Part shown: positions 1 through 64,000 of the stretch, one piece after another
Layout of the letters: the number at the start of each line of letters is the position of its first letter
Numbering within the stretch: the stretch's first letter is position 1
Source: a virus
Lineage: Duplodnaviria > Heunggongvirae > Uroviricota > Caudoviricetes
Virus record (IMG/VR): IMGVR_UViG_2974578479_000001
Span: 64,001 to 128,000 of that record
Reading direction: 5' to 3' (one strand)
Length of the DNA: 64,000 nucleotides
Position numbers and translations under genes: made by a program
The notes under the pieces: generated by a model
What the model was told of the DNA's origin: nothing
Database searches by the model: none
What the model saw: the letters and a program-made list of their open reading frames with translations, nothing else

Positions 1-66
1 ATGGCTCGTCGCAGTCTTTCTTGGAAAGATTGTACAAAAAGAAAACGTCAATATAAAGGAAGCTAA
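1..66 (+). CDS. Probable 3' end of an upstream gene (partial)
   Basis: Open frame from base 1 to TAA at 64-66, directly before the next gene. Confidence 0.35.
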   Translation: MARRSLSWKDCTKRKRQYKGS

Positions 67-93
67 ATGCTTCCTTTTTTCTTAGGAAAAATC

Positions 94-915
94 ATGAACT
101 CTGATGATCTATTACAAGCACGAACATTACTAAATGAACTTACTGTTGAAGGTCGAAGCTTTGCTGCAACTCGTTATATGTTTAGTAACGAACCGTCATA
201 CCAAGATAACAAATATTCATCTGAATTAATTAACTGGATGAATATCAATAATCTAATAGTACTATCCAGTACTTACGATTTAGATTCCTACTATACTGTT
301 GAAATTTTTTCAGTTACTGAATTAGGTACATGTATTTCATGGTTCCTTTCATTGACAGAATATTATAATGCAGGTGTAGATGGTGAAGATAATTTTAGAT
401 CTGCGGGTCAAGCATTGTTTACTATTATGAATAAGTACAATGAAACTGAACTTGAACCATTGATTAGTATTATCACAGTTGAAGAACAAGAAGCGTATCA
501 ACATTTTTACCGTACCCAAATTTGGGATGCAATTGGTAATCGCGGAACAACAACTCGTACTCGTGAAGAAGCATTACAAGCAATTGAAGTTTCGAAAGGT
601 CTTCTACCTATGTTTGAAATGTCAGTACTTCTTGGTGCTCGTGGTACTGATCCTACCCGTACTAACAACTATGTATTCAAAAAATGTATGGAAGAATTGG
701 GCGAAATGGCACTAGAAGATCAAATCGAAAATGGCCTTTCATATAAAGATGCTGGTTCTGATGGGGTTGCTGGAGAAGCGGTTGACCTTGCTATTTGTGC
801 AATGGATATGTTTGCATTACAGCATGGTCATTTAAATCCTGAAGAAATTCAAGAGAGATTTATTGAGTATATGAATAAAAAATTAAACAAATGGAAAAGT
901 ACTTTAGGGAAATAA
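94..915 (+). CDS. Protein with C-terminal MazG-like NTP pyrophosphohydrolase domain
   Basis: KCMEELGE...GEAVDLAICAMD matches the MazG EExxE...ExxD pattern; start moved to ATG 94 after AGGAAAA. Confidence 0.6.
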   Translation: MNSDDLLQARTLLNELTVEGRSFAATRYMFSNEPSYQDNKYSSELINWMNINNLIVLSSTYDLDSYYTVEIFSVTELGTCISWFLSLTEYYNAGVDGEDNFRSAGQALFTIMNKYNETELEPLISIITVEEQEAYQHFYRTQIWDAIGNRGTTTRTREEALQAIEVSKGLLPMFEMSVLLGARGTDPTRTNNYVFKKCMEELGEMALEDQIENGLSYKDAGSDGVAGEAVDLAICAMDMFALQHGHLNPEEIQERFIEYMNKKLNKWKSTLGK

Positions 916-916
916 T

Positions 917-1531
917 ATGACAGATCATGCAAAGACAAAAGCGTTATTGGACGTTCTTGCAGAAATGAATCAACAGGATGAAAAATGGGGTGCTGATAGA
1001 AATCAACATCCTTTTCTATGGCAAGTTATTTTAGGTGAAGAATTTGGTGAAGTTTGTCAAGCAATTTTGCATGATGAATTTGGTGGTTCTCATGCAGGTA
1101 CAGCACGTGAGGAATTAGTACAAGTCGCTGCTGTAGCCTTGCAATTTATTGAACAGTATGATAGACTAAACGCAGTTCAGAACGTAAATCGTGAACCAAA
1201 ATTGGTTATTCTTGAATCTCCATTTGCTGCCACCGATGAACACACTGTACAAGAAAATATTGAATATGCACGGAAATGTGTTAGACATTCTCTTTCGTTA
1301 GGTGAAGCACCAATTGCAAGCCACCTACTTTACACTCAAGATGGTATTTTGGATGATAATATTCCAGAAGAACGTCAATGGGGTATTGATGCTGGATTAG
1401 CATGGAAAGAAGTTGCACAATGTTCAGTTGTTTATATTGACCGTGGAATTAGTAAAGGTATGGAATATGGTATCAAGGCTGCTGAACAAGCAGGACTTAC
1501 TATTGAATATCGTAAAATTGAGGAAGAATAA
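917..1531 (+). CDS. MazG-like domain fused to a small nucleotide-binding-like domain
   Basis: N-half ILGEEFGEVCQA...REELVQVAAVA; C-half VILESPF..NIEYAR..SLSLGEAPIASHLLY..GISKGMEYG. Confidence 0.6.
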   Translation: MTDHAKTKALLDVLAEMNQQDEKWGADRNQHPFLWQVILGEEFGEVCQAILHDEFGGSHAGTAREELVQVAAVALQFIEQYDRLNAVQNVNREPKLVILESPFAATDEHTVQENIEYARKCVRHSLSLGEAPIASHLLYTQDGILDDNIPEERQWGIDAGLAWKEVAQCSVVYIDRGISKGMEYGIKAAEQAGLTIEYRKIEEE

Positions 1532-1809
1532 TGAATATCCGTCCAGTATATAATCATATTATTGCAAAGAAATATGAAAATGAACCAAAAAGTGCAGGTG
1601 GTATTTTACTTACAGCTAGTGGAGAGGATGAATCAACTCATGCTGAAGTAATATCTATTGGCAGTGCTTATAAAGGTGATATTAAAGTTGGTGATATTGT
1701 TTCTTACCTTGATGATAAACGTGTTCATATTGAAAAAATTGAAAATGAATATCTATTAATAATGCCAGAAGATTGTGTTCTGGCGGTAATTGAAAAAGAA
1801 GGCGAATAA
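1531..1809 (+). CDS. groES: GroES-like co-chaperonin
   Basis: IRPVYNHII..KSAGGILLT..AEVISIG..IKVGDIV..YLLIMPEDCVLAVIE. Confidence 0.85.
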   Translation: MNIRPVYNHIIAKKYENEPKSAGGILLTASGEDESTHAEVISIGSAYKGDIKVGDIVSYLDDKRVHIEKIENEYLLIMPEDCVLAVIEKEGE

Positions 1810-1810
1810 C

Positions 1811-3073
1811 ATGCATAAGGCGTTGGTAGAATTACAAGCTCGTGGTCTAATTAATCAAAGTACTGAACTTTCAGTATTATCTTCTCTACTTGAGAAGGGT
1901 TCTTCAGTGTATTGTGGATTTGATCCAACGGCTGACTCATTGCATATTGGTAGTCTTCTACCTCTCATGACTCTGAAAGTACTTAAAGAACACGGAGTTC
2001 ATGTTATTGCACTTGTTGGTGGGGCAACTGGTCGTATTGGCGATCCAAGCTTTAAAGCACAAGAACGGCAAATGCTAACTGAAGAAATGGTAGACCGAAA
2101 TATTGCGGGGATTACTTCTGTAATTCGCAAATTTCTTGGTTCAGATACATTAATTGTGAATAATCACGATTGGACAAAAGACATTTCAGTACTTGATTTC
2201 TTGCGAATATACGGTAAATGCTTTACTGTTAATAACATGATTTCTAAAGAAGCAGTTCGTTCTCGCATTGAACGACCAGATCAAGGAATTTCATTTACTG
2301 AATTTACATATCCAATTCTTCAAGGAATGGATTTTGAACATCTATTTAATATTGGATGTTCTATTCAAATTGGTGGTTCAGACCAATGGGGTAATATGAT
2401 TGCTGGAACTGACTTGATCCATAAGATGCACGGTAATGATGCTGAAGTGGGGGTTATCACTTTACCCCTACTATTAAAATCGGATGGTACTAAATTCGGT
2501 AAATCAGAATCGGGAACTGTATGGTTAAGTCCTAATCATACTTCTGCATATCACATGTATCAATTCTGGTTGAATGTTACTGATGATGAAATGATTACCA
2601 TGTACCAGTACTTTAAACCAATGTCATTTTCGGTCGATGTTGTAAAAACAGAAATGGAACAAAACGTAGTACTAATGAAGAAACAATTTGCTTATAGCAT
2701 GACTGCATTAGTTCATGGTACTGATAAAGCCGATCAAGCATATAAAGTTAGTCAATTCTTGTTCGGTGCAAAAATTGAACTTGATATTGAGTCAATTAAT
2801 ATGATGGTGGATTCTGGTATGGAATCGACTACAATTATTGAACCAATAGGATTGATTTCACTATTGGTCGAAACTGGTCTAGCATCGTCTAATAAAATGG
2901 CTCGTGAGTTCATTACTAATGGTGCCGCTAAGATTAATGGTCGCAAAATTAATGAGTTCTACGATCCAGTACAATATGAATTTACTGAAGATGTTGATAT
3001 ATATGACAACCGTTATTTTGTTCTACAACGTGGTCGTGATAATTTTGTAATTATTCGAAATGGGAGGATTTAA
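1811..3073 (+). CDS. tyrS: Tyrosyl-tRNA synthetase
   Basis: YCGFDPTADSLHIGS (HIGH-type), QIGGSDQWGN, KFGKS (KMSKS-type), C-terminal S4-like domain. Confidence 0.95.
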   Translation: MHKALVELQARGLINQSTELSVLSSLLEKGSSVYCGFDPTADSLHIGSLLPLMTLKVLKEHGVHVIALVGGATGRIGDPSFKAQERQMLTEEMVDRNIAGITSVIRKFLGSDTLIVNNHDWTKDISVLDFLRIYGKCFTVNNMISKEAVRSRIERPDQGISFTEFTYPILQGMDFEHLFNIGCSIQIGGSDQWGNMIAGTDLIHKMHGNDAEVGVITLPLLLKSDGTKFGKSESGTVWLSPNHTSAYHMYQFWLNVTDDEMITMYQYFKPMSFSVDVVKTEMEQNVVLMKKQFAYSMTALVHGTDKADQAYKVSQFLFGAKIELDIESINMMVDSGMESTTIIEPIGLISLLVETGLASSNKMAREFITNGAAKINGRKINEFYDPVQYEFTEDVDIYDNRYFVLQRGRDNFVIIRNGRI

Positions 3074-3075
3074 TA

Positions 3076-3540
3076 ATGTCACAAACATACACAGCGGTAC
3101 TGTACCGTTATAACCACTCAGATTACTGTCGTGGTTGTTTAATGGGTTCATCTGATTCTGATTTGAAAATTTATACTGGAACTTCACAGCAAGATATTAT
3201 TGATATGATTTTACCAGTACTTGTTGAATCTAAATTAAATTCTGATAAGCATTATGAATATGCTGAATATGAACCAATTATTTTCTTTAACGGCATTACT
3301 GATGGTTATAGTGGATACGAAGAAAATTCAGCATTTGTGAATACTTTTGCACAACAATACTTAAATGAAGTACGGGGAATGCTAGATACTCAACTTACAC
3401 AGGCAATTACTGAAGCTCGTAAAGAAGTTAAAATACAAGAAGAACGTAAAGCTCGTGAAAATGCAGAATTAAATCGTCAACGTGCTGAAGAAGAAGAAAG
3501 AGCAGAATTTGAACGTTTGAAATCTAAATTTGGTGAATAA
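3076..3540 (+). CDS. Hypothetical protein
   Basis: Tightly packed ORF with C-terminal coiled coil. Confidence 0.7.
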   Translation: MSQTYTAVLYRYNHSDYCRGCLMGSSDSDLKIYTGTSQQDIIDMILPVLVESKLNSDKHYEYAEYEPIIFFNGITDGYSGYEENSAFVNTFAQQYLNEVRGMLDTQLTQAITEARKEVKIQEERKARENAELNRQRAEEEERAEFERLKSKFGE

Positions 3541-3789
3541 ATGAAAATATTTCTTGCAATTGTTGCCATGTTTATGTTATCATCTTGCCGAGTTGAATCA
3601 GATTCAACCAGTTCACCTGTATTTTCAGGAATTGTAAAACAAGATCCTCGCATTGTCACGGCAGATTTTGAAATGGACAATAATAAGTATCATTGTTTTA
3701 GTTTCGATCCCACTAAAGACAATTTAATTTTTATGTGTAAGAAGGTTAAAAATGAAGAAAATTCTTCTAGCTCTACTAGTACTAACTAG
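3541..3789 (+). CDS. Small putative lipoprotein
   Basis: MKIFLAIVAMFMLSSC signal ending in lipobox-like Cys. Confidence 0.55.
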   Translation: MKIFLAIVAMFMLSSCRVESDSTSSPVFSGIVKQDPRIVTADFEMDNNKYHCFSFDPTKDNLIFMCKKVKNEENSSSSTSTN

Positions 3790-3940
3790 TACTGCATGTA
3801 CCAGTGTAAGTAATGGTTCATACGAAACGTATAGTCCATTTAATACTGATGCTGGTTATAATTGTGCAGTTGAAAGTTCAGACATATATCTCATTAATGG
3901 TGTACCATCTTTGAAATATATTTGTAATAAGGTAAAATAA
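3752..3940 (+). CDS. Small putative lipoprotein
   Basis: MKKILLALLVLTSTAC signal ending in Cys. Confidence 0.55.
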   Translation: MKKILLALLVLTSTACTSVSNGSYETYSPFNTDAGYNCAVESSDIYLINGVPSLKYICNKVK

Positions 3941-4470
3941 TGGAAATAACACGTTCATGGGCGATGCCGAATAAGAATACTTTTTCGATTAAGCCTATAA
4001 GGGATTTTATTGAACGCGAACTATCGAAAGCAGAGTTGATTGAAGGTGCAGTACTTGTTGATGCGTTTGCTAACAATAGCGTCTTCAATCCTCGCTTAAC
4101 ATATACAAATGATTTAGATCCTGATATGCCAACAACACATCATATGGATGCGTTGGAGTTTCTTAAATCGTTAGAAACAGGTTCAGTAGATTTTCTACTA
4201 TTCGACCCACCATATAGTCCACGACAAGTTTCAGAATGTTATAAAAGTTTAGAAATGACTGTTAACATGCAAACTACACAATCAAGCTTTTGGGGTAATC
4301 TAAAGAAAGAGATTGCAAGAGTTATGAAAAGTGGTGGTGTAGTAATGACATTTGGTTGGAATAGTGGCGGTATTGGAAAAACTGCTGGATTTGAAATTGA
4401 TGAAATCCTTTTAGTTGCACATGGTGGTTGGCATAATGATACCATCATAACTAAAGAAATTAAAAAATAA
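3940..4470 (+). CDS. Small DNA amino-methyltransferase-like protein
   Basis: FLLFDPPYSPRQ catalytic DPPY motif; TNDLD/MDALEFL SAM-binding-type segments. Confidence 0.65.
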   Translation: MEITRSWAMPNKNTFSIKPIRDFIERELSKAELIEGAVLVDAFANNSVFNPRLTYTNDLDPDMPTTHHMDALEFLKSLETGSVDFLLFDPPYSPRQVSECYKSLEMTVNMQTTQSSFWGNLKKEIARVMKSGGVVMTFGWNSGGIGKTAGFEIDEILLVAHGGWHNDTIITKEIKK

Positions 4471-4476
4471 GAATTG

Positions 4477-4594
4477 AGAAATACAAAGCCGTGCCTCTGG
4501 CAAAATCCAGTATAAGTCCGTTTACGCTTCATCGCAAGTACTGAGAGAATATTCCTACTCGTTAGCACTACCAACTCTTGGGGCGTTGTATTTC
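4477..4594. other. Structured intergenic element (candidate ncRNA or leader)
   Basis: AGAAATACAA 4477-4486 is the exact reverse complement of TTGTATTTCT 4585-4594; nested GTGC/GCAC and CTGG/CCAG pairings. Confidence 0.4.
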
Positions 4595-4622
4595 TTTTAA
4601 GTTAACTATAGAGAGACAAAAA

Positions 4623-5258
4623 ATGAATATATGTGAAAAATACTGGTGGATTTCACATCACCCAAAAATTGTTGATTTCGCTGATTCAGCAATTATCGAA
4701 GTTACTCCACACATGGTTTGTCCAGAAACAAATCAAATTGAAAATTTATCAATTTTGAATACAAAGTTGCAGTTTTGGGTCGAATTCATGACTCCACATT
4801 TCGATGAACAATTTAAAATTCACGGTCATGCACATGATTGGGAATTAGATTGTGGTGGTGATACATGGGAAGAAGCAATCGAAGCCTTGTACCAAGGAGT
4901 ACTTGCAAAGTATGGTGATTATACACAAGAAGACTTGGACAAGCAACGAGAAGAAGCAATGAAGGATTTTGATGCTGATAAATTCTTTGCTAACGCTACC
5001 GTATTGAAAACTGAACCAGAAGAACGAAAACCATTAGAAGATTATGAAATCGATGCATTTAAACGTGACATTGAACATATTAAAAAATTACTACCAGTAC
5101 TATCAAATAAACTTAAAGATGCTAACTTAACAATGCAAGAATATGCAGATGTTGAATTGGAAATTATCTGTGCTGACCGTGATTTGTACGTTGCAACAAA
5201 ATCATTGGAATGTGGTTACGATGTTGAAGTATATGGTATTACGGATGAAAATAACTAA
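4623..5258 (+). CDS. Hypothetical protein
   Basis: Long acidic ORF; start moved to ATG 4623 after GAGAGA. Confidence 0.7.
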   Translation: MNICEKYWWISHHPKIVDFADSAIIEVTPHMVCPETNQIENLSILNTKLQFWVEFMTPHFDEQFKIHGHAHDWELDCGGDTWEEAIEALYQGVLAKYGDYTQEDLDKQREEAMKDFDADKFFANATVLKTEPEERKPLEDYEIDAFKRDIEHIKKLLPVLSNKLKDANLTMQEYADVELEIICADRDLYVATKSLECGYDVEVYGITDENN

Positions 5259-5610
5259 ATTGGTTGGTATATTGAAAGATATGCCACAAAAAAAGAAATC
5301 CAGTTCTACACGTAAACGTTATACAATTATTGCGTGTGCACTAGATAAAAAAGGGCGAGTACTATCTATGAGGACAAATGATTATAATTGTTCTCACCCA
5401 TTACAAAAGTACTTTGCAGAGCAAGTAGGAAAACCAGAAGCAATATTTCTTCATGCTGAAGTCGCAACATTAATAGCAGCCCGAAAAGAAGTTCATAAAT
5501 TGCTTATTGCACGAATAGATGTGAAAGGTAACCCATTACCTGCGAAACCATGTCCAATCTGCGAAAAAGCAATTGCAGCATTTGGGGTAAAGGAAATTGA
5601 GTACACATAA
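5245..5610 (+). CDS. Zinc-dependent cytidine/dCMP deaminase-like protein
   Basis: HAEV...AKPCPICEKAI deaminase HxE/PCxxC motif. Confidence 0.75.
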   Translation: MKITKLVGILKDMPQKKKSSSTRKRYTIIACALDKKGRVLSMRTNDYNCSHPLQKYFAEQVGKPEAIFLHAEVATLIAARKEVHKLLIARIDVKGNPLPAKPCPICEKAIAAFGVKEIEYT

Positions 5611-5842
5611 ACATTTAGATGAAATAATTCAACTATTAACGGATGAATCAGATACTTATATTAGTACTGTTAAGTTTTTACATTCGATGATGATTGAAGC
5701 TAAAGAAGCTGGTACATATAACAGAAAGGATTTTAGTGCTGCATTATTAGTGCATAATTGCTTACGTAATAAGTACAAGCAAGATTTTAACGGCGAATTA
5801 CTTTCTTGGTATCGTCGTTTTATAGGACTATACGACAACTAA
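5597..5842 (+). CDS. Hypothetical protein
   Basis: ORF fills the gap between co-oriented genes. Confidence 0.55.
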   Translation: MSTHKHLDEIIQLLTDESDTYISTVKFLHSMMIEAKEAGTYNRKDFSAALLVHNCLRNKYKQDFNGELLSWYRRFIGLYDN

Positions 5843-5852
5843 TAGGGAACAT

Positions 5853-6407
5853 ATGAAAAATACAATCATTGTGAACTTAGTTGGTGGACCATGTTGCGGT
5901 AAGAGTACTACCGCAGCAGGACTATTCGCTAAGATGAAATTACATACTAAGCAACAAGTTGAAATCGTAACAGAAGTCATTAAAGATTATGTATACGATG
6001 AAAATAAAATGGCTATGCAAGATCAAGTACTAATTACTGCAAACCAAAATCACCGCCTATTCCGGTTAAAAGGAAAGGTGGATTTTGTCGTTTCTGATGC
6101 TTCCCTTTTGAACGGAATTGTATATAATGAGTTTTATCATGACATGGAAAATATCAGTTCAAGAGTAGCATTTCAATTGTACGAACAGTACGAGAATATA
6201 GTATTTTTGCTTCCACGTAAACCAGAATACGATCAGTATGGTCGTACACAAACACTTGAAGAAGCAAAAGAACTTGACCGTTTATTTGTTGAAAATTTAG
6301 AACATTTACGTATTCCATATATTGATATGCGTGAATACACACATGAAGAAATGCCTGATCGTATTCTTGATGTTCTAAGCAATCGTTTTGGATTTGACGT
6401 TCATTAA
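5853..6407 (+). CDS. P-loop kinase/ATPase, NadR-like (AAA_28 type)
   Basis: GGPCCGKSTT Walker A; VSDASLLN; YDQYGRTQTLEEA. Confidence 0.7.
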   Translation: MKNTIIVNLVGGPCCGKSTTAAGLFAKMKLHTKQQVEIVTEVIKDYVYDENKMAMQDQVLITANQNHRLFRLKGKVDFVVSDASLLNGIVYNEFYHDMENISSRVAFQLYEQYENIVFLLPRKPEYDQYGRTQTLEEAKELDRLFVENLEHLRIPYIDMREYTHEEMPDRILDVLSNRFGFDVH

Positions 6408-6465
6408 AAATTATATTTTATCAACTTTTTTATATTGGGTAAACGTTGACCTAAGTATTAAAAAC

Positions 6466-6479
6466 TTGATCTAGATCAA
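6466..6479. promoter_or_regulatory. FNR-binding site (consensus match)
   Basis: TTGAT-CTAG-ATCAA is a perfect TTGAT-N4-ATCAA; TATTAT -10 at 6503-6508; lies upstream of nrdD. Confidence 0.75.
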
Positions 6480-6481
6480 AG

Positions 6482-6508
6482 ATAATACCCCTTCATATGG
6501 GGTATTAT
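6482..6508. repeat. 10-bp perfect inverted repeat over the nrdD promoter
   Basis: ATAATACCCC-ttcatat-GGGGTATTAT. Confidence 0.8.
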
Positions 6509-6555
6509 ATATTTTAAGTGCGTAAATAATTCACCTTAACAGACACGGAGCGTCA

Positions 6556-8379
6556 ATGATGAATAATGATAGATTGTATAGTGACATTAACGAATTTCTA
6601 AACCAAAGTAATAAAGATCTTCTAAATGAGAATGCTAACAAAGATGCCAAGATTGTAAACACTCATAGAGACTTGCTTGCTGGCATTCTTTCCAAGCATT
6701 GGGCTGAAGATATTCTTTCTGAAGATTTAATGCAATGGCATAAAAATGGATATGGTCACATACATGATCTGGATTATTTTATTAGTCCTTTAACAAATTG
6801 TTGTTTAGTAAATTACAGAGATATGTTAGAGAATGGATTTAAAATCGGTAATGCACAAGTTGGAACTCCTAATAGTATTGGAGTTGCTAGTACTATATTG
6901 ACTCAAATTGTACTCGCCGTATCAGCTAGTCAATATGGAGGTCAAACATTAGCACATATTGACTATGGTCTTGAGCCATACGTTCAGAAGTCCTATGAGA
7001 AGCTACAGCAGCTTCAAACAGAATTCAACCTACCGGATGAATATGTGGAAAAAGCCTTACAGAAGGAAGTGTATGATGCTATGCAAGCCCTCTTGTATCA
7101 AGTTAACACCATCACGTCTAGTAATGGACAAACGCCATTTGTGACAATAAGTTTAGGATTAAATAAATCCAAATTTGGTCAAATGATAACTGATTCATAT
7201 TTGAAAGTACATGAAAAAGGTTTAGGTGTTGATGGCAATACTCCAGTATTTCCTAAAGTAGTTTTCTTCCTTGAAGATGGTGTTAATCTTAAACCTGAAG
7301 ATCCAAATTACTTTTTAAAAGAACAAGCTATGCGTACTGCATCCAAAAGAATATATCCAGACTTTGTTTCAGTACCATTGAATAGAAAGGTCACTGGTTC
7401 AAAAAGTGTTCCTGTATCACCAATGGGATGCCGTTCATTTTTAAGTAAATGGGAAGATGATAGCGGTACTGAACAGTATGATGGTAGATTCAATCTTGGT
7501 GTAGTTTCTATTAACTTACCACTACTTGCATTAGAATCCGAATCAGATGGTGATTTCTTTGGTAAGATCGATCATCATATGAATATGGCCTATAGAGCAC
7601 AGATGAACCGTGTAGAACGTCTTAAAAAGATGAAAGCACGTCAGAATCCAACAATGTTTATGGAAGGTGCAATTGCCCGTTTAGGAGCAGATGATACTAT
7701 TGATAAATTATTTTATGATGGATATGCTAGTATTAGTATTGGGTTCGTTGGATTAGCAGAATGTTCAGAAATCATAAAAGGGCATTTGAACAAAGATTAT
7801 TGTAAGTCTATTTTACATTATATGAAATATAAATGTGAACAATTCAAAAAGGACAGTACTTTATCATTTAGCTTATATGGAACACCAGCAGAAAGTTTAT
7901 GTTATAAATTTGCTAAATGTATCGAATTGAAGTATCCAAATGTTTTAAAACGTGACTTTATTACAAATTCATTCCATCAACCTGTGTGGGTAGAAAGTAC
8001 TCCATTTAGTAAGTGGGATTATGAAGAAAGTTTTGCATATCTAAGTAATGGTGGTAATATAAGTTACGTAGAAACACCAAATCTATCTAACAATATTAAG
8101 GCACTTGAAACCTTAATTGACTATGCGTATGATAGAATTCCATATTTTGGTATTAACCAACCAGTTGATAAATGCTATAAATGTGATTTTGAAGGTGAAT
8201 TTGCTGTAGATAAAATTGGTTTCCATTGTCCATCATGTGATAATAGAGAAGAAGGTACTATGTCAGTAATTAGACGAGTATCAGGTTATCTAAGTGCACC
8301 TAATAGTAGAGCGTTCAATACTGGAAAACAACAAGAAGTTATTCAGAGAGTAAAACATGAAAGACAATCGAAAGAATGA
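6556..8379 (+). CDS. nrdD: Anaerobic (class III) ribonucleotide reductase, large subunit
   Basis: HIHDLD, TNCCLVN, MGCRSFL, YGTPAESLC, CxxC..CxxC zinc site, RVSGYL glycyl-radical loop; no ATP cone. Confidence 0.97.
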   Translation: MMNNDRLYSDINEFLNQSNKDLLNENANKDAKIVNTHRDLLAGILSKHWAEDILSEDLMQWHKNGYGHIHDLDYFISPLTNCCLVNYRDMLENGFKIGNAQVGTPNSIGVASTILTQIVLAVSASQYGGQTLAHIDYGLEPYVQKSYEKLQQLQTEFNLPDEYVEKALQKEVYDAMQALLYQVNTITSSNGQTPFVTISLGLNKSKFGQMITDSYLKVHEKGLGVDGNTPVFPKVVFFLEDGVNLKPEDPNYFLKEQAMRTASKRIYPDFVSVPLNRKVTGSKSVPVSPMGCRSFLSKWEDDSGTEQYDGRFNLGVVSINLPLLALESESDGDFFGKIDHHMNMAYRAQMNRVERLKKMKARQNPTMFMEGAIARLGADDTIDKLFYDGYASISIGFVGLAECSEIIKGHLNKDYCKSILHYMKYKCEQFKKDSTLSFSLYGTPAESLCYKFAKCIELKYPNVLKRDFITNSFHQPVWVESTPFSKWDYEESFAYLSNGGNISYVETPNLSNNIKALETLIDYAYDRIPYFGINQPVDKCYKCDFEGEFAVDKIGFHCPSCDNREEGTMSVIRRVSGYLSAPNSRAFNTGKQQEVIQRVKHERQSKE

Positions 8380-8773
8380 AACTTGTTATCGTAGATGGGT
8401 GTTCGATAAGCCTAAAAACGGTAAGAAAAGAGAAAAAACATATTTTCCAAAGGGCAAGAAAATGCCCTTAAAAAAAGCATTTGATATTGTAGTGCAAGGA
8501 TTACTTGCAGGAAAAGGGTTACATCCATCCGTTGATTATATCTGGTACGCAGAGAAAATTTCAGCAGAATGTAATGTTCATGTTGATTTAGTTCGTCAAG
8601 TACTACATAAATTAAATCTAGAGGGATGTTGCTCTAAAAGAATACTGTGGGATGCTAGAGGTGGAATGTTCGCCATGCATACACGGTTAGATTGGGGTGA
8701 CGCAGTAGTTCCTTGGGAAGCAAAAGAGTATCATGTAAATATGGATAAACTTAAAGAGAAATATGGAAAATGA
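8357..8773 (+). CDS. Hypothetical basic protein
   Basis: Overlaps the nrdD stop; operon packing. Confidence 0.6.
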   Translation: MKDNRKNETCYRRWVFDKPKNGKKREKTYFPKGKKMPLKKAFDIVVQGLLAGKGLHPSVDYIWYAEKISAECNVHVDLVRQVLHKLNLEGCCSKRILWDARGGMFAMHTRLDWGDAVVPWEAKEYHVNMDKLKEKYGK

Positions 8774-8940
8774 TTCAATATGTAATTACTGAAGGAATAC
8801 ATACTGGAACTATATTTTCTATTATAATGTCAAGAAGTGTTGTTTTGAAATCTGACACTATTCCAGTTGGTACATTGCTATCAAATATACCAGATGATGA
8901 ACGCATGAAAATGAGATTTAGAGTTTATGATCCCAATTGA
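8770..8940 (+). CDS. Small hypothetical protein (56 aa, not in ORF track)
   Basis: MIQYVITEGIHTG...RVYDPN; ATGA overlap with the previous stop. Confidence 0.5.
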   Translation: MIQYVITEGIHTGTIFSIIMSRSVVLKSDTIPVGTLLSNIPDDERMKMRFRVYDPN

Positions 8941-9436
8941 TTTAAAAGAAAGAGAGAATATGATCTTATATTTCTCTCTTAAAAATAAGCATGGTTATTC
9001 ATTAGATAATTATGATGAAGTACTAGAACAATTAATTTCAGATCTTAAACCAAAAGTACAACAATATTATGCAATTATAATTCCTGAAAGTTCATCACCA
9101 TTTTTAGAAGATGTTGTTAAGCGATGTGGAAAACCATATATTATTGTAAAGAAAAATAATATACAGTACTTTAAAGATTTAGCACCAACATTAGGATTAC
9201 AAAAGGCTGAGCTTAAAAGTCATTTATCTAGAATGGATGACATGGGAGAATCTTTCAAAATTAATATGTTGAAAGCTACTCAGCGTGATAAGTACATTGA
9301 AAGTTTATTTTGTACTACAATCTCCCCTAACAATTCTATCATTATTGATGATAGTAATTTCTCTGGAAGTACCAAAAAGGCATTACAGTTTAGTACTGGA
9401 TGTTCTGAGTACTTACCAATTTTTACAAAAGGATAA
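8927..9436 (+). CDS. Phosphoribosyltransferase-fold-like protein
   Basis: [13 protein letters not shown] resembles the type I PRTase PRPP-binding loop; IIIPESSS near the N-terminus. Confidence 0.45.
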
Positions 9437-9440
9437 TAAA

Positions 9441-9803
9441 ATGACAATCAAAGCAATTCAAATTCTACGTGGTGAACACGAAGGTACAATTTTGATTCAT
9501 GATGAAACAACTGCACGTGTAATTGTTTCCAAAACATTAGAAGAAGATTCTGAATTACCAATGGCACAATTTTGGGGTGAATCTGTTCGTGAGGTTAATA
9601 TCGAATATCCAACCTTAATTGAGGGTGGTCAGCATTTAAATGTTAACGTACTAACACGTGAACAATTGGAAGATGCACAACAAAATCCAGAAAAATATCC
9701 ACAACTAACTATTCGAGTTTCAGGTTATGCAGTTCGCTTTAACTCTTTAACCAAAGAACAGCAAGATGATGTAATTTCTAGAACTTTCACTACTAAGGTA
9801 TAA
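9441..9803 (+). CDS. grcA: Autonomous glycyl radical cofactor (GrcA/YfiD-like)
   Basis: [46 protein letters not shown]; start ATG 9441 after AGGA. Confidence 0.92.
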
Positions 9804-9807
9804 TATT

Positions 9808-10254
9808 ATGATTCACGATAAGGTTAATACTTTATGGGGTCTTCGTTTTAATGATTCAGAATTACTTGGGTATCTTCCAGTATTTGATGAAGAACATAAG
9901 GCTATTTCATATTATTCATGTGAAAATATGCATCCTGAATATGAATATCGTCGAGTTGTCCCATGTTATCAGTACAAAGTATCTGAAGAATGGACTTCTT
10001 CTGAAGAAGATTTCTTTATGCAAGAAAAATTACCCAAAAAGTCTAGGGAAGATTTAGTACTTCAACATGAAATCTATCGTGATGATTATATCAAGAACTT
10101 CCAAGACAACAAATATGTTGTAATTTTTGTTGGTTGTGATGATGGGGATAAGGTGATGCGTTTCAAAGATAGAGAATCAGCAATCAAATTTTTGGAAGGT
10201 ATTACCTATTATGATGAAATTTTTGATGATATGCTACTAATGAGTAATTATTGA
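9808..10254 (+). CDS. Hypothetical protein
   Basis: Operon packing between grcA and nrdG. Confidence 0.65.
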   Translation: MIHDKVNTLWGLRFNDSELLGYLPVFDEEHKAISYYSCENMHPEYEYRRVVPCYQYKVSEEWTSSEEDFFMQEKLPKKSREDLVLQHEIYRDDYIKNFQDNKYVVIFVGCDDGDKVMRFKDRESAIKFLEGITYYDEIFDDMLLMSNY

Positions 10255-10727
10255 TGAACTATCAAACAATAGTGAAAGATGATTTGATTAATGGAACTGG
10301 CGTTCGCGTCAGTTTATATGTTTCTGGATGCAGTCATGGATGTGCTGGGTGTTTTAATGAATCAGCATGGGATTATCGTTCAGGAATACCATTTAGTACT
10401 GAACAAATCAATGATATTCGAATTGAATTATCAAAATCTTATGTTGAAGGATTAACACTTTTAGGTGGAGATCCTTTAATGCCAAAGAATATTGATACAG
10501 TACTAGAATTATGTAGAATCGTTAAAGAAGAATTTCCAGATAAAAACATATGGTGCTGGACTGGATATACATTAGAGCAAGTACTTTCCAATCACGCACA
10601 TGATGCATTACAATATATTGATGTATTAGTAGATGGAAAATTTGAGGAAGAATTAAAAAATCTAAAATTATCATTTAGAGGTTCAGAAAATCAAAGAGTA
10701 CTTTTTAAAGGAAAGGACTATGACTAA
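10254..10727 (+). CDS. nrdG: Anaerobic RNR activating radical-SAM protein
   Basis: NGTGVRVSLYVSGCSHGCAGCFN (CxxxCxxC), GLTLLGGDP, FRGSENQR. Confidence 0.95.
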   Translation: MNYQTIVKDDLINGTGVRVSLYVSGCSHGCAGCFNESAWDYRSGIPFSTEQINDIRIELSKSYVEGLTLLGGDPLMPKNIDTVLELCRIVKEEFPDKNIWCWTGYTLEQVLSNHAHDALQYIDVLVDGKFEEELKNLKLSFRGSENQRVLFKGKDYD

Positions 10728-10899
10728 AGAAGTTATTGTTTATGATAAGAAATTTCATGAAGATGAAATAGAAATGATTGATCCGATGGATTTTTTAACA
10801 GATGATGTTGTAACTGATGTATTTGGACTACCACGAGGAACGTTTCATGTAGTGGTTACATTTACACCAGATCCAAATTATGATCCAGATGAAGAATAG
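10720..10899 (+). CDS. Small acidic hypothetical protein (59 aa, not in ORF track)
   Basis: AAGGA RBS; MTKEVIVYDKK...DPDEE. Confidence 0.55.
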   Translation: MTKEVIVYDKKFHEDEIEMIDPMDFLTDDVVTDVFGLPRGTFHVVVTFTPDPNYDPDEE

Positions 10900-10921
10900 G
10901 CACCCATAGGGTGCCTTTTTT
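10898..10921 (+). terminator. Intrinsic terminator ending the anaerobic operon
   Basis: AGGCACCC-ata-GGGTGCCT followed by T-run. Confidence 0.85.
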
Positions 10922-10976
10922 GTTTATACCCTCAATAAATACAACAATGAATATCTAAATTTTTTAAGGATATAAA

Positions 10977-13676
10977 ATGAGTAAACAAATAAAAGGAAGC
11001 GTACAAGTTGGTAGATACGCTTCATCACAAGGACGAAACTTAGTCCGATCTTTAAATGGGTTACCATTTGATGGTACTGGTAATTTAGAAATAAATGCAT
11101 ATACAAAAGATGAATTCGAAAAAATAATTAGCGTTTTACCACTATCACACTATGGTTCATTTAGCTTTTTACCTGCTGGTGTATATGGTTCTTTTGAAGG
11201 TGCGAGTGATGTTCCTAGTTATAGATACAGAAGAATACACGTAGAAAATGATGGTACATTAATTATTTTACGTCCAGGAACTAACGGAGCTAAGCGTGGT
11301 TTATATTATTCATATCTAGATAATATATTAACAACAACATCTCTGAATAACGCAATAAACTCAAATAAAGAATATAAACCTGGATATTTTGGTAGTTCTT
11401 ATACTGCTAAAATGGCATATGCTAGTGATTCTAGAGTTGTTGCTGGATTAGCACAAAATAATGCAGGTGAAAATTATACCTTTATATCATGGGCTAATAA
11501 TACATTAAATGATGCACAGCATGTGGGTTCAATTGTACCATCATCTATTATACAACCTAATTCTGGTTCTATGAGATTTGTAATGACGGGAAATACGGAA
11601 ATATTTTTCTTCGTAGAAGTTAGTACTGGTAATAATTTAATTATGGAAGTACGTTCAGTTCCTATTTCACAAATACAGGAATCAGCAACAACATTAACAG
11701 TTACTGAATATCCAAACTGGACAACAAATTCATTTTATGGAAATGTTTATACGAACCAAAATATTGTACTGAATAATAACAAAATGAGTTCAGTTGCATC
11801 AGACCAACCATATGTATTAATACCTGCTGGTGGTTCTGGTGAACCATATATGACAGGTGTTGATATATATGCTGCTCAAAATGCATCAGGAATGATACGA
11901 TTAAGAGTGGTTGGTGACTGTTATTGTACAACACAAACTGCAAATATTCGCCCAAAACATAGCTATAGTTTCTTATTAAATCCAGCAACAAGAGTTGCTA
12001 CATTAGAAGCGGGAAATACTGCACCATTAACTATTACTCAAACTGGTAATAATATGTCTGTTACTGGTAATACATATACTACTGACCCAATACTTACTGT
12101 TAATGGTGGTCGTGGTAACATAGTTATGTCATATTACTATTTTAATAATGGAACAACAATTGGTATTGGATCTCAAAATTTAGGTTCAGCACCTACTTAT
12201 ATCATGAGAGCTAATTATCCAAATGCTACTTCAATTTATGATACTTTACAAGTTCGTAATCATACTAGTACTAATTGGCTTTTAGGATCAATGAAAACTT
12301 CATATGGTTCACCAGTTGGTGCTGAAGTTATGGGATATGAATGGGTTACTGGAAATAGATATAAGGTAGCTTCGTGGGATGCAAATTCACAATACCGTTT
12401 ATCATTAAACCAAACAGCACCTACACCAACATTCACATTCGGTTCAGTTGGATTAGGTACAATTAAAGGATTCCAGCCAACTACAAATAGAAAATTCATT
12501 GATAATACCAATGATAACAAATTGTTTATATCGACAATTTCTGGAAGTACTGTTGCAACAAATGGTGGTGTTTTTGTAGAGTCAATTAAATTAAGTTCCC
12601 CATTATCATATGATCAAGATTTAAATACATCAGGTTCAATGAGTATAAGTAATATATTATTACAAACATTAAAAAATCAACAATTAGCGAATGCAACAAT
12701 TCCAGTAGATTTGAATAATAAGTCAACCATAACATTATATGTACCACAACAATCTGATATTCCAGCATTTGCATTGATTTCTGGAATAACCCCAACATTT
12801 TCTAATTATATGAAAATTATAGAAGTGAATGTTAATACTAGAACTGGAGTAATCAGTACTCTAACTTTTAAAAGACTTGTATATGAAGGTGGTAATACAA
12901 TTGGTGGCTTTAGTTCAGATGCTACATATGGCTTAGCTAATGGGGCTGTTGGATTAACAATTTATGATGCAGGTGCATTTTACTTTATTGGTGGAGTAGA
13001 TCCTTATATGTATAAAACATTAGGAGACACCAATAGTACTACATGGAGAGCCAAAGTTACTAAGAGCACACAACAAATGGACTCATTCGTTATCAGTGGT
13101 TCTTACCAACATCATACCCCAGGAAATGGTCAATTACCGTGGGCAGTTCCTGGCGTTGGTTTTGGATATATTGATTTTACACTAAATGCTGGTGATGATA
13201 GAGTACGTACTATATTCCAACCAGTAGGTACTACATTAGCTCAATACAATGCATGGACAGACACTGGTAGTCCTATTTTATTGGCTGGACAGGACGTTGC
13301 ACAGGGATTTGTAATATATTTTACAGAGAATACTCCAGTACTTTTATCAGGAAAATCATTCACTATGCCAATTCAAAATATTGATTTGACAACAGTTAAA
13401 GCTAATCCTGCTAATAGTACTTTTTATATCTACGTAACGATGAAAGAAGGTTTAGCACAATATTTGGCTACAGAAACAGTAATAGCAGAAACAGGAACTA
13501 CAGCATATAATACACTATGGATTGGTACAGTGACTACAAATGCAATTCAGATTGATACGATTAATATTTTAAAACGTAGTCGATTAGATGTATTTGGTGC
13601 ATCACTAGAAGCTGCTGGTTCTTCATTCCCTGTTAGCTATGGTCTACCATCAGCGACAGGTATTATCAATTGGTAA
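10977..13676 (+). CDS. Large virion/fibre-like protein, paralogue 1 of 3
   Basis: Shares LPxSxYG..ENDGTL..LRPGxNG..YYxY and C-terminal QDVxQGF..YFT..NPxNxTFYIY..TGxINW with the next two ORFs; Ser/Thr/Asn/Gly rich; TAAATA upstream. Confidence 0.65.
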   Translation: MSKQIKGSVQVGRYASSQGRNLVRSLNGLPFDGTGNLEINAYTKDEFEKIISVLPLSHYGSFSFLPAGVYGSFEGASDVPSYRYRRIHVENDGTLIILRPGTNGAKRGLYYSYLDNILTTTSLNNAINSNKEYKPGYFGSSYTAKMAYASDSRVVAGLAQNNAGENYTFISWANNTLNDAQHVGSIVPSSIIQPNSGSMRFVMTGNTEIFFFVEVSTGNNLIMEVRSVPISQIQESATTLTVTEYPNWTTNSFYGNVYTNQNIVLNNNKMSSVASDQPYVLIPAGGSGEPYMTGVDIYAAQNASGMIRLRVVGDCYCTTQTANIRPKHSYSFLLNPATRVATLEAGNTAPLTITQTGNNMSVTGNTYTTDPILTVNGGRGNIVMSYYYFNNGTTIGIGSQNLGSAPTYIMRANYPNATSIYDTLQVRNHTSTNWLLGSMKTSYGSPVGAEVMGYEWVTGNRYKVASWDANSQYRLSLNQTAPTPTFTFGSVGLGTIKGFQPTTNRKFIDNTNDNKLFISTISGSTVATNGGVFVESIKLSSPLSYDQDLNTSGSMSISNILLQTLKNQQLANATIPVDLNNKSTITLYVPQQSDIPAFALISGITPTFSNYMKIIEVNVNTRTGVISTLTFKRLVYEGGNTIGGFSSDATYGLANGAVGLTIYDAGAFYFIGGVDPYMYKTLGDTNSTTWRAKVTKSTQQMDSFVISGSYQHHTPGNGQLPWAVPGVGFGYIDFTLNAGDDRVRTIFQPVGTTLAQYNAWTDTGSPILLAGQDVAQGFVIYFTENTPVLLSGKSFTMPIQNIDLTTVKANPANSTFYIYVTMKEGLAQYLATETVIAETGTTAYNTLWIGTVTTNAIQIDTINILKRSRLDVFGASLEAAGSSFPVSYGLPSATGIINW

Positions 13677-13685
13677 GGAAATCAA

Positions 13686-16427
13686 ATGGCATATATAGTT
13701 AAAGGCGATTTAGACGCCAAACAACAAATAACAGTACAGGGAAAAACTGTAGGTGTAAATTTTACAACCACAGATAATAGTGCTGTATATTCAGCAGATA
13801 CATCAGGACATGTGGATTTACCAATTACAACATCTTCTGACGTAGATTACATTTTTAAACAATTGCCCCTATCCCAATATGGGGCAATTAATAGCGTACC
13901 ATTGGGCGTAGCTGGTACATTTGATGGTGGTAGTACTATACCATATTATTCATCAATGCCAGTACTTTTAGAAAATGATGGAACTTTAGCGTTTCTTCGC
14001 CCTGGTTCTAATGGTAGTACTATAAATTATTATTACACATATATTAATACACCAGATTCTTCAACAGTGCCTAATACTACAATAAGAAAGTATTATGAAG
14101 GCCCAAGTAAGAAGATTGTATTTTATGATTCATATACCAAAGATACATTAATTTATGAAGATATTGATAATCATATCATTCATTTAGTTCTTACGAACGG
14201 AACTTTAGATAAAAATTCCCATCAGGAAGGAACATTTAGTAATACACTAATACCATATAATATTTTAACAGCATTAAAAGTGGGTAGTTATGTTTATATT
14301 ATAGCATTATATAATACTGCATACAACTTGAATAATCCAGTATCGATAAATTATAACATTGCTGATCCTCTACAATTTGTATTCTATAGAGTTCCAGTAT
14401 CTGAAATACAAGCTGGAACAATTAATACAGTACAACAGGTTACCGGTATTAATGGTACAACTATGTATGGTGATGTAATATCATCATCAAATGCTGTAAA
14501 AATTGCTGATGCTTGGGGTAGTACTACAGCAAGTGCAACTAAATCCTTTATGAAATATGATTCAGGAATTCCTGGTTTATCACCATTTACCTATTCTATT
14601 ATTGGTACAGGTAAAGCCTATTTTGATGGAACTAATATTATATTTTCATTCTATACAAATGGTTATTGTGTTAATAACACAAGAAGAACGGACACGATGT
14701 ATGGCATGACAATTACTTATAATACTACAAATAATACATACACCCATGATTTAACTAGTACCCCACTTGTATGTACTGGTGGAATTTCTGGTTCATTAAC
14801 TTGGTCAAATCCATATTCCATTAATTCATCTAAGATTGCTGGTATTGGAGCAGATATTAGTGATGGGTGGTCATCAGCATGGTATATTACTGATTCTGGA
14901 ATTCAATACACGGTTAAAGAAAAATATGTATTACATGACTATTATATAATTACCCGTTGTACAATTCCTAATTTTACAAATAAAGCTGATGCATATAAAA
15001 TACGTTCCAAGCAATTATCAATGACTTCTAGATCTAATGTCATGGGCGATTTTGCTTCTAGGGTTGGTGATCAATTAGTTGGTGGTTCACCATTAAGTCC
15101 AACTCGTATAATGTTTACAGGTACTGGTTCATATCAAGGGACACAGTATACAAAATATAAAAGAGGTATTGCAGATATAGGTAGTACTAGAACATACACA
15201 TATAATTCATTTGACCGTGGAACAATTACGGGATATGCACCTCAGAATTTTCGTGTACCATTAAGTGATACGAATGAAAATTTAACTCGTTCAAAAATAT
15301 CATTTTGTGATGCGGCGGGAAATATTTCTATGTACGGTTGTGTATTCAGTGAAGATATTATGTTGACGACTGGATATAAACTAGATGCATCAACATTAAC
15401 ATATGATAAAACTGTTAGTATTGATAATTCAACATTAGTTGCATTAAAAAATTCAATTATAAGTACTTCAGGAATTGACTCAGCTAATGCCAAAGTTGGT
15501 TTGTATTTTTCACCTGATACCAGTTTTTGTAAAAGTATTGCTTGTGTAGTTTCTAAAAATACAAGTCCAGATGGTGGTAATGTATTATTTGCTACGGTTG
15601 ATTGTACTATGGTCAATAATGTAGTTACTGTGGCAAATCTTAACACTATTTTTTATACTGGTTCATTTCCTACTATGCAATCAGTATTAATTTCAAGTGA
15701 AATGCTTGCAAAATCTGGTTTAAGTTGTGTGAAATATTCCGATTTTACATATATTTCATTTAGTGGACTGAACGCATATGGTACACCTGGTGATAGTGCT
15801 GAATTATCTGGATGTGGAGTTGTTAATGGTAATACTATTTCCAATGTTACTGTATCTCAGAGTTATCATGCTTCTGGAATTGCAACAAATGCACGAGAAT
15901 ATAGTTATATACCAAATGTAGGATTTGGATATTATATATACGCTAATAACGACCGTGGAACTAAATTAATATTTAAAAATTGTGGAAATACTTTAGCACA
16001 ATTTAATTCGAATATTTCTCCAGGAACGGGAACAGATATAGTTATACTTGCACAAGATGTGGTACAAGGTTTCTATTTGTATTTCACTGAAGTTACACCT
16101 TTATTCATGGGTGGACAATATTTTGATGTACCAATTAGTACTGTAGATTTAAATGCAGTAACATCTAATCCAGGAAATAAAACATTTTACATTTATATTC
16201 AGTTGATACTTGGTACACCAACATACGTTGCAAGTTTAACCGAGATTCCTGAAACTGCAATTAATATGTTCATTGGTACAATACAAACTGATGGAACAAA
16301 AGTATCTGCGTTAAATATAAGTAAGGTTTCACGCTTTGATGTGTACAGACCAAGTTTAACACAAATAGGTTCTGGTTTCCCTGTAAGTTCTGGAAATCCC
16401 CAACAAACAGGAACCATCAACTGGTAA
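13686..16427 (+). CDS. Large virion/fibre-like protein, paralogue 2 of 3
   Basis: Same conserved N- and C-terminal blocks. Confidence 0.65.
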   Translation: MAYIVKGDLDAKQQITVQGKTVGVNFTTTDNSAVYSADTSGHVDLPITTSSDVDYIFKQLPLSQYGAINSVPLGVAGTFDGGSTIPYYSSMPVLLENDGTLAFLRPGSNGSTINYYYTYINTPDSSTVPNTTIRKYYEGPSKKIVFYDSYTKDTLIYEDIDNHIIHLVLTNGTLDKNSHQEGTFSNTLIPYNILTALKVGSYVYIIALYNTAYNLNNPVSINYNIADPLQFVFYRVPVSEIQAGTINTVQQVTGINGTTMYGDVISSSNAVKIADAWGSTTASATKSFMKYDSGIPGLSPFTYSIIGTGKAYFDGTNIIFSFYTNGYCVNNTRRTDTMYGMTITYNTTNNTYTHDLTSTPLVCTGGISGSLTWSNPYSINSSKIAGIGADISDGWSSAWYITDSGIQYTVKEKYVLHDYYIITRCTIPNFTNKADAYKIRSKQLSMTSRSNVMGDFASRVGDQLVGGSPLSPTRIMFTGTGSYQGTQYTKYKRGIADIGSTRTYTYNSFDRGTITGYAPQNFRVPLSDTNENLTRSKISFCDAAGNISMYGCVFSEDIMLTTGYKLDASTLTYDKTVSIDNSTLVALKNSIISTSGIDSANAKVGLYFSPDTSFCKSIACVVSKNTSPDGGNVLFATVDCTMVNNVVTVANLNTIFYTGSFPTMQSVLISSEMLAKSGLSCVKYSDFTYISFSGLNAYGTPGDSAELSGCGVVNGNTISNVTVSQSYHASGIATNAREYSYIPNVGFGYYIYANNDRGTKLIFKNCGNTLAQFNSNISPGTGTDIVILAQDVVQGFYLYFTEVTPLFMGGQYFDVPISTVDLNAVTSNPGNKTFYIYIQLILGTPTYVASLTEIPETAINMFIGTIQTDGTKVSALNISKVSRFDVYRPSLTQIGSGFPVSSGNPQQTGTINW

Positions 16428-16438
16428 AAGGAATTACA

Positions 16439-19201
16439 ATGTCTAAAAAAATTATGGGCGATTTGAATGTTGCCCGAAATACCTTATCATTTAGTAAAAA
16501 TACAATCCGTGATGTTAACAACATCACGGCTGATGTTAATGGTGATGTTATATATCCATATTATTCTAAAGAAGAAATTGACAAAATTGTTGCAACATTA
16601 CCAGTTTCTAGGATTGGTACTATGGATTATCTACCAATGAGTATCAATGGTTCATATGAAGGTGCTACTAACTACGATACGAAACGTATATTTCCAGTAA
16701 TGCTTGAAGATGATGGTACAATGGTTCTATTACGACCTGGAACAAATGGTAGTACTTTCGGGTACTACTATTCATATATTCCAAATGCACGTAGTAGTGA
16801 TTCGTTTATTCCAATACCAACAAATACAAAATATATACCAACTTTCTTTACGGCGAATCATTCATTAATTAATTTCATTGGTTCTAATGCTGGTGAAATT
16901 TTGATGATGCGTACAAATAATGGTACTAATGATACATATACACTAGCGTTAACAAATGGTACAATGAACTCTGTTTCCCATCAATATGTTGAATTTAACA
17001 GAACATTAATACCAAATACAGATCCTCAATATGTTATGATTTGTAATGGTATTGCATATATTTGGTGTATAGATAGCTATAATAATGCTGACCCATTTTC
17101 AATATCATTATATACAATAAGTGTAGATAATATTAGAAATGGAGTTACTACAACATTATCACGTATTACTGGATTTTCTGGAAAAACATTATATGGAGAT
17201 AACGTAACTGGTAGTTCTAATATCCAAATTACTCCAAAATTATCAAGTACTGTTACTTCTGATAAACCATTCACATTAGGTGTACCTAACGGATATTTCC
17301 TAAGTGTTAATACATGGCAATTGAATACAGATGGTGCAATACAAGCAGTTGGTAATGATAATAATACATCTATTAGAGTATCAGTATCACATGCGTATGA
17401 TAGTAATTCAAGTACTGGAAATCTAAGTCAAAAAGTATGGGGTTTTAGTTTCACTTACAATATTAGTACTAAAGCATATGCTTATGATACTACCAGTTTA
17501 GCACCAATAGTAGTTACTGCGAATGCAAGTACTGGTGCAGTTACAAGTACTACACAGTTCGATGTTAGAATGGAAAATATAAATGGATTCCCATCAGGAT
17601 CACAGGGTAATGTTCCAACAATATTTCAAACATTAGATGGGCAGGTTTTTAGTGCAGTAGCTCGATATGTTACTACTGCTGATTACAAAGTTACTCGTGC
17701 CACAATATCAGGTTTTACATCAAAATTTGATTCATTAAATCTAACAACTAGAACATTAACTAATCAAAAAGTTACATATGTTCAGCCACAATATGGCTCA
17801 GTTATTGGGGAAAATTTAATAAATCCGCAAATTATATCTCCTACTAAAATTGTAATGGCGGGTAGTGGTACTGAAAATGGGGTTACTTTTGGTTTCAACT
17901 CATTGGTAAGTACTGATTTCACTGGTTCTAGAAATTATGTATATCAATCTGTTAATGGTTCTCCAATAAATGGATATGCACCAAATATAAATCGGGCACA
18001 TCTAACGAATACAAATTTGATGTATAATGCTATGATTTCTATTGTTGCACAAGATGGAACAACAAAAGTATATGGCTCATCATTTATTGAAGGTGCACCA
18101 AATAAACCAGCGAATGGATTACTGAATCCAAGTACTATGCAATTTACTGGTTCATACACATTACAAAATGCTGCGGTTTTAACAACATTAAAAAATAATA
18201 TTCTTTCTAGAATAACTTTACCAGATAATATTTTAGATAGTAAAATTGTATTATATTACGTGCCAGATCAATCATTATGTAAAAGCATTGCAGCGGTTAT
18301 GGTAAGAACTGATGCTGATGCTGGGACAAATAATATTAATATTTTAACAGCAGAAGTTGATTTAACACTTTCCGGTACAGTTGTGACTGGTGGGACTGTA
18401 TTATCTACTTTCTCAAATCAACGTGGATTATATTCAACAAATATTAATACTAACCTTATAGAGCGTATGTGTGGATTAACAGTTGCAAAATATTCAGATT
18501 TTACATATCTTGGGGTTGGGACGGTTTATAATTCAAGAACAACAGGTAATGACATGTACTGTTCAATATTGGGTAAAATTGATAACTCAACACAGCGTAT
18601 ATCATCTAGTGCCTTAACATTAGTTGGTACACAATATGTTGCATTAGGTGGAGCTTACCAAGTTGGTGTAATTCCGAATGTAGGTTTTGGTGTATTTGAA
18701 ACTGGTCAAGTGGCAGATTTAGGTACTAAATTAGTATTCAAAAATTTCGGGACTACTAGTGCACAATTTGATACAATGATAACAGATTTAAGTGCTAATC
18801 CTATAGAGAGATTTGTCATCACTTCACAGGAAGTAGCACAAGGATTTAATGTATATTTTACACAAATTATACCAATACTACTAAATGGTAAGTACTATGA
18901 AATGTTACCAACAACAATAAATCTGAATTCTATTGAGTCAAATCCAGCTAATAAAACATTTTACATTTATATCGTTATAAATGAAGGTGTAGCTCAATAT
19001 CAAATTAGTACTTCTATACTTTCTGATGAATTGTATAGAGTATTCATTGGTACAATCGTAACTGGTGCATCAAGCATAACTTCATTAGTTACTGAGAAAG
19101 TTACTAGATTCTTAACTTATAGACCAAGTGTTACTAAACGTGGTTCAGCAATACCAGCAAGTACTGGTGTACCTTCAGGTACTGGTACACGTTGGCATTA
19201 A
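16439..19201 (+). CDS. Large virion/fibre-like protein, paralogue 3 of 3
   Basis: Same conserved blocks; ends GTRWH. Confidence 0.65.
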   Translation: MSKKIMGDLNVARNTLSFSKNTIRDVNNITADVNGDVIYPYYSKEEIDKIVATLPVSRIGTMDYLPMSINGSYEGATNYDTKRIFPVMLEDDGTMVLLRPGTNGSTFGYYYSYIPNARSSDSFIPIPTNTKYIPTFFTANHSLINFIGSNAGEILMMRTNNGTNDTYTLALTNGTMNSVSHQYVEFNRTLIPNTDPQYVMICNGIAYIWCIDSYNNADPFSISLYTISVDNIRNGVTTTLSRITGFSGKTLYGDNVTGSSNIQITPKLSSTVTSDKPFTLGVPNGYFLSVNTWQLNTDGAIQAVGNDNNTSIRVSVSHAYDSNSSTGNLSQKVWGFSFTYNISTKAYAYDTTSLAPIVVTANASTGAVTSTTQFDVRMENINGFPSGSQGNVPTIFQTLDGQVFSAVARYVTTADYKVTRATISGFTSKFDSLNLTTRTLTNQKVTYVQPQYGSVIGENLINPQIISPTKIVMAGSGTENGVTFGFNSLVSTDFTGSRNYVYQSVNGSPINGYAPNINRAHLTNTNLMYNAMISIVAQDGTTKVYGSSFIEGAPNKPANGLLNPSTMQFTGSYTLQNAAVLTTLKNNILSRITLPDNILDSKIVLYYVPDQSLCKSIAAVMVRTDADAGTNNINILTAEVDLTLSGTVVTGGTVLSTFSNQRGLYSTNINTNLIERMCGLTVAKYSDFTYLGVGTVYNSRTTGNDMYCSILGKIDNSTQRISSSALTLVGTQYVALGGAYQVGVIPNVGFGVFETGQVADLGTKLVFKNFGTTSAQFDTMITDLSANPIERFVITSQEVAQGFNVYFTQIIPILLNGKYYEMLPTTINLNSIESNPANKTFYIYIVINEGVAQYQISTSILSDELYRVFIGTIVTGASSITSLVTEKVTRFLTYRPSVTKRGSAIPASTGVPSGTGTRWH

Positions 19202-19203
19202 TC

Positions 19204-19234
19204 AAAAAAAAGCCCCTTGACAGGGGCTTTTTTT
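19204..19234 (+). terminator. Intrinsic terminator (possibly bidirectional)
   Basis: A8-GCCCCT-tgac-AGGGGC-T7. Confidence 0.9.
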
Positions 19235-19245
19235 ATGTGTACAAT
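19217..19245 (+). promoter_or_regulatory. Sigma70-type promoter embedded in the terminator
   Basis: TTGACA-17 bp-TACAAT. Confidence 0.7.
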
Positions 19246-19280
19246 TTTCTGCATCTGACGAAAATAATGAAAATTATCCC

Positions 19281-19309
19281 TTGACAAGAGATTAAAAAAC
19301 ATGTACACT
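19281..19309 (+). promoter_or_regulatory. Sigma70-type promoter
   Basis: TTGACA-17 bp-TACACT. Confidence 0.7.
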
Positions 19310-19325
19310 GTATAGGAAATTTCAT

Positions 19326-19883
19326 ATGGGATACCAACCAATGCCTAGAAATCCACCACCTCCAACAAAGAGTGATGAAGGTATAATTAATTTAGCAACA
19401 ATGTTAGAGATTCATCAACATTTGCATATTCTAGTACTTCGTAAAAGTGCGGGAAAGCTAATTGAATATATCATGCAGTTCAGGAATAAGAAACAAGCTA
19501 CAAATGCTATCATTCAAACAAAATATGAATTAAGTAAATGTCGTCCTGAAGTACTTGCAATGATGTTGTCAATGGCCAAAGACCCACGTAGGTTCAAATT
19601 TGCTGACACAACATGTGATAGCCGAATGGTACTGAACGATACAGTACATGGTACATATTTCCAAATTTATAATTTTAGTTCAAATCCAAATCGTTATTTG
19701 CCTAAAGTGTACATTAACAGTAAGGAATTTCTAAATGATAATGAAGAAATGGTTTTGTTCAAGATTGTAAAATCAATGAATATGATGCGTAATAATGAAT
19801 ATAAACTTCAAGAAGAATTGAAAACGTTAGAGGAACAAGAGAATGTTTTCCAAATATACCAAAATGAAAAATTGTTATCCTGA
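19326..19883 (+). CDS. Hypothetical protein, paralogue family A
   Basis: VLRKS..IIQTKYELSKCRP..MAKDPRRF. Confidence 0.7.
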   Translation: MGYQPMPRNPPPPTKSDEGIINLATMLEIHQHLHILVLRKSAGKLIEYIMQFRNKKQATNAIIQTKYELSKCRPEVLAMMLSMAKDPRRFKFADTTCDSRMVLNDTVHGTYFQIYNFSSNPNRYLPKVYINSKEFLNDNEEMVLFKIVKSMNMMRNNEYKLQEELKTLEEQENVFQIYQNEKLLS

Positions 19884-20112
19884 TAAATTGTATGAAATTC
19901 TGTTAAAACGGTTCTTTTTTGAAAATTACCCATCAGCAATGAATGTGATTTTACATCATGCAAGTACTTATAGTGATGGGAAAATTGTGGCATCCATTGA
20001 ATTTTGGTTCCCTAACAAACTTGTATTTGTAAATGCTCATATTTTTATTGATGAAGAATATCATTCAATTAATGTTTTTAACACTGATAAACTATTGGAG
20101 TTTGTGGAATGA
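19843..20112 (+). CDS. Hypothetical protein
   Basis: Fills the gap before the Thg1 gene; start uncertain. Confidence 0.5.
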   Translation: MFSKYTKMKNCYPDKLYEILLKRFFFENYPSAMNVILHHASTYSDGKIVASIEFWFPNKLVFVNAHIFIDEEYHSINVFNTDKLLEFVE

Positions 20113-20879
20113 AACTCGGTGATCGTATTAAACTGTACGAAAAAATGGAAACCTCAAACAAATTTATGCCATGGCTTCCGATTTATGCACGTATCGATGG
20201 TCGTTCATTTAGTAAATTTACTAATGGTATGATTAAACCATACGATCCTATTCTTAGTCGTATTATGCAAGAAGTTACTGCGTATCTTGTTAAAGAAACG
20301 AGTGCATGTATTGGTTATACTCAATCGGATGAAATTAGCTTAGTGTTTATGCAAAAATCACCAGAGAGTGATGTTTTCTTTAGTGGTAAGAAGCAGAAAA
20401 TGGTTTCAGTACTTGCAGCATTAGCTACTGCTAAGTTCATTGAACTTGCACTGAAATTCTATCCTGAAGAATGTGCAAAACGTCTTCCAGTGTTTGATTG
20501 TCGTGTATTTCAGGTTCCAAATAAATCTGAGGCGGCGAACTGTTTGATTTGGCGGTCACAAGATGCAATTCGTAACAGTATTCAAATGGCTGGACGTGCA
20601 GTATTCTCGCATAAAGAACTAGATCGTAAAAATCAAAATGATATTCTTGATATGCTTATCAATGAAAAGGGTATCAACTGGAATGAATATCCTAAGTTCT
20701 TTAAAGAAGGTTCATTCTTCCAACGAGTAACTTATATGAAAGAAGTACTTGATGGGGAACCAGTGATGCGGTCTAAAGTTGATGAAGTTATCGTTGATAC
20801 AAAATTTGAAGATCTCAATACTGAAGAAAAGGTTAAACTTATTTTTGGAGATGAGGATGTTCAAAAAACGCAAGAATAA
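20109..20879 (+). CDS. thg1: tRNA(His) guanylyltransferase / Thg1-like protein
   Basis: ARIDGRSFSKFT..KPYD..GYTQSDEISL..FDCRV..WRSQDAIRNS. Confidence 0.9.
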   Translation: MKLGDRIKLYEKMETSNKFMPWLPIYARIDGRSFSKFTNGMIKPYDPILSRIMQEVTAYLVKETSACIGYTQSDEISLVFMQKSPESDVFFSGKKQKMVSVLAALATAKFIELALKFYPEECAKRLPVFDCRVFQVPNKSEAANCLIWRSQDAIRNSIQMAGRAVFSHKELDRKNQNDILDMLINEKGINWNEYPKFFKEGSFFQRVTYMKEVLDGEPVMRSKVDEVIVDTKFEDLNTEEKVKLIFGDEDVQKTQE

Positions 20880-21363
20880 AATTTCTCCAGATGAGAAGTA
20901 CTTGATTGCGTATATATTACGAGGGAGCACTAGCTCCCTTTTGAATTATATGGCAACTCATCCATATGGAATGAATGCTGCTCGAAAAGATATAATTAAA
21001 ATCAAGTACTGGTTTTCTAAATGCCATCCTGTTGTTCAAAATCTTATTCGTAAAATGGTAACGAAATTTGAGTACTTTAACATTGACACGAATTTACATT
21101 ATAATTTTCATGATGATGATTACATTGTATATACCACAACGGATATAGATACTGGATATTGGTTCAGATGTTATGATATTGGTTGTGGTCAACCGGATAT
21201 TAAAATTGCGGAAGATGGGATTTTAACCAACTCATCACTTGAACACAAAATGTTTGTATATGCGATAAAGTCTGTTTCGTACATCAAAGAAAATATTGTT
21301 CAAATTCAAAAAGATCAAAAAACGGATCAAATGAAACAACAATATATGGAAGTATATAAATGA
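20857..21363 (+). CDS. Hypothetical protein, paralogue family A
   Basis: ILRGS..IIKIKYWFSKCHP. Confidence 0.65.
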   Translation: MFKKRKNKISPDEKYLIAYILRGSTSSLLNYMATHPYGMNAARKDIIKIKYWFSKCHPVVQNLIRKMVTKFEYFNIDTNLHYNFHDDDYIVYTTTDIDTGYWFRCYDIGCGQPDIKIAEDGILTNSSLEHKMFVYAIKSVSYIKENIVQIQKDQKTDQMKQQYMEVYK

Positions 21364-21662
21364 ATTATATTACTCCTATATTAATAAATCGTCATAAAGA
21401 AAAATTTGACATTTATATTGGTCGTGGTACAATATGGGGAAATCCACACCCTATTGACAAAGGTGCTGGTATTTCCCGACAAGTTTCTATAGAAATGTAC
21501 AAAGATCACTTGTATTCTTCGATTGAAGCTGGTACAATCACCATAGATGACTTTTTAAGCCTCTCAGGTAAACGAATAGGCTGTTCATGTGCACCGTTGC
21601 CATGTCACGGTGATGTAATAATTGAAGTATTCAATGAAATTGTTGCAATGTTGCAATGCTAA
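21360..21662 (+). CDS. DUF4326-like protein
   Basis: DIYIGRGTIWGNP..GKRIGCSCAPLPCHGDVI. Confidence 0.8.
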   Translation: MNYITPILINRHKEKFDIYIGRGTIWGNPHPIDKGAGISRQVSIEMYKDHLYSSIEAGTITIDDFLSLSGKRIGCSCAPLPCHGDVIIEVFNEIVAMLQC

Positions 21663-22160
21663 ATGAAAATTGAGGTTCAGATGAAACGTTCAGAAGTTTT
21701 ATTTGCAATACTAAGAAAGAGTAAAAAAGTACTTGAAGAATTTGCAGTTTCTAATCGTCAACGTAAATTCATTATTGAAATGAAATATAATTATTCTAAA
21801 CTACAACCAACATTACGCAACATGATGCGTATTATGGCTACTGACATTGAACGTTTTGAACTTTTAAATGAGAAAAATATGAAAGACGTTCTTGAAAATT
21901 TTCATTTAAGTGGTATGGAACGTCCCGAATGTTACATCGAACAACACCCAGCATTGATTGATATTAATACTGGTAAAAAGTTTATTATCAAGCGTGAAGA
22001 AATTATTTCTGGTGATGTTGTTGTATTCAAAGATGCTGAACATAAAGCATTTATTGTAGCATATAATTGTTTAGTATTGGCTAAAGAAAATCAGGAAATC
22101 ATGATTCGAACTCGTGATGAAGAAGAAAAACGCCAATCAGTACTTTCAGAATATCAGTGA
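21663..22160 (+). CDS. Hypothetical protein, paralogue family A
   Basis: ILRKS..IIEMKYNYSKLQP..MATDIERF. Confidence 0.7.
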   Translation: MKIEVQMKRSEVLFAILRKSKKVLEEFAVSNRQRKFIIEMKYNYSKLQPTLRNMMRIMATDIERFELLNEKNMKDVLENFHLSGMERPECYIEQHPALIDINTGKKFIIKREEIISGDVVVFKDAEHKAFIVAYNCLVLAKENQEIMIRTRDEEEKRQSVLSEYQ

Positions 22161-22732
22161 GGATAATGATGAATGATATTATGTTGATGATTCTGATGTT
22201 CAGGCAGAATTCAAAACTTTTAAAAGAATATACTAATAGCGATTCGGCTACAGTTCGAAAAGAATATCGAAAAAAATTGATTCAAATAAAGTCGTATCTT
22301 TCGACTATCAGTTCTGAGCAATATAACATTATAAAAGCTATCAGTACTGATTTTGATCGTTTTAACGTTTTCCATATGAAAACAGATTATAATCCCCAAA
22401 TGAGTATGGTAAGATTAAGGTTTTCCTTCATACATCCTTCAACTGGTGAAATATACCGAATTATAGATCGAGCAAATTCAAATGGATACTATCATCCATT
22501 AGTACTACATGATACTAAAATGGATGTTTTCTTTATATTAGACCGAGATACAACTATAGTAGATAATGTTGAAGTTTTTGAAAAAGGTGAACATAATCTA
22601 CTAGTTAAATTTGTTTCAGAATTACAAAAAGCTAAAGAACGTGAAGCACATATTTTACACCAGAAAAAAGTGCGTGAAGAAGAATTAGCCAAGGAACGTA
22701 AAAAAGCAAGCATTCTAGCAAAATATTCATAA
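22157..22732 (+). CDS. Hypothetical protein, paralogue family A (divergent)
   Basis: LIQIKSYLS..ISTDFDRF; C-terminal coiled coil. Confidence 0.65.
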   Translation: MRIMMNDIMLMILMFRQNSKLLKEYTNSDSATVRKEYRKKLIQIKSYLSTISSEQYNIIKAISTDFDRFNVFHMKTDYNPQMSMVRLRFSFIHPSTGEIYRIIDRANSNGYYHPLVLHDTKMDVFFILDRDTTIVDNVEVFEKGEHNLLVKFVSELQKAKEREAHILHQKKVREEELAKERKKASILAKYS

Positions 22733-22740
22733 GGAAAGTA

Positions 22741-23601
22741 ATGGAATATAACGGACAATTCCCGCACCAAACAATTGAATTTAACTCAAGTACAGTCATT
22801 GTGATAAACGGTGACTGTACTGAAGTACTTAAAGAATTGAATGAATTAGGTTTTAAGTTTAACACAACTATAACATCCCCACCATATGCTGAACAACGCA
22901 AAGATGTATACGATAGTATTAGTCCTGCTGATTTTCCATCATGGTATACCGGAATAAGTACTGACATTATGAATGTTCTTCATGATGATGGTTCTTATTT
23001 CTTTAATATTAAAGAACATGTTGACAAAGGTAAGCGTGATGTATATGTATACAAAACAATTATTGATATGTCTAATGTTTATAATTGGAGTGATGAATAT
23101 ATTTGGAATAAAACAAATCCATTCCCAACTGGTGCAAAAACTAGATTAAAAGATGGGTTTGAAAGAATATATCAATTTAATCATACTACGAAATATAAAT
23201 TCTTTCCAGATGAAGTTAAAGTTCAGAGTACTTCAAAATATCTAGAAAGTGAGAAGAAAAGAAAAAACAAAGGTGAACATAACGTTAACAATGGTTCCTC
23301 TATGAACATGACTAAGCGTGTTGCTGAAGACATGGTTAGACCAAGTAACGTTCTAACTTGCAGTACCAGTAATTTAAATATTGGTCATCCAGCAGTATTC
23401 CCTATTGATATTCCCAACTTCTATATAAAATTAACTACTGAGCCTAATGATTGGGTACTAGACCCGTTTGGTGGTTCAGGAACTACCGCACTTAGTTCAA
23501 TACAACTTGGACGAAATTGTGTTCTAATAGAAAAATCTGAACAGTACTATAATCTAATTATAGAACGATTACTACAATATGGTAGGGAGAATTATCAATG
23601 A
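22741..23601 (+). CDS. Beta-class DNA amino-methyltransferase (N4-C/N6-A)
   Basis: TSPPY precedes HPAVFP..VLDPFGGSGTT..IEKSEQY. Confidence 0.9.
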   Translation: MEYNGQFPHQTIEFNSSTVIVINGDCTEVLKELNELGFKFNTTITSPPYAEQRKDVYDSISPADFPSWYTGISTDIMNVLHDDGSYFFNIKEHVDKGKRDVYVYKTIIDMSNVYNWSDEYIWNKTNPFPTGAKTRLKDGFERIYQFNHTTKYKFFPDEVKVQSTSKYLESEKKRKNKGEHNVNNGSSMNMTKRVAEDMVRPSNVLTCSTSNLNIGHPAVFPIDIPNFYIKLTTEPNDWVLDPFGGSGTTALSSIQLGRNCVLIEKSEQYYNLIIERLLQYGRENYQ

Positions 23602-23888
23602 GTGATGATAGATTAAATCAACGAATGAATGAAGAAGCAAAAAGTGTTGAAGTTTTTAACTTAACTAAATCTAGTGATGTTTTTAGATTATTGTCTGAAA
23701 CAGTTGAAACGCCAAAAGAGTTAGAACCAGTACTTGCTAAAATTGCTGTAATTGGAGAACTTGGTAAATCTTCATGGTATGAAGTAGTATATCATAACGG
23801 AGATGAATGGTGCTGTTATGCTGGATCAAAAACATTCCAAGATGGTGAACGAGTTTTGGATTGGAAATATTGTACTGATGTTTTATAA
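23598..23888 (+). CDS. Hypothetical protein
   Basis: ATGA overlap with the upstream stop. Confidence 0.6.
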   Translation: MSDDRLNQRMNEEAKSVEVFNLTKSSDVFRLLSETVETPKELEPVLAKIAVIGELGKSSWYEVVYHNGDEWCCYAGSKTFQDGERVLDWKYCTDVL

Positions 23889-23897
23889 GGAAAAAAA

Positions 23898-25142
23898 ATG
23901 AAAAATAATCACCTAGACAATTTAATTGTTAGACACCTTGCAGGTTCACAAGCTTATGGCACAAGTACACCTACATCAGATACTGACTATAGAGGTATTT
24001 TTGTTGCTGATAAAGAATTCATCATTACTCCATTCTTTAAAGTTAATGAAGTTAATGATGCATCCGAAGAAGATACTAAGTATTATGAACTTAACAACTA
24101 TATGCAACTTTATTTGACTGCTAATCCAAATATTCTTGAATCTCTTTGGGTAGATGAGTCTGATATTGTTTTTAAAAATGAAATGTATGATCATCTTCGT
24201 TCCGCTCGTACTGAACTTCTATCCACAAAAATTGCATTTACATACACTGGCTATGCTCATAACCAAGCGAAACGTATGAAAAATCACCACACATGGATGG
24301 AAAAAGAGCGTACTGGTGTTCGTATTTTACAAGAACTAATTGACCAATATCCATGCGAACAAATGGTTCAATGGATTGGCGATTCATTCCCATCTTATAT
24401 TATGAATCTAGTTAATCTAGAAAAAGCACGTGGTGTTTGGATTAAAGGTATTATTGATTTTGAAAAATTTATGCGTAATGCTTCATTGCAAATGCTAAGT
24501 ACTAATCCATTAAAACAATACCACTTTGTAAAATTAGTACATAACTATTTTGACCACCAAGTACTTGATCGTGATTTTAATATTCTAAATTATAATCATG
24601 GATACCAACTTGTTCCTTATGGAGATAACATTTTTGGTCTTGTTGAGCGGGAAGGTTCTAAAACTATTAATGATGATGGTAGTATTCATCGTATTGATAC
24701 TTCAAATCTTACACTACAAGAGGTGAAAGAAACACCTAAATTGATCGTTAAATTCAACAAGGATGAATATGAGAAAAGTTCTGACAATCGTCACAACTAT
24801 CATCATTGGAAGGAAAATCGTAATGAAGCTCGTTCTGAACTAGAACAGTTAAATGGTTATGATACCAAACATGCAATGCACGTTGTTCGTCTACTACGTA
24901 CTGCTGAAGAAGCCTTAGAAACTGGTGAAATTCATGTTAAACGACCTGATGCAGCAGAACTTTTAGCTATCCGAAATGGTGCGTGGAGTTATGATGAAAT
25001 GATGCAGTACTGGAATGAAAAAGACCAGTATATTCGTGAAGTACTATATAAACAATCAGATTTACCAAAAAATCCCGATATTCATAAAGCAGCACAGCTA
25101 CTTATTGAACTTCGTGAAATTCAATGGTATGGGAAAAAATAA
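23898..25142 (+). CDS. DNA polymerase beta-superfamily nucleotidyltransferase
   Basis: LAGSQAYGTSTPTSDTDYRGIF (GS..DxD), ANPNILESLW, YDTKHAMHVVRLL. Confidence 0.85.
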   Translation: MKNNHLDNLIVRHLAGSQAYGTSTPTSDTDYRGIFVADKEFIITPFFKVNEVNDASEEDTKYYELNNYMQLYLTANPNILESLWVDESDIVFKNEMYDHLRSARTELLSTKIAFTYTGYAHNQAKRMKNHHTWMEKERTGVRILQELIDQYPCEQMVQWIGDSFPSYIMNLVNLEKARGVWIKGIIDFEKFMRNASLQMLSTNPLKQYHFVKLVHNYFDHQVLDRDFNILNYNHGYQLVPYGDNIFGLVEREGSKTINDDGSIHRIDTSNLTLQEVKETPKLIVKFNKDEYEKSSDNRHNYHHWKENRNEARSELEQLNGYDTKHAMHVVRLLRTAEEALETGEIHVKRPDAAELLAIRNGAWSYDEMMQYWNEKDQYIREVLYKQSDLPKNPDIHKAAQLLIELREIQWYGKK

Positions 25143-25570
25143 TGAACTTACTAGAACAATTTAAAACTGCACAAGCAGTTTATCTAGGTCTTATCAATGA
25201 ACACGGCTCTGATATTATCGTGGAGCTACTTAACGACATTCAATCTCGTCATCCAAAATTTAATGCAACTACAATTGTAGGTTATACTCCAGAATGGAAT
25301 GATGGCGAAGCATGTGAACATAGTTCTGATATTTGTGTATCATATCTATCAGATGATATTCTTGATAAACTTACTGATATGACCGAATCATTAGGTGAAG
25401 ACTTTGAACTTAATGATATGTCTCGTGAAGAAGCACGTGATATTGAAAAACAACTCAATCTCGCAGATGTAATTTTACAAGAAATCTATGGTACTAATTA
25501 CCAACTTGGTGCAATCTTTGTAGATGGTACTTTTAAACTTTTCCACTCTGAATATGAATGCGGGTACTAA
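25142..25570 (+). CDS. Hypothetical protein, paralogue family B (1 of 3)
   Basis: GYTPEWNDGEACEHS..YECGY. Confidence 0.75.
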   Translation: MNLLEQFKTAQAVYLGLINEHGSDIIVELLNDIQSRHPKFNATTIVGYTPEWNDGEACEHSSDICVSYLSDDILDKLTDMTESLGEDFELNDMSREEARDIEKQLNLADVILQEIYGTNYQLGAIFVDGTFKLFHSEYECGY

Positions 25571-26064
25571 TTATGTCAATTTATAATGATTATAAAACAA
25601 AGAAAAACGAATATTTTACTTTTCTAAATTCTAATAAAAACGATATTTTCAATTCAGCAATTGAAGAATTGAAATTACTAATACCTGATGTAAAAACTAT
25701 TGGTATTATTGGATATACACCAGGATTTAATGATGGTGAACCATGTACCCATAGTTCGTATTCATTTTTTGATGATTTCGGGGAATTAATAGAATTATCC
25801 GATTACAATTCTGAAGTACTCTCATGTTTCAACATTCCTGAAGATGTACTAGATGAAGATGAAAGTGATATTTATGATTGGATTAGTGACAATACTTCAC
25901 TAAAATTAACATCAGCAGATCGACAATTGGGTAATGCAATTATGAGTGATTTGGAAGCATTGGCTGAAGATATTTGGTACACAGACTTCATTATCATGGT
26001 TGACCTATCTGAAAATACGCCAGTCGTTAAGCATATTGAATATCAGTGCGGGTACTAATTATGT
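25559..26064 (+). repeat. 18-bp direct repeat at two gene junctions
   Basis: TGCGGGTACTAATTATGT at 25559-25576 and 26047-26064. Confidence 0.9.
25573..26058 (+). CDS. Hypothetical protein, paralogue family B (2 of 3)
   Basis: GYTPGFNDGEPCTHS..YQCGY. Confidence 0.75.
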   Translation: MSIYNDYKTKKNEYFTFLNSNKNDIFNSAIEELKLLIPDVKTIGIIGYTPGFNDGEPCTHSSYSFFDDFGELIELSDYNSEVLSCFNIPEDVLDEDESDIYDWISDNTSLKLTSADRQLGNAIMSDLEALAEDIWYTDFIIMVDLSENTPVVKHIEYQCGY

Positions 26065-26534
26065 TTGATAAAATTACTATTGCTTCAAAGGAATACAAAG
26101 CTGCGATAAAGCAGCTTAAAACAACTTTACGAAATGAATTCAATGATAAATTGAAATCTGACTGCACAGAACTCAAATCCGCGTACCCTAATTTGGATCG
26201 TATTTTTATTCTTGGTAGCACTCCAGAATGGAATGATGGTGAAGAATGTACTCATGACTCATCTGTGTATATTGAAAATACTTCTAATTACAGCGACTGT
26301 AAAGAATATTTTGAGTGTGTATTTGGATGGGATGAACCTGAAATTCCTGAGCATTTAGTAGATTCTAACAAGAATCTATCTGATAATGATGTTACAGAAA
26401 TTAAAAATATTATTCGTCAAAGTGGTTTAGAAAATATTCTAGAAGTAATTTATGAAACTAACTTCAACGTTGTGATCGATTTTACTGGCGACGAAGTACA
26501 AGTGACGGTAGAAGACTATGAATGTGGACACTAA
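26061..26534 (+). CDS. Hypothetical protein, paralogue family B (3 of 3)
   Basis: GSTPEWNDGEECTHD..YECGH. Confidence 0.75.
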   Translation: MFDKITIASKEYKAAIKQLKTTLRNEFNDKLKSDCTELKSAYPNLDRIFILGSTPEWNDGEECTHDSSVYIENTSNYSDCKEYFECVFGWDEPEIPEHLVDSNKNLSDNDVTEIKNIIRQSGLENILEVIYETNFNVVIDFTGDEVQVTVEDYECGH

Positions 26535-27093
26535 TACATTAAATCCATCAGGAAGTATCGAGTTGAACCTATTTTCATGGGAGATTCCAGAGAATCTTCC
26601 AGAACAAGAATTCAAATATGAAAAACCAAAAAAAGTACTTGAAAATATTCCATCTGAAATGGCTGAATTAGTCCAGAAAATGATTGATGAAGTTCAAAAG
26701 TACGATTCTCGTAGTGTTGTTGTTGATTATAAAGTTAGGAACCTTAAAGCTGGAGATACTGGTTCTAAAATCTATGGGTATCACTTGGACTGTTGTAATG
26801 ACATTCATGATGATTTTGAACCTGAAACCCATATTTTATTTGGTACAGTACAAGGTACTAGTTTTATTATGAATCCAATCAATGTTTCAATATACGACAC
26901 TGTTGATGATGTAATTAAAAACGAAGTACTTTTGGAATCAATATGTGCAACAAATACTGCACATAAGTACACTAGTAAAGTACTTCATAATTGTCCAATT
27001 ATTGAACACGATTGTCAACGAGTTTTGATTCGTGTAACTGCTGGATTCAAAGAAAGGATCAAAAATGCAAAAGCTAAACAACATCAAGTCTGA
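26518..27093 (+). CDS. Possible 2OG-Fe(II) oxygenase-like protein
   Basis: GYHLD (HxD)...LHNCP...QRVLIRV spacing. Confidence 0.4.
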   Translation: MNVDTNTLNPSGSIELNLFSWEIPENLPEQEFKYEKPKKVLENIPSEMAELVQKMIDEVQKYDSRSVVVDYKVRNLKAGDTGSKIYGYHLDCCNDIHDDFEPETHILFGTVQGTSFIMNPINVSIYDTVDDVIKNEVLLESICATNTAHKYTSKVLHNCPIIEHDCQRVLIRVTAGFKERIKNAKAKQHQV

Positions 27094-27469
27094 GTTATCA
27101 TCGGTTTATTTGAATGCAAAAGATTCAATTGAACGTTATAATATCCTAAATGAGATGGAAAAATACATGAATGAACTACGTACTAACTTTGTTGAAAAAT
27201 TAAACAAAGCTGAAGAACAAGGTCACGGTGTATTAGCACGACTACAAAATATCGTCGCAGAACATTGTATTCCAGAATATGATGTATCTGAGGTTATGCA
27301 TGATGAAACTGTATCGTTACGTCATGTAATTAATGAATTAGGTCTAGATTCTCTCGATGAAATTGAAATTATAATGTCTATTGAAGAATGTTTTGAGGTC
27401 GAATTGCCTGATTATGATCTAGAACTTTGTCAAACCATTAATGATGTAATTAAACTTATACAAAAATAA
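27065..27469 (+). CDS. Acyl carrier protein-like domain with N-terminal helical extension
   Basis: ELGLDSLDEIEIIMSIEECFEVELPD..QTINDVIKLI closely follows the ACP DSL signature. Confidence 0.8.
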   Translation: MQKLNNIKSELSSVYLNAKDSIERYNILNEMEKYMNELRTNFVEKLNKAEEQGHGVLARLQNIVAEHCIPEYDVSEVMHDETVSLRHVINELGLDSLDEIEIIMSIEECFEVELPDYDLELCQTINDVIKLIQK

Positions 27470-27475
27470 GTACAT

Positions 27476-27503
27476 AAAACCCGCTACCAAAGGCGGGTTT
27501 TTT
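27476..27503 (+). terminator. Intrinsic terminator
   Basis: AAAACCCGC-loop-GCGGGTTTTTT. Confidence 0.85.
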
Positions 27504-27544
27504 CGTAAATATGGTATATACCTAAGCATTATTGAGGTGCAACC

Positions 27545-27910
27545 ATGTTAGAATTTATTAAGTTATACAAATGGCCTATCGGGTTAGCAGCATTCTTACT
27601 ATACACAGTACTAATGCTATTTTCTGGCTGGCAAGTACATACCTATTATGTTGGTTATCAACAAAATATTGAACAAAAAATAGAAAAGATAGTAGATAAT
27701 GGAGTTAGAAATTATCAACAAAATCAAGCTAAGGGTCTTGAAGATACAAAATCATTATTAGATAATGCTAGAGTTAATACAATTATTAAAGAACCAACAA
27801 TAATAAACCGACCAATCTATATGCAACAATGTATGGATCAAGCTGGTGTAGATTTGTTGAAACAATATAAATTGGACTCTAAAGCAGCAATAGAAGGAAC
27901 TAAAAAATGA
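27545..27910 (+). CDS. Inner-membrane spanin (Rz-like)
   Basis: N-terminal TM, periplasmic coiled coil with C-terminal Cys, directly upstream of a lipoprotein. Confidence 0.7.
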   Translation: MLEFIKLYKWPIGLAAFLLYTVLMLFSGWQVHTYYVGYQQNIEQKIEKIVDNGVRNYQQNQAKGLEDTKSLLDNARVNTIIKEPTIINRPIYMQQCMDQAGVDLLKQYKLDSKAAIEGTKK

Positions 27911-28218
27911 GAAAAATAAAATTATTCTTAATGGTTCTTGTTCTACTAATGACTGTACTTTTAAGTGCATGTAGTACGATTCCGGTTCAAACTAAACCTA
28001 TTATAGAACAGCAATCATTACTTAAAAAATGTACTACTGATACACCATTACCTACCCAATTTGTCCTTGACGAAAAAGGTCAACCAGTGTATACTGGACA
28101 GGAATTATACAAAACGCTTCGTGACTGGCAGACAGTTTACAATGACTGTGCGAGTACACATAATAAGCTAGTTGATACAATCAACGGGCTACAAGAGATG
28201 AAAGAAGTTAAGAAATAA
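27907..28218 (+). CDS. Outer-membrane spanin lipoprotein (Rz1-like)
   Basis: LLSAC lipobox; Pro-rich segment; YNDCASTHNKLVD. Confidence 0.7.
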   Translation: MRKIKLFLMVLVLLMTVLLSACSTIPVQTKPIIEQQSLLKKCTTDTPLPTQFVLDEKGQPVYTGQELYKTLRDWQTVYNDCASTHNKLVDTINGLQEMKEVKK

Positions 28219-28219
28219 C

Positions 28220-28247
28220 TTGACATTATTGAAAAATTTGCTAAAAT
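28220..28247 (+). promoter_or_regulatory. Sigma70-type promoter with extended -10
   Basis: TTGACA-16 bp-TAAAAT preceded by TGn. Confidence 0.6.
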
Positions 28248-28248
28248 A

Positions 28249-28274
28249 AAGGAAATCGTGAGGTTTCCTTTTTT
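28249..28274 (+). terminator. Intrinsic terminator
   Basis: AAGGAAATC-gtga-GGTTTCCTT plus T-run. Confidence 0.75.
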
Positions 28275-28292
28275 CGTTTGTGGAGTTAGATC

Positions 28293-28682
28293 ATGTTGAA
28301 AGATTTAGAATTTTCTGGTTTAGAAGTTATTAGTGCTACAAAAAACATCAATGACTACGATACAGAAAAAGATTTTATTATTGCTATTACTATGGTACGC
28401 AATGAAGATTCTTATTCACATTTGACTGGAATTGAAAAATTAATACATGAAACTAACCTACAAAATGATAACAAATATATTAAGTTAAGTTGTACATATC
28501 GTACAAATGATAAGGGACAAATAGTTCTTCCTATCAAAATTGCATACAATGGTAGTACTGAGAAGTACTCTAAACGTGCATACTATGATCGTGATTTAAC
28601 CCCCGATTTGTTTGAAGATATTGCATTTATTGATGATTTCTTTGAACGCACACCAACTGAAATTAAACGTTTATATATGTGA
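28293..28682 (+). CDS. Hypothetical protein
   Basis: GGAG RBS. Confidence 0.7.
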   Translation: MLKDLEFSGLEVISATKNINDYDTEKDFIIAITMVRNEDSYSHLTGIEKLIHETNLQNDNKYIKLSCTYRTNDKGQIVLPIKIAYNGSTEKYSKRAYYDRDLTPDLFEDIAFIDDFFERTPTEIKRLYM

Positions 28683-28689
28683 GGAAATA

Positions 28690-28947
28690 ATGAACGATGT
28701 ATATTATCGTATTATCCGTTCATACGAGGATGATGAACTACTTCGAGTAGTAACTATGCAAGATTTTGATGAATATGATTATGACCATAGTCGTTTTCTA
28801 TGTGCTAAAGGAACAAATGAACGTTTACAATTTAGTACTGAAGAAAAAGCTATCAAATTCTTAAATGATAATATCAATCTAGAAAATATTGATCCAGAGT
28901 TTAGGGTAAAGACTCAGAATTATAATGACAAATTCTATAAAGATTGA
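28690..28947 (+). CDS. Hypothetical protein
   Basis: GAGG RBS before ATG 28690. Confidence 0.65.
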   Translation: MNDVYYRIIRSYEDDELLRVVTMQDFDEYDYDHSRFLCAKGTNERLQFSTEEKAIKFLNDNINLENIDPEFRVKTQNYNDKFYKD

Positions 28948-28952
28948 AATAA

Positions 28953-28982
28953 GTGAAACACATTAAAAAAATGTGGTATAAT
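28953..28982 (+). promoter_or_regulatory. Promoter, TGAAAC/TGGTATAAT class
   Basis: GTGAAA-18 bp-TATAAT with GTGG extension. Confidence 0.65.
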
Positions 28983-28983
28983 A

Positions 28984-29452
28984 TGTATGAAGACCTGAAA
29001 AGGTACTTCATACAACTCTGATTGATCCGTTTTACGGAATAGTTTAAGCCTGACCTCGTTGAAAATGTAAACAGCAGATGAGTAGTTCAATCAGTACGAG
29101 TGCAAAAGAAACCCGTTAGGAGATGGCATAGTTTGTACCACCCACGGCAATGCGGCACTATAAATACGTCCTTGATATGAACGTACTAGATAGACATATG
29201 AGATGCATACTCACCTATTAAAAGGGAGATATTCTACGGAATATCAATAGTATTTGTTGCTGAATTAGCGAGTACTATATGCGAAGGAATGAGAAATCTT
29301 CGACCGTTGTATGCGACTGTAGTAACTGGAAACCGGACAACCCGCCAGTGTAGCTACAAATATTAGACAATATAGATCCGTCTAAAATTTGAGTTAATCT
29401 ACAAATTCAGAGGTAAGACTACCACCGTCAGATATTATTCTGACTTTTTTTT
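28984..29452 (+). ncRNA. Candidate large structured non-coding RNA (unassigned)
   Basis: No ORF; promoter upstream; many helices including GAAA and cUACGg tetraloop hairpins; terminator hairpin plus T8 at 29427-29452. Confidence 0.55.
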
Positions 29453-29604
29453 CGTTCCCCTGTTGCGGGGGGATGCAAATGGATCAACAAACCCCGTCAG
29501 TATAATAGTATTGAACGTACTTAAATACATTGATGATGAATGGAAATTATTCGAGTTCGTCAGAACGAGAAGAATTGAACATTCTTGACTAACGGAGTTA
29601 GGCA

Positions 29605-29979
29605 ATGACCCTTTCAGAAAACAAGTACTTCGAACAGATTATGACAAAGTACTTTTTAATATTAATTGAGCAAGACCTGTATCAATACAGGGGAAATACA
29701 TTATTCATAGATAAATCATCTCAGGATGATAGAACTCTTGGCATTTATAATGCTATGTGTGATATGGCATATATTGGTGAAAATATTGTATGTGTTAATT
29801 TTGATAAAGCATTTCCAATTAAACACTTGGATAAATTGCACTTTTTTATTGGAAATAATGCATATTACTTAAATCCAGTGCCATGTGATTTTTTGTTTAT
29901 TTTTGACGCAGTAAAAAATCGTGAGGAATTAAATAAAATCATTAATTTTTACAATCCTAAATTTATTTTTTACTGCTAG
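29605..29979 (+). CDS. Hypothetical protein
   Basis: GGAG upstream; ORF track. Confidence 0.6.
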   Translation: MTLSENKYFEQIMTKYFLILIEQDLYQYRGNTLFIDKSSQDDRTLGIYNAMCDMAYIGENIVCVNFDKAFPIKHLDKLHFFIGNNAYYLNPVPCDFLFIFDAVKNREELNKIINFYNPKFIFYC

Positions 29980-30006
29980 TAAATACAGTATCAATAATTA
30001 AAAAGG

Positions 30007-30459
30007 ATGATGATTATGAGTGAACCTTTTGATCCTAATGACATACGTAGTATGATTGATTATGTAGAAACAACCGAAGACAATGCTCACGAAGATGTAC
30101 TAATCAAATTCGTAGAGAACAGTCTATTCCTAGAAGCCCAAGCACACCATTGGCACTTACAATGTAAGTACTATTCAAAACATATGGAACTCGATGAATT
30201 TTACAAAGAGCTTCCTGAATTTGTTGATTCCTTTATAGAAGGAATGATGGCAGAACGTGGACCAATATTCAGTACTGGAACATCTTATGTATTTCAACCA
30301 TTAGAGGCAGCAATTCCTATATTGGAAGAATATGTACAACATTGTAACAAGATTCATGAAATATTGGATTCACTTGATGAATTTGGGTCTGTTAACACAC
30401 TAGAAGATATTATTAGTTTTGTTAACAGCATATTATATAAACTTAAAGTACTACAATAA
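30007..30459 (+). CDS. Ferritin/Dps-like four-helix protein
   Basis: AQAHHWHLQ..HMELDEFY..VDSFIEG..LEDIISFVNSILYKL. Confidence 0.65.
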   Translation: MMIMSEPFDPNDIRSMIDYVETTEDNAHEDVLIKFVENSLFLEAQAHHWHLQCKYYSKHMELDEFYKELPEFVDSFIEGMMAERGPIFSTGTSYVFQPLEAAIPILEEYVQHCNKIHEILDSLDEFGSVNTLEDIISFVNSILYKLKVLQ

Positions 30460-30464
30460 TCAAT

Positions 30465-30492
30465 AAGGACACATTTTGTGTCCTTTCTTTTT
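30465..30492 (+). terminator. Intrinsic terminator (repeat copy 1)
   Basis: AAGGACACA-ttt-TGTGTCCTT then T-rich. Confidence 0.8.
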
Positions 30493-30503
30493 AGGAGAAA
30501 TTT

Positions 30504-31031
30504 ATGTTCAATGTAATAATCAATACCCACGATTCATATTGGGATTGCGACGATTGTGGTTGTTCAGGTTCTGAAATCATTAGTTTCAATTCTGAAGAAT
30601 TGTGAGAATTCTATGATGGGGATGCTGCATATTGCTATGGTTCTAATAGTGGATCTATGATAACAGTACTTCGTGAATTAAACAGACGTTTAGCAGATAA
30701 GGGAATAAATGTGAAGCTTAAAGAACATGGTGACGAATATGATAAAGCAGAAGATGCTTTCTATAGTATTCTACGAGATTTAGATTGGGCAAATCGTGAT
30801 ATTTGGACTGATGAACAAAAACGTATTCATGAAGAATATTGTACATTAGACGAAGAATATGAAGCGTTTTATCGGGAAGAAAATCTATCCAAGTACTATG
30901 AGCAATTCGGAGTATCACTTTCTTTTACATCATCGTATGATGAATTTGATGAACAAGACCAGTACTATGAAGATACGTTTGACAGTGGGTATAGTACGGA
31001 CGAATCTTATGATTCAGATGAAGACAAATAA
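30504..31031 (+). pseudogene. Gene interrupted by in-frame TGA (30603-30605)
   Basis: AGGAGA RBS before ATG 30504; the frame continues through a single TGA into the 30657..31031 ORF; Cys-rich N-terminus CDDCGC. Confidence 0.6.
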
Positions 31032-31053
31032 GGACACTATGTGTCCTTTTTTT
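31030..31053 (+). terminator. Intrinsic terminator (repeat copy 2)
   Basis: AAGGACAC-tat-GTGTCCTT plus T-run. Confidence 0.8.
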
Positions 31054-31067
31054 TATTGGAGAAAGAT

Positions 31068-31547
31068 ATGCGACCATTAATTGCAATATGTATAGAAGAT
31101 GATCAAGGGGGGACTTTTTATCATAATCCAACCATTATTAACTCATATCAAGATGCAGTTAAATTTCAATTAGAAAATGATGTTAAATTTGATGGATATA
31201 TTGAGTTTCTATTATATCCTGAGAATTTAGATTTAAATGAAGTAATTGAAAATATTGAATATTGTTATAGTGATTATGATGACTATTTTGATCTAGAAGA
31301 ATTAACTCGATATTTTAATCTTACAGCACCTTTGTATAAAGATGGTACTGTAGCTAAAATTGGTGATAGTGTGATTATATACTCTGAAGATTTATTATGG
31401 GGATATATGACAAAAAATGTACCATTGTATGGTACGGTAACTAATATTGATAACTTGTACAGAATTCAATTCAAAATTGAACCGTATGAAAAGGAAATGT
31501 GTTTAGACCATTTTCGTGTGAATAAATTGGGAGAAAATAATGAATAA
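31068..31547 (+). CDS. Hypothetical protein
   Basis: GGAG RBS before ATG 31068. Confidence 0.65.
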   Translation: MRPLIAICIEDDQGGTFYHNPTIINSYQDAVKFQLENDVKFDGYIEFLLYPENLDLNEVIENIEYCYSDYDDYFDLEELTRYFNLTAPLYKDGTVAKIGDSVIIYSEDLLWGYMTKNVPLYGTVTNIDNLYRIQFKIEPYEKEMCLDHFRVNKLGENNE

Positions 31548-31935
31548 ATTATATGAATTTTATCTAGACTGTGGTAGAATGGGTGACTTATCCGGTCTAT
31601 TTGTAGCAACTGAAGATGAACTAAGAGCACTTCAAGGCTCTACTATTTGGTTCGGTGAAGCCCTTGGTAAGCATTCAGAAGTGTGGATTGATGAATTCAA
31701 ATTCGAAGATTATTGTGAAGTTAAATGTGATGATCAAGAAAAAGTTGAATGGTTGGCTGGTCTATTGGGATACACATTATCTGGTTATAATCCATTGGAT
31801 TATTTCTATATTGAAGAACAAAGTGAATATCAAGAAGGTAAAGATTCAGAAGACGGTGAAGAAAATCCGTATGATGCAACTGAAGAACCAGGAGCACATA
31901 TTCGTTGGAAATTAGGTTCAAAAGATAAAAAATAA
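31540..31935 (+). CDS. Hypothetical protein
   Basis: LDCGRMGDLSGLFVA..FGEALGKHSEV; GGAG RBS. Confidence 0.7.
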   Translation: MNKLYEFYLDCGRMGDLSGLFVATEDELRALQGSTIWFGEALGKHSEVWIDEFKFEDYCEVKCDDQEKVEWLAGLLGYTLSGYNPLDYFYIEEQSEYQEGKDSEDGEENPYDATEEPGAHIRWKLGSKDKK

Positions 31936-31948
31936 GGAAGTTTGTTGT

Positions 31949-32455
31949 ATGAAGATTAAAGATGGATATTTCTTTTTTTGGGGAAATGAAGATTACATGT
32001 CAAATTGGCACAAAGCGTCATTTGAATTGCATGGAATTACATTCAACTGCTCAGAACAATACATGATGTATGCAAAAGCAATGGTATTCAATGACACTAT
32101 TATTGCTAATAAAGTACTTGAGACTAGTTCTCAATCTAAACAAAAAGCATTAGGTCGGCAAGTAAGTAATTATGATGATGAAATTTGGAATGAAGTACGT
32201 TTTGAAATTGTCTATGATGCTTGCCTAGCTAAATTTTCACAGAATGAAAAACTCAAAGAACAACTTCTAAGTACTGGTAATCTACATCTAGTAGAAGCAT
32301 CACCATATGATAAGATTTGGGGTATTGGTATGAAAGATGACCATCCAGATGCAACTAATCCTGAAAAATGGGATGGTTTAAATCTATTAGGTGAAGTACT
32401 AATGAAAGTTCGTGATACTCTAAAGGTAACCACATATGAGCAAAAACTTTACTAA
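31949..32455 (+). CDS. NADAR (YbiA-like) family protein
   Basis: SNWH..CSEQYMMYAKA..KALGR..AKFSQN..LVEASPYDKIWGIG..GLNLLGEVLMKVR. Confidence 0.92.
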   Translation: MKIKDGYFFFWGNEDYMSNWHKASFELHGITFNCSEQYMMYAKAMVFNDTIIANKVLETSSQSKQKALGRQVSNYDDEIWNEVRFEIVYDACLAKFSQNEKLKEQLLSTGNLHLVEASPYDKIWGIGMKDDHPDATNPEKWDGLNLLGEVLMKVRDTLKVTTYEQKLY

Positions 32456-32672
32456 ACAAGAAACTTTTTATATTAACAATCGTTTTCTTAAAACATTAGC
32501 AATAAAGTTATTACGTCAAAAACCAGAAACAAGGTCTGAACAAGATCGTGAAGATTTTTGGTACGTATTTCATAAGTTAAATCCAGGTTATCTCGGACGT
32601 GATTTAACATTACGTGCACGAGTAGAATCATTTGTACTTTATAGTTCAATACGTGTGGAAGTGAACGATTAA
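32436..32672 (+). CDS. Hypothetical protein
   Basis: ORF packing. Confidence 0.55.
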   Translation: MSKNFTKQETFYINNRFLKTLAIKLLRQKPETRSEQDREDFWYVFHKLNPGYLGRDLTLRARVESFVLYSSIRVEVND

Positions 32673-32697
32673 CCTAAACAAATAACAAGGATGTTAT

Positions 32698-33279
32698 ATG
32701 GCAAAATTATATTTTAGATATAGTACAATGAATGCAGGTAAAAGTGCTAGTCTATTACAAACAGCATTCAATTACAAAGAACTAGGTTATAAAGTTTTGA
32801 TTTTTACATCAGCTTTAGATGATCGTTATGGGTATGGTAAAGTAACTTCTAGGATAGGGATTGATGCAGATGCCATTATTATTCCTAAAGATAACAATGA
32901 CGTATTAAATGATGCTAAGATTACTATCAGGGCATTAGGAATAAAAGCAGTATTTGTGGATGAATGTCAGTTTCTTAGTACTGAACAAGTGGATATATTA
33001 GGTCAAATGGTTGATGAATTGAACGTAACTGTATTTTGTTATGGTATACGTACTAATTTTGAATCTAATTTGTTTAGTGGTTCAAAACGTTTATTTGAAG
33101 TTGCTGACTGTATCGAAGAATTACGAAATCTTTGTCAATGTGGTAAGAAGTCCACCATGAATGCCAGATTAGTTAACAGTACTGAACAAGTACTTATTGG
33201 TGGTAATGATATGTACAAGAGTATGTGCAGAAAATGTTACTTAGAATTTACAAAGAAAAAGCTTGACAGCGGAGAATAA
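32698..33279 (+). CDS. tk: Thymidine kinase
   Basis: YSTMNAGKS, VFVDECQFL, YGIRTNF..LFSGS, C-terminal CxCG..CRKC zinc site. Confidence 0.95.
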   Translation: MAKLYFRYSTMNAGKSASLLQTAFNYKELGYKVLIFTSALDDRYGYGKVTSRIGIDADAIIIPKDNNDVLNDAKITIRALGIKAVFVDECQFLSTEQVDILGQMVDELNVTVFCYGIRTNFESNLFSGSKRLFEVADCIEELRNLCQCGKKSTMNARLVNSTEQVLIGGNDMYKSMCRKCYLEFTKKKLDSGE

Positions 33280-33291
33280 AATCGGTAAAAT
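33263..33291 (+). promoter_or_regulatory. Sigma70-type promoter inside the 3' end of tk
   Basis: TTGACA-17 bp-TAAAAT. Confidence 0.7.
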
Positions 33292-33320
33292 GTGGACATG
33301 AACTAACAGAGGTGATTTAA

Positions 33321-33821
33321 ATGACAATCGCATTAATTATAGCAGTAATCATATCTGCTATTTGGTTTTGGTGTTTTTCCGCTCGTGCTGGTTGGTATGG
33401 TGTCCACATTGAACGTAAGTATAAGCTTAAATTTGATGAAGATGCTTCATCCCAATTACTACGAATAATTGCACGTTATCGGGCAGGTGAATTTTTAGTA
33501 GAGAAAAGTATGTACGGTGAAAATTTATTATTCACTAAACCTGTAAAATCTTCTAATACAATCACTGAGTATAGTGAAAGTAAGTACTTTATTAATATTG
33601 AAAAACCTTTTTCACGTTCATTTGGATGGGTTTCTGATGAATCACATTTAAGTGCATGGATTTCTGAAAGAAGCGATGAATATAAAGGTGCTATTAATAA
33701 TGACGCATTTGATGCTTTAATAGAAGTACTTGTAGAAATTTCTCCTGAAACAATTGGTGTTGATATTTCTGGAAACCGCCGATTCCGTAAATCGAAAAAC
33801 GAGGAAGTACAATTATCATGA
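33321..33821 (+). CDS. Membrane-anchored hypothetical protein
   Basis: N-terminal hydrophobic helix; GAGG RBS. Confidence 0.65.
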   Translation: MTIALIIAVIISAIWFWCFSARAGWYGVHIERKYKLKFDEDASSQLLRIIARYRAGEFLVEKSMYGENLLFTKPVKSSNTITEYSESKYFINIEKPFSRSFGWVSDESHLSAWISERSDEYKGAINNDAFDALIEVLVEISPETIGVDISGNRRFRKSKNEEVQLS

Positions 33822-34417
33822 TTATTGATGCAAGTCTCGTAATTGGGTTGATAGCAACTCATATTATTGCTGCCGTAGCACCTATGGTTATACGTGAACA
33901 ATACCGAATGGCTAAAAATGGTCTTCAGTTAAAGAAACTTGCTGCACAGCAAGCTGCATTAGCTGAACTTCGGAAACCATCTAATCCATTACAGGCAGGT
34001 TTAGTTACAGAAGATATTGAATCTGTTGTAATGACTGAAGATGAACATTTTGATCATTTAAAACGTTTATATCCTAATGCATGGAAAGAATATAGTGAAC
34101 GAAATAGTAAACCAATCTTTAGTCGTGGTGACCGTTATATTATGCGATTAATACTTGCATATGAGCGAGGTGATCTTACTGCAACTGTTGATGAATATAA
34201 TATCAATTTTTCAAATGGTGATAAAGTTTGGATAGCAAACAAATATCATGGGTATGGACGGTTGTATAAATCGGATCATAATCCGCATTGTGTGTTTGAT
34301 AATAATTTTATTGTAAGTCCATATACATTTATGCGAATTGTAGATATTGAAGAAAAAATTGCAGAACCTATTTTACATTTAACTCCAATTAAGGTACTTA
34401 ATAATGTCGGTATCTAA
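33818..34417 (+). CDS. Membrane-anchored hypothetical protein
   Basis: N-terminal hydrophobic helix; ATGA overlap. Confidence 0.65.
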   Translation: MIIDASLVIGLIATHIIAAVAPMVIREQYRMAKNGLQLKKLAAQQAALAELRKPSNPLQAGLVTEDIESVVMTEDEHFDHLKRLYPNAWKEYSERNSKPIFSRGDRYIMRLILAYERGDLTATVDEYNINFSNGDKVWIANKYHGYGRLYKSDHNPHCVFDNNFIVSPYTFMRIVDIEEKIAEPILHLTPIKVLNNVGI

Positions 34418-34937
34418 ATCAGATTTTGAACGAATTTATCAAGATTGTGAAACTATTGAAGAATGGCATACCCGTAGTACACCACTCATCAATGAAATTA
34501 AAACGACTTCAACTGAACTTGAGCTTGATGAATTATCATCGTGGTTACAAGTTATGTATCAACGTTTGTCATTGAAACAACCAGTACAACATGAATTTTA
34601 TAAAGAAGTAAATTCTGTAAAAACTTCTTATTGTACTATTCATATGGCTGGTGATTATGATACAGCAGTTTCACATGCACGTGAATATACGTTCAATCAT
34701 GGGGCATGTTTCCAAATCACTAAATGCGATTATGTATATACTGGCGGTAAAGAATCTGGAATTACTGCTCGTGTATTATGTTATCCTCGCTTCCCAAAAA
34801 CTGACCGTCAGTTACTTGATGAAGCTAAAGAGTTTGCATTTGGTTTAGCTGAAAAACTTTGTCAAAAGAGCTTTACAATTGAAACCAGTACTGATACAAT
34901 ATATTTCCAAAGCAATAAGAATTTACATGGGAAATAA
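34404..34937 (+). CDS. Hypothetical protein
   Basis: ORF packing. Confidence 0.65.
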   Translation: MSVSKSDFERIYQDCETIEEWHTRSTPLINEIKTTSTELELDELSSWLQVMYQRLSLKQPVQHEFYKEVNSVKTSYCTIHMAGDYDTAVSHAREYTFNHGACFQITKCDYVYTGGKESGITARVLCYPRFPKTDRQLLDEAKEFAFGLAEKLCQKSFTIETSTDTIYFQSNKNLHGK

Positions 34938-34938
34938 T

Positions 34939-35259
34939 ATGAAACATCCATATGACGGTGAAATAAAATCATGTCCATTTTGTGGACATGAACCATTACG
35001 TGATAATTTGATTGATAGTTTACATCCAACTGGTATGGAATGGTTTAAATGCCCATTGTTAGATATTCAATTGTACGGAGAAGATTTGGACTGTACTCAT
35101 AGTGCAATCAATCCAGAAGTATATGTATTGAAACATGATGTTACTGAACGTGGAAAGTTCTGGACATTTAGTTGTTTAGAATCTGAAGGTGGATGTAGTT
35201 GTACTTTTTTTGGTACTTCTATTGATGATGTAATGAATAAGTGGAACAAGAGGATTTAA
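34939..35259 (+). CDS. Zn-ribbon protein resembling Lar (restriction alleviation) family
   Basis: KSCPFCG...C..C..WNKR termini. Confidence 0.5.
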   Translation: MKHPYDGEIKSCPFCGHEPLRDNLIDSLHPTGMEWFKCPLLDIQLYGEDLDCTHSAINPEVYVLKHDVTERGKFWTFSCLESEGGCSCTFFGTSIDDVMNKWNKRI

Positions 35260-35260
35260 C

Positions 35261-35395
35261 ATGAAATCAGGATTAATTATACTAGCAGGACTTGTACTAT
35301 GTGGAGTAGGTGCATTTGGTTATTTTAAAGATCTTGATTTATGGGGTGCATGGGTAATTGTTGGTGGTTTAATAGTTTATTCACAGGTTGATTAA
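35261..35395 (+). CDS. Small membrane protein (44 aa, not in ORF track)
   Basis: AGGA RBS; two hydrophobic segments. Confidence 0.5.
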   Translation: MKSGLIILAGLVLCGVGAFGYFKDLDLWGAWVIVGGLIVYSQVD

Positions 35396-35396
35396 T

Positions 35397-35729
35397 ATGA
35401 AACGTAAAATTGTAAAACGAAATAAAGCAAAAATGACTTTTTGGATTAATAATCCATTTTGGTATAAAGTAGTTCATCAAAACCGTGAACATTTTGAACA
35501 AACACGGAACCGAAAAAAATATGTTGAAGTTTTTGATCATGTAAATGCGTATCGTATTACTGAACGTAGTGAACGAATTATGGTTCCAATTTTGATAACT
35601 TCAAAAGTAAAACGTTCACGCATCAAGAATCGTCTTCATGCGTATCGTAGTTTCAAAAATCTTGAAGAAATGAATAACGAATGCGGAACAGCGTACACGA
35701 TTGATGAAATTTATGTCGGATGGCGTTAA
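35397..35729 (+). CDS. Basic hypothetical protein
   Basis: ORF packing. Confidence 0.55.
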   Translation: MKRKIVKRNKAKMTFWINNPFWYKVVHQNREHFEQTRNRKKYVEVFDHVNAYRITERSERIMVPILITSKVKRSRIKNRLHAYRSFKNLEEMNNECGTAYTIDEIYVGWR

Positions 35730-35736
35730 AAATCAC

Positions 35737-35765
35737 TTGACATAGCTGAATGGGTACGATATTAT
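35737..35765 (+). promoter_or_regulatory. Sigma70-type promoter
   Basis: TTGACA-17 bp-TATTAT; -10 flanked by TGGGTAC/GTACCCA. Confidence 0.7.
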
Positions 35766-35794
35766 GTACCCACATTAAATGAACTGAGAGAAAA

Positions 35795-37054
35795 ATGAAA
35801 ATGGCAGAACTGATTAAAGAAGGTCGTAAACTGGTTACCATTCGCCGCATTAATGCGATTAACCCGATTCCAAATGCTGATGCAATTGAAGTTGCAACAG
35901 TTGATGGCTGGAATGTTGTCACTAAAAAAGGTGAATTCTCTGAAACCAATTTTTGCGTATTCTTTGAAATTGATTCATTCCTACCAGCAGATAACCCAAT
36001 TTTTGGTTTCCTTCTGCGTAATGGAACCAAAACTGATGAAGCGGGTGTAGAGCGTATTCGCCTCCGTACTGTAAAACTTCGTCAGCAAATTTCTCAAGGG
36101 CTGGCACTTCCTATTGATATTATCAATAAAGATATGATCAATGCATTTGCTGAAGCTATTGGTATTAAAAGTACTGATGATTTTGAACGTTTTTCTGAAG
36201 TACTCCGTACTCTTGAAGAAAGCCGTGATGGTATTGAACAGTTCTTCAATGTAACTAAGTACGAGCGTCCAGATGAGCGTCAGGGTGGTGGTGCAAACCG
36301 TGCAAAAACAGCAGGTAACTTCCCTCTGGTAATTCCAAAAACTGATGAAGACCGTGTTCAGAATATTTTTGGAAAATTCAGTCAAACTATGAAGGGTGTT
36401 CCATTCCGCAAATCTTTAAAACTTGATGGCTCTAGTCAGACTATTGCATATTTCAATAATCCAGATTTCTTTGTGGATAAAGTTGATGAAGAAGTTGTAG
36501 AATGGAATGAAGAAACCCAAGAACTGACAGTTGTTGAAGTTAAACCATATCCGTTCCAGTGGGAAAGTGCACAGATTGTTGTTTGCTCTCGCAACCTTGC
36601 ATTGAAGTTTGATGAATCTGCGGCATTCTGGAAAGCAGCATTGAAAGATGATATTCCAGCACGTCTTAAAAAGTACTGTGAAGATCATGAACGTCAGCTT
36701 GCATTGCAGGGTGAATGTATGGGACCTGGTATTCAAGGCAACCGTGAAGGTTTATCTGAACATGAGTTCTTCTGCTTCCGTATTTGGGATGTAGATGCAC
36801 AGAATTTCCTTGATGATGCAGAGTTCTTTGAAGTAACTGCTATTCTTGGCATCAATGTTGTTCCACAGGGTGATATTGTATATTTCTTTGATGTATACAG
36901 TACTATTCAGGAAGCACTTAATAGTGCAGAACATGCAAGTATTGTTCATCCTATTGCAGAAGGTGACGTATACAAAAGTACTGAAAAGGTGAATGGACAA
37001 ACTATCCACTTTAAAGTAATTAACAATAAATTCCTAATGAAATGTGAAGACTAA
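35795..37054 (+). CDS. ATP-dependent RNA ligase (DRB0094/Rnl2-like)
   Basis: N-terminal OB-like IPNADAIEVA..FFEIDSFLP; KLDGSS adenylation motif; QGECMGPGIQGN; EGDVYK; FKVINNKFL. Confidence 0.88.
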   Translation: MKMAELIKEGRKLVTIRRINAINPIPNADAIEVATVDGWNVVTKKGEFSETNFCVFFEIDSFLPADNPIFGFLLRNGTKTDEAGVERIRLRTVKLRQQISQGLALPIDIINKDMINAFAEAIGIKSTDDFERFSEVLRTLEESRDGIEQFFNVTKYERPDERQGGGANRAKTAGNFPLVIPKTDEDRVQNIFGKFSQTMKGVPFRKSLKLDGSSQTIAYFNNPDFFVDKVDEEVVEWNEETQELTVVEVKPYPFQWESAQIVVCSRNLALKFDESAAFWKAALKDDIPARLKKYCEDHERQLALQGECMGPGIQGNREGLSEHEFFCFRIWDVDAQNFLDDAEFFEVTAILGINVVPQGDIVYFFDVYSTIQEALNSAEHASIVHPIAEGDVYKSTEKVNGQTIHFKVINNKFLMKCED

Positions 37055-37099
37055 AATTTGTACAGCAGCTTGAAAAAGCTGCTTTTTAAGTAAAAAAAA

Positions 37100-37129
37100 T
37101 TGAAACGCCACAAAATATTGTGGTATAAT
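37100..37129 (+). promoter_or_regulatory. Promoter, TGAAAC/TGGTATAAT class
   Basis: TTGAAA-18 bp-TATAAT. Confidence 0.65.
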
Positions 37130-37136
37130 ATACGAC

Positions 37137-37424
37137 ATGGAGAAGGTGCTTATGACTAAGCAAGAATATCTAGCCAATCTACAGGTTGGCGATGTAGTGA
37201 AACGTGGTATGCATGGTGCGGGTTTTATCACCGATGGTGAAGATGCCGAGATTGTTCATATCAATGAATCTACCATTTGGGTTGATGAATCTATGGAAGA
37301 AGATAGTGATTATAAGCGTGACAGTGTATATGCATATGATCGCCGGACAGGAAAACAAACAGAGTCAACGTTTGGGTTCTTTAAAACCATTGAATTGCCT
37401 GATTGGGAAGCACCTGATCAATAA
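37137..37424 (+). CDS. Hypothetical protein
   Basis: ORF after promoter; the true start may be the downstream ATG. Confidence 0.6.
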   Translation: MEKVLMTKQEYLANLQVGDVVKRGMHGAGFITDGEDAEIVHINESTIWVDESMEEDSDYKRDSVYAYDRRTGKQTESTFGFFKTIELPDWEAPDQ

Positions 37425-37476
37425 GAGTTAAGAAGTGAGTCAACAAAAATTTAATCCATTTCTGAGGAAAACAAAT

Positions 37477-39003
37477 ATGTCAGCATTTAAAAACGCAGTA
37501 AACAACATGAATACACCAGCATCAAGCAACCGTTCTACAACTGCCAACGGTGGTGCTTCATTGAAAAGTTCATTAAATCCACTTGTGGATATGTTCTTCA
37601 TGATCGGTTCTCTACGTAACAAAGACCTTGGTCAGTACAAAGCACAGTTCGACGCTGCGTATACAGCTAACCCAACGTTAGCTCTACAAATGATTCTTTG
37701 GGCACGTGATGTTCGTGGTGGTGCAGGTGAACGTAATACACCACGTGAACTTTTGAAGTATTTGGAAGTTAAACATCCAGAAGATGTTCTACGTGTAATT
37801 CCAGTACTTGCAGAATTCGGTCGTTGGGATGATCTGTTGATCTTTAAAACTAAAGCTGCGAAAGCAGTTGCTTATGAAAAGATTGCAGAAGCTTTAAAAA
37901 CTGGCAACGGTCTTTGTGCAAAATGGATGCCACGCATCTATAAATTCAAGAAGAATGCACAAGGTGTGGTTAATATGTCTAGTACTGCTAACCAAAACCG
38001 TGCTGCGAACAACAAAATTGCACGTGAACTAATGTCTGTAATGGGTATTAATGAACGTCAGTACCGTAAACTTCTATCATCTATGAGCAACACTGTTGAA
38101 CAGAAGATGTGTGCGAATGAATGGGAAGCAATTGACTATAACAAACTACCATCGGTAGCAAGTTCTCGTTATTTGCCAGCTTTCATGAAACACGACGAAG
38201 GTCGTTACCGTGATTACTTAGCTTCTCTTGAAAAAGGCGAAGGTAAGGTTAACGCAGCAACGTTGTTCCCATACGATGTATTGAAGAATTTGGTAACTCG
38301 TTATGGTACTACCACAGCAGAACAGACTCGTCTAGGTATTGCACAGTGGGATGCATTGAACAATCTAATGGGTGATAACCGTATTCTACCAATGGTAGAT
38401 ACATCTGGCTCAATGGGTGTGGGTATCGCTGGTACTTCACTAACTGTTCAAGATGTAGCAGTATCACTTGGTTTGTATGTAAGTACAAAACAAACTGGTG
38501 CTTTCAAGGATATGTGGTTGAACTTTAGTACCCGTCCAAAATTGAAAGTACTTCCACGTGGAGATATTAGTGTAAAAGCTAATGACTTGTACCGCAATCA
38601 CGGTTCCGATTGGGATGGTAGTACAAACGTTGAAGCAGCATTTGATCTAGTATTGAGTACTGCGGTGAAGCAAAACGTTCCACAGGATGAAATGCCAAAA
38701 GTTCTAATGATCTTCAGTGACATGGAATTTAATGGTAGTGGTGGTCGTAACTGGAACAAAACAGCGTTCCAAACGGCTAAACAGAAGTTTGAACGTGCTG
38801 GTTATGAGCTACCAATGGTAGTGTTCTGGAACCTAAACGCACGTGCTAACAACAATCCAGTTCGTTTCGATGAAGCTGGAACGGCGTTGGTAAGTGGTTT
38901 CAGTCCTAACGTAATTCCTGCGATTCTAAGCGGCAACGCAGTTGATCCAGTGAGTATTATGTTAGCTGCAATCGATACTCCACGCTACCGCGTGTTGGGT
39001 TAA
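37477..39003 (+). CDS. TROVE/Ro60-like vWA protein (DUF2828 type)
   Basis: ARDVRGGAGER, FGRWDDL, AKWMPR, VNAATLFPYDV, MIDAS PMVDTSGSM, FSDMEF, VFWNL. Confidence 0.8.
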   Translation: MSAFKNAVNNMNTPASSNRSTTANGGASLKSSLNPLVDMFFMIGSLRNKDLGQYKAQFDAAYTANPTLALQMILWARDVRGGAGERNTPRELLKYLEVKHPEDVLRVIPVLAEFGRWDDLLIFKTKAAKAVAYEKIAEALKTGNGLCAKWMPRIYKFKKNAQGVVNMSSTANQNRAANNKIARELMSVMGINERQYRKLLSSMSNTVEQKMCANEWEAIDYNKLPSVASSRYLPAFMKHDEGRYRDYLASLEKGEGKVNAATLFPYDVLKNLVTRYGTTTAEQTRLGIAQWDALNNLMGDNRILPMVDTSGSMGVGIAGTSLTVQDVAVSLGLYVSTKQTGAFKDMWLNFSTRPKLKVLPRGDISVKANDLYRNHGSDWDGSTNVEAAFDLVLSTAVKQNVPQDEMPKVLMIFSDMEFNGSGGRNWNKTAFQTAKQKFERAGYELPMVVFWNLNARANNNPVRFDEAGTALVSGFSPNVIPAILSGNAVDPVSIMLAAIDTPRYRVLG

Positions 39004-39012
39004 TACCCCAAA

Positions 39013-39039
39013 AGCCTCACCTTCGGGTGGGGCTTTTTT
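39013..39039 (+). terminator. Intrinsic terminator with UUCG loop
   Basis: AGCCTCACC-ttcg-GGTGGGGCT plus T-run. Confidence 0.9.
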
Positions 39040-39056
39040 ATTATAAGGATATAATT

Positions 39057-39272
39057 ATGAAAACGTTTGAAGAATGGAAAATGCATTTTGCATATCATTT
39101 TACTAACTTCCTAATTAGTATTGATACACCAGAAGAACATTGGTTCAGTACTATTCAGGGTGAAATATCACCGTGGGAAGATGAAAAAGATTCAGAAAAT
39201 CCTATGTTGGATTGGAAGAATACTCCCCCTAAAGAAGCAGTAAAAGAAGCAATTAGCTATTGGGAAGAATGA
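39057..39272 (+). CDS. Hypothetical protein
   Basis: AAGGA RBS before ATG 39057. Confidence 0.6.
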   Translation: MKTFEEWKMHFAYHFTNFLISIDTPEEHWFSTIQGEISPWEDEKDSENPMLDWKNTPPKEAVKEAISYWEE

Positions 39273-39418
39273 TATGAAATCAATTAGAAATAACCTATTT
39301 GGTGTAGTACTCATGTACAAAGTATCCTTCGCAGTAAATCCTATTTTAACAACAATCGGTACTGGTATTGTAGTATCTTTTGTTTATTCTGTTTCTAAAA
39401 TCTTCGGCCTATAAAAAT

Positions 39419-39447
39419 TTGACAACAGTGTAGCCTTGTGCTATACT
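39419..39447 (+). promoter_or_regulatory. Sigma70-type promoter
   Basis: TTGACA-17 bp-TATACT. Confidence 0.75.
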
Positions 39448-39475
39448 GTTTTCTATTATTGAAATGAGGTGCATC

Positions 39476-39901
39476 ATGACTACTGAATATATTGAAATTC
39501 AGGGGTATCTAGAATACGACCCTGACCGACAAGATATGAAAAGTCGCACTCAGTATTGGTGTGTCCTCCAACTACCGAATGATCTGGTTCGATACTATCA
39601 GTACTTTGTGCGTAAAGAAAAACACGTTGAAATGCAAATGCCAGCGTGGGGTGCTCACGTAAGTATTATTCGTGGTGAAAAACCCGATGATGAGCACATA
39701 CACTTGTGGAAGAAATATCACAAGCAAAAATTCACTATACGATTCAATCCGTATATTGATCAAATAAAAGATAAAAAACAACCAGGTTCTTTCTATGTAA
39801 TTAATTTTGAATCACCAGAGTTGATGCAAATCCGTGCAGAATTGGGATTGCCAGTACATAGAGATTTCCACTTAACCATAGGTCGTACTTACTATGACTA
39901 A
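39476..39901 (+). CDS. 2H phosphoesterase superfamily protein
   Basis: Two Hx(S/T) motifs, AHVSI and FHLTI; GAGG RBS. Confidence 0.7.
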   Translation: MTTEYIEIQGYLEYDPDRQDMKSRTQYWCVLQLPNDLVRYYQYFVRKEKHVEMQMPAWGAHVSIIRGEKPDDEHIHLWKKYHKQKFTIRFNPYIDQIKDKKQPGSFYVINFESPELMQIRAELGLPVHRDFHLTIGRTYYD

Positions 39902-40466
39902 TATGAAGTACAAGATTAGAAATAAAAAAACATTTCTATACATAGATGATATATATTCAGATGGGGATAGATCATCTATGTATGGAAGGATTTTTGATAG
40001 TCATGCAATTGCTCAACAATTTTTATATGAAAGGCAACATGAGTTATTTGAAATGAATCAATATCTTGATATTTCAAATTATACAATAGATGAATATCAC
40101 TTATCACTTTCTAGATCTATTGCAATTTATAATACAGTTGAAGAACATATTATGAATTCTCCTGATAACGAAGGAAATGTTAAAAAAGTCAAAGCAATGT
40201 TACATCAATGTATATTGCATGGTTTTTCTTGTATTAGCACACCGTTTTTTGATTTTCTCTTGACTTCAGATAAATATGAACCTATACTGTTAGAACTTGT
40301 CCCTCCCCATATACTTCACAGTGTGAATGACTTTATGGATGTTGGGATAATGGAATGTGACCTTGATGAATTAGGTGCAATTTCCTTGACAGCAACGACT
40401 GAACAGATTAAAATGAATCAAATAGTTGAGATTTTAAGAGCTAGGTCAGAAAAAGTTTCTAAGTAG
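39894..40466 (+). CDS. Hypothetical protein
   Basis: ORF packing. Confidence 0.6.
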   Translation: MTNMKYKIRNKKTFLYIDDIYSDGDRSSMYGRIFDSHAIAQQFLYERQHELFEMNQYLDISNYTIDEYHLSLSRSIAIYNTVEEHIMNSPDNEGNVKKVKAMLHQCILHGFSCISTPFFDFLLTSDKYEPILLELVPPHILHSVNDFMDVGIMECDLDELGAISLTATTEQIKMNQIVEILRARSEKVSK

Positions 40467-40574
40467 TATTCGTACTATTGTAGAAAGTCCAAAGCGACTT
40501 TGTGCATAAGGCTTTGGGCAATCCAAATGTTTCCTTATTGCATGAGTCTAACAAAATGTATATAAGGAGGAATT

Positions 40575-41510
40575 TTGTATAAAGCGATACAAGAACTCAA
40601 GACTCGTGCTGGACGTATGAAATACGTTTTAGTAGGTTTTCTGTTGCTTGCCGCTGCATTTGGATTTATTGGTTATAACTCACATGATCGTACTACATCA
40701 TTAGTTTCTCAGGAAGCAGTAGTGCAACAATATGAACCACAAGTTACAATTCAAAAGCAACCGCCAGTTATTATTCAAATTGAAGAACCAACTGCAAGCA
40801 GAGAACAATACAAAGTACTTAACGGTGATAGTCTATGGACAATATCATCAAAAATTAAACCACAAAATGTCGAACTGAATGACTATGTGAAAACATTAAA
40901 AGTGATTAATGCGGGTGTAACATTACATCCTGGTACAATGTTTGAAATCCCATCAGCAGAAGATTTAAAGGATGTAGCACTTCCTGAAATCGAAATTAAA
41001 ATCGATACAAGGGATGAATTAATTATAGCACACCTTAAAAATTCTGAAGGTACAAGTGAATCGCAAGCTGTATTAAAACGGCGTTTACTTGGCGGTAAAG
41101 TTGGACCATCTTTCAAAAATGGTAAATTCTATCCATACCGTGACAGTACTGGTCATTTTACGATTGGTTATGGTCATTATCTTGGAAAGAGTGATAGTGC
41201 TGCAATGAAGTACAAAAATGGCATCACTAAGCGTCAAGCTCACGATATGTTAATAATGGATATGGAAAGAACTATGGGTGATTTCGTCCTGTTATTACAA
41301 CGTAAACGTGCAGTAGATTTAACTGTTGAGCAACAACGTATACTTTATGAAATGGCATATACTATGGGATGCGATAAATTAGCACGTTTTAATAAAATGT
41401 GGAAAAGTGTAGAACATAGTAATCCTCATAAATTCAAAAAAGAAATTAAAAGCTCACTATGGTATAGTCAGGTCGGAAATCGGGCTGAAATATTATTGAG
41501 TAGCATTTAA
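40575..41510 (+). CDS. Lysozyme (GH24-like) with N-terminal TM and LysM domain
   Basis: TAAGGAGG before TTG; TM VLVGFLLLAAAFGFIG; LysM YKVLNGDSLWTIS..FEIP; PYRDSTGHFTIGYGH; SLWYSQVGNRA. Confidence 0.8.
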   Translation: MYKAIQELKTRAGRMKYVLVGFLLLAAAFGFIGYNSHDRTTSLVSQEAVVQQYEPQVTIQKQPPVIIQIEEPTASREQYKVLNGDSLWTISSKIKPQNVELNDYVKTLKVINAGVTLHPGTMFEIPSAEDLKDVALPEIEIKIDTRDELIIAHLKNSEGTSESQAVLKRRLLGGKVGPSFKNGKFYPYRDSTGHFTIGYGHYLGKSDSAAMKYKNGITKRQAHDMLIMDMERTMGDFVLLLQRKRAVDLTVEQQRILYEMAYTMGCDKLARFNKMWKSVEHSNPHKFKKEIKSSLWYSQVGNRAEILLSSI

Positions 41511-41529
41511 TATAAAAAGGAGTACTTTT

Positions 41530-41877
41530 ATGATTAATCATACAATAGCATATAATGATCGTATTGGAGTATCTGAAGAACTTGAATTCCATACTTTTGA
41601 TGAATTTGAAAAATTGGAAAAATTTATTGGGGAAACACCAGTAGATTTTCGTACATCGTTCTCAAAAGATGGTGATAAGTTTAAAGCACATTCTCATGGT
41701 CATTTTGAAGGTGTAGACTATATTGCTACTGCATCTACTGATGATATGTATAAAAGTATTGATCTTCTTGTTGAAAAACTTGAAGCACAACTACGGAAAG
41801 AAAAGGGTAAACGTACTAGTATTGTTCGTGATACTTTGATTGCCGAATCTGATGAAGATGAAGAAATCGAAGATTAA
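41530..41877 (+). CDS. Ribosome hibernation factor-like (HPF/RaiA, S30EA)
   Basis: DDMYKSIDLLVEKLEAQLRKEKGK matches the HPF C-terminal helix. Confidence 0.7.
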   Translation: MINHTIAYNDRIGVSEELEFHTFDEFEKLEKFIGETPVDFRTSFSKDGDKFKAHSHGHFEGVDYIATASTDDMYKSIDLLVEKLEAQLRKEKGKRTSIVRDTLIAESDEDEEIED

Positions 41878-41881
41878 TCCC

Positions 41882-41910
41882 TTGACAGCACTAACTTAAT
41901 GTGCTAAATT
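41882..41910 (+). promoter_or_regulatory. Sigma70-type promoter
   Basis: TTGACA-17 bp-TAAATT with TGn. Confidence 0.6.
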
Positions 41911-41914
41911 ATAT

Positions 41915-41943
41915 GGACAGGCAGAGATGCTTGTCCTTTTTTC
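41915..41943 (+). terminator. Intrinsic terminator with GNRA loop
   Basis: GGACAGGCA-gaga-TGCTTGTCC plus T-run. Confidence 0.75.
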
Positions 41944-41963
41944 GTTTTAATTGAGGTTTTTTT

Positions 41964-42347
41964 ATGTGGAATATTGAAGATATAAACATATTCACCGACA
42001 ACTCATTAGATAAATTCTATGCAGAATGTAATGGGTATCGTGCAGAATTAGCTAAAGGTAAAATAAAACAATTACTTCTTGCAAAAACTGAATATGATTT
42101 GTATACTAGTTTAAAAGATGCTGTGTTTCGTCATGGCGTTTGTGTAAAAGAGGTTAATATGTCAATGATGCTGGATGAATATATGGGATGGGATGATAAC
42201 ACAACTTTCTCATCCATTAAAATTTCTGAATACAGCACACAACGTGCAGAAGAAATAAAACGTAATTTTAAGTTGGGACAGAACCGAATAGAATTAAATT
42301 CTAATTTTTGGGGTTCTCTAATCGTTGAAGATATATTGGAAGGTTAA
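41964..42347 (+). CDS. Hypothetical protein
   Basis: GAGG RBS. Confidence 0.65.
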   Translation: MWNIEDINIFTDNSLDKFYAECNGYRAELAKGKIKQLLLAKTEYDLYTSLKDAVFRHGVCVKEVNMSMMLDEYMGWDDNTTFSSIKISEYSTQRAEEIKRNFKLGQNRIELNSNFWGSLIVEDILEG

Positions 42348-42349
42348 AA

Positions 42350-43462
42350 ATGAAAAAATACATTGTAGGTGGTTTTGTACGCGATAAACTTCTTGGTCTT
42401 CAACCTAAAGATAAAGACTATGTACTTGTCGGAGCTAAACCGAAAGATATTGAATACCTAACTGGTATTGGTTATAAACAAGTTGGTGCCGATTTCCCTG
42501 TGTTCTTGTCTCCAGATGGTGATGAATATGCACTAGCTCGTATTGAACGAAAAACTGGTACTGGTTATGATGGATTTACTGTTCAAACTCAAGGTGTTAC
42601 TCTTGAGCAAGATTTGTATCGTCGTGACCTTACTATTAATGCTATTGCATGGGACCCAATTACTAAGACTCATGTTGACCCATATAATGGTAAAGTAGAT
42701 TTGCAGAACAAAGTACTAAAGCATGTATCTGAAGCATTTAAAGAAGATCCACTTCGTGTACTACGTCTTGCACGTTTTGCCGCACGTTATAGTACTTTCA
42801 CTATACATGCAGATACTAATGTTATGGTAAAAGAAATGGTTAAGAATGGTGAAATAAATCATTTGACCAAAGAGCGTGTATACATTGAATTTGAAAAAGC
42901 ACTCTCTGAAGAAAAGCCTAGTATCTTTTTCAAGTACTTGAAAGATATTGGTGCGTTAAAAGTATTACTTCCAACATTCGAAGCTACGAATAAGGAATTG
43001 GAACTTATTGATCATATTGCAATGAACAGCACTGAACAGTACCGTGAAGAATTCATTTGGTCTGTAATTTTGTCAAAAGCTACTCCTACAAAAGATTATG
43101 TTGTTGGTGGGATAAAACTACCTGCACGTTTTGTTAAGTTCAGCAACTTTGTCAAATTGCATTCAGATGGTTTGATTAAATTCAGGAAGAAAAAACCTGA
43201 AGGTATGGTTGAACTATTCACTGCAATGAATGTCAAAAACAACGGTGGTGAGGAATTCTTGTATAAAGTGGTAGAGTACTTTATCATTCGCCGTGAAATT
43301 GATATTGAGTTGGAAGATTTGATCATGAAAGTATATGATAAGTTCTATGATGCACCTGTTGGTAACATTGAAGAAATGGTGAAAACTGGTGCATTGGAGG
43401 CAGCCAATATCCGTACTCACATCAAGACAATTCAGGTTGCTGAAATTAAGAAAATGTTCTGA
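42350..43462 (+). CDS. cca: Class II tRNA nucleotidyltransferase (CCA-adding-like)
   Basis: YIVGGFVRDKLLG..DKDYV; VGADFPVF; EYALAR; DLYRRDLTINA; EDPLRVLRLARF. Confidence 0.92.
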   Translation: MKKYIVGGFVRDKLLGLQPKDKDYVLVGAKPKDIEYLTGIGYKQVGADFPVFLSPDGDEYALARIERKTGTGYDGFTVQTQGVTLEQDLYRRDLTINAIAWDPITKTHVDPYNGKVDLQNKVLKHVSEAFKEDPLRVLRLARFAARYSTFTIHADTNVMVKEMVKNGEINHLTKERVYIEFEKALSEEKPSIFFKYLKDIGALKVLLPTFEATNKELELIDHIAMNSTEQYREEFIWSVILSKATPTKDYVVGGIKLPARFVKFSNFVKLHSDGLIKFRKKKPEGMVELFTAMNVKNNGGEEFLYKVVEYFIIRREIDIELEDLIMKVYDKFYDAPVGNIEEMVKTGALEAANIRTHIKTIQVAEIKKMF

Positions 43463-43467
43463 TAAAT

Positions 43468-43497
43468 TTGGAACAACTTTAAAAAATATGGTATACT
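43468..43497 (+). promoter_or_regulatory. Promoter, variant of the TGAAAC/TGGTATAAT class
   Basis: TTGGAA-18 bp-TATACT with TGG extension. Confidence 0.55.
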
Positions 43498-43531
43498 ATA
43501 AGTATCTGATAATTTTAGTGAGAAAGTTATT

Positions 43532-43957
43532 ATGCGTCATACGTGTGGGATAATTTTTTATCGTGATGGTCAGATACTTATAGGACATACAACAGGTCAG
43601 GAACATTGGGATTTACCTAAAGGTAAAACTGAAGAAGGTGAAAGCTATAAAGAAGCTGCTGTTCGGGAATGTTATGAAGAAACTGGTTATGAAATCTCCG
43701 AGGATGATTTATTATTAATTGGAGAAGTCGCTTACCGTAAAGGAAAGCGTTTAGTACTATTCTTTTATACTGCACGAGATAAACCAGATTCTGAAAAGTT
43801 GGAATGTATTAGTACATATACGAATCGTTATGGTCAAGAAAAACCAGAACTAGATAAGTTCATGTATATTGACGTAGAAGATTGTCAAATGTACTTAACA
43901 GAACGTATGTGTAACAGTATAATAAAGGCTGTCACGCAATTTGTAGAAAGTAATTAA
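43532..43957 (+). CDS. Nudix hydrolase
   Basis: Nudix box GKTEEGESYKEAAVRECYEETG. Confidence 0.92.
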   Translation: MRHTCGIIFYRDGQILIGHTTGQEHWDLPKGKTEEGESYKEAAVRECYEETGYEISEDDLLLIGEVAYRKGKRLVLFFYTARDKPDSEKLECISTYTNRYGQEKPELDKFMYIDVEDCQMYLTERMCNSIIKAVTQFVESN

Positions 43958-43980
43958 AAAAAACATAATAAGGGAATATT

Positions 43981-44217
43981 ATGAATGTAAAAATGTATGG
44001 TCGAAGTCAAGGATGTAAGTTTTGTGATCGTGCTAAACTCATTTGTGAAATGAATGGGTTTGTGTTGGAATTTATTGATATTGAAGCACAAGGTCTAAGT
44101 GCTGCTGATTTAGCAGAAATCGTAGGTACTCCAGTTCGGACAGTACCGCAAATTTTCGTAGATGAACAGTATGTTGGAGGATGTGATAAGTTTGAAGCTT
44201 TCTTAAAAGGAGAATAA
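43981..44217 (+). CDS. Glutaredoxin (T4 NrdC-like)
   Basis: CKFC active site; RTVPQIFV..YVGG. Confidence 0.9.
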   Translation: MNVKMYGRSQGCKFCDRAKLICEMNGFVLEFIDIEAQGLSAADLAEIVGTPVRTVPQIFVDEQYVGGCDKFEAFLKGE

Positions 44218-44218
44218 C

Positions 44219-44626
44219 ATGAGTCTATTAACGACCATTCAAACGGAACGTCAAGCTGCTCTTGGCAAAGACAAAGTAAAATACAGTCTATTTGGTGTAA
44301 TTATTGCAGAAGTACAACGTAAAACAACTGCAAGTGATGTTGATGATAGTGTCGTATTACAATCTGTAAAAAAACTACTTGAAAGTGTTAATGATACTTT
44401 GAAGTACGGTTCTACTGAAGTACTTGAAGCTGAAAAAGTCCTTCTAGAAAATCTCCTACCAAAGCAACTTTCTAATGATGAACTACTTGCAATTATGCAA
44501 GAAGCCATTTCTAAAGATTCTAGTATGAAAGAAAAGAAAAATATGTTCCCTTATCTAAAAGCTAACTATGATGGTCAGTATAATGGTAAAGATGCAAATA
44601 TTCTATTCGGTCAATTAGGAGCTTAA
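44219..44626 (+). CDS. YqeY/GatB-domain-like protein
   Basis: EAEKVLLENLLPKQLSNDEL..MFPYLK..YDGQYNGK. Confidence 0.7.
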   Translation: MSLLTTIQTERQAALGKDKVKYSLFGVIIAEVQRKTTASDVDDSVVLQSVKKLLESVNDTLKYGSTEVLEAEKVLLENLLPKQLSNDELLAIMQEAISKDSSMKEKKNMFPYLKANYDGQYNGKDANILFGQLGA

Positions 44627-44627
44627 T

Positions 44628-44972
44628 ATGATCAGAAAGGATTCGACTGAAATAAATCCGTATATCTTAGATGAAGATACTCGGTATAAAGTAAACATGA
44701 CTCATTTCACATTAGGTGAAGGTGGTCTTCGCAATATGCAGCAACGTCATCATGACCGTTTAGCAAAGGTTAAAGAACTGGCTGAAAGTTTAGGTGTTGA
44801 ATACACTCCATGCTTACCTTCACCAGAAGATATAATCAAAAAGACGGAAATGATTAAAGTCTACCATGAAAATAAAGAACTATATGATTCAGTACTAGAA
44901 CAAGTATTATCTGTTTGTACTGCTGAAGAAGTTCTTGATTTTTTGGAGAAGCAAATAAACAGCCCTAAATAA
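44628..44972 (+). CDS. Hypothetical protein
   Basis: GGAG RBS. Confidence 0.6.
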   Translation: MIRKDSTEINPYILDEDTRYKVNMTHFTLGEGGLRNMQQRHHDRLAKVKELAESLGVEYTPCLPSPEDIIKKTEMIKVYHENKELYDSVLEQVLSVCTAEEVLDFLEKQINSPK

Positions 44973-45016
44973 AAGTGAAGGAACAATCCTTCACATTACA
45001 ATTTGGGAGAAAATTT

Positions 45017-45259
45017 ATGCTTAGTTTTCGTGATCAATTAGCAAAAGGTATTTTTGAAAGTACAAAATCAAATGTTAATATTCCAAAGAAATCAGCATTC
45101 TTAGGAAAGATTACTGAAGATGGATTCTGTGACTATGATGTTCCAGAAGACACTTGGTATCTAACGCGAGATTTAAAACGAGGCTCTAGACTTCACCAAA
45201 GTAATATAGCGAGACAGCATCGCAAAGAGACAAAGCGAATCCGTTCAGGATTAAATTAA
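45017..45259 (+). CDS. Small basic hypothetical protein
   Basis: GGAG RBS before ATG 45017; TAAATA upstream. Confidence 0.55.
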   Translation: MLSFRDQLAKGIFESTKSNVNIPKKSAFLGKITEDGFCDYDVPEDTWYLTRDLKRGSRLHQSNIARQHRKETKRIRSGLN

Positions 45260-45262
45260 TAC

Positions 45263-45290
45263 AAAAGGACTTCTTCGGAAGTCCTTTTTT
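45263..45290 (+). terminator. Intrinsic terminator with UUCG loop
   Basis: AAAAGGACTTC-ttcg-GAAGTCCTTTTTT. Confidence 0.92.
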
Positions 45291-45303
45291 CACTTGAGGT
45301 TTT

Positions 45304-45804
45304 ATGATAAACTATTATTATGGTGATTTGTTCGAACATGTGGATGAATTACTTACAGGCGGTGACTGTGTAACCCATTTTATTATTCATGGGTGTAATG
45401 CTCAGGGACGTATGGGAACTGGATTTGCAAAAACACTTCGTGCAAAATATCCAGGAGCATACGAAGAATATAGAAAAGAATATAGTGCAAATAATAATAG
45501 ACTTCAAGTAGGAAGTGTAATAAATTATGCACATAGTACTGATTTGATTATCAGTAACGCCATAACCCAAGATTTCTATGGTTATGATGGTGGTAAATAT
45601 GTTAGTTATGATGCAATCGATACTGCTTTTGCAGAACTTGATAGTATCGCTAAAGTACTAAAAACTCTTAGTGGAGTTGAAGAAGTTCATTTTCATTTCC
45701 CTAAAATCGGTTCTGACTTAGGTGGTGGTCATTGGGATGTTATTGAATCTATCATCGATCACCGTGTACAGAACGCAACCAAGAATCTATATGAACTAAG
45801 ATAA
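45304..45804 (+). CDS. Macrodomain (ADP-ribose binding/hydrolase, T4 Tk.4-like)
   Basis: GDLF..IIHGCNAQGRMGTGFA..FPKIGSDLGGGHW. Confidence 0.85.
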   Translation: MINYYYGDLFEHVDELLTGGDCVTHFIIHGCNAQGRMGTGFAKTLRAKYPGAYEEYRKEYSANNNRLQVGSVINYAHSTDLIISNAITQDFYGYDGGKYVSYDAIDTAFAELDSIAKVLKTLSGVEEVHFHFPKIGSDLGGGHWDVIESIIDHRVQNATKNLYELR

Positions 45805-45832
45805 GTTCAAACTAATTAACAAGGAATGTTAT

Positions 45833-46156
45833 ATGTCTAAAGTAAATGCAAGTGTAAAACTAATTTTTATTAACGGTGTTGGTCCTCTTATTGGTACTGT
45901 GCAATCAGAAGCAACTGATGCAATCGTTATGAGAAATCCATGTCAATTTGGACTAGATGAAGATGGTAATTTTATCATTCGTGATTATCTAGAAGGTATT
46001 ACCAATCCAAATGAGCCTGTGATTTTCATGAAGTACGCAATTGTTTCTATGAATGTTCCTGAAGAATCTATTGCATTGGCGTATGTTGACGCAATCGATG
46101 CACTTGAAGCACAGAAATCAAAAGTATTTGTACCGGACAATAAAATCATTATCTAA
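45833..46156 (+). CDS. Hypothetical small beta-rich protein
   Basis: AAGGA RBS. Confidence 0.65.
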   Translation: MSKVNASVKLIFINGVGPLIGTVQSEATDAIVMRNPCQFGLDEDGNFIIRDYLEGITNPNEPVIFMKYAIVSMNVPEESIALAYVDAIDALEAQKSKVFVPDNKIII

Positions 46157-46169
46157 TGGTAACTAAACA

Positions 46170-46532
46170 ATGAGTGTACATCAAGTAATTATCGTAGTAA
46201 AAGATTTAGAACCAATGCAATTAGTTCGTATGAGTGTAAGGGCTGGTATGGAAATAATGAATCAATTTGACCCAACACGTACTGCATATGCAGGTTCACA
46301 TGAACATAAGAACTTTAATGCATGGTTTGATGAATGGATTGAAGCGGGTTCACCTCAAAATATATATGTAGCTGATGAGTCAGCAGGATTAGATGAAGTT
46401 GAATTTCATGCTAATCTAGAAGGTGCACCAACAAACTTTATTCAAGACGGATCAAATTCAACTATTCTAGTAGTTGGACCATTTGATTCTGCACGATTGA
46501 ATTACTATACTCAGAACTGTAAACCAATCTAA
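46170..46532 (+). CDS. Peptidyl-tRNA hydrolase type 2-like protein (divergent)
   Basis: QVIIVVKDL..W..AG..IQDG..TILVVGP..LNYYTQNCKPI follows the PTH2 layout. Confidence 0.5.
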   Translation: MSVHQVIIVVKDLEPMQLVRMSVRAGMEIMNQFDPTRTAYAGSHEHKNFNAWFDEWIEAGSPQNIYVADESAGLDEVEFHANLEGAPTNFIQDGSNSTILVVGPFDSARLNYYTQNCKPI

Positions 46533-46584
46533 AACATTTACCCCTAAATATGTTATACACAAACATGTTTAGGGGTATTTTTTT

Positions 46585-47367
46585 ATGTATAATTATGCTG
46601 GTAATCCAGATTCTCCACAGTACGATCACCGTGAAGAATTAAAACGTGTTATTACTGTAATGCTAGGTGCAGGTGCAGTGAATGTTGAAATCACTGATGA
46701 ACAACTCGAAGTTTGTATAGATAATTCTGTAGCTAACTATCGTGCTTGGTCAGCAGCTTCTAAAGAAGAAGCATTCTTGCATATGAAATTCTATGAATCA
46801 GACTCAGTTTATGTACTACCAACTGAAGTAGAAATAGTTCGCAGAATTTATCGCCGTGGTAATGGTGTAGTATCTGGTTCAGGTGCTACTGTAGATCCAT
46901 TCTCACTTGCTTATAGTAATACATATCTATTAAGTGCAGTCCGTGGAAGTACTGGTGGTGGTCTATTAACTTATGATCTATATCACCAGTTTGATAGTAC
47001 TGTTGGTCGTTTGTTTGGTCGTGAGATCATGTTCTTATGGAATCCGGTCACAAAGAAACTAACATTAGAGCGTGATATTCGTGGTGAGGAAGAAGTACTT
47101 TTACACGTATATCATAATAAACCTGAAGCCATGCTTTTCAGAACACAAATGTCTTATCCGTGGTTACGTGATTGGGCATTGTCTGAAGCAATGATGATTT
47201 TAGGTAGAAACCGTGTTAAATTTGCAACACTTCCTGGACCACAAGGTACATTCTCTATGGATGGTGCTGATTTGGTTCAGAATGCAATTCGTATGCAAGA
47301 AGACTTAAAACAACGCTTACACAATCATGAAGATGGTAGTGACCCATTATCATTCATTATTGGCTAA
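46585..47367 (+). CDS. Neck / head-tail connector protein (T4 gp13-like)
   Basis: VEITDEQLEVCID..WLRDWALSEAMMILGRNRVKFATLPGPQG..MDGADL; TAAATA upstream. Confidence 0.7.
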   Translation: MYNYAGNPDSPQYDHREELKRVITVMLGAGAVNVEITDEQLEVCIDNSVANYRAWSAASKEEAFLHMKFYESDSVYVLPTEVEIVRRIYRRGNGVVSGSGATVDPFSLAYSNTYLLSAVRGSTGGGLLTYDLYHQFDSTVGRLFGREIMFLWNPVTKKLTLERDIRGEEEVLLHVYHNKPEAMLFRTQMSYPWLRDWALSEAMMILGRNRVKFATLPGPQGTFSMDGADLVQNAIRMQEDLKQRLHNHEDGSDPLSFIIG

Positions 47368-47408
47368 CATAAATACACCATAATTGGAAACAGTATGGTG
47401 GGTATTAT

Positions 47409-47666
47409 ATGCGTTACAAAGCGTTTTTAGGTTCAGATGAATTCACATACAGTGATGAATGCACTGAATTATATAACAAAGTGAGTTCATTTATGACTAA
47501 CATTGCTGAGTCCGATGGTAGTACAGGCACGTTTGAAATTGTTCAGGAACCTCTTTGTGAGATTCCATTATTTTATGCTTTAGTTGATTTTCCAACATGG
47601 GCTGAAGCATTATTTTTAATACAATTTCGTGAATATAGTTGGGATATTTTGGAAGAATCTGAATAA
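47409..47666 (+). CDS. Hypothetical protein
   Basis: ORF track. Confidence 0.5.
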   Translation: MRYKAFLGSDEFTYSDECTELYNKVSSFMTNIAESDGSTGTFEIVQEPLCEIPLFYALVDFPTWAEALFLIQFREYSWDILEESE

Positions 47667-47701
47667 GGTTCTTCCTTTTTTCGTTTAAAGGAAATATAAA
47701 C

Positions 47702-48388
47702 ATGGAACGTACAATAGTAGCAATTAATGGGACAATTGGATCTGGTAAAGATACTTTTGCACAAATATTCGTTGAAAATGGTTTTCATAGAGTATCATAT
47801 GCAGAATCATTAAAAGATGCAGTAAGTTATATTTTTGGTTGGGACAGAGAAATGTTAGAAGGGTCAACACCAGAATCAAGAATAATTAGAGAGCAACCGG
47901 ATGAGTATTGGAGCAAAGTACTTGAACGAGAAGTAACTCCACGTTGGGTATTACAAAATTTCGGTACTGACGTATGTAGACGATTTTTTCATGATAACAT
48001 TTGGGTGTTCAGTTTAGAACATAAAATTAGAAATATGGATTATGATAAAATAATTATTTCTGATTGTCGTTTTCCAAATGAATTAAAAATGATTCGTGAA
48101 AATAATGGAATTATTATTGAAGTACAAAGGACATTACCAGATTGGTATTTTGATGCAGTTGATTATAATATTGAGTGTGAAAGAAAACTAGCAGGATATG
48201 TTTTGGATTCTAAATTAGACAATGAACTTGGAATTACTGCCAGTAAACCTAGCTCACTAGCTAATGTTCATTCATCTGAATATGGTTGGGTTGGTATAAA
48301 TCGTCCTGATTTTATTGTAGAAAATACCTCCACTATTGAGCATTTACACAATCAAGCTTACCAAATTTTATCACAAATTAGTATATAA
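47702..48388 (+). CDS. Deoxynucleoside monophosphate kinase (T4 gp1-like)
   Basis: NGTIGSGKDT; YAESLKDA; PRWVLQNFGTD; ISDCRFPNE; HSSE. Confidence 0.85.
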   Translation: MERTIVAINGTIGSGKDTFAQIFVENGFHRVSYAESLKDAVSYIFGWDREMLEGSTPESRIIREQPDEYWSKVLEREVTPRWVLQNFGTDVCRRFFHDNIWVFSLEHKIRNMDYDKIIISDCRFPNELKMIRENNGIIIEVQRTLPDWYFDAVDYNIECERKLAGYVLDSKLDNELGITASKPSSLANVHSSEYGWVGINRPDFIVENTSTIEHLHNQAYQILSQISI

Positions 48389-48473
48389 ATTAGTTTTCAT
48401 ACATAACTTTAAATCCTCCAATAAATAACAGTATACGAATATTCGAATAAACCCAAAATTTTTGGAGGATTAA

Positions 48474-51125
48474 ATGGCTGATTTACTATCACCTGGTGTA
48501 AGTGTAACAGTTACCGATGAAACTATTAGTTCAACTAGCGGTGCAGGTACTGTACCATTGTTTGTCATTGCGACGGCACAAGACAAGCTAGTTACAGGAA
48601 GTACTTCTGTAGCTGCTGGAACAACTAAAGCTAATGCAGGAAAACTACAACTTATTACATCACAACGAAATGCTCTTGAAATGTACGGATCACCAATATT
48701 TCAAAAAAGTAATGGATCTGTCGTTCAAGGCGACGAACTTAATGAATATGGCCTACACGCCGTATATAGCTACATGGGTATTGCAAACCGTGCATATGTA
48801 GTTCGTGCTGATGTTGATATGGCACAACTAGCACCAACAGGAACTGAACCTACCGGTCCAGTAACTAACGGTACACTATGGCTAGATACTTCTGCAACGC
48901 AAATTGAAGCGTATGTAGCACGTATTGCTAACCCAACCAGTTTTTATGACTGGCAACTAAAACCTGTAACAATTGTCAGTTATGAAGATATTGATGATGT
49001 TCCTACTAATACTCTCAATGTAGATGATTTAGTACTACGTCATATCCCAAGTACTGGACAAATGCTAATGTATAAATTCGAAGCTATTGGCTTAGTACAG
49101 GTTGAAACTTATCTATCACCAATTAACAAAGTGCCAACAGGTACTGGTATCCTTAAAGGGAATATTTGGATTCGTGATGGTTATACAAAAAATGGATCAA
49201 ACTACTTCGGTACTCGTTTCGTACTAAAACGTTATGCTTCTCTAACTGCCGTTTGGAATGAAGTAAACGTATGGACTGGTAACAGTTTCTATGAAATTGA
49301 ATCTAAAGCTGGTACGTTTGATAATACATATTTCGGTTCACTATTTGATGAAGACAGTAAGAGTTTTTCTCTATATACTAAGTCTGGAAGCATTGCTGCA
49401 ATTTCTGCACCTGCAACACCAATTGGTCAATCTTCTAGCCAAGTTGCTACAAGTATTGGTTATTTGACAATCAAGTATTTGAACAAGTCAGTACAAGTTC
49501 CTGCTATTTTACAATCTCAGGCAATCACTACTGCAAATCTAATTGCAAATCTAAATCAAAGTGCTGTATTAATCAATGCCGGATTTACATTTACAGGTAC
49601 AAATGCTCTTGTTGTAACAAACAAAAATGGATATAGCTTCCAAGTGTCTGCATCTGGACAACAAATTTTCAACACGGCTGAATTGGCTAAATTAACAGTT
49701 GATAGTAATAACTATTCACTAATTAATGTAAACAATCTACGTGTTAGTGCAACAACTCCAACTGCAAAAGCAGCTAATGGTACGTACTGGTATGATTTCA
49801 GTAATTCTGATTCATTGAAAGTAACTATGTATGTTGCAAATGTTAGTACTGAAGATTGGGATCTAATTGTTGAGTCTGACCAATATGTACAACTAGATGA
49901 ACCAGCAGCAGATCGTGATTTTTGGGTTAAACCATTATCACAAGGTGTTGAAGGATATGAATTCTATCGTAATGTTAGCGGTTCATGGGTAAAACTAGAT
50001 TCAACCGACCAAAGTACTCTAAACGGTATGGTATTTGAAGACTTTACTTCTGGTAATGTTCCAAGTGCTGCATTATACCAAAATGGTATGTTAGCAATCG
50101 ACTTAGGTAATACTGAAGGTGTTGTAAAAGTCATGACTAACGGCATTTGGACTATTGCTAGTGGTGTAGCGTTAGATGGAGCTGGTCTATTTGGTCGTGC
50201 GGCTCAACGTCAAATCATTGTTGAAGCTTTAGCTGCTGTTGTTATTGGTAATGAAGAAATTCGTGCTGAAAGTATTGACTATAACTTAGTGTGTGTTCCT
50301 GGTTATGTTGAACTATTAGATGAACTAGTAACTCTAAACACTGACCGTAAAGAAACTGCATTCATCGTAACTGATGTTCCTGCACGTTTAGCACCATCAA
50401 GTACTGATGTTCAAGCTTGGGCGACCAATGCTAATAACGCAGCAAGTAATGGTGATGTTGGTCGTACAACTGGATATGCATATGCTGCACAGTATATGGG
50501 ATGGTGTCTAAGTACTAACGTTGATGGTTCAGAAATTGCTGTTCCAGGAAGTACGGTTGCAATGCGTACATATGCTTATAGCGATAGCGTAAGTTATGTA
50601 TGGTATCCACCTGCTGGTACACAACGTGGTGTTGTAACAAATGCTGCATCCGTAGGTTTCATTAATAGTGAAGGTGAATATGCTCCTGTAGTATATAACC
50701 AAGGCCAACGTGATACAATGTATGTTAACAAAATTAACCCAATTGCAATGCGTCCTAATCGTGGATTGCTAGTATACGGTGATAAAACTCTAGCACCAGA
50801 TGATGGTTCTGCACTAAGTCGTGTGAACGTAGCTCGTCTAGTAGTTTATATTCGTCGTCAATTGGAAATTATGGCAGAACCATTCTTATTCCGTTTGAAT
50901 ACACCAAGTACTCGTCAAGAGTTTACATCTGTAGTTAACAACTTCTTAGCTGAAATTGTTCAATTAAATGGTTTGTATGACTTCTTAGTAGTATGTGATG
51001 AATCAAATAACACTACAACTCGTATCGATAGAAATGAATTGTGGATGGATATTGCACTTGTACCAACTCGTTCAATTAACTTCATCTATATACCAATTCG
51101 TCTAGAAAACAGTTTAACACAATAA
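48474..51125 (+). CDS. Contractile tail sheath protein (T4 gp18-like)
   Basis: LSPGVSVTVTDET; WYPPAGTQRG; QRDTMYVNKINPI; GDKT; RVNVARL; VCDESNNT..IDRNEL..PTRSINFI. Confidence 0.93.
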   Translation: MADLLSPGVSVTVTDETISSTSGAGTVPLFVIATAQDKLVTGSTSVAAGTTKANAGKLQLITSQRNALEMYGSPIFQKSNGSVVQGDELNEYGLHAVYSYMGIANRAYVVRADVDMAQLAPTGTEPTGPVTNGTLWLDTSATQIEAYVARIANPTSFYDWQLKPVTIVSYEDIDDVPTNTLNVDDLVLRHIPSTGQMLMYKFEAIGLVQVETYLSPINKVPTGTGILKGNIWIRDGYTKNGSNYFGTRFVLKRYASLTAVWNEVNVWTGNSFYEIESKAGTFDNTYFGSLFDEDSKSFSLYTKSGSIAAISAPATPIGQSSSQVATSIGYLTIKYLNKSVQVPAILQSQAITTANLIANLNQSAVLINAGFTFTGTNALVVTNKNGYSFQVSASGQQIFNTAELAKLTVDSNNYSLINVNNLRVSATTPTAKAANGTYWYDFSNSDSLKVTMYVANVSTEDWDLIVESDQYVQLDEPAADRDFWVKPLSQGVEGYEFYRNVSGSWVKLDSTDQSTLNGMVFEDFTSGNVPSAALYQNGMLAIDLGNTEGVVKVMTNGIWTIASGVALDGAGLFGRAAQRQIIVEALAAVVIGNEEIRAESIDYNLVCVPGYVELLDELVTLNTDRKETAFIVTDVPARLAPSSTDVQAWATNANNAASNGDVGRTTGYAYAAQYMGWCLSTNVDGSEIAVPGSTVAMRTYAYSDSVSYVWYPPAGTQRGVVTNAASVGFINSEGEYAPVVYNQGQRDTMYVNKINPIAMRPNRGLLVYGDKTLAPDDGSALSRVNVARLVVYIRRQLEIMAEPFLFRLNTPSTRQEFTSVVNNFLAEIVQLNGLYDFLVVCDESNNTTTRIDRNELWMDIALVPTRSINFIYIPIRLENSLTQ

Positions 51126-51129
51126 ACTT

Positions 51130-51156
51130 AAAGGGAGCCTTATGGCTCCCTTTTTT
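51130..51156 (+). terminator. Intrinsic terminator
   Basis: AAAGGGAGCC-ttat-GGCTCCCTTTTTT. Confidence 0.9.
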
Positions 51157-51188
51157 ATTACTGAAATCCACATCTATGCTAAAAACTT

Positions 51189-51196
51189 TATAAATA
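51189..51196 (+). promoter_or_regulatory. T4-type late promoter
   Basis: Exact TATAAATA upstream of the tube gene. Confidence 0.7.
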
Positions 51197-51235
51197 CATT
51201 AAAGATTATTCCTTAAATTATTAGGAGAGATAATA

Positions 51236-51926
51236 ATGGCAAATTTACTGGATAAATATGGTGTTCCAATTCCAGGTGGCAGTCGTGCTCCAATGAAGCA
51301 ACCTAAGCCAAAGTACCGTTTCAGAATTTTATTCTTTGGATTCGGTAATGCGGAAGATGGTAACTACATTGCACTAGACACGAATACTGTAGGCACACCT
51401 CATGTTGAACATGAAAACGTAACTGTTCACAGTTACAACAGTAGTGCTCACTACAAAGGGAAGTACACATGGAGTACTATTGAAGTCGCATTTCGTGACT
51501 CAGTAGGTAACATGTCATTGAAAGCCCTTTATAACCAAATGCGTAAAGAATTCAACTACTACTCACAAGAATCTCGTATGACGGGTTCTCAGTATAAGTT
51601 TGAAATGTGGATTCAAGCTCTTGACGGTTCTAATAGTGAAAATACTACAAACCTATATCCAAGGTACGCTTCATACTTGGATCTGTCAAGGTTGTTTCAT
51701 TACTGAAAGTAATTTCGGTGATTGGGATTACTCAAGCTCAGAAGCTCAAGTTATTACTGCAACAATTCAACCAGATGGTTGTGTACTAGTTGGTCCAGAA
51801 GGACAAGCTCTTGGTGATGAAGTTACTGGTAACGGTACTCCTGAAAATGCGGTGGCTATTACGTCTAGCCCAACAGCAGTTAATTCAGATACATTACCTG
51901 ATTCAAACTTCTACGAAGGACAATAA
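51236..51926 (+). CDS. Tail tube protein 1, split by a +1 frameshift near 51660
   Basis: 51236..51706 matches the N-part and 51600..51926 the C-part (TWICQGCFITESNFGDWDYSSS) of the tube paralogue at 52014. Confidence 0.8.
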
Positions 51927-51935
51927 TAATATCCT

Positions 51936-51964
51936 AAAAGCCCTGACTAGTCAGGGCTTTTTTT
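51936..51964 (+). terminator. Intrinsic terminator
   Basis: AAAAGCCCTGA-ctag-TCAGGGCTTTT. Confidence 0.9.
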
Positions 51965-52013
51965 ATTGCTAAATAATAATATAAATTCCAAATCTAAATA
52001 GGGGAAAGTATAA

Positions 52014-52787
52014 ATGGCAAATATGATGGATAAGTATGGTGTTCCTCTACCAAGTGGACGAAATAAAACCATGAGCCAGCCCAAAATTAAACATAAATTT
52101 AGAGTTGTTGTATCAAATTTTGGTACTGATATTGATGAAAAAGATCATGTTGCATTAGAGGCATCAGAAGTTGATCGTCCTAGTGTTAGTTTTGAAACTC
52201 ACCAATTATATCAGTTCGCAACAAACACTTCTTATGTTGGGCGTTGGGATTGGAAACCAATAACACTTACAATTCGTGATTCAGTTGATAATAAAGTAGC
52301 TAAATCTATTATTCGTCAACTACAAAAACAACTAGATTTCCAAAGACGAATATCTGCGAAATCTGAACAAGAATATGCTGGATATAAATTCCGCATGATG
52401 ATTGAAACTACTGGCGGTGCAAATCCTGATGATTCATTGACTAATCTTGGTCGTGATACAGCAGTTGATGCAGGTACTGCAATTACTAATAATGCAGGAT
52501 TAGTTAATGCTATCGATGATTTTGTTGGTGGAAATGGCTATAATGCAGTTAGTACTATAGATCGTTGGGTATGCTATGGTTGTATCATTACTGATATATC
52601 ATGGGATTCATTAGATTATGGTTCATCACAATTCTTGACTATTAAGTTAACTATTAAACCAGATAATTGTGTACAGTACGATATGATTGAAGAAATGTAT
52701 TCTGATCGTATTAGTTCATTACTACCAGATAGTGTAGATAATGCATTAGATATTGTAGATAAAATATTTGGATCAGCGGGAATTTAA
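52014..52787 (+). CDS. Tail tube protein 2 (paralogue)
   Basis: MANMMDKYGVP..QPKIKHKFRV; WKPITLTIRDSV; WVCYGCIITDISWDSLDYGSS. Confidence 0.8.
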   Translation: MANMMDKYGVPLPSGRNKTMSQPKIKHKFRVVVSNFGTDIDEKDHVALEASEVDRPSVSFETHQLYQFATNTSYVGRWDWKPITLTIRDSVDNKVAKSIIRQLQKQLDFQRRISAKSEQEYAGYKFRMMIETTGGANPDDSLTNLGRDTAVDAGTAITNNAGLVNAIDDFVGGNGYNAVSTIDRWVCYGCIITDISWDSLDYGSSQFLTIKLTIKPDNCVQYDMIEEMYSDRISSLLPDSVDNALDIVDKIFGSAGI

Positions 52788-52799
52788 GAGGGATAATAT

Positions 52800-54352
<1,553 letters not shown>

Positions 54353-54353
54353 T

Positions 54354-54911
54354 ATGAAAGCAAAACGTAGTGTAGAAGAAGCTTTAGGTCTTCCATCAAC
54401 TGACGAATTGAAAAAAATTCTTGGAGATAATTATGACGAGAATGATTTATATTCAGATGAAGATGACGAAGATAGTACTGAAATTACTGGCGTGGACGTA
54501 GATGAAGCAAGACGTTCAATGCAACAATTAAAAGAATATCGTGAACAATTAAAAGATATTCCAGATATAACAAACCGAAAATCACATCTAGACAGATTGG
54601 CAAAATTAGCCGAAGATAAGTTCGAAGATATTTTTGATAGAGGATTTAATTGCGAAGATAGATTTATGGCTGAGATTATCAATGCTGCAAATGCTATGTT
54701 AAAGATTGCACTTGATGCACATTCTAAGGTTATTGATTCTGATATTAAATTAATTGATATGCAAATCAAGAAAGATAAAATGGAAATTGAGTTAAATCTT
54801 AAACCAAAAACTGCTTTAGCCAATAATTCTGATCCAAATTCAATCGAAGGTGAGAAGGTAGTAGTTAAATCTCGGAATGAGCTACTTGCTTCGATGAATC
54901 GGAATAAATAA
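54354..54911 (+). CDS. Possible terminase small subunit
   Basis: Helical coiled-coil core and C-terminal VVVKSRNELL reminiscent of T4 gp16; context only. Confidence 0.35.
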   Translation: MKAKRSVEEALGLPSTDELKKILGDNYDENDLYSDEDDEDSTEITGVDVDEARRSMQQLKEYREQLKDIPDITNRKSHLDRLAKLAEDKFEDIFDRGFNCEDRFMAEIINAANAMLKIALDAHSKVIDSDIKLIDMQIKKDKMEIELNLKPKTALANNSDPNSIEGEKVVVKSRNELLASMNRNK

Positions 54912-54938
54912 ATTAAAATACTGTGACTCGGAGTTAAC

Positions 54939-55484
54939 ATGAATAAATTACAGAAATTTTTAATAGATCTCACTCCAGAATATTCATATCGCGTAAAATT
55001 TGCATGTGAGCCAAGCTCAGAAGAATTGCATAAAGTTGTTTCTAGACTTACTGATAGATATGATGCTTTTGAAGTTGGTCCATTAAAGAAAACAATCTTC
55101 CAAGATCGTCCACTAGATTTTTTCAATCTAGATTGTGGTGAAATTTGGATGTTCGATTTTAAATGCAATCGTGGTGTGCAGCCTCAAGTACTTCTATTTG
55201 AAATTGGAAGTTTACTAAAATGGCCTGAAACGTTGATTCATATTCGTAATAATATGGAACCTTCTCAAGAAGAAATGGCTAATTCAGAAGATGATATTGA
55301 TTTTGATGAATATGAACCACGTCTTTTAGATCCTGATTATACTGAAGTTCCAGAGGTTAATGCCGAAGAATTAGGTGGTCAAGGTCGTGCAGATACTGCC
55401 GTGAAAGATGCAATTGAAAATTATAAAAAAGATAGAACACCATATGCAGAATACATGTCTGCTGGATTCGGTAAAAAGGAGTAA
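54939..55484 (+). CDS. Hypothetical (probable virion/morphogenesis) protein
   Basis: TAAATA upstream; GGAG RBS. Confidence 0.65.
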   Translation: MNKLQKFLIDLTPEYSYRVKFACEPSSEELHKVVSRLTDRYDAFEVGPLKKTIFQDRPLDFFNLDCGEIWMFDFKCNRGVQPQVLLFEIGSLLKWPETLIHIRNNMEPSQEEMANSEDDIDFDEYEPRLLDPDYTEVPEVNAEELGGQGRADTAVKDAIENYKKDRTPYAEYMSAGFGKKE

Positions 55485-55487
55485 TCA

Positions 55488-56045
55488 ATGAGTCTTTTAG
55501 AAGAAATGTTCGATGGTTCTCAAGAACAATTGAATGAACGTCCTTATAGTCGTACCCAATCAGCGATTGATTCGGTAAAAGGTAAAGCAAAAGGAATGTT
55601 CGGATCTGGTCAAGTTGAGCAAGGTGCACAGCAAACTGGACAACAAGCTAATCAACTATGGAACGATTTTAAACGTTATGTTGGTAGAAAATACGGTTCA
55701 CATCCACAAGCAGTATCATATGCAGATGTAGCAGCATTTTTTAAAGGTAATAATTTAGACACTAAGTTTTTAGGTAATAATGAACGCCGTTCGTTTACTC
55801 CTAAAGATGTTGGTAATGCAATTCTTTCAGCAGCACGTGAACTTGGGGATGACTATACCAATCAAGATGATGAACAAGAAGAACAAGGCCAACCACCAGC
55901 AGGTGATAATAGTCAAGGCCAACCACAAGGTGGTAGCCAAGGTGGACAGCCACCAGCCGGAGGATCTGGTTCATCTGATTTAAGTGGAAAATTATCTTCA
56001 CTATCTGCATCAGACAGAGCAAAACTATTGAGACTAATTTCGTAA
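55488..56045 (+). CDS. Probable internal head protein
   Basis: LLE/LNE motifs; Gln/Gly/Pro low-complexity linker. Confidence 0.55.
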   Translation: MSLLEEMFDGSQEQLNERPYSRTQSAIDSVKGKAKGMFGSGQVEQGAQQTGQQANQLWNDFKRYVGRKYGSHPQAVSYADVAAFFKGNNLDTKFLGNNERRSFTPKDVGNAILSAARELGDDYTNQDDEQEEQGQPPAGDNSQGQPQGGSQGGQPPAGGSGSSDLSGKLSSLSASDRAKLLRLIS

Positions 56046-56059
56046 CAGGAGAAGAAAAA

Positions 56060-57055
56060 ATGATAAAATATCTCGGCAATGATAATAAAGTTCCGAATAA
56101 TTACGTTTATACTTCTCACACTGGTTCAGAATATATATTTCTAGAAGGATTATGGTATAATTGTAAAAATATGACAATTATAGATCCTTCTAAGAATTAT
56201 AAAATGAACAAGGCCGCAGCACAACAAATCTCTGAACAAAATATTTCTAGTACTTTGAAAATTGGTCAAAAGTATATTGTAAATGAATCAGAATATGTTT
56301 ATGTTGGACGTAATAAAGTAACAAAAAATGATTCACTATTACATGAAAGTATTAACAACAATATTATTTCATTGATGGAAGCAGATAATGCAGGTGGACA
56401 ACCACCAAGTAATCCAGCAGCAGGTAGTTCTGCACCAGATGGATACGTATATACTTCTAATAAAGGAAAATCATACGTAAAACGTGGTGGAAAATGGTAT
56501 GATACTAGTACTAAAAAACCAATTAATAGTTCAGCAGTTCCTAGTTTAGAACGAGCAGCGGCAAATAAAATTGCACAACATGATGCTAGTTCTCCTGTTA
56601 AAATTGGTCAAGAATTTAAAGCTAAAAGTGGGAAGACCTATCGTTATGTTGGTGGTAATCGATTCATGTCAGATGACGGAAAATTACTTCCAGATAGTAC
56701 AGCAAGACAAGTACTTGCTAATTTGAATAATAATGCTAATAACGGTCAAGGTAGTTCTAGTTCACAAGGACAAGGGCAACCACCAGCAAGTAATTCCGGT
56801 GGACAACCACCAGTTCCACCAAGTAATCCACCATCAAGTGGAAGTGGTGCTGGAAACACAGGAGGTAATCCACCAAGGGGTGGAGGTAATGATCCTTTAC
56901 AATCACTAGCTGATGAAATTAAATCTAGTCCAGATGCACCTAGAATTGTAGTACTATTGAGCCGTGGTGATGCATTATCACTATTAGCTGCTGATATACT
57001 ATTATCTGGACAGAAAAAAGAAGCAGCACAGATTCTAAATTCATTAAATAATTAA
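56060..57055 (+). CDS. Probable internal head protein with duplicated domain
   Basis: Two copies of PxxYVYTS..G..Y....G.WY....AAA..I......KIGQ....Y.YVG.N; Gly/Pro/Ser linker. Confidence 0.6.
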   Translation: MIKYLGNDNKVPNNYVYTSHTGSEYIFLEGLWYNCKNMTIIDPSKNYKMNKAAAQQISEQNISSTLKIGQKYIVNESEYVYVGRNKVTKNDSLLHESINNNIISLMEADNAGGQPPSNPAAGSSAPDGYVYTSNKGKSYVKRGGKWYDTSTKKPINSSAVPSLERAAANKIAQHDASSPVKIGQEFKAKSGKTYRYVGGNRFMSDDGKLLPDSTARQVLANLNNNANNGQGSSSSQGQGQPPASNSGGQPPVPPSNPPSSGSGAGNTGGNPPRGGGNDPLQSLADEIKSSPDAPRIVVLLSRGDALSLLAADILLSGQKKEAAQILNSLNN

Positions 57056-57082
57056 GATTAATTAGAAAAGGAATTGATTAAA

Positions 57083-58051
57083 ATGAAAAAACAAATTAAT
57101 GAAGCATCAGTACGTATCGATGTTCAAGGTTTAGAATCTAATGATCTTGAAACTCTATCACGTATGCTTGCTTTAGCTGGACAAGCAGAAAATAAAGGAC
57201 CACAATTAGGTGGTATGGCTTCTATCCCAGCAATTCGACCATTAGATATGGATAGTATTGGTGGAGATGAAACACAAGCCATTATGAGTCCTGAAACGTC
57301 ACCAAGTGCCGATGATATGTCAGGTGTAGGTGGTTCCGATCTAGGGGCTGCTGTAGGTGAATTGGCAGGTTCAATCACTGATTTCGGTGATGAAGGGCTT
57401 GACAACGGTATGGGTTCTGATGTAGAATCTATGGAAGTTCAAGACGAATCCAGCCCTGATTTTGGTTCAGACGACATTAGTTCTGAACTGGACTCTGAAT
57501 ATACTGGTGATGATGATTTCGATATGGGTCGTATGTCATCACTTGCAGGTATTCACGAAAGTCAAGATGTGGATGATTCAGATGATGTGTCTGATGATTC
57601 AGATGATGAAGTTAATCCCGATGACCAATCAGCCGATGAAGAAACAATTGGTGAAAGCCTACTACCTGATCTATCATTAGATGAAGATGCAATTTCTCCT
57701 GAAGAACAACCGAATCAAGAATTCGGACCATTCAGAACTGAATTTGAATGTGTTAATGATGGTCAAGAAAAAACAAATGGTGTCGAAGGTGATAACTTCA
57801 TCGTAGTACCAAAAGGTAATGCGTTCTATTGGAAACGTACAGTGCAAGAAGATGCTGACAATCGTCCAGAACCAGATTTTTATGATGATGAAGGAATTCG
57901 TAACTCACGTCATGAATACCGCCATAAACGTACTGCTCTAGGTGACAATCCAATTCTTTCAGTTGATGAATCTGAAGAAGATGATGAATCAGTAGATTCA
58001 ATCTTCGAATCAATCAACGACAAATATAAGAAATTTATGGAGGGTCTATAA
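57083..58051 (+). CDS. Highly acidic probable scaffold/internal head protein
   Basis: INEA, IHES, IGES, IFES motifs; RMLALAG and RMSSLAGI. Confidence 0.55.
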   Translation: MKKQINEASVRIDVQGLESNDLETLSRMLALAGQAENKGPQLGGMASIPAIRPLDMDSIGGDETQAIMSPETSPSADDMSGVGGSDLGAAVGELAGSITDFGDEGLDNGMGSDVESMEVQDESSPDFGSDDISSELDSEYTGDDDFDMGRMSSLAGIHESQDVDDSDDVSDDSDDEVNPDDQSADEETIGESLLPDLSLDEDAISPEEQPNQEFGPFRTEFECVNDGQEKTNGVEGDNFIVVPKGNAFYWKRTVQEDADNRPEPDFYDDEGIRNSRHEYRHKRTALGDNPILSVDESEEDDESVDSIFESINDKYKKFMEGL

Positions 58052-58052
58052 T

Positions 58053-58430
58053 ATGAGTATGATACGTAATTTAATGGAATCTATTGATGACATTTACGAA
58101 GCTGATGATGAATCAATGGAACAGGCACCAGAAGCCTCTCCAGCAGAAGTACTAAAAGATATAATTGGTTCGTTAAAAGAACTGTCAACAATGATTGCTG
58201 ATGGTTCTATTGAAGAACAAGGTAATTTACTATCTGATTTGCAAAACATTTCATCTTCATTGAAAGAACTAATTGGTTCAGATGATGATTTTTCAGATGA
58301 AGCATTAGAAGAAGAATATGGTACAGAAGATTTTGGACCATATATTGATAAAGATGGTGTTCAAAACTATGAAGTAGCGGCAAAAGAAGCTGATTCATAT
58401 CCTGAACATAAAGGTTTTGTGGGAATGTAA
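58053..58430 (+). CDS. Acidic probable internal head protein
   Basis: LMES, IYEA motifs. Confidence 0.5.
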   Translation: MSMIRNLMESIDDIYEADDESMEQAPEASPAEVLKDIIGSLKELSTMIADGSIEEQGNLLSDLQNISSSLKELIGSDDDFSDEALEEEYGTEDFGPYIDKDGVQNYEVAAKEADSYPEHKGFVGM

Positions 58431-58431
58431 T

Positions 58432-58806
58432 ATGATACCAAAAACCAACAGTACTGAAATCCAATTTGATGTATTAGTAAAAATCAGAGAAGTTTATGAA
58501 TTTGATTCAGAACTCTCTGATAGAATGTTACTTATATCTATTTTTGATAATTACAGAACTGGTGGTGGTCTTAGGTTGAGTAAGCTGGGGTACACTATCT
58601 GTGCAGAAAATAATTTGTATGATTTCACCCCCATTCCTATTAAAAGTCAGGATCGCAACTCAATGGTTTATACCTCACTAGACCGTATTTGCACTAGCCC
58701 CTATTATATAAAAGGGGATGTTTTGTACTTATCTGACGAATTAGTTTTGGCACAACTCACGTTCTGCCGTGACGATTTTATGAAATTATTTGCTGCATTT
58801 ATGTGA
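58432..58806 (+). CDS. Hypothetical protein
   Basis: ORF packing. Confidence 0.6.
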   Translation: MIPKTNSTEIQFDVLVKIREVYEFDSELSDRMLLISIFDNYRTGGGLRLSKLGYTICAENNLYDFTPIPIKSQDRNSMVYTSLDRICTSPYYIKGDVLYLSDELVLAQLTFCRDDFMKLFAAFM

Positions 58807-58832
58807 AACACAAAATAAAAATCTGGTATAAT
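58803..58832 (+). promoter_or_regulatory. Promoter, TGAAAC/TGGTATAAT class
   Basis: GTGAAA-18 bp-TATAAT. Confidence 0.65.
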
Positions 58833-58950
58833 AAGCTCATTAAGACAGTTTATGGATTAATTAAAGGCACTGATTTCTCAGTGCCTTCTCTTTTGGCAAA
58901 TGGATTTGTGAATTTCAATACAGTAACCACAACACATAGGTATAAGAAGT

Positions 58951-60282
58951 ATGAGCGAAAAAACTAACGTAGATATTCTAAAGTATGATTTGAAACCATC
59001 CCAAATTTTTGAAGCAATGCAAGTTGCAGACTATGTTGGTGATAGTATGATGATTTGGGGTTCTCCTGGTATTGGTAAATCCGCAATTGCACGTCAATAT
59101 GCAAATGAACAGTATCCCCTTCGTAAAGATAACCAAGGAAAATTAGCATATCTACTTCAACGTGCCGAAGATCCTGAAGATAACCTAGTTTCAATGGCTG
59201 ATTATACCGAGTTTGCTAACTCATTACTAGATCAAGAAACTAACTTCATCGACTTCCGACTATCACAGATTGAACCATCGGATCTCCGAGGTATTCCAAT
59301 TCCAGTAAAAATGTACTACAATCTTGAAGGTGAACAGATTTTAGAATCTGAACTACCAAATTACCCAATGTATCGTACTGAAACATCCGTTGTTTGGGCG
59401 GCACCAGATGTTCTAAAACTACATCCTAATTGGAAAGGTGTAATTCTATTTGACGAAATCAACTCAGCAATGCCAATTGTTCAAGCTGCATCATATCAGC
59501 TAATTCTTGATCGTTGTGTTGGTGATATGGTACTACCAAAAACTGCATTAATTCTTGCAGCAGGTAACCGTGAAACGGATGGTGGTGTAACTTTCAGTCT
59601 TGCAACTCCATTACGCGACCGTATGACACACGTTGAAATGATTCCAGATTATAATGATTGGATTGAACATTATGCAATTCCTAACCGAATCAATGCAGGT
59701 ACTGTTGCGTATATCAAGAATACTGGTACAAAACATTTTAACACACTAAGTCCAAAAGATACCAGTCATGCAGGTGGTGCAAGTCCTCGTTCATGGACTC
59801 GTGTTTCTGAAATTGAAACGGCTCGTAAACGTCTAGGCACTTCTTCACCAGTATATAAAGCTCTTGTCGCAGGTCGTGTTGGGAACGCAGCAGCAATTGA
59901 CTATATCACGTATATTGAAAACATGGCTGATCTACCGGATGCAATGGATATTATGGACGGTACATTTACTGACTTCAGTAACTATGTAACTGACGTATCT
60001 AAGAACTACTTTATTGTACTAAATCTAGTGTATAAAATCATTGAATTCAATACTGCTAAAATTGAAGGTACTATTACTAAAGAACAATGGTGCACGTACT
60101 GTACTAACTTCTTAACGTTTATTGATGATAATTTCTCTAAAACACAAGCAGAACTTATTGTACACGCAGTACGTACTTTCACAGATGCAAACGTTAATAT
60201 CGCTTACTCTGAAGTTCCAGTATTCAAAACCTTTGTTCAGAAATATGGTCCACTTCTTCGTAAAGTACGTACAATGAAATAA
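58951..60282 (+). CDS. MoxR-like AAA+ ATPase
   Basis: WGSPGIGKS; DFRLSQIEPSDLRGIP; LFDEINSA; AAGNR; LRDRMTH; SPRSW. Confidence 0.88.
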   Translation: MSEKTNVDILKYDLKPSQIFEAMQVADYVGDSMMIWGSPGIGKSAIARQYANEQYPLRKDNQGKLAYLLQRAEDPEDNLVSMADYTEFANSLLDQETNFIDFRLSQIEPSDLRGIPIPVKMYYNLEGEQILESELPNYPMYRTETSVVWAAPDVLKLHPNWKGVILFDEINSAMPIVQAASYQLILDRCVGDMVLPKTALILAAGNRETDGGVTFSLATPLRDRMTHVEMIPDYNDWIEHYAIPNRINAGTVAYIKNTGTKHFNTLSPKDTSHAGGASPRSWTRVSEIETARKRLGTSSPVYKALVAGRVGNAAAIDYITYIENMADLPDAMDIMDGTFTDFSNYVTDVSKNYFIVLNLVYKIIEFNTAKIEGTITKEQWCTYCTNFLTFIDDNFSKTQAELIVHAVRTFTDANVNIAYSEVPVFKTFVQKYGPLLRKVRTMK

Positions 60283-60288
60283 TACTTT

Positions 60289-60311
60289 AGGGGCATATAT
60301 TGCCCCTTTTT
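60289..60311 (+). terminator. Hairpin/terminator between the AAA and vWA genes
   Basis: AGGGGCA-tatat-TGCCCCT plus T-run. Confidence 0.6.
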
Positions 60312-60324
60312 CTATGAGGTTTAT

Positions 60325-61665
60325 ATGAAAAAAGAAAAACATGTAGTATCTGATGCATATGCAGCAGAATGCTACGAACGAATTATTATTGCACGTACTG
60401 CGATGATTATGTCTTGTCCATTCTTTGGAATTTTAGCTGCAAGACTACAATTAGTACCTAATAATACATGGTGCCGAACTTTAGCAGTAGATGGTAAACA
60501 CTTGTACTATAATGTTGAATTCATTATGGGAGTTGAAGACCCTGCTCGTCGTCAAGAGTATGAAGACAAACTTAAAGAATCTATTGATGGGATTACTGCT
60601 GAACAAATCAACGATGCATTAAATGGATTAACACATCAAAATCTATTGGCTGCAATTTGTCATGAGATTCTACACTGTGCATATAACCACTTTTTAAGAC
60701 GTGGTGCACGTAATCCTAAAAAATGGAACCAAGCAGCAGACTACGCCATTAACCAAATCATAAATCGTGATAAAAAAATGGGTGAAATTAAGAAGTCGTG
60801 GTTATTCAAAGCTGAATACGATGGAATGACTGCTGAAGAAATCTATAATATCTTAGAAGAACAAGATGGAAACGGTGGTGGTGGTTCTGGTTCTGGTGGT
60901 GGAACTTTAGATCAACATGACATTCCACAACAAGGCGATGATCAATCAGATGATGGGGACAATTCTGGAATACCAGGATATAGTACTGAAGAATTAGAAT
61001 CATTCATGGAAGAATTTAAAGATGCTATGCTAAGTGCGGCAATGGCTGAAGGTGCACCACAAGAAATTCGTGCAATGATCGATGAGTATAAAACTCCTAC
61101 TATTGATTGGCGTTCTAAACTAAATCGTACTATTCGTTCATTGATTAAAAATGATGTATCTTATATGATGCCATCTCGCCGTTCATGGAGTACTGGTTTT
61201 GGAAGTACTGGTTCATATTATGGTTCTCCAATTTATCCAGGTTTAAAACCAGATTTGGATATTGATATTTGTGTTGCATTAGATGCATCAGGTAGTATTA
61301 GTACTGAAATGCTAAAAGATTTCTTGTCTGAAGTAATGGGTATGACTAAACAGTTTAGTCAGTTCAAGATTCGAATCTTGACATTTGATACTAATGTTTA
61401 TACAGTACGAGATTACGTTACTGGTGAAGAACGTAAGATTCTTGAATATCCAGTAACTGGTGGCGGTGGTACGTTATTCACTGCTGTTTGGGATCATATG
61501 AAGGAAGATGACTATTGTCCAAAACAATTAGTTATGTTCACTGATGGAGAACCTTGGGGTTCTTGGGGAGATCCTACATATTGTGATACTTTATTCATTA
61601 TTCACTCGAATCCAAAGATTGAAGCACCATTTGGTACTACAGTGCATTATGAATTAGAGAAGTAA
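60325..61665 (+). CDS. Metallopeptidase-like (HExxH) plus vWA domain protein (DUF2201 type)
   Basis: TLAVDG; CHEILH; WNQAADYAIN; IDWR; VALDASGSI; GGGGT; FTDG. Confidence 0.85.
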   Translation: MKKEKHVVSDAYAAECYERIIIARTAMIMSCPFFGILAARLQLVPNNTWCRTLAVDGKHLYYNVEFIMGVEDPARRQEYEDKLKESIDGITAEQINDALNGLTHQNLLAAICHEILHCAYNHFLRRGARNPKKWNQAADYAINQIINRDKKMGEIKKSWLFKAEYDGMTAEEIYNILEEQDGNGGGGSGSGGGTLDQHDIPQQGDDQSDDGDNSGIPGYSTEELESFMEEFKDAMLSAAMAEGAPQEIRAMIDEYKTPTIDWRSKLNRTIRSLIKNDVSYMMPSRRSWSTGFGSTGSYYGSPIYPGLKPDLDIDICVALDASGSISTEMLKDFLSEVMGMTKQFSQFKIRILTFDTNVYTVRDYVTGEERKILEYPVTGGGGTLFTAVWDHMKEDDYCPKQLVMFTDGEPWGSWGDPTYCDTLFIIHSNPKIEAPFGTTVHYELEK

Positions 61666-61707
61666 CAATACTAAATAAAAGGTCGCTAGGATGGCGGCCT
61701 TAATCTT

Positions 61708-61737
61708 TTGAAACAGGCCACATTTTTGTGGTATAAT
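61708..61737 (+). promoter_or_regulatory. Promoter, TGAAAC/TGGTATAAT class
   Basis: TTGAAA-18 bp-TATAAT. Confidence 0.65.
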
Positions 61738-61771
61738 ATAGATAATTAAAAAATACATGGAGTGTATAATT

Positions 61772-62005
61772 ATGAGTAAAGAAGTTGATATTCAAGATCT
61801 AGACGAAGTTGTTGCTGGTCCACAATTGGAATTCATTGATATTATCAATGCTACTAAAATTATGGAAGCTGCGATTGAGCGTAAAGCATTTTCAATCAAA
61901 GAACTAGGTGAAGTTGCTCCTATTGTTTCTCGTTTCCAAGAATTCTCTCAAGCAATCATTGCAGAACAAGAAGCAAAAGATGCTAATACTGAGGGAGATG
62001 CATAA
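61772..62005 (+). CDS. Hypothetical protein
   Basis: GGAG upstream of ATG 61772. Confidence 0.6.
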   Translation: MSKEVDIQDLDEVVAGPQLEFIDIINATKIMEAAIERKAFSIKELGEVAPIVSRFQEFSQAIIAEQEAKDANTEGDA

Positions 62006-62652
62006 TGAGTATTATTCGTCACTGCGGCGTAGTTCGCAGCACTGGTTCTCGTGTGTTCGTTGTATGGCGTCAGCTTGAGAACGATCCACAGCATTGTTTA
62101 GTAGTTTATCGTGATTCACTTCCTGAAGCTTATGTGAATAAGGTTACAGATTTAGTACTCAATCAAGGACAGAGCAGCATTGATTTGTGGAATGTTATTG
62201 ATAAAATTGGTATGCTTGAAGGTACTAATATGTTAACACTTCTACATAAAATGGGTTATATCCGTAAGCAAAATACCCAAGACATTGATATGCATGTTGG
62301 TGGGAATAACAAAATTCCTCTTAATGTACTCAATAATGAAATTGATTCCGCACCAGAAATGGTATCAGGTACAGTGAAAGATTTCAATCCATTTGACCGT
62401 ACAGAAGTGCAATATCCAGAACAAAATACAGTAGTTACTCATCTACTTGATGATGCTCGTAAGTATGAACAACTTTCACGTGAAAGTTTTGAACGTGCTT
62501 ATAACTTAGATCCAAGTCTTCGCCCACAAGCAACTGTTGGTGAATCTCAAGATGATGGTTTTATTCACCTACGTATTGATCCTTCAATGTCTCAAACTAA
62601 AGCAATTGAATTAGTTAAAAAGACATTAAAGGAACATAAAGATGCAGAATAA
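62005..62652 (+). CDS. Hypothetical protein
   Basis: GGAG RBS; ORF packing. Confidence 0.7.
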   Translation: MSIIRHCGVVRSTGSRVFVVWRQLENDPQHCLVVYRDSLPEAYVNKVTDLVLNQGQSSIDLWNVIDKIGMLEGTNMLTLLHKMGYIRKQNTQDIDMHVGGNNKIPLNVLNNEIDSAPEMVSGTVKDFNPFDRTEVQYPEQNTVVTHLLDDARKYEQLSRESFERAYNLDPSLRPQATVGESQDDGFIHLRIDPSMSQTKAIELVKKTLKEHKDAE

Positions 62653-62950
62653 AATCACTAGGGAAGATATAATCAATTTGATTATTGCGGAACGCTTATC
62701 ACAAATGGGCAATCCTAATACCTTAGCTGATCATCTTAAAACGAAGAATGATTGGACTGGTTTAGCAGGTTACTACTTGTTTGAAAGTGCATCTAGACCA
62801 GATAAACATGTTTCTTTTGACGAATTTCGATTATCATTAATTAAAGCAGCAGCAGTTATTCTTGCTGCTTTAGAAACAAGTTTTTCTCTAGATGACGATA
62901 ATATAAAAGATTTATTATCCAAATTGGAAGATAAAAATGACTCTAACTGA
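62642..62950 (+). CDS. Hypothetical protein
   Basis: ORF packing. Confidence 0.6.
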   Translation: MQNKITREDIINLIIAERLSQMGNPNTLADHLKTKNDWTGLAGYYLFESASRPDKHVSFDEFRLSLIKAAAVILAALETSFSLDDDNIKDLLSKLEDKNDSN

Positions 62951-63524
62951 AATATCTAATATGATGGATCAGTTCGAAAATGTATGTTTCAGTGGCGGGG
63001 CAGCGGGTGCTGACCGCCTTTTTGGTTTGTGGGCTGCACAAAATGGACATGAAGAAGTCCATTTTTCATTTAAGGGTCACAAAGCACATGTTCCACCTGA
63101 AACTGTTTTAGAACTCCCACTCGATTTATTAACAAGTACTGAAATTATACAAAAATTAAAAGTTGCTAACAAGTCTCTTGGAAGAAGTGTTCCTAGATTT
63201 GGATACGTTTATAATCTACTTGCTCGTAATAGTATGCAAGTATATAGTACTGAACGTGTGTATACAATGGGAATTTTAATTTCTCCTACACAACTTGATG
63301 GTGGTACTGCTTGGGCGGTACAAATGTACTTAGATCAAGAATCTGAGACAAAAGAAATTTATCATTACGACATTGTTGATAAAAAGATATATTCGTATAA
63401 TAATGTATTAAAACAATTCGTAGAAGTACAAACTGTACCAACACCACATGGAAAATGGACAGGTATTGGGACACGCCGAGCTACACAAGAAGATTTAGAA
63501 GCATTTGCTTCAAAATTTGAGTAA
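62937..63524 (+). CDS. SLOG-superfamily-like protein
   Basis: FSGGAAGAD; LLARN; GGTAWAV; TGIGTR. Confidence 0.55.
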   Translation: MTLTEISNMMDQFENVCFSGGAAGADRLFGLWAAQNGHEEVHFSFKGHKAHVPPETVLELPLDLLTSTEIIQKLKVANKSLGRSVPRFGYVYNLLARNSMQVYSTERVYTMGILISPTQLDGGTAWAVQMYLDQESETKEIYHYDIVDKKIYSYNNVLKQFVEVQTVPTPHGKWTGIGTRRATQEDLEAFASKFE

Positions 63525-63530
63525 TTAAAT

Positions 63531-63878
63531 ATGACAGATGATGAATTAGAAAGTTTTCGAATTGATACCTATAATGAAGGGTATGAAGAAGGAAAAGAAT
63601 ATGGCTATGAATGTGGGATGGATGATGGTGATGCAGCAGGTGCAGAACGCATTCGAAAAGAATTAGAATATGAACATGAAAAAGCCCTAGAGCGTTCCTA
63701 CAAAGATGGATTCAATGAAGCTGAAGATAAGTATGATAGAGAAATTTCTTATCTTCGTTCTAATTCTGAACAAGCAATTAATTCGTTGAATTCCAAAATT
63801 AAGGATTTGAAACGAATGTTATACAATCTAAGGAAGGAAAATGCAACAATTACTAGATCTATACAAAAAAGTACTTGA
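63531..63878 (+). CDS. Hypothetical acidic/coiled-coil protein
   Basis: Repeated YxEG-type motifs then coiled coil. Confidence 0.6.
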
Positions 63879-64000
63879 ATTTGGTGAACTTAGTACTGAC
63901 CGTACTGGTGTAGGTACATTAAAATTGGTTGGACAAACCATGAGATTTAATCTACAAGAAGGTTATCCAGCACCAACAACTAAACGTCTTGCTTGGAATG
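63841..64000 (+). CDS. thyA: Thymidylate synthase, N-terminal fragment (truncated by window)
   Basis: [45 protein letters not shown]. Confidence 0.9.

Follow-up and report, generated by a model that had tools for sequence, protein, structure and literature searches.

A putative FNR-activated promoter upstream of the nrdD-grcA-nrdG operon of RaK2-like jumbo phages

Enterobacterales possess FNR. Class II FNR promoters carry the FNR site at -41.5 (narG, dmsA, nirB) or, for yfiD/grcA, at -40.5. The nrdDG promoter of E. coli and Salmonella is organized differently, and carries two FNR sites (reported at -64.5 and -33.5) plus NrdR boxes. In lytic phages, transcription is generally regarded as following the phage's own timed programme; in T4 nrdD, nrdG and Y06I are scattered, and do not form one operon. 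Two reports (PMC4009431; PMC2892513, citing Boston & Atlung 2003 and Roca et al. 2008) describe the host genes as FNR-activated and NrdR-repressed. Expression of nrdD, nrdG and yfiD is induced by oxygen limitation in E. coli, Dickeya and Pectobacterium, and FNR sites have been described in the latter two (PMC3349551).

The window analysed here is a stretch of 64,000 nucleotides from the genome of a giant Caudoviricetes phage of Serratia/Erwinia (IMG/VR record IMGVR_UViG_2974578479_000001, positions 64,001 to 128,000). The features of interest are listed in Table 1. On sequence grounds, the palindrome at 6466-6479 is likely a site for the FNR protein of the host, forming a class II FNR-activated sigma-70 promoter of an nrdD-grcA-nrdG operon, which the phage probably switches on under anoxia of the host cell. 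No published account of such FNR wiring was found in literature searches, and none was known to the author of the sequence-only reading in which it was proposed.

Table 1. Features of the nrdD region, in window coordinates
Feature	Position	Strand	Basis or remarks
Upstream gene, AAA_28 / thymidylate-kinase-like	5853-6407	+	Pfam AAA_28, E 2e-19; phrog_2107 thymidylate kinase
AAACGTTRAYC block	6442-6452	+	Invariant columns in close relatives; Eneladusvirus/Mimasvirus clade only
Perfect FNR consensus site TTGATCTAGATCAA (TTGAT-CTAG-ATCAA)	6466-6479	.	Sequence
10-bp hairpin ATAATACCCC / GGGGTATTAT	6482-6508	+	Terminator scan
Predicted -10 hexamer TATTAT	6503-6508	+	5/6 match; box-to-hexamer spacing as in relatives
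TAAATAA box	6523-6529	+	About +9 to +15 of predicted transcript; invariant in all phages compared
Shine-Dalgarno GGAG of nrdD	6547-6550	+	Sequence; kept in close relatives
nrdD, class III (anaerobic) ribonucleotide reductase	6556-8379	+	Pfam NRDD, E 1e-159
138-aa ORF, no family	8357-8773	+	Hypothetical in pEa_SNUABM_12
56-aa ORF, no family	8770-8940	+	Family searches
169-aa ORF, phosphoribosyltransferase-like fold (lead only)	8927-9436	+	ESM Atlas
GrcA/YfiD-like autonomous glycyl-radical cofactor, 120 aa	9441-9803	+	Pfam Gly_radical C-terminus
148-aa ORF, phrog_24799	9808-10254	+	PHROGs; ESM Atlas leads weak
nrdG, radical-SAM activase of NrdD	10254-10727	+	TIGR02491, 199.6 bits (cut-off 126); Pfam Fer4_12
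59-aa ORF, phrog_11659	10720-10899	+	Also 3' of nrdG in CBB and GAP32
Intrinsic terminator, operon end	10898-10916	+	8-bp stem, 6 GC pairs, then TTTTTTG

The putative operon is a gap-free 4.3-kb gene run, in which nrdD is followed by three ORFs, a grcA-like gene, one ORF, nrdG and a small ORF. NrdD, which lacks the N-terminal ATP cone, scores 755 bits against NF006732 (cut-off 657; profile positions 95-709), and NrdG similarly exceeds its curated cut-off; the terminator scan agrees with the operon end placed at 10898. The grcA product has a Gly_radical C-terminus and the glycyl-radical motif RVSGYAV, but its TIGR04365 score (135.5 bits, E 1e-39, residues 4-119) is below the 170-bit cut-off. 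The gene said to be PRTase-like matches a PRTase-family cluster in the ESM Atlas (structure TM 0.74, feature score 0.92-0.95), but found no match in Pfam, PHROGs or NCBIfam.

The palindrome lies where the sequence-only reading had placed it, and matches the consensus TTGAT-N4-ATCAA at 10/10 positions. Perfect boxes are not rare, and the match by itself is not beyond chance: the window contains one against 0.5 expected, and 40/100 shuffles contain at least one. The 357,154-bp genome hosts three, against about 1.4 expected from base composition. The case rests on position and conservation. The box at 6466-6479 is the only intergenic one of the three, the other two residing within ORFs, its 14-mer occurs once in the genome, and no one-mismatch box was found at promoter distance in the intergenic regions. 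RaK2 carries two perfect boxes in 346 kb, one of which is 96 nt upstream of nrdD.

The box is separated by 23 nt from the hexamer TATTAT, from which a transcription start at about 6514-6515 is predicted. Its centre would be at -42.5, where the natural FNR site of fdnG is found (PMC3349551), if TATTAT spans -12 to -7, and at -41.5 for a start one base nearer. The lack of a canonical -35 noticed at first sight is borne out, the sequence at the -35 position (AGATAA, 6480-6485) matching TTGACA at 1/6 positions. TATTAT, replaced by TATTTT in some members of the clade, is weaker than TATAAT, which counts against a class II promoter; the -10 of the Yersinia phages is poor (TTGAAT, missing the key A), and conservation of TATTAT could be structural, as the hexamer is also an arm of the hairpin. 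The promoter motif types described in PMC5259590 were compared with the region. Early (cTTGACA..TGGTATAAT), middle (GAAACG-N13-TGGTATAAT) and late (ATAAATA) signatures are absent both at the nrdD promoter and inside the operon. The AAACGTTRAYC block, which spans about -72 to -63 relative to the start predicted here, does not fit the middle motif.

Conservation in relatives had been proposed as a check, which the box passes. Each of the 16 RaK2-like jumbo phages compared has TTGAT-N4-(A/G)TCAA upstream of nrdD. They belong to Eneladusvirus, Mimasvirus, Asteriusvirus, Alcyoneusvirus and the unclassified 7t3 group, or are IMG/VR contigs, with Serratia/Erwinia, Yersinia, Cronobacter, Pectobacterium, Salmonella, Klebsiella and E. 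coli as recorded hosts. The box is invariant in the seven close relatives, while the bases on either side vary; between clades identity of the flanks and of the 43-nt downstream spacer goes down to 34-44%. Changes within the box are limited to the N4 spacer and to position 10 (A/G). The latter pairs by symmetry with position 5, where the FNR consensus is weakest. Such a pattern, position kept and neighbouring bases varied in 16/16 phages, is the one expected for a functional site. A canonical TATAAT is located 22-23 nt after the box in 7t3, Kae01, Hallingskeid, EJP2, A4, PBECO4 and RaK2, and in the IMG/VR contigs L026 and L027. These nine relatives, from the distant clades, lack a -35 and have a strong terminator upstream, and several feature a TGn-extended -10; their arrangement corresponds to a class II FNR geometry, with the box predicted at -41.5/-42.5. 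Conservation of the box, its spacing from TATAAT, and the failure to find a CRP/FNR-family protein encoded by the phage together argue for the proposed role of host FNR.

Not all observations are accommodated equally well. The 'Xanthomonas' phage XbC2 retains the box, though its recorded host is an aerobe, which counts against a role of FNR, as does the lack of such a site in T4-like phages, one of which was checked. The TAG of the spacer (T7, A8 and G9 of the 14-mer) is invariant in 15 phages, RaK2 being the one exception, though FNR does not need these bases. The palindrome might accordingly be read by another protein, a phage regulator or a different host factor, its likeness to an FNR site being convergent, and the co-conserved TAAATA may hint at a phage-specific logic. 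We consider this highly improbable. Phage regulators usually have several sites, and the 14-mer is found once in the genome; RaK2 has TTAA as spacer, yet keeps both half-sites; the phage lacks a CRP/FNR-family gene of its own, the half-sites match FNR exactly, and the host copies of the downstream genes are under FNR control.

A hairpin, with TATTAT as its 3' arm, fills the interval from the FNR box to the predicted start. The hairpin (dG -14.5 kcal/mol, z -3.5), a feature not mentioned in the sequence-only reading, has a GC-containing stem, and is followed by TTTTAAG (6512-6518), the T run being just TTTT, 3 nt beyond the stem. It is stable in five relatives, thus in six phages in all, and in a Yersinia phage the outer stem is altered on both arms, the changes being compensatory. 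The same association of a hairpin with TTTTAAG recurs at 15/33 intergenic TTTTAAG sites in the genome. The structure probably serves as intrinsic terminator for the upstream unit; the thymidylate-kinase-like gene lies outside the operon, and its transcript would end at the hairpin. In this clade the box might drive no promoter at all, nrdD being transcribed from elsewhere, or FNR might act as a repressor or roadblock. A hairpin of the usual terminator form of the phage overlapping the -10, the poor -10 of the Yersinia phages, and a weak sigma-70-like TTAAAA-17-GATAAT (6458-6486), which has the box in its spacer, are compatible with this view. We rate it as the least probable of the alternatives, and hardly credible, because the box is invariant in 8/8 clade members amid variable bases, GATAAT is not kept in relatives, no other promoter type occurs from the terminator to nrdD, and the distances from the box to the -10 and to TAAATA are the same as in clades with a canonical promoter.

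TAAATA equals the FNR box in conservation. The two lie exactly 43 nt apart in 16/16 phages, despite turnover of the spacer sequence, a 1-nt shift of the -10, and a distance from TAAATA to the ATG that ranges from 25 to 40 nt. Neither the fixed spacing nor the equal conservation was noticed in the sequence-only reading, which had called the element at 6523 late-like. The position is correct, but the late consensus is missed, as the base preceding TAAATA is G, C or T, never A, in all the phages compared, while A precedes TAAATA at 33/51 intergenic sites of the phage. As a T4-type late promoter the element was rejected, failing the match to ATAAATA / TATAAATA 35-60 nt before the start codon.

The conservation of TAAATA at a fixed distance is left unexplained by the class II FNR model, and the element could give rise to FNR-independent or late expression; expression may thus not be confined to anoxia, as the sequence-only reading proposed it to be. 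FNR may indeed bind the box and serve, alone or additionally, a promoter built on TAAATA (6523-6528). Were TAAATA a -10-type element, the box would be centred at -61.5/-62.5, a class I position, and FNR would act via the alpha subunit of the polymerase, associated with sigma-70 or with a gp55-like late sigma of the phage; expression of nrdD in the late phase would be gated by oxygen as well. The invariant spacing, the resemblance to the phage late motif ATAAATA (PMC5259590), the fHe-Yen9-03 record, which places a -10 signal on GTAAATAAT, and the finding that the composite of FNR box and TAAATA occurs nowhere else in the genome speak for this possibility. It is, all the same, unlikely. The base preceding TAAATA departs from the late consensus, the conserved final T of a sigma-70 -10 is missing in most phages, and nine relatives carry a canonical TATAAT in class II position, which would suffice alone. 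Moreover, we know of no precedent for FNR acting on a gp55-type holoenzyme, and this counts against a promoter at TAAATA. A combined scheme, which we regard as improbable, is that one FNR dimer serves two promoters two helical turns apart, an early sigma-70 class II promoter (-41.5), and one at TAAATA (-61.5/-62.5) used by a gp55-like late sigma through a class I alpha contact. This would explain the exact 43-nt spacing in every lineage, and host oxygen control would extend to the oxygen-sensitive reductase over the whole infection, including the time that follows replacement of the host sigma.

If the class II FNR promoter is the correct reading, FNR would dimerise around its [4Fe-4S] cluster only in anoxic infected cells, bind at about -41.5/-42.5, standing in for the missing -35, and recruit the host RNA polymerase to the weak -10. 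The transcript would start at about 6514 and end at the distal terminator, covering nrdD, grcA, nrdG and five small ORFs. The hairpin would halt transcripts of the upstream gene just before the start, and the operon would therefore depend on its own promoter. The phage may remodel the host polymerase during infection, which could limit the action of FNR to early times. FNR binding, start site, oxygen dependence and terminator function are all predictions derived from sequence data.

A group of giant enterobacterial phages thus appears to leave one metabolic module to an environmental sensor of the host. If so, production of the oxygen-labile class III reductase, of its activase and of a spare glycyl-radical protein would be restricted to settings in which they can function. 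Confirmation would make this a clear example of host physiology gating an auxiliary metabolic operon of a phage. The question bears on phage replication in the gut, plant tissue and other low-oxygen niches, and is therefore relevant to the use of these Erwinia, Pectobacterium, Klebsiella and E. coli phages in therapy and biocontrol.

Compared with the described systems, the phage locus combines familiar and distinctive traits. As T4, the phage has an nrdD without ATP cone (the two genes share about 69% DNA identity over part of their length) and a GrcA-type spare glycyl-radical protein, Y06I being the T4 GrcA homologue; in the T4-like phage checked, no FNR box precedes nrdD, which abuts gene 49 with no intergenic region in between, whereas here nrdD, grcA and nrdG lie in one operon. 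The NrdD and NrdG pair, placed under the FNR oxygen sensor, would be shared with E. coli and Salmonella nrdDG. In contrast to the host promoter, that of the phage has a single consensus site at the class II position, no NrdR-type box was noticed by eye, and the operon includes in addition grcA and five small ORFs. With the class II FNR promoters of Enterobacterales the putative phage promoter shares a consensus site over the -35 position, the lack of a -35 hexamer, a predicted sigma-70 -10 located 22-23 nt downstream, and genes used in anoxia. It differs from them in that it resides in a lytic jumbo-phage genome. Two traits are new with respect to textbook FNR promoters: a probable terminator embedded in the promoter, the hairpin of this clade occupying the spacer and providing the -10, and a TAAATA box that is phase-locked, being invariant at a fixed distance of 43 nt.

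The nrdD gene of the phage is preceded by a perfect box for FNR, the host oxygen sensor, embedded in the layout reported in the table. The sequence-only reading had proposed that a class II FNR promoter drives from here a nrdD-grcA-nrdG operon, and its coordinates all proved correct when the sequence, the ORFs and the terminator were rechecked. The spacing and the lack of a canonical -35 were likewise borne out, as TATTAT follows the box at 23 nt, and AGATAA, unlike TTGACA, occupies the expected -35 position (6480-6485). In class II FNR promoters the site is centred at -41.5 or -42.5. Counting from the start predicted from the -10, the box centre falls at -41.5 with a 22-nt spacer and at -42.5 with a 23-nt spacer, the form found in the window with TATTAT. 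A natural class II example is fdnG, with the site at -42.5 (PMC3349551).

Features of the nrdD promoter region and of the downstream gene run (window numbering)
Feature	Position	Basis or remark
FNR box cTTGATCTAGATCAAag	6466-6479	sequence reading
Spacer, box to -10 hexamer	23 nt	sequence reading
Predicted -10 hexamer TATTAT	6503-6508	sequence reading
TAAATAA box	6523-6529	sequence reading
GGAG, Shine-Dalgarno	6547-6550	sequence reading
nrdD start ATG	6556	sequence reading
nrdD	6556-8379	above curated cut-off
ORFs of 138, 56 and 169 aa	between nrdD and GrcA-like gene	
GrcA-like gene	9441-9803	TIGR04365 match over full length, score below cut-off
ORF of 148 aa	between GrcA-like gene and nrdG	
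nrdG	10254-10727	above curated cut-off
ORF of 59 aa	after nrdG	
Strong terminator	10898-10916	3' of gene run

The genome of the phage measures 357,154 bp, the window corresponding to bases 64001-128000; at 99.8% identity the region matches Erwinia phages pEa_SNUABM_12/50/19/44/49, members of the species Eneladusvirus BF, and the kin of the phage are RaK2-like jumbo phages (PMC7760394). Of shuffled versions of the 64-kb window, 40% contain at least one perfect box. Three perfect boxes occur in the genome vs about 1.4 expected, the remaining two lying within ORFs, and 2-5 were counted in each of five related genomes, near the reversed-pattern control. The number of boxes per genome is therefore at chance level, and the case rests on position and conservation, not on match statistics. 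A genome scan revealed no one-mismatch box at intergenic promoter distance, and no further FNR site before grcA or nrdG, or elsewhere at promoter distance.

Conservation in close relatives had been left as a check by the sequence-only reading, and the box is indeed kept before nrdD in the relatives compared. Aligned with six of them (Yersinia fHe-Yen9-03/04, Cronobacter GAP32, Pectobacterium CBB, 'Xanthomonas' XbC2 and Erwinia Kaldavass), the box shows no change at any of its 14 positions, while the immediate flanks vary. Six distant phages picked by nrdD homology alone (Salmonella 7t3, Klebsiella fENko-Kae01, Erwinia Hallingskeid, E. coli EJP2/A4/PBECO4) carry TTGAT(C/T/A)TAG(A/G)TCAA, and Klebsiella RaK2 has TTGATTTAAATCAA before nrdD; its 346 kb contain just one other perfect box. 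Changes within the box are confined to the N4 spacer and to position 10, which pairs by symmetry with the weakest position of the FNR consensus. T4-like phages have no intergenic region 5' of nrdD. XbC2 (OP292654.1), whose recorded host is the aerobe Xanthomonas vesicatoria, has an identical FNR box and an identical spacer hairpin (described below); it is very near Erwinia phage Kaldavass, and its recorded host or its host range merits re-examination.

In the distant clades the layout is unambiguous: a strong terminator (AAAGCACCC...GGGTGCTTTTTT) closes the upstream gene, the box comes about 35 nt later, and TATAAT, in many cases with a TGn in front, stands 22-23 nt past the box; a further 14-15 nt lead to TAAATAA, and then come the Shine-Dalgarno and nrdD. 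The predicted geometry is that of class II FNR promoters. In PBECO4 (KC295538.1, 689-730) the box spans 689-702 and TATAAT 725-730, and the annotated nrdD start, at 729, falls within the predicted promoter; the true start is probably the ATG located about 80 nt downstream, behind AAGGAA.

When 13 phages are aligned without gaps, just two blocks of fully conserved columns are found over about 130 nt, TTGAT.TAG.TCAA and TAAATA. The second is as conserved as the first. In 16/16 phages (the window and the relatives' sequences L001-L012, L026, L027 and L035) TAAATA(A) is invariant and always begins exactly 43 nt downstream of the FNR box. Between clades, identity in the 43-nt spacer falls to 34-44%, the -10 moves by 1 nt, and the distance from TAAATA to the ATG ranges from 25 to 40 nt. 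The 16 phages belong to one family, and their conservation thus counts as few independent lineages, not 16. Box and TAAATA at this spacing form a composite found in the genome at nrdD alone, so TAAATA is not a general feature of the sigma-70 promoters of this phage. Scanning IMG/VR with the composite pattern gave 18 matches, 8 of which lie before nrdD in jumbo relatives, and four additional jumbo contigs with the box were thus recovered. The DNA retrieved around the remaining 10 has no NrdD match, and these are read as accidental hits to AT-rich contigs of no relation.

A late-like box had been noted at 6523 from the sequence alone. The position stands, and the box is off the late consensus: the late motif, ATAAATA, has an A in front of TAAATA, and none of the 16 phages has that A. 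Three readings of the element are considered. It may be a second promoter, in which case the FNR site would occupy the class I position (-61.5/-62.5), a -10-like element that causes pausing within the initially transcribed region, or an element of the mRNA leader. The annotation of fHe-Yen9-03 (LT960552.1; L001:763-790) reads the same region alternatively: it places a -35 on TTGAAT, an arm of the spacer hairpin, and takes GTAAATAAT, the TAAATA box, for the -10; the annotated -35 is not kept in relatives.

The sequence-only reading did not mention a 10-bp hairpin (6482-6508) formed in the Eneladusvirus/Mimasvirus clade by the 23-nt spacer and the -10. Its dG is -14.5 kcal/mol, a stability that 0/200 shuffles reach. 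It forms in each of the six phages examined, with changes to both arms of the outer stem in the Yersinia phages, and is followed by TTTTAAG. The hairpin-TTTTAAG form recurs at 15/33 intergenic TTTTAAG sites; for comparison, 21% of random intergenic positions give a stable fold. Folding, conservation and recurrence make termination of the upstream AAA_28/thymidylate-kinase-like gene the most likely role of the hairpin. Other GC-rich hairpins followed by TTTTAAG(T) lie, for example, at window 37084 (genome 101084) and at genome 188238, 249612 and 298643. The clade lacks the separate upstream terminator present in other clades; both designs would shield nrdD from read-through, the putative terminator sitting here inside the promoter. 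The plausible cost is a weaker -10, which in this clade is TATTAT or TATTTT, and TTGAAT in Yersinia phages.

Three promoter classes were recovered from intergenic k-mers, early (cTTGACA..TGGTATAAT), middle (GAAACG-N13-TGGTATAAT) and late (ATAAATA, 35-60 nt before start codons), matching those published for CBB and GAP32, where the middle motif corresponds to the 'divergent RpoD-like' class (PMC5259590). Instances of (T)GAAACG-N13-TGGTATAAT map at window 37102 (genome 101102) and at genome 191797, 201289, 226490, 306184 and 319209. None of these classes accounts for nrdD. The early motif is absent, the TAAATA box is off the late consensus, and the block AAACGTTRAYC (6442-6452), about 20 nt 5' of the FNR box and conserved in the Eneladusvirus/Mimasvirus clade only, is not followed by a -10 at middle-promoter spacing. 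A sigma-70-like pair, TTAAAA-17-GATAAT, emerged as a scan candidate and is not conserved. Neither early, middle or late promoters within the operon nor a phage-encoded regulator of the CRP/FNR family (PF13545 and PF00027 searched) were found.

The genes are contiguous to 10899, overlapping or separated by at most 5 nt. NrdD, NrdG and the end terminator were confirmed; the grcA assignment is backed by the extent of the profile match and weakened by its score, and the PRTase-like gene, the 169-aa ORF, is suggested by Atlas fold and feature similarity and by nothing else. The nrdD-nrdG interval varies among relatives (L033:3521-4285, CBB_144, vs window 8357-9803): the annotation of CBB shows a 'structural protein' and no grcA, the window phage has the PRTase-fold ORF and grcA, and the two apparently share only nrdD, the 148-aa ORF, nrdG and the small ORF that comes next. 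The match of the phage NrdD to the NF006732 profile begins only at profile position 95; the protein thus lacks the N-terminal ATP cone, as T4 NrdD does, and dATP/ATP control of overall activity is therefore probably missing.

According to the proposed mechanism, FNR in its active dimeric form, which occurs only in anoxic host cells, would bind 6466-6479 and recruit the host sigma-70 polymerase to a promoter devoid of a -35; transcription would begin near 6514 and span the whole glycyl-radical module. The analysis demonstrates the sequence, its conservation, the geometry and the exclusion of alternatives; FNR binding, the start site, oxygen dependence and termination at the hairpin are inferred from these. 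Within an incomplete coverage of the literature on FNR with phage or nrdD, and on RaK2-like promoters, no account of a phage nrdD with an FNR site was found, and genome papers on these phages treat promoters with no mention of it (PMC7760394, PMC5259590). The window adds the Eneladusvirus/Mimasvirus form with its putative embedded terminator, an operon containing a candidate grcA, and the fixed TAAATA phase, measured on 16 phages. The nrdDG genes of the host are FNR-activated (PMC4009431; PMC2892513), and oxygen limitation induces nrdD, nrdG and yfiD in three enterobacteria (PMC3349551); by analogy, the regulatory logic of the phage would mirror that of its host.

Follow-up and report, generated by a model that had tools for sequence, protein, structure and literature searches.

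A predicted pseudoknotted RNA encoded at five fixed places in Rak2-like jumbo phage genomes and carried by bacterial islands

The orphan ornate RNAs ROOL, GOLLD and OLE are multi-helix, pseudoknotted non-coding RNAs with near-invariant loops, which are carried by phages and integrated elements and to which no function has been assigned. Another point of comparison is RNA II of the plasmid ColE1, a structured transcript of about 0.5 kb that is made from a sigma70 promoter and needs no element-encoded protein. A third is offered by oriF and oriG of phage T4, where several promoter-driven sites are spread round a large genome; we know of no conserved structured RNA that these T4 origins have in common and, to our knowledge, origins of this type need no elaborate RNA fold. 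Four ORF-free, promoter-distal ncRNAs of 0.24-0.62 kb (ncRNA001-004) were defined by RNA-seq in PA5oct, a jumbo phage that belongs to the wider clade as a distant relative, and two of the four are highly transcribed throughout infection (PMC7318152).

The locus considered here lies in a window of 64,000 nucleotides, i.e., positions 64,001 to 128,000 of the IMG/VR virus record IMGVR_UViG_2974578479_000001, a phage genome of 357,154 bp. An earlier note, made from the letters of this window, had proposed that it encodes a large structured RNA of the phage, transcribed from a dedicated promoter and ended by a dedicated terminator. This proposal has held up: both signals were found by scan, the covariation is strong and no ORF is conserved. 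However, what the note treated as a single element is one of five paralogues per genome, with further copies in bacterial islands. In kind, ROOL, GOLLD and OLE appear to be its nearest analogues, in that the present RNA, at 0.45-0.6 kb, shares with them the multiple helices, the pseudoknots, the near-invariant loops, the carriage by both phages and integrated elements, and the lack of an assigned function. In contrast to them, it gives no sequence or structure match in Rfam 15, occurs as five dispersed, fixed-place paralogues per genome, and has the enterobacterial Rak2-like jumbo phages as its host range.

The intergenic gap and its predicted transcript

The ORF-free gap seen earlier at 28948-29604 of the window is real: the ORFs found from the stop codon at 28947 up to the ATG at 29605 measure no more than 25-56 aa, and they are broken in orthologues of about 90% identity. 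Specifically, each of the three ORFs tested within the RNA (at least 25 aa) meets stops or frameshifts in such orthologues, and the nucleotide blocks of the RNA are conserved whatever the reading frame. Deposited CDSs of 30-65 aa sit inside the homologous gap of some phages; small hypothetical CDSs are thus found within the RNA gene of fHe-Yen9-03 (g162 and g163, at L011:1844-1948 and 2030-2146), Kaldavass (L015:1837-2162) and Hallingskeid (L051:564-960). Given the broken frames in the orthologues and the frame-independent conservation of nucleotides, CDSs annotated within the RNA gene are probably spurious.

Directly upstream of the RNA, on the + strand, we found a sigma70-type promoter (28953-28982), which comprises GTGAAA, an 18-nt spacer and the extended -10 element TGgTATAAT. 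At the other end lies an intrinsic terminator (29427-29452, + strand), in which the stem GUCAGA-uauuau-UCUGAC (29427-29444) is followed by U8 (T8 in the DNA). The promoter layout (A/G)TGAAAC...TGGTATAAT also stands ahead of the paralogues and the island copies. Moreover, the promoter region (the first 45 nt of the query; 28947-28984) matches about 12 other places in the phage genome, which indicates that it is a common promoter type in this phage. The (A/G)TGAAAC...TGGTATAAT region is probably the early promoter consensus of the phage; the island copies show the same layout with TATACT as the -10 element. Judging from these signals, 28953-29452 is a predicted transcription unit whose non-coding product has a length of about 440 nt (about 510 nt upon read-through of the terminator) and would be transcribed along the + strand by the host sigma70 RNA polymerase from a phage promoter of the early type. 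For 28984-29452, folding yields a minimum free energy of -125.8 kcal/mol, with z = -5.0 against dinucleotide shuffles; the minus strand of the same stretch gives z = -4.1.

The absence of a recognizable family signature, remarked upon previously, is borne out by the searches. The whole window has no match in Rfam 15 at the gathering thresholds (the models for ROOL, GOLLD, OLE, HEARO, RNase P, tmRNA, 6S and the group I and II introns included), and, with E-values of up to 10 admitted, 28800-29750 gives only chance-level matches (E = 1.3-6.9) that lie far below the thresholds. Likewise, ARAGORN detects neither a tRNA nor a tmRNA in the window, and searches of the literature on jumbo-phage ncRNAs and structured RNAs yielded no description of this RNA family. 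Nor do the near-invariant blocks contain complementarity of at least 8 nt to the 16S, 23S and 5S rRNAs or tRNA-Glu of E. coli (shuffled blocks give a mean of 0.66). The predicted pseudoknotted RNA is a family absent from Rfam and from the literature searched.

The fold and the conserved tail

The comparison of homologues predicts a fold of about 14 helices arranged around single-stranded blocks that are near-invariant; two pseudoknots and a small closing stem lock the helices together. All of its elements lie on the + strand of the window. After a 5' leader hairpin (28985-29013), the RNA enters a 5' junction domain (29018-29097), which is composed of P1 (29018-25 with 29087-94), the P2 hairpin (29026-38), the P3 hairpin (29050-77; loop GAAAAUGUA) and a 3-bp stem (29082-84 with 29095-97) that closes over the 3' strand of P1. 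Within the P4 domain (29099-29159; AGUGC/GCACU) lie the conserved GCAAAAGAAACCCGU, P5 (CCGU/ACGG), CACGGCAAUGCGGC and a variable tip, which is mosaic among the paralogues. This domain is followed by P6 (29166-29185), a variable hairpin in which all pairs covary, and by a stretch (29186-29228) that combines the conserved junction CUAGAUAGACAUAU with P7 (29199-202 with 29210-13), the trinucleotide ACC and the near-invariant AAGGGAG. Next come the covarying hairpin GAUAUUC-uacg-GAAUAUC (29228-29245), a hairpin (29247-29278) whose loop CUGAAUU (29260-66) supplies the 5' strand of the second pseudoknot (PK2), and the P8 hairpin (29282-29302), which was obtained with RNAalifold.

The pseudoknotted core (29301-29411) contains the near-invariant CGACCGUUG and brings together P9 (29318-22 with 29399-403), P10 (29325-29 with 29345-49), an inserted hairpin (29363-85) and both pseudoknots: PK1 pairs GUUGU (29306-10) with ACAAC (29337-41), which lies in the P10 loop GAAAC..CAACCCGC, while PK2 joins the above-mentioned hairpin loop to its 3' strand AAUUCAG (29404-10), which lies in the core. 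The final hairpin ahead of the terminator, H13 (29412-29431), reads GGUA-agac-UACC in this copy and GACGA...UCGUC in other classes, and ends in the motif CCGUCAG (motif 1). The near-invariant blocks between the helices are CACGGCAAUG, GAUAGACAUAU, AAGGGAG, CGACCGUUG, CAACCCGC and GGGGGAU.

A check of covariation in collected homologues, as suggested in the earlier note, strongly favors this fold. From 30 sequences, RNAalifold predicted 73 pairs, 41 of which show compensatory changes on both sides. With 53 distinct sequences and the nested structure, 92.2% of the pair cells are standard, as against 33-43% in controls where the 3' partner was slid by 1-3 columns, and the covariation score is 0.50, as against about 0.1 in the slid controls. 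Similarly, both-side changes occur in 63 of 99 pairs in these 53 sequences versus 34-42 in the controls, when counted per sequence rather than per evolutionary event. PK1, PK2 and the 3-bp stem emerged from an all-against-all pair scan together with a helix scan. PK1 is 100% standard, and one of its pairs switches between U-A (26 sequences) and C-G (27 sequences). For PK2 the figure is 98.7%; five of its seven pairs show at least three pair types, and there are class-specific versions such as GUCGAAU/AUUCGAC, AUUGUAU/AUACAAU and UUCAUGU/ACAUGAA. There are also G-U pairs on the + strand, for example between CUGUUUGA and UCAAGCAG. Thus, pairs are maintained through compensatory changes beyond what the controls show, as is the case for structured non-coding RNAs, and the compensatory changes in more than 60 pairs, the one-strand G-U pairs and the covarying pseudoknots can be read as signs of selection acting on an RNA.

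Most of the stems drawn earlier from the single sequence proved right, although two had to be re-assigned and the pseudoknots had been missed. P1 shows AU/CG/UA/UG covariation; the TCCGT/ACGGA stem is recovered by RNAalifold, ACTGG/CCAGT (29325-29, 29345-49) by both RNAalifold and the helix scan, and the hairpin at 29228-45 is likewise confirmed. The leader hairpin is genuine and displays compensatory changes among orthologues, but it is limited to the copies of class A. The TTAGAC/GTCTAA hairpin is plausible, but it belongs to a module whose presence here is confined to classes A and B and the island copies. In contrast, TGTAG (29318-22), which had been paired with the CTACA at 29354-58, is matched by covariation to the distal CTACA at 29399-29403, and the AATTTG/CAAATT stem finds no support, its bases belonging to the 3' strand of P9 and to PK2. 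The TATAAATA at 29159, which had been singled out inside the RNA, is the conserved RNA junction UAUAAAG and not a conserved late promoter.

As for the extent of the element, the terminator at the 3' end of 28984-29452 stands, but the conserved unit does not stop there: conservation continues past T8 to about 29502-29520, weakening toward ~29520. The conserved 3' module (29456-29502, + strand) consists of the hairpin P12, here C4...G6, then GGGGGGAUG, a stretch rich in A, CAACAAAC and motif 2 (CCGUCAG, 29494-29500), which is a second copy of the motif in the 3' strand of H13. The same order, namely the P12 hairpin (C4-5...G6), GGGGGGAUG, the A-rich stretch, CAACAAAUC and the second H13 3'-strand motif, is observed in the family as a whole. 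A terminator hairpin with a U-run follows H13 in classes A, B and D, and a U-rich tract only in classes C and E. Motifs 1 and 2 are direct repeats that change together: most copies have CGUCA in both, whereas two have UGUCA, two island copies have CGACA, and RaK2 has CUUCA. The tail is conserved in sequence, and the helix scan gave no supported helix between it and the rest of the RNA. We considered whether the tail is a general promoter motif of the phage and rejected this, as ATCTCGTCAGTA is present solely at the RNA copies. A separate motif, ACGAAGTGA, is seen just 3' of several copies (genome positions 175092, 259372 and 335838, i.e., 50-60 nt after copies D, B and C); it has five sites in the whole phage genome, is followed by a -35 element of the TTGAC(A/T) type, and is also found at the RaK2 loci L146, L148 and L150. 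Copies B and D have about 90 nt of downstream sequence in common.

Copies in jumbo phages and in bacterial islands

The phage genome contains five copies of the RNA, all on the + strand, at about 30.3, 92.9 (the copy described above), 174.4, 258.7 and 335.3 kb. They are separated by 62.7, 81.5, 84.3, 76.5 and 52.1 kb; by our own formula, five points placed at random on a circle would show so large a smallest gap with a chance of about 0.005. The region under study is about 99% identical to the corresponding region in the Erwinia phages pEa_SNUABM_12, 19, 44, 49 and 50. Beyond these close relatives, five copies at matching places are found in each of fHe-Yen9-03 (Yersinia), GAP32 (Cronobacter), XbC2 (Xanthomonas), CBB (Pectobacterium) and Kaldavass (Erwinia); EJP2, Munch and XaC1 also have five, and four were found in 121Q and Hallingskeid. 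Thus, syntenic copies occur in at least 11 related jumbo phages, with five copies in six genomes and four or five in five more. A covariance model of the 5' domain (R1), whose E-values are rough, additionally recovers at least three copies each in RaK2 and K64-1, and has no match in PA5oct (whole genome), Atu_ph07 and XacN1. The PA5oct ncRNAs were hence rejected as homologues: the nhmmer family profile does not match ncRNA001, 002 or 004, and R1 finds nothing genome-wide, so that the likeness is one of ORF-free ncRNA regions in a distant relative. A strict pattern scan of IMG/VR returned 46 matches, up to five per contig; the contigs concerned are jumbo-phage contigs of 350-370 kb and shorter ones of 23-174 kb.

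In a phylogenetic tree, the class A copies of different genera group together, as do those of class E, which implies that the paralogy is older than these genera; at the same time, the mosaic peripheral domains point to occasional exchange between copies. Each paralogue class has kept its own features at its own place over a long evolutionary time. The picture drawn by these comparisons is of a predicted RNA that is one of five old paralogous genes, each of which Rak2-like jumbo phages keep at a syntenic place. At all five copies the ORFs on either side are complete and unrelated to one another, and no protein is common to the surroundings of the five. Some of these neighbors deserve mention in their own right. 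The ORF directly after copy B (genome 259377-260369), which begins ...SNNLDRSIGALVGLAVGDALG, resembles by eye what we take to be an ADP-ribosylglycohydrolase; tblastn shows no similarity between it and the ADP-ribosylglycohydrolase that is found next to DarT in the islands described below. Adjoining copy D on the minus strand is a 160-aa ORF (genome 173919-174401; contains ...LDHNHKGEQECR), which, again by eye, we presume to be an HNH or endonuclease VII-like gene, and XaC1 has an annotated HNH endonuclease beside one of its RNA copies.

When the same pattern was run against 185,579 species genomes, it matched nine places, eight of which are homologues. These come from Serratia, Silvania, Enterobacter, Buttiauxella and further Enterobacteriaceae, and from a MAG contig labelled Clostridium. 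This contig (DPOH01000171.1, 2.8 kb, 'Clostridium sp.'), whose island-type copy is almost the same as those of the Enterobacteriaceae, is probably mis-binned. There is a single RNA copy per bacterial genome, and a BLAST-level search for the island copy in 400 other Enterobacterales genomes found none. The island copies are full-length and have retained the promoter layout and the 3' module. At five of the eight loci, the RNA copy lies 400-700 bp downstream of an integrase of the tyrosine or large serine type, and at five loci or more, a gene for a CI-type HTH-S24 repressor is convergent on it, with the 3' end of this gene turned towards the RNA. Where the cargo was read further, it includes a Cro-like protein, an invertase or resolvase, DarT, an ADP-ribosylglycohydrolase and a UvrD-like helicase, and the islands are often inserted beside rimO. 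Rfam matches at these loci are confined to unrelated neighbors (His leader, TPP riboswitch and STnc450).

The chromosomes of Enterobacter chinensis (L139:9764-19801) and Silvania hatchlandensis (L140) illustrate the organization, with an integrative island of about 10 kb adjoining rimO. In order, it encodes a large serine recombinase, one RNA copy, a CI-like S24 repressor, an HTH_35 protein, a 286-aa protein of no recognized kind, an LprI-like protein, a resolvase, a 561-aa ADP-ribosylglycohydrolase, DarT and a UvrD-like helicase. From its gene content, this looks like a mobile DarT-type defense island. In tblastn searches, none of 18 island proteins matches the phage genome at E 0.01, and no replication initiator is recognizable in the islands where the gene content was read. 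The island copies are nested among the phage copies in the tree, which indicates that the unit was transferred as a whole.

What the RNA might do

We lean, with some reserve, towards the explanation that the RNA itself is the active product, operating alone or with conserved host components and without a dedicated phage or island protein. The independence from a dedicated protein is suggested by the movement of the whole unit, promoter included, into islands in which no protein in common with the phage could be detected, and the presence of five genes behind strong promoters suggests a high dose of the RNA early in infection. Briefly, the host sigma70 RNA polymerase would transcribe the five RNA genes early in infection; the high dose would be in keeping with a stable RNA particle of the ROOL/GOLLD sort, be it a scaffold, decoy or ribozyme, and the RNA would act by itself or together with conserved host factors. 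This explanation has its difficulties. The fixed features and places of the classes, along with the even spacing, fit better with a cis-acting, position-dependent role than with redundant trans-acting genes, and the strongly conserved module after the terminator is left unexplained by a trans-acting RNA that ends at it. Nor did a target emerge when the near-invariant blocks were compared with the E. coli rRNAs and tRNA-Glu.

It is on these points that the main alternative gains ground, which we hold to be doubtful, namely that the copies specify the primer RNA of R-loop replication origins, a structured pre-primer made by the host RNA polymerase as are ColE1 RNA II or the transcripts of T4 oriF and oriG. 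The RNA would stay hybridized to its template at the G6/A-rich 3' module and prime leading-strand synthesis, with five spaced origins serving the 357-kb genome; the island copy would imitate an origin, so that the island could be replicated with no initiator of its own or upon phage infection. The five co-oriented copies with gaps of 52-84 kb, more even than expected by chance, would suit such a role, as would the retention of position and copy number across genera with each class at its own place, the extension of the conserved unit beyond the terminator, and the want of both a common protein of islands and phage and a recognizable initiator in the former. There is also a resemblance to the ColE1 origin junction near the 3' end, at the level of motifs: UCGUCAG, G6 and AUG(G)AAAA blocks follow in the same order, ColE1 having GAUG-CUCGUCAG-GGGGGG-(8 nt)-AUGGAAAAA at 528-560 nt of RNA II, which we take to be the place of the primer-to-DNA transition, and the present family (C/A)UCGUCAG, then G6, then AUGAAAA. 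The composite pattern (UCGUCAG, G6, AUGRAAA) does not occur in 401 Enterobacterales genomes and is thus rare, but it is not diagnostic; the likeness was noticed after the fact, and there is no alignable homology to ColE1, the nhmmer family profile giving a 33-nt match elsewhere on the plasmid (E = 0.16). Further, classes A, B and D, three of the five, have an intrinsic terminator ahead of the G6 block, and GC skew tracks gene orientation without an origin-like switch at the five sites, AT skew being equally uninformative. The T4 origins, which the earlier note had named as its alternative, are comparable in their number and dispersal on a T4-related genome; in contrast to them, the covarying fold is the main feature here, and a core of two pseudoknots with near-invariant loops exceeds the known requirements of priming. 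We consider unlikely the fuller proposal that the five copies represent a new type of RNA-primed origin, in which the pseudoknotted pre-primer would set the G6/A-rich junction as a persistent R-loop, and that small defense islands copied one of them so as to be amplified, or to compete for the replisome, upon infection by a jumbo phage.

The proximity of genes invites a different cis-acting account, that of a leader or attenuator whose fold controls read-through of the terminator into the genes downstream. Four of the five copies have + strand genes 40-140 nt downstream, the terminator is part of the conserved unit, and the co-changing direct repeats of motifs 1 and 2 could permit alternative pairings. 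Yet copy D is not followed by a + strand ORF of at least 60 aa, the next such ORFs being convergent on the minus strand; the genes downstream of the different copies are mutually unrelated; the island RNA faces the 3' end of a repressor gene; and 440 nt with pseudoknots is far above the known size of attenuators, all of which makes this account improbable. Lower still do we rate a DNA-level repeat, i.e., a recombination, packaging or protein-binding site with an incidental transcript, which is very improbable: dispersed, co-oriented copies at fixed positions, the exchange evident in the mosaic peripheral domains and a 3' tail conserved in sequence without supported pairing would be in keeping with it, but more than 60 compensated pairs, G-U pairs on one strand and covarying pseudoknots, together with a promoter and a terminator that bracket the unit, argue for selection on a transcript. 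Finally, we give hardly any credence to small protein genes or to a self-splicing intron or mobile ribozyme. The former could appeal to the CDSs deposited in the homologous gap of other phages, but their frames are interrupted even in near-identical orthologues, as detailed above; the latter could appeal to the group I introns that T4-like phages carry, but no exon context is apparent at any of the five copies, where the promoter adjoins the RNA and the genes on either side are intact and unrelated, and the intron and ribozyme models of Rfam give no match. Moreover, the synteny of all copies across genera implies that the element is not actively mobile.

It is rare for a large RNA to have so much conserved tertiary structure. 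Apart from rRNA, RNase P, introns and tmRNA, we are aware of only a handful, and the majority of these have proved to be ribozymes or RNA assemblies of an unusual kind. In the present case, five fixed-place genes for one such RNA are maintained throughout a clade of giant phages, and bacterial defense islands have acquired the same unit. If the RNA is a trans-acting machine, giant phages would be manipulating an undescribed host process by RNA alone. If it is instead a structured origin primer, this would explain how the replication of 350-kb phage genomes starts and would bring to light a mimicry of origins by defense islands.
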